The position numbers were made by a program, and so were the translations under genes. Below are positions 1 to 16,498 of a stretch of DNA of 16,498 nt, one piece after another. The notes below the pieces were generated by a model, which was not told where the DNA came from, searched no databases, and saw only the letters and a list, made by a program, of their open reading frames with translations. Where the stretch lies: contig CAVZMI010000031.1 in NCBI GenBank assembly GCA_963776275.1, positions 1 to 16,498 of the forward strand, given 5' to 3'. This stretch comes from Ignavibacteriota bacterium. GTDB taxonomy: Bacteria; Bacteroidota; Ignavibacteria; UBA10030; CAVZMI01. Each line of letters opens with the position of its first letter. The first letter of the stretch is position 1.

Positions 1-2
1 TC

Positions 3-1334
3 GTCACGCTTACTAAAATTGCTTACCAGTTTGGGCCGTTCTTCTTTGCCCTGCTCTTCACCCTTGTTATTAGCCGCTGGGCCTATAAGATCTACCATAA
101 ACAGCAAAAGTCTACTACCAAAGAAAAGAACACCTATCGATGGGTTTTCATAAGCACAACTTTTTTCGGAATGCTTCTGGTAATAGTATCGGTCATATGG
201 TGGTGGAATTACAGGCCTACGACATATGTATTTAGAGGAGAGGTAAAAAAACTCAAAGATTATGAGCGGGTTGTGTCCGGTAACCTGTACTTCAGGTCGC
301 GATGGACAGGCAAACTCGGAGAGAACATACCACAATTTCACGATGAGGAGTTCGCCGTTATCCAGGAAACGCCATTCTCCCAAAATCAACCATTTGACAT
401 GCTATTCTCAAAAGAACCCGACGATCCAAATCCAAAGAGCTTTACAATTAAATATCTCCCAGGCGACAAGTTACCCCGGTATGAGATCGTATGGGATGAT
501 TCGACGCACGAAAATAAGCTAAAGCGGTTGTCCGATTCAACTACATCCTCGAACAATGGATTCCGCTTCCTTTTCTTTGATCGTGCCTTTGCTCAGGATA
601 TAAAATCACAACACCTTTCTCAGGGGAAACAATCCACGATATTCCAAGTGCCAGATCAAGCCGCAAACAAGCATGAAGACATTATCAGTATACTCCAGGA
701 TGAGAGAGCCGATGTAGGAAGCAAGATTGCAGCACTGGACAAATTGCGTACGTTCGACAAGAAATCTCTTTTCAATGTTATTACGACACAAACCGAAAAA
801 GAAAACATGATTCTGACCATCGCCGATCTTGCCAGACACACCGATAGAGAGCTCGCATTCAAGGCTCAGCAACTCAGCAATTTAGTTAACTTGAACAAGA
901 TAATCTCTGACCGACTCAATTCAAAAAACGGAGTGGTTGTTAACGATGCCCAACAGATTGTTCATCGCCTCGACAAGGCACAAGCAGCAACGATATTGAA
1001 ATCTGTAAATACCATGCAATCTGGTGAAATGAAAAGGTTCGCCAAAGATATTTCGTCAGGTCGGGCCTTGACTCCCCTCAAGCCGACTGGATCCTCAAAA
1101 GGAGATCGTTATTATGTAAGAGCACAATGGAATCCAAATGATAAGATGACTGTGGATTGTCTAACACGGCTTTTTAACCAAGAGCTTTTCGATCGACCGT
1201 CATTGCAAAAAGAAGCAGATTTCATGAGAGGTCGCGGTGAGCGGTGGGTTTACTGGTATTCAAAGGAGTGGGCACTCGAGATGGCCGCAAAGATAAATAA
1301 GTGCGGCGGGAAGGCATCGTTTGGAAGTCCATAG
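3..1334 (+). CDS. Hypothetical membrane-anchored protein, 5'-truncated by the window edge
   Basis: The frame of ORF 171..1334 is open back to position 3 (VTLTKIAYQFGPFFFALLFTLVISRWAY...WVFISTTFFGMLLVIVSVIWWW), giving two hydrophobic segments. A soluble and apparently helical C-terminal part follows. No family recognised. Confidence 0.8.
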   Translation, partial: VTLTKIAYQFGPFFFALLFTLVISRWAYKIYHKQQKSTTKEKNTYRWVFISTTFFGMLLVIVSVIWWWNYRPTTYVFRGEVKKLKDYERVVSGNLYFRSRWTGKLGENIPQFHDEEFAVIQETPFSQNQPFDMLFSKEPDDPNPKSFTIKYLPGDKLPRYEIVWDDSTHENKLKRLSDSTTSSNNGFRFLFFDRAFAQDIKSQHLSQGKQSTIFQVPDQAANKHEDIISILQDERADVGSKIAALDKLRTFDKKSLFNVITTQTEKENMILTIADLARHTDRELAFKAQQLSNLVNLNKIISDRLNSKNGVVVNDAQQIVHRLDKAQAATILKSVNTMQSGEMKRFAKDISSGRALTPLKPTGSSKGDRYYVRAQWNPNDKMTVDCLTRLFNQELFDRPSLQKEADFMRGRGERWVYWYSKEWALEMAAKINKCGGKASFGSP

Positions 1335-1367
1335 AAACGAAAGTAACGATACACACAAAACAACTTC

Positions 1368-1438
1368 ATATAATACGCTGCACCACGACCCCGACTGGAA
1401 ACGTGAGCGGGACTGCGTCGTGCGGCGAGACGTTATTC
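1368..1438 (+). repeat. Degenerate attC-like imperfect hairpin
   Basis: ATATAAT (R''-like, AAC>AAT), then CGCTG-cac-CACGAC pairing with GTCGTG-CGGCG (1417-1427), then GTTATTC (R'-like). Lies just downstream of a stop codon. Confidence 0.4.
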
Positions 1439-1521
1439 ATCATTCACGGCGTGGCCACTGAACATTAACGCCATGCGATTACATGGCATATTTATTCACT
1501 ATTAACGAAAGGAGAATTATC

Positions 1522-1929
1522 ATGAGAAAAGTCACATTTGTATGCGCGGTGATCGCCCTAACCCTCGCATCGGCCGTCTTGGCACAGCCAGCGAGCACCC
1601 GATTCATCGGCTTCGTCGATACACCGGCAGTCGTCACGTTCAACCAATGGGGCCAAGCTATGGTACCTCTCGATCCTCAAACCGGCAGCGTTATCAGCAC
1701 CACCGGCTATCGTAAAGTCTGCATTCGAATCGGTACAACAAGCGCCACATCAATCATGATCAACATGGGAAAGATCAGTGGTGCGACGTTATCTCAGATG
1801 ATTACCCGGCCCATGAGTCAAAAAATTCAAACTTACGATGTGGTTGGACCTGAAATGGTGCTCTTTCTAACGGGAGAGCCTCCCAACAAGACTGAAAAAG
1901 TGCAGCTTTGGGTTTATCTAAGCTCGTAA
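1522..1929 (+). CDS. Small secreted hypothetical protein
   Basis: RBS GAAAGGAG precedes ATG 1522, which is preferred over 1483. Sec signal peptide MRKVTFVCAVIALTLASAVLA-Q, then a beta-rich mature part. Confidence 0.8.
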   Translation: MRKVTFVCAVIALTLASAVLAQPASTRFIGFVDTPAVVTFNQWGQAMVPLDPQTGSVISTTGYRKVCIRIGTTSATSIMINMGKISGATLSQMITRPMSQKIQTYDVVGPEMVLFLTGEPPNKTEKVQLWVYLSS

Positions 1930-2242
1930 GGAAGAAGCCATGACCTATTGTTCGGTCTTCGGTTCTCATCGTCGGCAATCCGGCGGCCGTAAGAAATCAG
2001 AAGCTGAACGCGCCGACTTCATTGAAACCGATCCTCTCTAGGTCGTGGGCATATGATGCATTAGACTTTTCGCCAGCGGCGGGTTTAAGCGTATATTGAG
2101 AATGCGAAGTATTAGTCCAGAGGCAGAGCGTTCCTCCATGCGTCTGGCTCAGGTATTGATCGCGTCAACGTGTACGTTGATCGACGAGCGCTCAATAACA
2201 CCCAACCAACAATGTCACTTTCCAGAAAGGGAAAGGAGAACT

Positions 2243-2974
2243 ATGGCAAATTCACGAGAGCGCACTTTTGCTGAAAAGATCAGTACGTGGGTACAGATCA
2301 TAGGAATTGTTGTGGCAACCGTGTGGGGTGCTTATACTTTTATTTACAAAGAAATTACCATTCCACGATCCGCACCCATAAATATTTCTGTCAACTTGGA
2401 ACTGAAAAAGATCGGGACGACCATGACGAATGTTTATAATCGCGCTGGATCAATCATCAACGTCGAAATGCAAATCTCGATGAAAAATCCAAGCTCGCGA
2501 AAGGTTGACCTTTTGCCAAGTGTTTGGATAGCATATGGATATACGGTTGCAGCCACAAAATTTGAGAGTATTGATTCCTTTGCCACACGTGCCACTGCTT
2601 TACTGAAGTACCCCCTTGGTTTCGTCGAAAGAGGATTCACTAGAACATCAGAAACTGTTCTGTCAACCGGGAGGCTGTTCACAGACACATATCTTAAACC
2701 AAATGAAACGGTTGCTCGAACGCATATACTTCACATTCCAGCGAACACATATGATGTGCTTGAAGTTGTTTGCATACTCCCTAGTGCTGCAGACGCAAGT
2801 AAGTTAGAAATCGAATGGAACCTCGATTCGAATATAGTCCTGAATGACGTGTGGTTTCATCTGGACAGAAAAGGACGACGTACACTAATAAGTTCCGATG
2901 AACTGGAGTCCTATTCAAAGCCGCCGTTCGAGTGTCAGTATTCGCGTTCAGTGTCCCAAATCTCATTACGTTGA
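2243..2974 (+). CDS. Hypothetical protein with one N-terminal TM helix and a beta-rich domain
   Basis: RBS GAAAGGAG at 2231-2238 precedes ATG 2243, preferred over TTG 2096. TM segment WVQIIGIVVATVWGAYTFIY. Confidence 0.8.
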   Translation: MANSRERTFAEKISTWVQIIGIVVATVWGAYTFIYKEITIPRSAPINISVNLELKKIGTTMTNVYNRAGSIINVEMQISMKNPSSRKVDLLPSVWIAYGYTVAATKFESIDSFATRATALLKYPLGFVERGFTRTSETVLSTGRLFTDTYLKPNETVARTHILHIPANTYDVLEVVCILPSAADASKLEIEWNLDSNIVLNDVWFHLDRKGRRTLISSDELESYSKPPFECQYSRSVSQISLR

Positions 2975-3034
2975 GGAGCGAATGTGCTTCTCTACTTTTT
3001 GTTAATGCTAAACACAATCGAAGTTAGTATATTA

Positions 3035-3191
3035 TGGTTCGACCACTCGACCGTTCGACAAGGTCTCGACAAGTGGTTCGACAAGCTCACCACGAGCTCG
3101 ACCCAAGACTCACGGCAGGCAAGCTCGTGGTAAACAAGCTTGTCCCGAGCTTGCCCCGAGTTAATCGAGGGGTATATCGAGGGGCTCACCA
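3035..3191. repeat. Nested cluster of seven REP-like mini-hairpins (N4-TCGA-loop-CTC-N4')
   Basis: Stem pairs TGGT/ACCA, CCAC/GTGG, CCGT/ACGG, GGTC/GACC and GTGGT/ACCAC are nested on +. Two more copies (TCCC/GGGG and CCCC/GGGG) are nested in the opposite orientation. Confidence 0.85.
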
Positions 3192-3279
3192 CAGATTGTA
3201 TTAACTCAACACCGTACCAGTGTCGAGTATTGAATAAATCGTTTGCCCCGGCCTTGGCCGAAGGCTCGTGACAAGCCGG

Positions 3280-3384
3280 CGGGACTTCGCATAGAACGTG
3301 CCGCCCCGACATATAACGTCGGGACTTCGCATAGAACGCGCCGCCCCGACACATAACGTCGGGATGGCGCACAAAACGCGCCAC
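3280..3384 (+). repeat. 40-bp tandem repeat, about 2.6 copies, with CCCGAC-N7-GTCGGG hairpins across the unit junctions
   Basis: CGGGACTTCGCATAGAACGYGCCGCCCCGACAYATAACGT at 3280-3319 and 3320-3359 (2 mismatches). A diverged partial copy lies at 3360-3384. Confidence 0.9.
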
Positions 3385-3412
3385 AAGACAAAAGACAAAA
3401 AAGGAATCCTAA

Positions 3413-4258
3413 ATGAAATTCCATAAATATCATGGACTCGGAAATGACTACATTGTTATCGATCCCAATGAAGCTTCTATTAATCTTAAAAATGAAATCA
3501 TCAGACTAATATGTGATAGAAATTATGGTGTTGGTTCTGATGGAATACTATACGGGCCTGAAAACAAGGATGGCAATCAATTTTCAGTTCGGATATTTAA
3601 CCCGGATGGAAGTGAGGCGGAAAAAAGCGGTAATGGAATGCGGATATTTTCAAGATATCTTTGGGATATTGGTCTTGTCACGGAAAAACCATTTCAGATT
3701 TCAACAAAGGGTGGAATTGTAACATCGCAAGTTTTAAATGATGGCGACATGATAAAAGTTGAAATGGGAAAAGTCTCTTTCAATGCAATCGATATTCCAA
3801 TAACCGGAAAGACCGGTGAAGTAATTAATCAAGAAATGGTAATCGGACAAAGAAAGCTGAAATACTGTGCTGCAACCATCGGGAATCCACATTGTATTAT
3901 TCTTGGTGAACAGATTTCACCGGAAATTGCTAAGGAACTTGGACCTGTCATAGAATGTAGTCCGCTATTTCCTAATCGGACGAATGTCCAATTCCTTAAA
4001 GTATTGAATAATTCAGAAATCCAAATTGAGATCTGGGAAAGAGGAGCCGGTTACACGCTTGCATCTGGCAGTAGCAGCATAGCGGCAGCTGCAGTAGCAC
4101 ATAAAATAGGCCTGTGCGGAAAAAATATTACGGTTCATATGCAAGGTGGCAACCTCGACATATCATTTTCTGATGATTTTACGGCGACGATGATCGGACC
4201 CGTAACGGCCGTATACGACGGCGTAATCAAGAATGACTTTTTCAATAAATGTATATAA
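3413..4258 (+). CDS. dapF: Diaminopimelate epimerase family protein, Ser/Ser active-site variant
   Basis: Motifs KYHGLGNDY, GVGSDG, FNPDGSEAEKSGNG, GNPH, FPNRTNVQF, WERGAGYTLASGSS and MIGP. Adjacent to dapL. Confidence 0.93.
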   Translation: MKFHKYHGLGNDYIVIDPNEASINLKNEIIRLICDRNYGVGSDGILYGPENKDGNQFSVRIFNPDGSEAEKSGNGMRIFSRYLWDIGLVTEKPFQISTKGGIVTSQVLNDGDMIKVEMGKVSFNAIDIPITGKTGEVINQEMVIGQRKLKYCAATIGNPHCIILGEQISPEIAKELGPVIECSPLFPNRTNVQFLKVLNNSEIQIEIWERGAGYTLASGSSSIAAAAVAHKIGLCGKNITVHMQGGNLDISFSDDFTATMIGPVTAVYDGVIKNDFFNKCI

Positions 4259-4280
4259 AGAAGAAAGGCAAAATGTTAAT

Positions 4281-5513
4281 ATGAGTTTCTTCGATGATAA
4301 AATTGCAGACCGACTTGGCGGCATCAATTTTGGAAAAACTACAGAAATTTACAAATTCGAAATGATCAAACGGGCTAAAGCAGCGGCGAAAATTGCGCGC
4401 CCTGAATTATCCCTAATCGATATGGGGGTCGGAGAGCCTGACTGGCCGGCAGATCCTATGGTTGTAGAAACCCTGTCACAGGAAGCAGGAAAACCAGAAA
4501 ATCGTTGGTATTCAGATAACGGCATTCCTGAATTTCAATATGCCGCTGCTCAGTATTTACACAATGTTTACGAATTACAAATTGAAAATCCTTTAGAGCA
4601 TATAGTTCATGGAATCGGATCAAAACCGATTCTTGCATTACTTCCAATTTGCTTGATAAATCCAGGGGACATTCTTCTAACAACTATACCCGGATATCCG
4701 GTATCGGCGACATATACAAAATATCTCGGAGGTGAGGTTTTCAACCTTCCTCTGTATGAGTCCAACTCATTTCTACCGGATTTAGAATCTATTCCACCTT
4801 CAATTTTGAAAAGATCAAAAGTCCTCTACCTGAATTATCCAAATAATCCTACGGGAGCTACGGCAACTCCGGAATTTTTCAAGTACTCAATTGACTTTGC
4901 ACACCGTTATGGAATCGTTATAATTCACGATGCTGCATATGCTTCGCTGACATATGATGGTTATAAATCGTTAAGCTTCTTGTCTATCGACGGCGCCATG
5001 GATGTCGGCGTCGAAGTCCATTCATTATCTAAAGCTTTCAACATGACGGGTTGGAGAATGGGTTTCATTTGCGGAAATTCCAAAGCCGTCAAGGCGTATG
5101 CAACGGTTAAAGATAACACTGATTCAGGACAGTTCCGGGCGATACAGAAAGCAGCTATACAGGCTTTAAGTCATTTGGCTATCACAAAGGCTACAGTAGA
5201 TAAATATTCGAGGAGATTTGATCTACTTGTAAATGCACTTTGCGAATTGGGATTCAAGGCGAAAAAGCCAAAAGGATCATTCTATTGTTATGTAAATGCG
5301 CCAATTGGCATAGATAAAGGTGAAGAATTCAAAACAGCATCAGAGTTTTCGGATTTTCTAATTCGAACATCCTTGATTTCAACGGTTCCCTGGGATGATG
5401 CAGGGAAATACATTCGATTCTCAGTGACATTTGAAGCCGATTCAATCGAACGCGAAAAAGAAATAATTGAAGAAATGAAAAATCGGTTGAGAAAATTAAA
5501 ATTGAAATTCTAA
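4281..5513 (+). CDS. dapL: LL-diaminopimelate aminotransferase (PLP-dependent, class I/II)
   Basis: Motifs DMGVGEPD, NYPNNPTG, DAAY, the PLP-lysine motif SLSKAFNMTGWR and KDNTDSGQF. The N-terminus RLGGINFGK..IYKFE is typical of a DapL subgroup. Follows dapF; ATG 4281 is the likely start. Confidence 0.88.
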   Translation: MSFFDDKIADRLGGINFGKTTEIYKFEMIKRAKAAAKIARPELSLIDMGVGEPDWPADPMVVETLSQEAGKPENRWYSDNGIPEFQYAAAQYLHNVYELQIENPLEHIVHGIGSKPILALLPICLINPGDILLTTIPGYPVSATYTKYLGGEVFNLPLYESNSFLPDLESIPPSILKRSKVLYLNYPNNPTGATATPEFFKYSIDFAHRYGIVIIHDAAYASLTYDGYKSLSFLSIDGAMDVGVEVHSLSKAFNMTGWRMGFICGNSKAVKAYATVKDNTDSGQFRAIQKAAIQALSHLAITKATVDKYSRRFDLLVNALCELGFKAKKPKGSFYCYVNAPIGIDKGEEFKTASEFSDFLIRTSLISTVPWDDAGKYIRFSVTFEADSIEREKEIIEEMKNRLRKLKLKF

Positions 5514-5548
5514 AACGGGCGCCTGGAGAAGAGCACCAGCCGGCAACA

Positions 5549-5651
5549 GCAAACAACAGCGTCTATGCGGCTCGGGTGGAGTACCGCCCTCACTCTAATT
5601 GCCCTGCGTTTTGCTTCGGGCAACTTCGCATAGCCGCGGACCCTCGTTTGC
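5549..5651 (+). repeat. attC-like branched hairpin
   Basis: GCAAAC (5549-54) pairs with GTTTGC (5646-51), and CTATGCG (5563-69) with CGCATAG (5627-33). Inner stems are GGGTGG/CCGCCC and TTGCCC/GGGCAA. It has AAC...GTT ends and lies just after the dapL stop. Confidence 0.55.
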
Positions 5652-5675
5652 AAATAAAATAAGGATTCTAATACA

Positions 5676-5924
5676 ATGACAAAAATCGAAGAAGGCGTTA
5701 AAGAAGTAATTTCCCAAAATAGTAGCTACACCGTCGATCAAATTCAACTTACAGACCCGATCGATAAATTTATTTCGTCGTTTATGGCAGACCGACTGGC
5801 AAGAGAGCTCAAAAGGAAGTTCTCTCAAATAGACACAACCGCAATGACAAATGAACTTTTCACGACATTAAAGAAAATATCTGATTTGATAAAACGTATT
5901 AACGACTATTATCCAAACACATGA
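5676..5924 (+). CDS. Small acyl-carrier-protein-like protein (divergent)
   Basis: 82 aa. IEEGVKEVISQ...ISSFMADRLARELKRKF...KISDLIKRI follows the ACP helix pattern, but the DSL motif is replaced by SSF. The stop overlaps the next start (ATGA). Confidence 0.6.
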   Translation: MTKIEEGVKEVISQNSSYTVDQIQLTDPIDKFISSFMADRLARELKRKFSQIDTTAMTNELFTTLKKISDLIKRINDYYPNT

Positions 5925-6739
5925 AAAACATAATTTCACTTATATTCTTTTTTATCACTACTATTTCCTGCTTTGGGCAAGAAAGAATATTCTCCCTGGG
6001 TTATGGAAAAACCTTCGTAACCAACGACTCCTCAGCTTTAAGTTTATCGTTGAACCTAAATCGTGTTCCCGGACAAAGTGAAAGAGCCGGCGGCTATTAT
6101 TTTATCAATGAGGTTATTGGCAGTGAGGGCTGGGGTTATTACCTAAAACCGACTATGGATATCAATATAGGAAGTAATATTTCCAGCTCCCCAAACAATA
6201 TTTCAGTTGGAGCGCCTTTAGGATTAGTGTACGACTTCAAAAAGTGTGAATTAGGAATATTTTCCTTCTATATCGAGGGCTCTCCTGAACTGGTTGCAGA
6301 TAAAAGCTTTAAAAATATTTTATATTACTTTTCGGTAAATTCATACTTAAAATATGAATTTCTAAACGACAAAGTTTTATTAAATATATTGTCGGGCGTT
6401 TCGAATGCAAACGGTGCCAGAAACCAATTCGATAAGGGTACAGACACCTATGGAAGACTTACCATTCCCTTCTTCATGAAATTAATTTGCTGGAATGCCG
6501 TATCATGCAATGGGAAATTATTTAAGCGAATAAATTGGACAAATTCATTCAAATTTAATTCAGTCTATGCCGACGACAGTAAAATAAATACCGACAACAA
6601 CTATATATATTTCAACTCGAAATTCGATTTCTACTTTACACCGAACATAGGTTTCAATATCACCTACTTTAACGGAAAAGAAGAGCCGGCTTTCAAACGC
6701 AACAATGCGGTTATATTTGGGCTCACATTATCGAGATGA
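5921..6739 (+). CDS. Secreted, probable outer-membrane beta-barrel protein
   Basis: Signal peptide MKNIISLIFFFITTISCFG-Q, alternating aromatic/hydrophobic beta-strands (KFDFYF, IGFNITY, VIFGLTLSR), AT-rich. Confidence 0.65.
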   Translation: MKNIISLIFFFITTISCFGQERIFSLGYGKTFVTNDSSALSLSLNLNRVPGQSERAGGYYFINEVIGSEGWGYYLKPTMDINIGSNISSSPNNISVGAPLGLVYDFKKCELGIFSFYIEGSPELVADKSFKNILYYFSVNSYLKYEFLNDKVLLNILSGVSNANGARNQFDKGTDTYGRLTIPFFMKLICWNAVSCNGKLFKRINWTNSFKFNSVYADDSKINTDNNYIYFNSKFDFYFTPNIGFNITYFNGKEEPAFKRNNAVIFGLTLSR

Positions 6740-6785
6740 AATCAGTTGCACATAAAATTGATTGAGTATAAGGAGGTATAATATC

Positions 6786-7826
6786 ATGTCTGAGAACACT
6801 ATCAACGAGTTCTTAAAAGGGAAACGGTTTTGGAGAATATCACCTCCAAAAGAAAAACTCCTGGAAAAGATTATCAGCCTTGAAAAGGACATCGCTGAGT
6901 ATAAAACAAGAAAATTGGACAACCGGCAAAAGCAGATTTTGGAAACCTGCGAAGATTATCTCCGGATTGCCAGGGAACTCCATACTAAAAGGTTCTCTCA
7001 CCCTCATCTCATTTGGAGTTTGCTGCACCGTGTCGATGAGCGTCTTATTCTTCTGATGCCGGGACATGAATTATCTGCAAGAGTGATCGACGTGAAGACA
7101 GCCTTTGACCTTACCATCAAGGAAGAGTCGGTACGAAAGGAATGGTTGTCCGACAAGGGGAAACTCGTGGAAGCGATTAATGATATTACAAGCGGCGGTA
7201 AGAATATTCAGAAGAGCAGATATATGGTAAAAGAAGCACTACAGTATCTCGATAATCTTGTGGACTACGGCTTCTGGAAGCTGTCGATGAATATCTTTAT
7301 GAGTGTTACGAGTGCTTTTTTTCTGGCAGTATTTATGCTCATATACTTTGAAGTATACCGCCAACACTTTGATGAATTGTTGACGGCACACAATCTGATG
7401 CCTTTTGCGATACTTGGTCTCATGGGCGGCTATCTCAGCAATCTTCTCACCAAAGAAGATTTCCTCTTTGTATGGGGTGAACCGTTCCTCAGATATCTTT
7501 TCTACAACTTGATGGTAAGGCCCGTCATTGGTGCTTTCTCCGCAGTGTTTTTCTTTCTGGTGGAACAGTCAAAGTTAATCTTTTCAATCAATCGCATCAT
7601 GGAGGGTAAGTCTATATCTGTGCAGCCGACTATTATTAATATAAACGTTAACCCGGATGCCCTTCAGTATGTTTACATTGTTCTTGCGATTACAGTCGGC
7701 TTTGCAGGTGAAAAAGCCCTGAGGGGAATGATGGACAAGGTCTTAAAACGCCTGGAAGAAAAGGCGGAAAAGACAAAAGAAACAAAGCCGGAGACAGTGA
7801 AGAATAAAAAACAGGAATCATCCTGA
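6786..7826 (+). CDS. Hypothetical membrane protein with an N-terminal helical domain and about 4 TM helices
   Basis: RBS AAGGAGG at 6770-6776 precedes ATG 6786. TM motifs GLMGGYLS, RPVIGAFSAVFFFL and IVLAITVGFAGEK. Confidence 0.8.
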   Translation: MSENTINEFLKGKRFWRISPPKEKLLEKIISLEKDIAEYKTRKLDNRQKQILETCEDYLRIARELHTKRFSHPHLIWSLLHRVDERLILLMPGHELSARVIDVKTAFDLTIKEESVRKEWLSDKGKLVEAINDITSGGKNIQKSRYMVKEALQYLDNLVDYGFWKLSMNIFMSVTSAFFLAVFMLIYFEVYRQHFDELLTAHNLMPFAILGLMGGYLSNLLTKEDFLFVWGEPFLRYLFYNLMVRPVIGAFSAVFFFLVEQSKLIFSINRIMEGKSISVQPTIININVNPDALQYVYIVLAITVGFAGEKALRGMMDKVLKRLEEKAEKTKETKPETVKNKKQESS

Positions 7827-8032
7827 AAAATGTGGAACTAGGATGGAATAGATTGGATCTTGATTTTATAGACAAAAGGTAGCATTTTGGTGTACCAGGT
7901 TTTTACCATTCTCTTTTTGAAGAGGTCAGTAATGGATTCACTGACTACAGTTTCTAACAGAGAGCTATGCCCCCACTTTATACCGATATTTATGTTGCAC
8001 CCCACCCGTTTTTGAAATTTCAAGGAGGTCCT

Positions 8033-9709
8033 ATGAAAAACCTTTCATGGTGTTTTCTGATAATCCTTTGTGTGGTTTTTGTGAGCCACGCAAGGAGCGA
8101 GGCGATCTACAATTTTAAATTCTCACCACCGTCGCCAGCGTTGCTTCAGCTTGATCAAGATCTGAATATTATGTTCGACTATATAAGCACTGAGCCCGGT
8201 GGTATCCGAGTTTTCGTTCTACCATATACCGATGGATCACCGACAAACGGTTACATCGTTCCACCATCGCCTGTCTATCCGATCGGCAGCGGCCACGCTT
8301 CCGCGTGGATCAGGTTCACAAAGGATAGCGTCGTTGTCGATCAAATACTTTTCCAGGTCACAACAGCCGATCAGTCGCGCGTAATAATGGAGTTTTTTAT
8401 ACCGGTAGACTACCACTTCTCGTACAATTCAATTTTCAACATTGTCATGACACCCGCATCTCCGGCACCGCTTCAGTTCTACAATGATATACAACTGACA
8501 TACAATTATACGACCGATCATGCAGAAGGAGTGCGGATTCAAGCCCTGCCGTATACACATGGTCTCCCGACTCAGCATTATTCCGTAACGGGATCTCCTT
8601 TATACCCGACGGGCAGCGGTAGTGTCAGTGGTGGCATCACAATCATGTCAGATGAGGCAATCGTCGATTCCATTCAATTCCGGATGTACAAAGAGGATGG
8701 GAATCAGGTGCTGCTGGAGTTTTACCTTCCGGTTCAGTACCATTTTGCCAACAATGCAATCTCCAATGTTAAGTGCGACGTACCATCTCCGGCGGCGGTT
8801 ACATCGGGTCAGTACCTGAATTTCACGTTTGACTATACCACAAACCAGTCAGGAGGCGTGTGGATCTTCACCAGACCAATTACAAACGGGGGATATAGTC
8901 CGGGCTACGGTGCATCGGCTGGTGCACCGTGTGACTCGGGGAATGGAAGCGGAAGCGGATATTTCACAATCTCAGGCGATGTATGGGTGGACTCGGTGCT
9001 ATTCGAGATATGGAACCGCGAAATGTCCGCCGTATTACTCGACTACTTCGTCCCTGTTACCTATCACTTCGGAAGTCATGCTATAACAAACATTAAGTTC
9101 TCGCCCGCATCTCCGGCATATTTCACCAACGGCCCGCTCGATACCTGTACGTTCAATTACACGACAAACGTACCCAGAAGCGTGTTAATAGATGCAGTAC
9201 CGTTCTCCGATACTGCAAAGACACCACACTGCAGCTGGTCTCCATCTCCATTCTTACCGCCTGGCACCGGCATTGACACTACAGATTTCAATGTCACTTC
9301 CGGAAATGCTGTAGTTGACAAGATAAGATTCCGGATGTATGATTCGACTTTCAACATCGTCTTGCTGGAGTTTTTCGTACCGGTGGAATTCCACTATGGA
9401 TCAGAAATCTTAGTCGGAGTGAAGAAATATAATTCGGATGTATCTTCTTCATTCAGTCTCTCACAGAATTATCCGAATCCGTTCAATCCCGTTACTACAA
9501 TCGACTATCAACTGCCGAAGCAAAGTCATGTAACGCTCAGAGTGTTTGATGTGCTGGGTAGAGAAGTCGCGACGCTTGTGAACGGAATTGAAGAGCCCGG
9601 CTATAAATCGGTAAAATTTAATGCAGACAGATTCTCAACCGGTGTGTATTACTATCGACTGCAGGCCGGAGATTATGTTCAAACTAAAAAATTACTTTTG
9701 CTAAGGTGA
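8033..9709 (+). CDS. T9SS type A sorting-domain protein with four tandem ~109-aa beta-sandwich-like repeats
   Basis: RBS AAGGAGG precedes ATG 8033; signal peptide present. Repeats begin (A/S)IxN....(P/A)SPA and end (F/Y)xPVx(Y/F)H(F/Y). C-terminal domain LSQNYPNPFNP...GVYYYRL...TKKLLLLR. Confidence 0.9.
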   Translation: MKNLSWCFLIILCVVFVSHARSEAIYNFKFSPPSPALLQLDQDLNIMFDYISTEPGGIRVFVLPYTDGSPTNGYIVPPSPVYPIGSGHASAWIRFTKDSVVVDQILFQVTTADQSRVIMEFFIPVDYHFSYNSIFNIVMTPASPAPLQFYNDIQLTYNYTTDHAEGVRIQALPYTHGLPTQHYSVTGSPLYPTGSGSVSGGITIMSDEAIVDSIQFRMYKEDGNQVLLEFYLPVQYHFANNAISNVKCDVPSPAAVTSGQYLNFTFDYTTNQSGGVWIFTRPITNGGYSPGYGASAGAPCDSGNGSGSGYFTISGDVWVDSVLFEIWNREMSAVLLDYFVPVTYHFGSHAITNIKFSPASPAYFTNGPLDTCTFNYTTNVPRSVLIDAVPFSDTAKTPHCSWSPSPFLPPGTGIDTTDFNVTSGNAVVDKIRFRMYDSTFNIVLLEFFVPVEFHYGSEILVGVKKYNSDVSSSFSLSQNYPNPFNPVTTIDYQLPKQSHVTLRVFDVLGREVATLVNGIEEPGYKSVKFNADRFSTGVYYYRLQAGDYVQTKKLLLLR

Positions 9710-9760
9710 CATATAACAGGCCGGACAATCGGCGTTTGCTCGTTTGCAAATAGATATAAA

Positions 9761-9859
9761 TAATAGAAATCAATCCCGTCCCGCCACACCGACGCACTAG
9801 AAAATAATTCTAATTACGCCGGGAGGGGGACGGGTCTGCAATACGTTGAATTTCTATTA
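9761..9859. repeat. Long imperfect inverted repeat, possibly a degenerate attC
   Basis: TAATAGAAAT-CAA pairs with TTG-A-ATTTCTATTA, and CCCGTCCC (9775-82) pairs with GGGACGGG (9827-34). GTTGAAT at 9845 fits GTTRRRY. Confidence 0.55.
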
Positions 9860-9919
9860 AGAAGAATGAATTTATATACATAAGAACAGAGTAAAGTTCA
9901 ACCACTGCCCGGTGCTGTA

Positions 9920-9948
9920 TTGCATTTCTCTCCCCCATTTCGTACTTT
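9920..9948 (+). promoter_or_regulatory. Putative sigma70 promoter
   Basis: TTGCAT-N17-TACTTT upstream of CDS 10069. Confidence 0.45.
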
Positions 9949-10068
9949 TCCCACACTTTTTAGAACCTTCCGAAATGCATTATCCAAGATAAATCAGAAA
10001 GAAGTTTAGGTAATTGATATGCTCCTTCCTTCAGCAGATACACTGGCTTTATACGAAAGGAAATTCCT

Positions 10069-11550
10069 ATGAAACGGATTTACTTTTTATCCGGTTTGAT
10101 TTTACTGCTCGCCTGGGCGGCACAGGGGCAAACGTTTCATTCAGGCTATGTTTCAGGAATATGGTATGCAGGCAGCAACCCGCATGTCATTACAGGCGAT
10201 GTGGTTGTGCCGCCCGATAGCCTTCTCACCCTTGAAGCGGGAGTTGAAGTCAGGTTCGACGGTCATTATAAATTCTTAGTCCACGGAACTCTCCGTGCGA
10301 TTGGAACACCTGCAGACAGCATTATCTTCACATGGAACCGTACGGCTGATGACAGCAGATGGTGGGGTATCAGATTCGATACCACATCTGTCGACACGAA
10401 TATTCTCCGGTACTGCATCATTGAGCACGGATATGCCGACGATGGTATCTACAATGGTTCCTACGACGACAGGGGTGGCGGTGTTTTTTGCCGCAACTCA
10501 AACTTGATCATCGAAAACTGTCATATCACATATAATACCGGATCGACTGGCGGAGGCATCTATGTTCTTAATTTTCTTTACAATGGAGCAATAAGGTGCG
10601 CCTATATCAGATCTAATCTGATCGACAGCAACAGTGCGATCAGCAGCGGCTATAACGCTTGTGGAGGAGGAGGTATAAATGTTGAGATGGGAAATACTCT
10701 TATCGAGCGAAACCTCATTATAGGCAATTCATATTCCGGTAACAGTGGTAACTTTGAAGGCGGAGGAGGAATTTTCGTTTCTCACTCAATTGTGAACGGT
10801 TTAATAACGATACTGAACAATACAATCTACGGAAATACGAGTCCGAAAGGAGCTGGTATACACACCTCAAGAGGATTCGACGGCGTGATTGAAAACAATA
10901 TAATCTGGAGAAATAGGGGAAGCGTCAACAACGATCAGATCACTATTGAAACCGATTACGATCCAAAGCCGATACCTGCCGGATTAACAATCAATTACAA
11001 TGACATACAAGATTCGGCTATTGTCGTGGTGTATCAAAATGACCGGCAGGATACAGCGTATGCGTGGCTCAACAATATATCAGCCGATCCGGGATTTGCC
11101 GACACGGCGAGTTACAACTTCAACTTGACGGAGAGCTCTCCATGCCTCGATGCCGGCGATCCTATATCTGTACACGACCCCGATAACACAGTTGCCGACA
11201 TCGGTGCATTCTACTTCTGGCATATCAACGGGATCCAGGAGAGCAATCAAACGCCCAGATATTTTTCTCTGGAACAGAATTATCCGAATCCTTTCAATCC
11301 ATCTACAACTATTCGATTCTTGCTACCGCAGGCATCCGATGTCAATTTAAGCATCTACAACGTTTTAGGTGAAAGAATAGCCGTGGTGGTGTCCGAACAT
11401 TTGAACGCCGGGACACATTTGGTAGAATGGAATGCATCCGGACTTGCAAGCGGCGTGTATTTCTATCGGTTATCCGCCTTTCCTCTGGAAAGTCGAGACA
11501 GGCAGGCCGGATCATTTAATAAAACAAAGAAGCTCATTTTACTCAAATAG
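10069..11550 (+). CDS. T9SS type A sorting-domain protein with right-handed parallel beta-helix repeats
   Basis: Signal peptide, LTLEAGVEVRF, GTPADSIIFT..WWGIRF, GGG(I/V) and N-rich repeats, SPCLDAGDP..DPDNTVADIGAF, and a C-terminal domain LEQNYPNPFNP...KTKKLILLK. Confidence 0.9.
   Translation: MKRIYFLSGLILLLAWAAQGQTFHSGYVSGIWYAGSNPHVITGDVVVPPDSLLTLEAGVEVRFDGHYKFLVHGTLRAIGTPADSIIFTWNRTADDSRWWGIRFDTTSVDTNILRYCIIEHGYADDGIYNGSYDDRGGGVFCRNSNLIIENCHITYNTGSTGGGIYVLNFLYNGAIRCAYIRSNLIDSNSAISSGYNACGGGGINVEMGNTLIERNLIIGNSYSGNSGNFEGGGGIFVSHSIVNGLITILNNTIYGNTSPKGAGIHTSRGFDGVIENNIIWRNRGSVNNDQITIETDYDPKPIPAGLTINYNDIQDSAIVVVYQNDRQDTAYAWLNNISADPGFADTASYNFNLTESSPCLDAGDPISVHDPDNTVADIGAFYFWHINGIQESNQTPRYFSLEQNYPNPFNPSTTIRFLLPQASDVNLSIYNVLGERIAVVVSEHLNAGTHLVEWNASGLASGVYFYRLSAFPLESRDRQAGSFNKTKKLILLK
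11275..11550 (+). repeat. T9SS tail DNA repeat, copy 1 (copy 2 at 13734-13979)
   Basis: 27 mismatches in 246 aligned nt by hand count, plus a 30-nt insertion in this copy. Confidence 0.92.
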
Positions 11551-11845
11551 TATCATCCATCTAGCTAAATGCGGGTCATTCGGAATTGAAGAAGCAAGAA
11601 TAGGATTATTTCAATTCGTTTCTTTTCCATTAAAAAGCTATATTCGTAATAACTTCAGGAGAAACAGTGAAGCCGGTCAACGTACGTCAGACGGCTGGCA
11701 ACTATACGATGATATTTGATGTAAGAAGTTAGATAAGTGGAGTTTATAACTAACCATAATATACGAGGAGGTGTCCATGAAATACTCTATTACAATATTA
11801 TTATTTCTATTTCTTGTGCAAATGAGCGCAGCACAAACAAAACAG

Positions 11846-13120
11846 ATTGCTTACATCTATTCTTCAGCTTTGCCGTCCGATTCGAGCGCTGCATTTGATT
11901 ATAAATCCTTCCTCGATTCGAACGGATATTCTACATATCTGATAAGAATGAGCGATGTTCAGAGTACCGATTTTTCTTCCTACAGTGCAATCTTGATCGG
12001 TAACGGTACAGGAAACCTTAATATATGGGGAGATTCTTCCTCAGTAATGGCAATCAATAATTTCAACAAACCCATCATAGGTCTCGGTGAAGGTGGATAT
12101 GCATATTTTGGAAAGCTTTCGTTGATGATCGGTTATAGCAATGGAGGGCACGGTTCGGCGAGCGGCGTATATGTTGTTCAGCCTCAGCATACCATCTTTA
12201 ATACTCCTAACTCCATCACAATCCCTTCAGATTCAGTCGTTTCATTGTACAATGTTCCAAGCAACGAGGTAGCAATTTTTTTACCGGTTCCACCTCTTAA
12301 TGTCAATTTGATGGGTCGCGATGTGATCCTAACTAGCTATTATCCTTTAGTTCAAGAAAAAACAAAATACTTCCTCTGGGGATTCTCCGATCCACCATCA
12401 AAGATGACTCAAACCGGCAATTTACTCTTCCTTAATATCGTTAATTGCATGATTAAAATGGGTCAATCAATAAAAATCGCTTACATTTTCAATTCAAATT
12501 TGTCAACTGACTCGAGCGACGCATTTTCTTATCAGTCCTTCTTGTATTCGAGCGGGTATTCCACAACCTTGATAAAGATGAACGAGGTTCCTAGCATCGA
12601 TTTTTCTTCCTACAGCGTAATCTTGATCGGTGACGGTACGGGAAACATGGATTTATGGGGAGATTCTTCCATCGTTGGAGCAATCGATAACGCAGCCAAA
12701 CCAATCATCGGTCTCGGTGAAGGAGGATATGCATATTTTGGTAGGCTTTCGCTCAAAATTGGCTGGCCTAACGGATGGCATGGTCCAGGAAAGCAGCATA
12801 TATATTGTTCAGCCTCAACATGCGATCTTCAACACTCCTCATCCCATTGTAGTCCCTTCAGATTCAGTCGTTACATTGGGTAATGTTCAAGTTCCAGGCA
12901 ACGAAGTGGGAATCTATATACCGGTTCCACCTCTTAATGTCAATTTACTTGGTCGCGAAGTGAACGAGAGCGATACCAGCCATAACCATTATCCTTTAGT
13001 TCAAGAAAAAACAAAATATTTCTTCTGGGGATTCTCCGATCCACCATCAAATATGACTCAAACCGCTAACTTACTTTTCCTTAATATTGTTGATTATATG
13101 ACTAAGATGAGCCAATCGAT
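11846..13120 (+). repeat. Intragenic tandem duplication with a 630-nt period
   Basis: Copy 1 at 11846-12471 and copy 2 at 12476-13120 share long exact runs such as CCGGTTCCACCTCTTAATGTCAATTT and TATCCTTTAGTTCAAGAAAAAACAAAATA. Confidence 0.93.
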
Positions 13121-13733
13121 CCCGCAAAGCGACCTCATAGCATATTATCCGTTAGACTCGAGTCCCAATGACTCTACAGGGAATTATGGCAAAATGATAC
13201 TAAACAACACTCCTTTCCAGGATGGAGGAATCTATTGCAATGGCAACTACGGAGAATGTCAGGCTGAAACTCCGGTTTTCCCCCCATCAATTTTTAATTC
13301 ATTCTATGTCACTGTCAAATTCAAGGTGAGTACCATCCCAGGGTACGAAAGACCTGTTATAATAGGTGGAACTGGATGGAGATGGATTGGGATCCTTTTA
13401 ACGCCCGACAGCACTGTAACGCTTTACTACAATAATAATAACCGGCAGCATAGCACCTTGCACTATTCCAGAAACACCTGGCATGAAGCGGCACTTGATT
13501 ATGATAGTTCTAATGCCATAGCACGACTATATTTGGATGGAGTATTGGCGTGTTCTGTCCGCTATACGATCGAGCACGGGCCTGAATATGATCGAACTTT
13601 CGGCATTTCGAACCCTAACAATGCGACGATTTTTAACGGAATTCTAAGAGATCTAAAAATTTATTCTTCGGCAATTTCCCTGACAAATATATTTGATACG
13701 CCTTTTCAGGAACTGAAATCTTTCCAGTTATTA

Positions 13734-13979
13734 CAGAACTATCCGAATCCTTTTAATCCATCTACAACTATTCGATTTTCGCTGCCGAAGGCATCTGATG
13801 TCAATTTGAGCATCTACAACATTTTAGGCGAAAGAATAACTGTGTTGGTGTCCGAACATATGAATGCCGGGCCCCATTTAGTAGAATGGAATGCATCCGG
13901 TTTTGCAAGCGGCGTGTATTTCTATCGGTTAGAGGCCGGATCATTCAACAAAACAAAGAAGCTCATCCTCATCAAATAG
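13734..13979 (+). repeat. T9SS tail DNA repeat, copy 2
   Basis: Aligns to 11275-11550 and ends at the equivalent AAATAG stop. Confidence 0.92.
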
Positions 13980-14111
13980 GTTCTGCAGGCAGAGCTTTGT
14001 TTGAAAGAAATAAATTAATTCGCATTGATGATCGCCAATAACTCTTAAAAAAAGAAGAGTGGATTGACAAAATACTTGTGGATTTCGAAGACTAACATCG
14101 GGAGAAAAAGG

Positions 14112-14411
14112 ATGTATATAAGATTGATAGTGGTAATACTCATACTCGTTTCTGTTGCCTTCTTTACCGGCTGCGCACCGGGAGGCGGACATTATTCCCA
14201 GGAAAAACCGGCAGGCTTTTTTTCAGGAATCTGGCACGGGTGGATCGCACCGGTTACACTGATAATCGGCCTCTTCGACGGGAATATACGGATCTACGAA
14301 CAGTACAATACCGGCTGGTGGTACGATTTCGGATTCTATATCGCGGTCATCGGCGGGTTCGGCGGTATCTCATTTATCAGAAAGCAATCGAAGAAAAAAC
14401 CCGGACAATAG
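14112..14411 (+). CDS. Small membrane lipoprotein, hypothetical
   Basis: ATG 14112 follows GGAG/AAGG. Lipobox FTG-C and motif PAGFFSGIWHGWIAP...IRIYE..NTGWWYDFGF. Confidence 0.8.
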   Translation: MYIRLIVVILILVSVAFFTGCAPGGGHYSQEKPAGFFSGIWHGWIAPVTLIIGLFDGNIRIYEQYNTGWWYDFGFYIAVIGGFGGISFIRKQSKKKPGQ

Positions 14412-14428
14412 AAAAACGGGATTAATAA

Positions 14429-15184
14429 ATGAAAAAGAAAACGATGAAAGATTCAAAAACAAACTATAATAATTCTCGATGGGCAGATGACAGTTTCGTA
14501 AACGAATACTTGAGAGATGGCGATATATATATTCCTCAAAGAAAACAAGTATTACAATTAATTAAATCAATATTCTCTTTTTATGTCAATAAAAACACAA
14601 AAAGACCTTATATCATCGATCTGGGATGCGGCGATGGGGCTATAACCAAAGCACTATTGGAAATCAATAAAAATCTTCTGGTAACGTTAGTCGATGGCTC
14701 AAAAAATATGCTTGAGTCTGCAAGAAAAAACATTCCGGATATCAATATAAAGAACGCCATCAATATTTCATTTCAAGATCTTTTTAATTCATCTGCCATC
14801 GAAGATGATGCGGATTTTATCGTTTCGTCGTTGGCAATACACCATTTAAATGAAAACGAAAAAGGCCGCCTGTTTAAATATGTTTATAGAAAATTAAAAA
14901 CCGGCGGCCTATTTGTAAATTATGATCCGGTTTCGTCTCCTTCTCAGGAACTGGAGCGACTTGATTTAATTATCTGGAAAGAATGGATATTGAATTATGA
15001 AGCAAAAATAAGACCAAAGAGAAAGAAATCGCTTGATTATATTCCATCACAATACAAAAATAATAAAGATAACGTCCCCAGTTCTATAGAATCTCAATTA
15101 GAAATGATGAAAAAAGCGGGTTTTTCAGATGTTAATCTCTATTACAAATACGGATTGTTTTGCCTATTTGGCGGGAGAAAATAA
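14429..15184 (+). CDS. Class I SAM-dependent methyltransferase (CmoA-like group, substrate unknown)
   Basis: Motif I IIDLGCGDG, plus VDGS..ML, IVSSLAIHHL, LKTGGLFVNYD and AGF. Confidence 0.9.
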   Translation: MKKKTMKDSKTNYNNSRWADDSFVNEYLRDGDIYIPQRKQVLQLIKSIFSFYVNKNTKRPYIIDLGCGDGAITKALLEINKNLLVTLVDGSKNMLESARKNIPDINIKNAINISFQDLFNSSAIEDDADFIVSSLAIHHLNENEKGRLFKYVYRKLKTGGLFVNYDPVSSPSQELERLDLIIWKEWILNYEAKIRPKRKKSLDYIPSQYKNNKDNVPSSIESQLEMMKKAGFSDVNLYYKYGLFCLFGGRK

Positions 15185-15226
15185 AAACCCGAAAATAATT
15201 CATTCACTTAAAGGAAAGACGATCTA

Positions 15227-15565
15227 ATGACAGGAAACGTTTGCCCAAAATGTGGAAAGGCAGTCATGCCTTATTCCCGGTTTCTGCGTGAAGCAGAACC
15301 GTATCGAATTTCAAATTGTGGAAGCTGCGGTGTTAAACTGCGCAGGAGTCCTAAAGTTTATCTTCTTTTCCCTATCATGTGTATTGTGCTCGGTCTCATC
15401 GGAGTACCGGTTTTTCTCCAGCTGACGAAAGCGCAAGTTCATAACTGGATCAGTATGATAATTATTATTGTGCTCTTAACCGGATGGACTTTTCTCACAA
15501 ATTATTTAGGATGGCGCTTCATCGGCTGGGTTCCTCTCGAGGATGATAAAAAAAGTCAAGTGTAA
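15227..15565 (+). CDS. Zinc-ribbon (CxxC-x21-CxxC) protein with two TM helices
   Basis: CPKC...CGSC followed by two hydrophobic segments; resembles the cxxc_20_cxxc architecture. Confidence 0.78.
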   Translation: MTGNVCPKCGKAVMPYSRFLREAEPYRISNCGSCGVKLRRSPKVYLLFPIMCIVLGLIGVPVFLQLTKAQVHNWISMIIIIVLLTGWTFLTNYLGWRFIGWVPLEDDKKSQV

Positions 15566-15980
15566 ATCGGGGTTCATTTCTACGGGCTTCAGTCGGGAAT
15601 TTTCGATAAAACAAAGGAATTTGTCCTGCGTAAATGAGAGGTAACAGCACATATCATTCCGCACAATAGTCAGCATAATTTGATAGACGGTCGAGAAACC
15701 ACAGATATAATGAAGGAATATTCATGCGAAAGATTCAAATCTGCAATCAAATGCTTCAACAATTATAATCGATGCAGGATTTAGAATTCGCCTCAAGCAT
15801 TCCGGAGCCATAGACGATCTTTACGATTTCTTGAATGTCTATTTCGAACCAGTGCTGTCCAAAATATATTATTATTAGTTGATAATCCCCTCAAATATGT
15901 TACTTAAGGTATAGGTATTTCGATTTATGAATTGGGGCCATAGAAAACATGGTTATTTCCATAATAAATAATTTCTTGAC

Positions 15981-16267
15981 GACAAAATCGCTGGTTCCGC
16001 CGAAGGCGGGAGGAAGAAGCGAGGCCGTGTGTTGGCGCAATTTCGTGCGTTTCTCTGCCACGCCATAGAATACGGTGAGGCAGATCCGCCTTTGGCGGAG
16101 ATCGAGGCATATAAAAAGATATTCATCGCATTATCCTTGAATAATAAGGCCGAGATCGACGGACTCGCGGCTACCATCGCAAAAGCGCGGGTGGGATGCC
16201 ACCTTACGCGGGTTGCGATTTTGTCCTGTTTTCTTTCTGTCACTTTCTTTTCAAAAAGAAAGTGACA
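15981..16267. other. GC-rich structured non-coding element (MITE-like or ncRNA-like) with REP-type hairpins
   Basis: Perfect 11-bp inverted repeat GACAAAATCGC (15981-91) / GCGATTTTGTC (16215-25). Internal hairpins CCGCC-GAA-GGCGG, TCCGCC-TTT-GGCGGA and GGTGG-GATG-CCACC. A 13-bp stem lies at 16238-16267. Confidence 0.55.
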
Positions 16268-16377
16268 CCATTAACACTGTTCTTTCATAACAGCTATTTT
16301 GGACAAGTCTGATATTGAACAATTACTATCTGAAAATTAGGAGAGTTCCACATTTTTCACATTTTATTGCTTTTTCC

Positions 16378-16406
16378 TTGACTTTTAATAAGCTTTTCGT
16401 TAAAAT
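16378..16406 (+). promoter_or_regulatory. Putative sigma70 promoter for a gene beyond the window
   Basis: TTGACT-N17-TAAAAT, with 5/6 matches in both boxes. Confidence 0.6.
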
Positions 16407-16498
16407 TCTCCTGCCTTCCTAAGTTTCCTTCAATCAATGTATATGTAAAGTCACTAATATCTAATATTTTCCATGAATTTGTCGATAATATTATATGA

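What the first reader, a model, noticed from the sequence alone, without database searches (positions are those of the whole stretch)
3035..3191. Russian-doll array of seven mini-hairpin elements nested inside each other's loops
Seen in the sequence: the stretch parses almost completely as module N4-TCGA-loop-CTC-N4'. The innermost intact copy is GTGGT-TCGA-CAAG-CTC-ACCAC (3073-3093). It sits inside GGTC-TCGA..CTC-GACC (3062-3103), inside CCGT-TCGA..CTC-ACGG (3051-3115), inside CCAC-TCGA..CTC-GTGG (3043-3130), inside TGGT-TCGA..CTC-ACCA (3035-3191). The outer loop also holds two reverse-strand copies: CCCC-GAG-TTAA-TCGA-GGGG (3154-3172) inside TCCC-GAG..TCGA-GGGG (3143-3184). The stems vary in sequence but close in strict last-opened, first-closed order, which tandem slippage would not produce. 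Inference: a ~20-25 nt non-autonomous element, recognised by structure, repeatedly inserts into the loop of its own family, perhaps mobilised in trans by a HUH/RAYT-like or other nuclease. The single TCGACAAGCTC hairpin resembles dispersed REP-like repeats; the five-level nesting is the unusual part.
Basis: partly seen in the sequence, partly recalled or inferred. Interest (0 to 1): 0.85.

Follow-up and report, generated by a model that had tools for sequence, protein, structure and literature searches.

The report
Nested mini-hairpin repeats tied to GIY-YIG nuclease

Summary
The nesting is real: five perfect N4-TCGA..CTC-N4' modules sit one inside another at 3035-3191. No shuffle came close (0 of 5000, twice). 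Twelve loci in this genome nest three or more deep, against 0-1 for each of nine control motif pairs.

The unit is about 23 nt: stem, TCGA, 4-nt loop, CTC, stem', CAAG-like tail. It enters the host's 4-nt loop at position 0, 3 or 4, without target duplication.

A same-genus genome shows unit-sized gains or losses, including a 24-nt unit exactly between TCGA and CAAG of a solo copy. At this locus, however, 229 nt (array plus 80 nt) differ as one block. Five local insertions are therefore not shown.

RAYT transposases do not track the repeats. A 97-aa single-domain GIY-YIG nuclease does. TCGA..CTC hairpins flank its gene in 3 of 3 own copies, 8 of 10 loci in the order, 21 of 26 in the phylum and 67 of 80 metagenome loci (controls 0-6 modules).

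This parallels the Ssn nuclease/NTS repeat pairs (Chenal 2025), but the published repeat motif does not match. I rate it a new variant of a known kind. That the nuclease moves the units is inferred.

This scan met the same cross-phylum family earlier on other DNA (e1-1486152, e1-3769763, e1-5064927).

The parts
3035..3195 (+). Outermost unit TGGT-TCGA..CAAG..CTC-ACCA plus tail CAGA. Its loop CAAG (3135-3138) holds a forward composite at loop position 0 and a reverse composite at position 4.
   Evidence: Read; grammar. The 5' half and loop (TGGT-TCAA-CAAG) are all that the congener G001 keeps.
3043..3134 (+). Unit CCAC-TCGA..CTC-GTGG plus tail TAAA.
   Evidence: Exact 4-bp stem. Enters the host directly after TCGA.
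3051..3119 (+). Unit CCGT-TCGA..CTC-ACGG plus tail CAGG, placed directly after the host TCGA and followed by the host loop CAAG (3120-3123).
   Evidence: row C31 3042: 5' gap 0, 3' gap CAGGCAAG.
3062..3107 (+). Unit GGTC-TCGA..CTC-GACC plus tail CAAG, placed after loop letter 3 of its host (CAA|..|A).
   Evidence: row C31 3050: gaps CAA / CAAGA.
3074..3096 (+). Innermost intact unit TGGT-TCGA-CAAG-CTC-ACCA plus tail CGAG, placed after the host loop CAAG (3070-3073).
   Evidence: row C31 3061: gaps CAAG / CGAG.
3139..3184 (-). Reverse-strand outer unit (read on the minus strand: CCCC-TCGA-TATA-[inner]-CTC-GGGA-CAAG). The stem closes with one T.G.
   Evidence: not counted as nested by the exact-match parser.
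3150..3172 (-). Reverse-strand inner unit (minus strand: CCCC-TCGA-TTAA-CTC-GGGG-CAAG).
   Evidence: Exact.
3043..3271 (.). 229-nt block present here and absent from the orthologous gap of the same-genus genome G001. The junctions are TCGA| and |CAAG.
   Evidence: flanks 93-96% identical.
2973..2992 (+). Terminator-like hairpin with a T-run at the end of the upstream ORF (2096-2974). The array lies beyond it.
3277..3356 (+). Two tandem 40-nt copies of a local hairpin repeat. In G001 one CCCGAC..GTCGGG hairpin loop holds a 23-nt unit (CCC-TCGG-CAAG-CTC-GGG..) that is absent here.
   Evidence: only 2 copies in the genome.
3413..4258 (+). dapF (diaminopimelate epimerase), the downstream neighbour. 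It is context only, not part of the element.
   Evidence: TIGR00652, 252.9 bits.

Best explanation
The stretch is an intergenic pile-up of a very small non-coding DNA unit of about 23 nt: a 4-6 bp stem, TCGA, a 4-5 nt loop, CTC, the complementary stem, and a CAAG-like tail. The family is dispersed in this Ignavibacteria-like genome, across its order, and, with the same core, in many other phyla.

Units are gained or lost whole. They sit preferentially in the apical loop of another unit, directly after TCGA or after loop letter 3 or 4, with no target duplication. Every unit therefore brings a new landing site, and Russian dolls result. Nested blocks are then also copied, tandemly amplified or deleted as blocks.

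The protein partner is most likely a 97-aa single-domain GIY-YIG nuclease, whose gene is itself surrounded by TCGA..CTC hairpins. By analogy with the Ssn ssDNA nucleases and their NTS/SRM hairpins, it would bind the TCGA/CTC bubble of the hairpin on single-stranded DNA and nick nearby. Repair or religation of such nicks would insert or delete units.

Shown: the grammar, the dispersal, the unit-level polymorphism and the gene-repeat association.
Inferred: binding, cleavage, and that cleavage drives the insertions.
For: Grammar and non-randomness:
- Depth 5 here, with 0 of 5000 shuffles in each of two controls reaching it.
- 12 loci of depth 3 or more, against 0-1 for nine control motif pairs.
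- 52 TCGACAAGCTC cores against 1.8 expected.

Unit and landing site:
- 22 loci show compact nesting; 12 of them have an inner unit starting directly after the host TCGA, followed by tail plus host loop. The others have the unit after loop letter 3 or 4.

Unit-level polymorphism against congener G001 (11 loci aligned out of 20 fetched):
- A 24-nt unit between TCGA and CAAG of a solo unit (C15).
- A 24-nt unit in the loop of another hairpin (C10).
- A 24-nt unit in AT-rich non-hairpin DNA (C32).
- Tandem copy-number changes (C4).
- At this locus, a 229-nt block with TCGA|..|CAAG junctions, and a 23-nt unit present only in G001.

Conserved core with freely covarying stems in other genera and families. 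In many phyla, 98 of 130 15-mer hits extend the stem.

GIY-YIG link:
- In the own genome, 3 of 3 genes of the subfamily have 3-4 hairpins within 400 nt; 7 other small GIY-YIG genes have 0.
- Order: 8 of 10 loci, with 18 modules in 10.7 kb near the gene against 3 in 20.9 kb elsewhere.
- Phylum: 21 of 26 loci, with 78 modules in 27 kb against 17 in 54 kb.
- Metagenomes: 67 of 80 loci, 240 modules in 119 kb, 29 of 80 with hairpins on both sides, and eight control grammars giving 0-6 modules.
- The three own cassettes (0.9-1.3 kb) are missing from the orthologous G001 gaps.

Precedent: Ssn GIY-YIG nucleases cut ssDNA beside the hairpin repeats that flank their genes (PMC11893778, sections read).
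Against: - No biochemical evidence here; cleavage and mobilisation are analogy only.
- GIY-YIG enzymes are hydrolytic nucleases, not transposases, so an insertion mechanism is missing.
- Two complete relatives carry many cores but no detectable gene of this family: G022 (27 cores against 9 control hits) and G006 (14 against 3), with the profile search at E <= 1e-5.
- G030 has the gene but 0 CAAG-core copies.
- Only 2 of 120 cross-phylum repeat loci and 0 of 120 viral loci hold such a gene within the DNA fetched. That is about background, though dispersed copies would be expected to lie away from the gene.
- The published Ssn repeat motif is absent: 6 hits against 15 in a reversed control, and none near the genes.
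- The best solved relatives of the protein are labelled UPF0213, not Ssn.
- Units are weak hairpins as ssDNA.
- At this locus the polarity (insertion here or deletion in G001) is unresolved, and the block is one event, not five.
- Loop residence could partly reflect survival (a loop insertion leaves the host hairpin intact) and not targeting.
Confidence: 0.6

Rival explanations
1. REP/REPIN-type repeats mobilised by a RAYT (HUH Y1) transposase.
For: The genome holds about six RAYT-like genes. One (C38, 211 aa) scores 83.8 bits against NF047646, above the cut-off of 80. It has a depth-3 TCGA/CTC array about 110 nt upstream. HUH Y1 enzymes act on ssDNA hairpins and insert beside a fixed tetranucleotide without target duplication (established knowledge of IS200/IS605). 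That fits 'directly after TCGA'.
Against: - Only 1 of the 9 Y1_Tnp hits has a multi-level TCGA/CTC array within 1.5 kb; two others (C12, C2) have one to three isolated exact-match modules and six have none.
- The best-scoring RAYT (C12, 117 bits) is flanked by an unrelated GGGAGT..ACTCCC repeat.
- In C38 the array sits inside a different flanking repeat.
- The C38-type protein is found in 16 of 40 relatives and does not follow the repeats: G002, G006 and G022 carry many cores but give no hit, while G015 has 0 cores and a hit at 1.4e-61.
- The RAYT family as a whole is found in core-free G007, G008, G015 and G030 and core-poor G024 (2 cores), and is not found in G006, G028, G014, G037 and G039, which carry cores.
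- The units carry no GTAG or CGTC tag.
Confidence: 0.1
2. A functional structured RNA (a long irregular hairpin) in the dapF leader or the upstream gene's trailer, not mobile DNA.
For: The RNA fold of 3020-3210 has z = -4.68 (+ strand) and -3.65 (- strand), with 0 of 200 shuffles as stable. The array lies between a terminator-like hairpin (2973-2992) and dapF.
Against: - No Rfam family matches here or in 15 cross-phylum loci.
- The congener, with 93-96% identical flanks, lacks the whole block.
- The same units occur in both orientations, as solos, in tandem arrays, next to unrelated genes and apparently inside coding DNA.
- Stems are a small recurring vocabulary, not locus-specific covariation.
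Confidence: 0.05
3. Host-level repeat instability only: slippage, unequal crossing-over and template switching among pre-existing palindromic repeats, with no dedicated enzyme.
For: - Tandem arrays with copy-number differences between congeners (C4, 23-nt period; C28, 46-nt period).
- A 155-nt unequal-crossover product (C23).
- Block-wise copying of nested segments.
- Two genomes with units but no detectable GIY-YIG gene.
Against: - Slippage does not give last-opened, first-closed order with different stems.
- Exact 24-nt units appear in non-repeat DNA and in the loops of unrelated hairpins.
- The same core recurs across phyla.
- The core is strongly and specifically concentrated around one nuclease gene family.
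Confidence: 0.2
4. Chance parse or assembly artefact.
For: The genome is a metagenome-style draft (38 contigs, 5.3% contamination). Reads could not be checked.
Against: Shuffle controls never approach the observed depth. Eleven further deep loci exist in this genome. Paralogous nested blocks and unit polymorphisms appear in an independent assembly.
Confidence: 0.02

Closest known systems
Ssn nucleases with NTS/SRM hairpin repeats (Chenal et al. 2025, Nat Commun, PMC11893778; I read Results parts 1 and 'extensive family', the Discussion and one Methods section)
   Same: Both have a small single-domain GIY-YIG protein (94 aa there, 97 aa here). In both, the gene is flanked by 20-50 nt hairpin repeats that are also dispersed in hundreds of copies. 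The flanking statistics are similar: the paper reports 71% of homolog genes with at least one repeat and 42% flanked on both sides; here 67 of 80 and 29 of 80. Both show an IS-like repeat-gene-repeat layout.
   Different: The repeats here do not fit the published SRM search motif. They have no CGTC tag; the fixed letters (TCGA and CTC) lie inside the hairpin. The closest solved relatives of the protein are labelled UPF0213, and placement in cd10448 could not be tested. Nesting in loops and 23-nt unit indels are not mentioned in the sections I read. The supplements, which were closed, may list this clade.
REP / BIME / REPIN elements with RAYT transposases (Di Nocera et al. 2013, PMC3733652, abstract and sections 6 and 8 read; Bertels and Rainey 2011, PMC3116915, passages)
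   Same: Both are short extragenic palindromes that cluster into mosaics, occur in both orientations, amplify in tandem and vary between strains. Some copies lie inside genes.
   Different: No GTAG or CGTC end tag. Stems are 4-6 bp, against 8-9 bp. There is no RAYT association. The core is shared across phyla, whereas REP sequences are specific to a species or genus.
Small dispersed repeats SDR4-6 of Nostoc (Elhai et al. 2008, Genome Res 18:1484). Recalled only: the paper is not held. It is cited in PMC5861425 and PMC3116915.
   Same: By recall, these are 21-27 nt hairpin-forming units reported as mobile, found in tandem and inserted within one another, with no known enzyme.
   Different: Sequence relation was not tested. 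SDRs were reported as confined to Nostocaceae (PMC5861425 passage). Here the core spans many phyla and has a candidate enzyme. Two Nostocaceae records do carry the 15-mer.
Rickettsia palindromic elements (RPEs) and the yeast/fungal mitochondrial GC clusters (recalled)
   Same: Both are small palindromes that spread within a genome, sometimes in frame within genes, and that insert into one another.
   Different: They are much longer (RPEs about 100-150 bp), lineage-specific, and have no linked GIY-YIG gene known to me.

Membership tests
Ssn nuclease / SRM repeat system | Single-domain GIY-YIG protein of about 94 aa | tested here: met
   97-aa ORFs at C8:55568-55858, C22:3597-3887 and C26:29260-29550 carry only PF01541. 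33 columns are invariant across 12 homologs from several phyla, including the motif tyrosines, R25, H29 and E62.
Ssn nuclease / SRM repeat system | [quoted passage not shown] | not testable with these tools
   No CDD library is on hand. The best PDB sequence hits are 1zg2 and 1ywl, labelled UPF0213 (2.2e-15 and 1e-10). NCBIfam gives only sub-threshold hits.
Ssn nuclease / SRM repeat system | Gene flanked by hairpin repeats that are also dispersed in the genome | tested here: met
   3 of 3 own genes, 8 of 10 loci in the order, 21 of 26 in the phylum and 67 of 80 metagenome loci, 29 of 80 on both sides. Control grammars gave 0-6 modules.
Ssn nuclease / SRM repeat system | Repeats fit the published SRM motif HGTCWY..RNCYNB | tested here: not met
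   6 hits in the genome against 15 in the reversed control. None within 1 kb of 10 GIY-YIG genes, and none in 2975-3412.
Ssn nuclease / SRM repeat system | Strand- and site-specific cleavage of ssDNA beside the hairpin | not testable with these tools
   Needs purified protein and oligonucleotides.
REP/REPIN with RAYT | Unpaired GTAG or CGTC tag at one end of the palindrome | tested here: not met
   The 52 core copies printed with their flanks (42 of them with stems of 3 bp or more) show no such tag on inspection. The CGTC-type motif is absent. The definition is from PMC3733652.
REP/REPIN with RAYT | RAYT gene flanked by, and co-occurring with, the repeats | tested here: not met
   Only 1 of 9 Y1_Tnp hits has a multi-level array within 1.5 kb; two more have isolated modules. 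The best RAYT is flanked by another repeat. No co-occurrence across 40 relatives.
MITE (miniature inverted-repeat transposable element) | Terminal inverted repeats plus target-site duplication | tested here: not met
   The three unit-sized indels and the 229-nt block show no duplicated target. The whole unit is a single 23-nt hairpin.
Described structured RNA family (Rfam 15) | Match to a covariance model | tested here: not met
   No match in the array at E <= 10. No gathering-level match in 15 cross-phylum loci.
SDR elements of Nostocaceae | Sequence or architecture match to SDR4-6 | not tested
   The paper is not held, so the resemblance rests on recall.

The most novel reading that the evidence does not exclude
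A 23-nt hairpin is a true mobile unit, among the smallest known. A stand-alone 97-aa GIY-YIG ssDNA nuclease moves it by nicking the apical loop of its own recognition hairpin, so that the element is its own preferred target and builds recursive arrays. The nuclease-hairpin pair would be a second, cross-phylum sister system to Ssn/NTS with a different recognition code (a TCGA/CTC bubble inside the stem).
Probability: 0.25. Interest if true: 0.85.

Novelty: new variant of a known kind. Interest (0 to 1): 0.62.

Why it matters
How very short palindromic repeats spread in bacterial genomes is a long-standing open question. For CGTC-type REPs a partner enzyme (Ssn) was found only in 2025, and even there mobility is a hypothesis.

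This locus and its relatives add four things:
- A second, sharply defined nuclease-hairpin pairing that holds from one genome up to metagenomes.
- A precise unit (23 nt) and landing grammar (the 4-nt loop, positions 0, 3 and 4).
- Natural empty and filled sites between congeners.
- A recursive architecture that a mechanism must explain.

Together these make the question directly testable with one small protein and a few oligonucleotides. If the enzyme is site-specific on ssDNA, it also adds a new specificity to the ssDNA tool set proposed for Ssn enzymes.

Tried and rejected
- Counting all N4-TCGA..CTC-N4' pairs with spans up to 250 nt does not discriminate: 1191 against 189-1073 for 59 control pairs. 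Nesting depth does.
- RAYT as partner: tested three ways and not supported.
- Rfam: nothing.
- The cyanobacterial HIP1 idea: GCGATCGC is not enriched, 85 against 56 expected.
- 16S search in the genome: no match.
- Repeat-centred test for the GIY-YIG gene: 2 of 120 genome loci and 0 of 120 viral loci, which is near background. The gene-centred tests are the informative ones.
Stem extension and shared context are evidence.
- Literature by sequence strings: 56 papers hold one of two DNA strings; the 25 listed are primers or unrelated genes, and the four peptide strings occur nowhere. I did not open the other 31.
- The Elhai 2008 SDR paper could not be read; a search for SDR5 found no descriptive text.
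- ssDNA folding of the units shows no exceptional stability.
- Boundaries of the GIY-YIG cassettes against G001: the whole intergenic gaps are replaced, so no clean ends or target site could be read.

Full report
**The observation.**
The flagged stretch lies in a 438-bp gap between an unannotated ORF (2096-2974) and dapF (3413-4258). I read it base by base. The five forward modules N4-TCGA..CTC-N4' are exact and strictly nested at the coordinates given. The inner reverse copy is exact. The outer reverse copy closes with one T.G.

Each unit also has a 4-nt tail (CAAG, CAGG, CGAG, TAAA or CAGA). With the tails, the region 3035-3195 parses without remainder. The outermost unit's loop CAAG (3135-3138) carries a forward composite at its 5' edge and a reverse composite at its 3' edge.

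Chance does not give this. Depth 5 was never approached in 5000 dinucleotide shuffles (deepest 1), nor in 5000 permutations that kept all TCGA and CTC words fixed (deepest 2).

**A family, not a one-off.**
The window is contig C31 of a 3.70-Mb draft genome (38 contigs, about 45% G+C, 96% complete, 5.3% contamination). T9SS sorting domains occur in its proteins.

- The 11-mer TCGACAAGCTC occurs 52 times against 1.8 expected.
- 42 of the 52 copies sit between complementary stems of 3 bp or more. The stems come from a small vocabulary: ACCCT, TGGT, CCGT, GTGGT, GTCCT, CCCT, GGTC and others.
- 33 of those 42 lie outside ORFs of 150 aa or more, although such ORFs cover 83% of the genome.
- Counting modules with long spans is uninformative. 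Nesting depth is informative: 12 loci reach depth 3 or more with TCGA/CTC, against 0-1 for each of nine control motif pairs.
- The loci include true recursion, for example GGTC > CCGT > GGTC at C18:214585-214720, and tandem arrays with a 23-nt period at C4 and a 46-nt two-level unit repeated five times at C28.

**The grammar of nesting.**
Across 22 loci with compact nesting, the inner piece is always stem-TCGA-loop-CTC-stem'-tail. At 12 loci it starts directly after the host's TCGA and is followed by its own tail plus the host's 4-nt loop (for example CAGG+CAAG). In the remaining cases it lies after loop letter 3 (the GGTC units) or letter 4 (the TGGT units) (many of the 51 raw pairings come from the one C28 array). 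There is no target duplication. All three modes occur in the window's array.

**Comparison with a congener.**
G001 is in the same genus, with flanks 93-96% identical.

At this locus G001 reads TATGGT-TCAA-CAAG-CCGGCGGG. The window reads TATGGT-TCGA-[3043-3271]-CAAG-CCGGCGGG. The nested array plus about 80 further bases therefore differ as one 229-nt block, with TCGA| and |CAAG junctions. Polarity is open. G001's TGGT-TCAA-CAAG looks like the 5' half and loop of the outermost unit, which favours a deletion there for at least part of the difference. A few bases downstream, G001 has a 23-nt unit inside a CCCGAC..GTCGGG hairpin loop that is empty in the window.

I fetched 20 G001 loci around its cores and could align 11 to this genome. 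They gave:
- a 24-nt unit exactly between TCGA and CAAG of a solo CACT unit (present here, absent in G001);
- two 24-nt units present only in G001, one in the loop of an unrelated hairpin and one in AT-rich non-hairpin DNA;
- tandem copy-number changes;
- one 155-nt unequal-crossover product.

Three of the 11 loci showed no indel of 6 nt or more, and one only a 6-nt indel. Nested blocks are also copied as blocks: 80-nt matches at 85-88% identity occur elsewhere in G001.

So units do come and go as units, including in loops. But five local insertions at this site are not shown.

**Distribution.**
The core is enriched in many of 40 relatives of the order: G001 28 against 3 for the reversed control, G019 19 against 1, G022 27 against 9, G002 12 against 1. 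It was not found in six relatives. In G002 and G019 the same core sits between quite different, perfectly complementary stems.

The count itself is no evidence, since about 1100 chance hits are expected. But 98 of 130 hits extend the stem, and most share a long context in Dehalococcoidia, Methylococcales, Nitrosomonadales, Alphaproteobacteria, Planctomycetota, Patescibacteria, Nostocaceae and others. Neither the window nor 15 such loci match any Rfam family. This scan had met the cross-phylum repeat before on other DNA.

**Which enzyme?**
The RAYT idea was tested and fails.
- The genome has about six RAYT-like genes. Only the C38 copy has a nested TCGA/CTC array nearby, and there the array sits inside a different flanking repeat.
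- The best RAYT is flanked by an unrelated repeat.
- Neither the C38-type protein (16 of 40 relatives) nor the RAYT family (32 of 40) follows the repeats.

The genome has 15 PF01541 hits, of which 13 are small stand-alone ORFs.

One subfamily (97 aa, at C8, C22 and C26) is surrounded by several hairpins of the form N7-TCGA-(about 29 nt)-CTC-N7'-TGGCT in both orientations. The 23-nt units sit in their loops, including the depth-3 array at C8:56145-56268. Seven other small GIY-YIG genes, several of them beside tRNA genes, have none.

Gene-centred tests generalise this:

| Sample | Loci with a hairpin near the gene | Module density | Controls |
|---|---|---|---|
| Order | 8 of 10 (stem 5 or more, within 400 nt) | 18 in 10.7 kb near; 3 in 20.9 kb elsewhere | 0-1 |
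| Phylum (300 genomes sampled) | 21 of 26 further loci | 78 in 27 kb near; 17 in 54 kb elsewhere | 0-1 |
| Metagenome contigs (best 80 of 576 confirmed relatives) | 67 of 80; 29 of 80 on both sides | 240 in 119 kb | 0-6, eight control grammars |

In the metagenome loci the median distance from gene to hairpin is 111 nt. The letters between TCGA and CTC vary by lineage: CTTCG 25, CTCCG 22, CAAG 17, CAGG 13, CTACG 12.

The three own cassettes (0.9-1.3 kb) are missing from the orthologous gaps of G001. The protein family is very large and well conserved across phyla: 1427 clusters at E <= 1e-10, many at 60-70% identity.

**Relation to what is known.**
Chenal et al. 2025 (PMC11893778; sections read) showed that single-domain GIY-YIG proteins of about 94 aa (Ssn, cd10448) are site-specific ssDNA nucleases. 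Their genes are flanked by the hairpin repeats they recognise (NTS/SRM, which are CGTC-tagged REPs). They noted the IS-like layout but did not show mobility.

The present pair has the same architecture and similar flanking statistics. The differences are:
- The repeats do not fit the published SRM motif.
- The fixed letters lie inside the hairpin, not at its foot.
- The protein's closest solved relatives are labelled UPF0213.
- Whether the protein falls in cd10448 could not be tested.

I therefore treat it as working like an Ssn/repeat pair. Membership in the family is not shown.

**Weak points.**
- G022 (27 cores) and G006 (14 cores) have no detectable gene of this family, so the repeats persist without it.
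- GIY-YIG enzymes only cut, so the joining step is unexplained.
- The units are weak hairpins as ssDNA.
- Residence in loops may partly reflect what survives, not what is targeted.
- Reads could not be checked.

**Verdict.**
Confidence in the full best explanation is 0.6.

Noticed in passing
window 3277-3356 and L001 2470-2540: Two tandem 40-nt hairpin repeats that occur nowhere else in the genome. G001 has a different copy number here, plus a 23-nt TCGG-CAAG-CTC unit in one hairpin loop.
   Followed up: partly
window 2973-2992: Terminator-like hairpin with a T-run overlapping the stop codon of the upstream ORF. The repeat cluster starts about 40 nt after it.
   Followed up: no
G000:C38:31286-31921 (L012 1189-1824): A RAYT-like gene is flanked by about 50-nt direct repeats. 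It contains, between its HUH and Tyr motifs, a hairpin (GGTCGAAAT-GA-AATTTCGACC) that recurs upstream with an insertion in its loop. Related RAYT copies keep the encoded VGRN(E/D)I peptide.
   Followed up: partly
G000:C37:44865-46049: A 421-aa RAYT-like ORF whose HUH and Tyr motifs are separated by about 20 tandem 10-residue repeats (ISPDSEDRMR).
   Followed up: no
G000:C10:40693-41940: Four tandem copies (349-nt period) of an 87-aa GIY-YIG gene, each followed by a copy of the 3' part of a tRNA-Met gene. This is another GIY-YIG subfamily, without TCGA/CTC hairpins.
   Followed up: partly
G000:C38 around 12084: A large CRISPR-like array: a 30-nt repeat present 119 times in the genome with spacing of about 66 nt.
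   Followed up: no
L067 and L068 (G019): Two units appear to lie in frame inside coding DNA, one just upstream of an NPPY methyltransferase motif. This resembles in-frame palindromic elements of other bacteria.
   Followed up: no
L159 (genome contigs): In a GC-rich genome of another phylum, a GIY-YIG gene of the same family is preceded by the CCGTTCG..GTGGTTCGACAAGCTCACCACGAACGG double hairpin. Its reading frame runs on into repeat-derived LRQAQGER-type peptides.
   Followed up: partly
G000:C5:66181, C28:26202, C28:60428, C35:320: Four identical copies of a longer repeat (probably an insertion sequence) contain the 11-mer core without stems. They inflate the raw core count by four.
   Followed up: no
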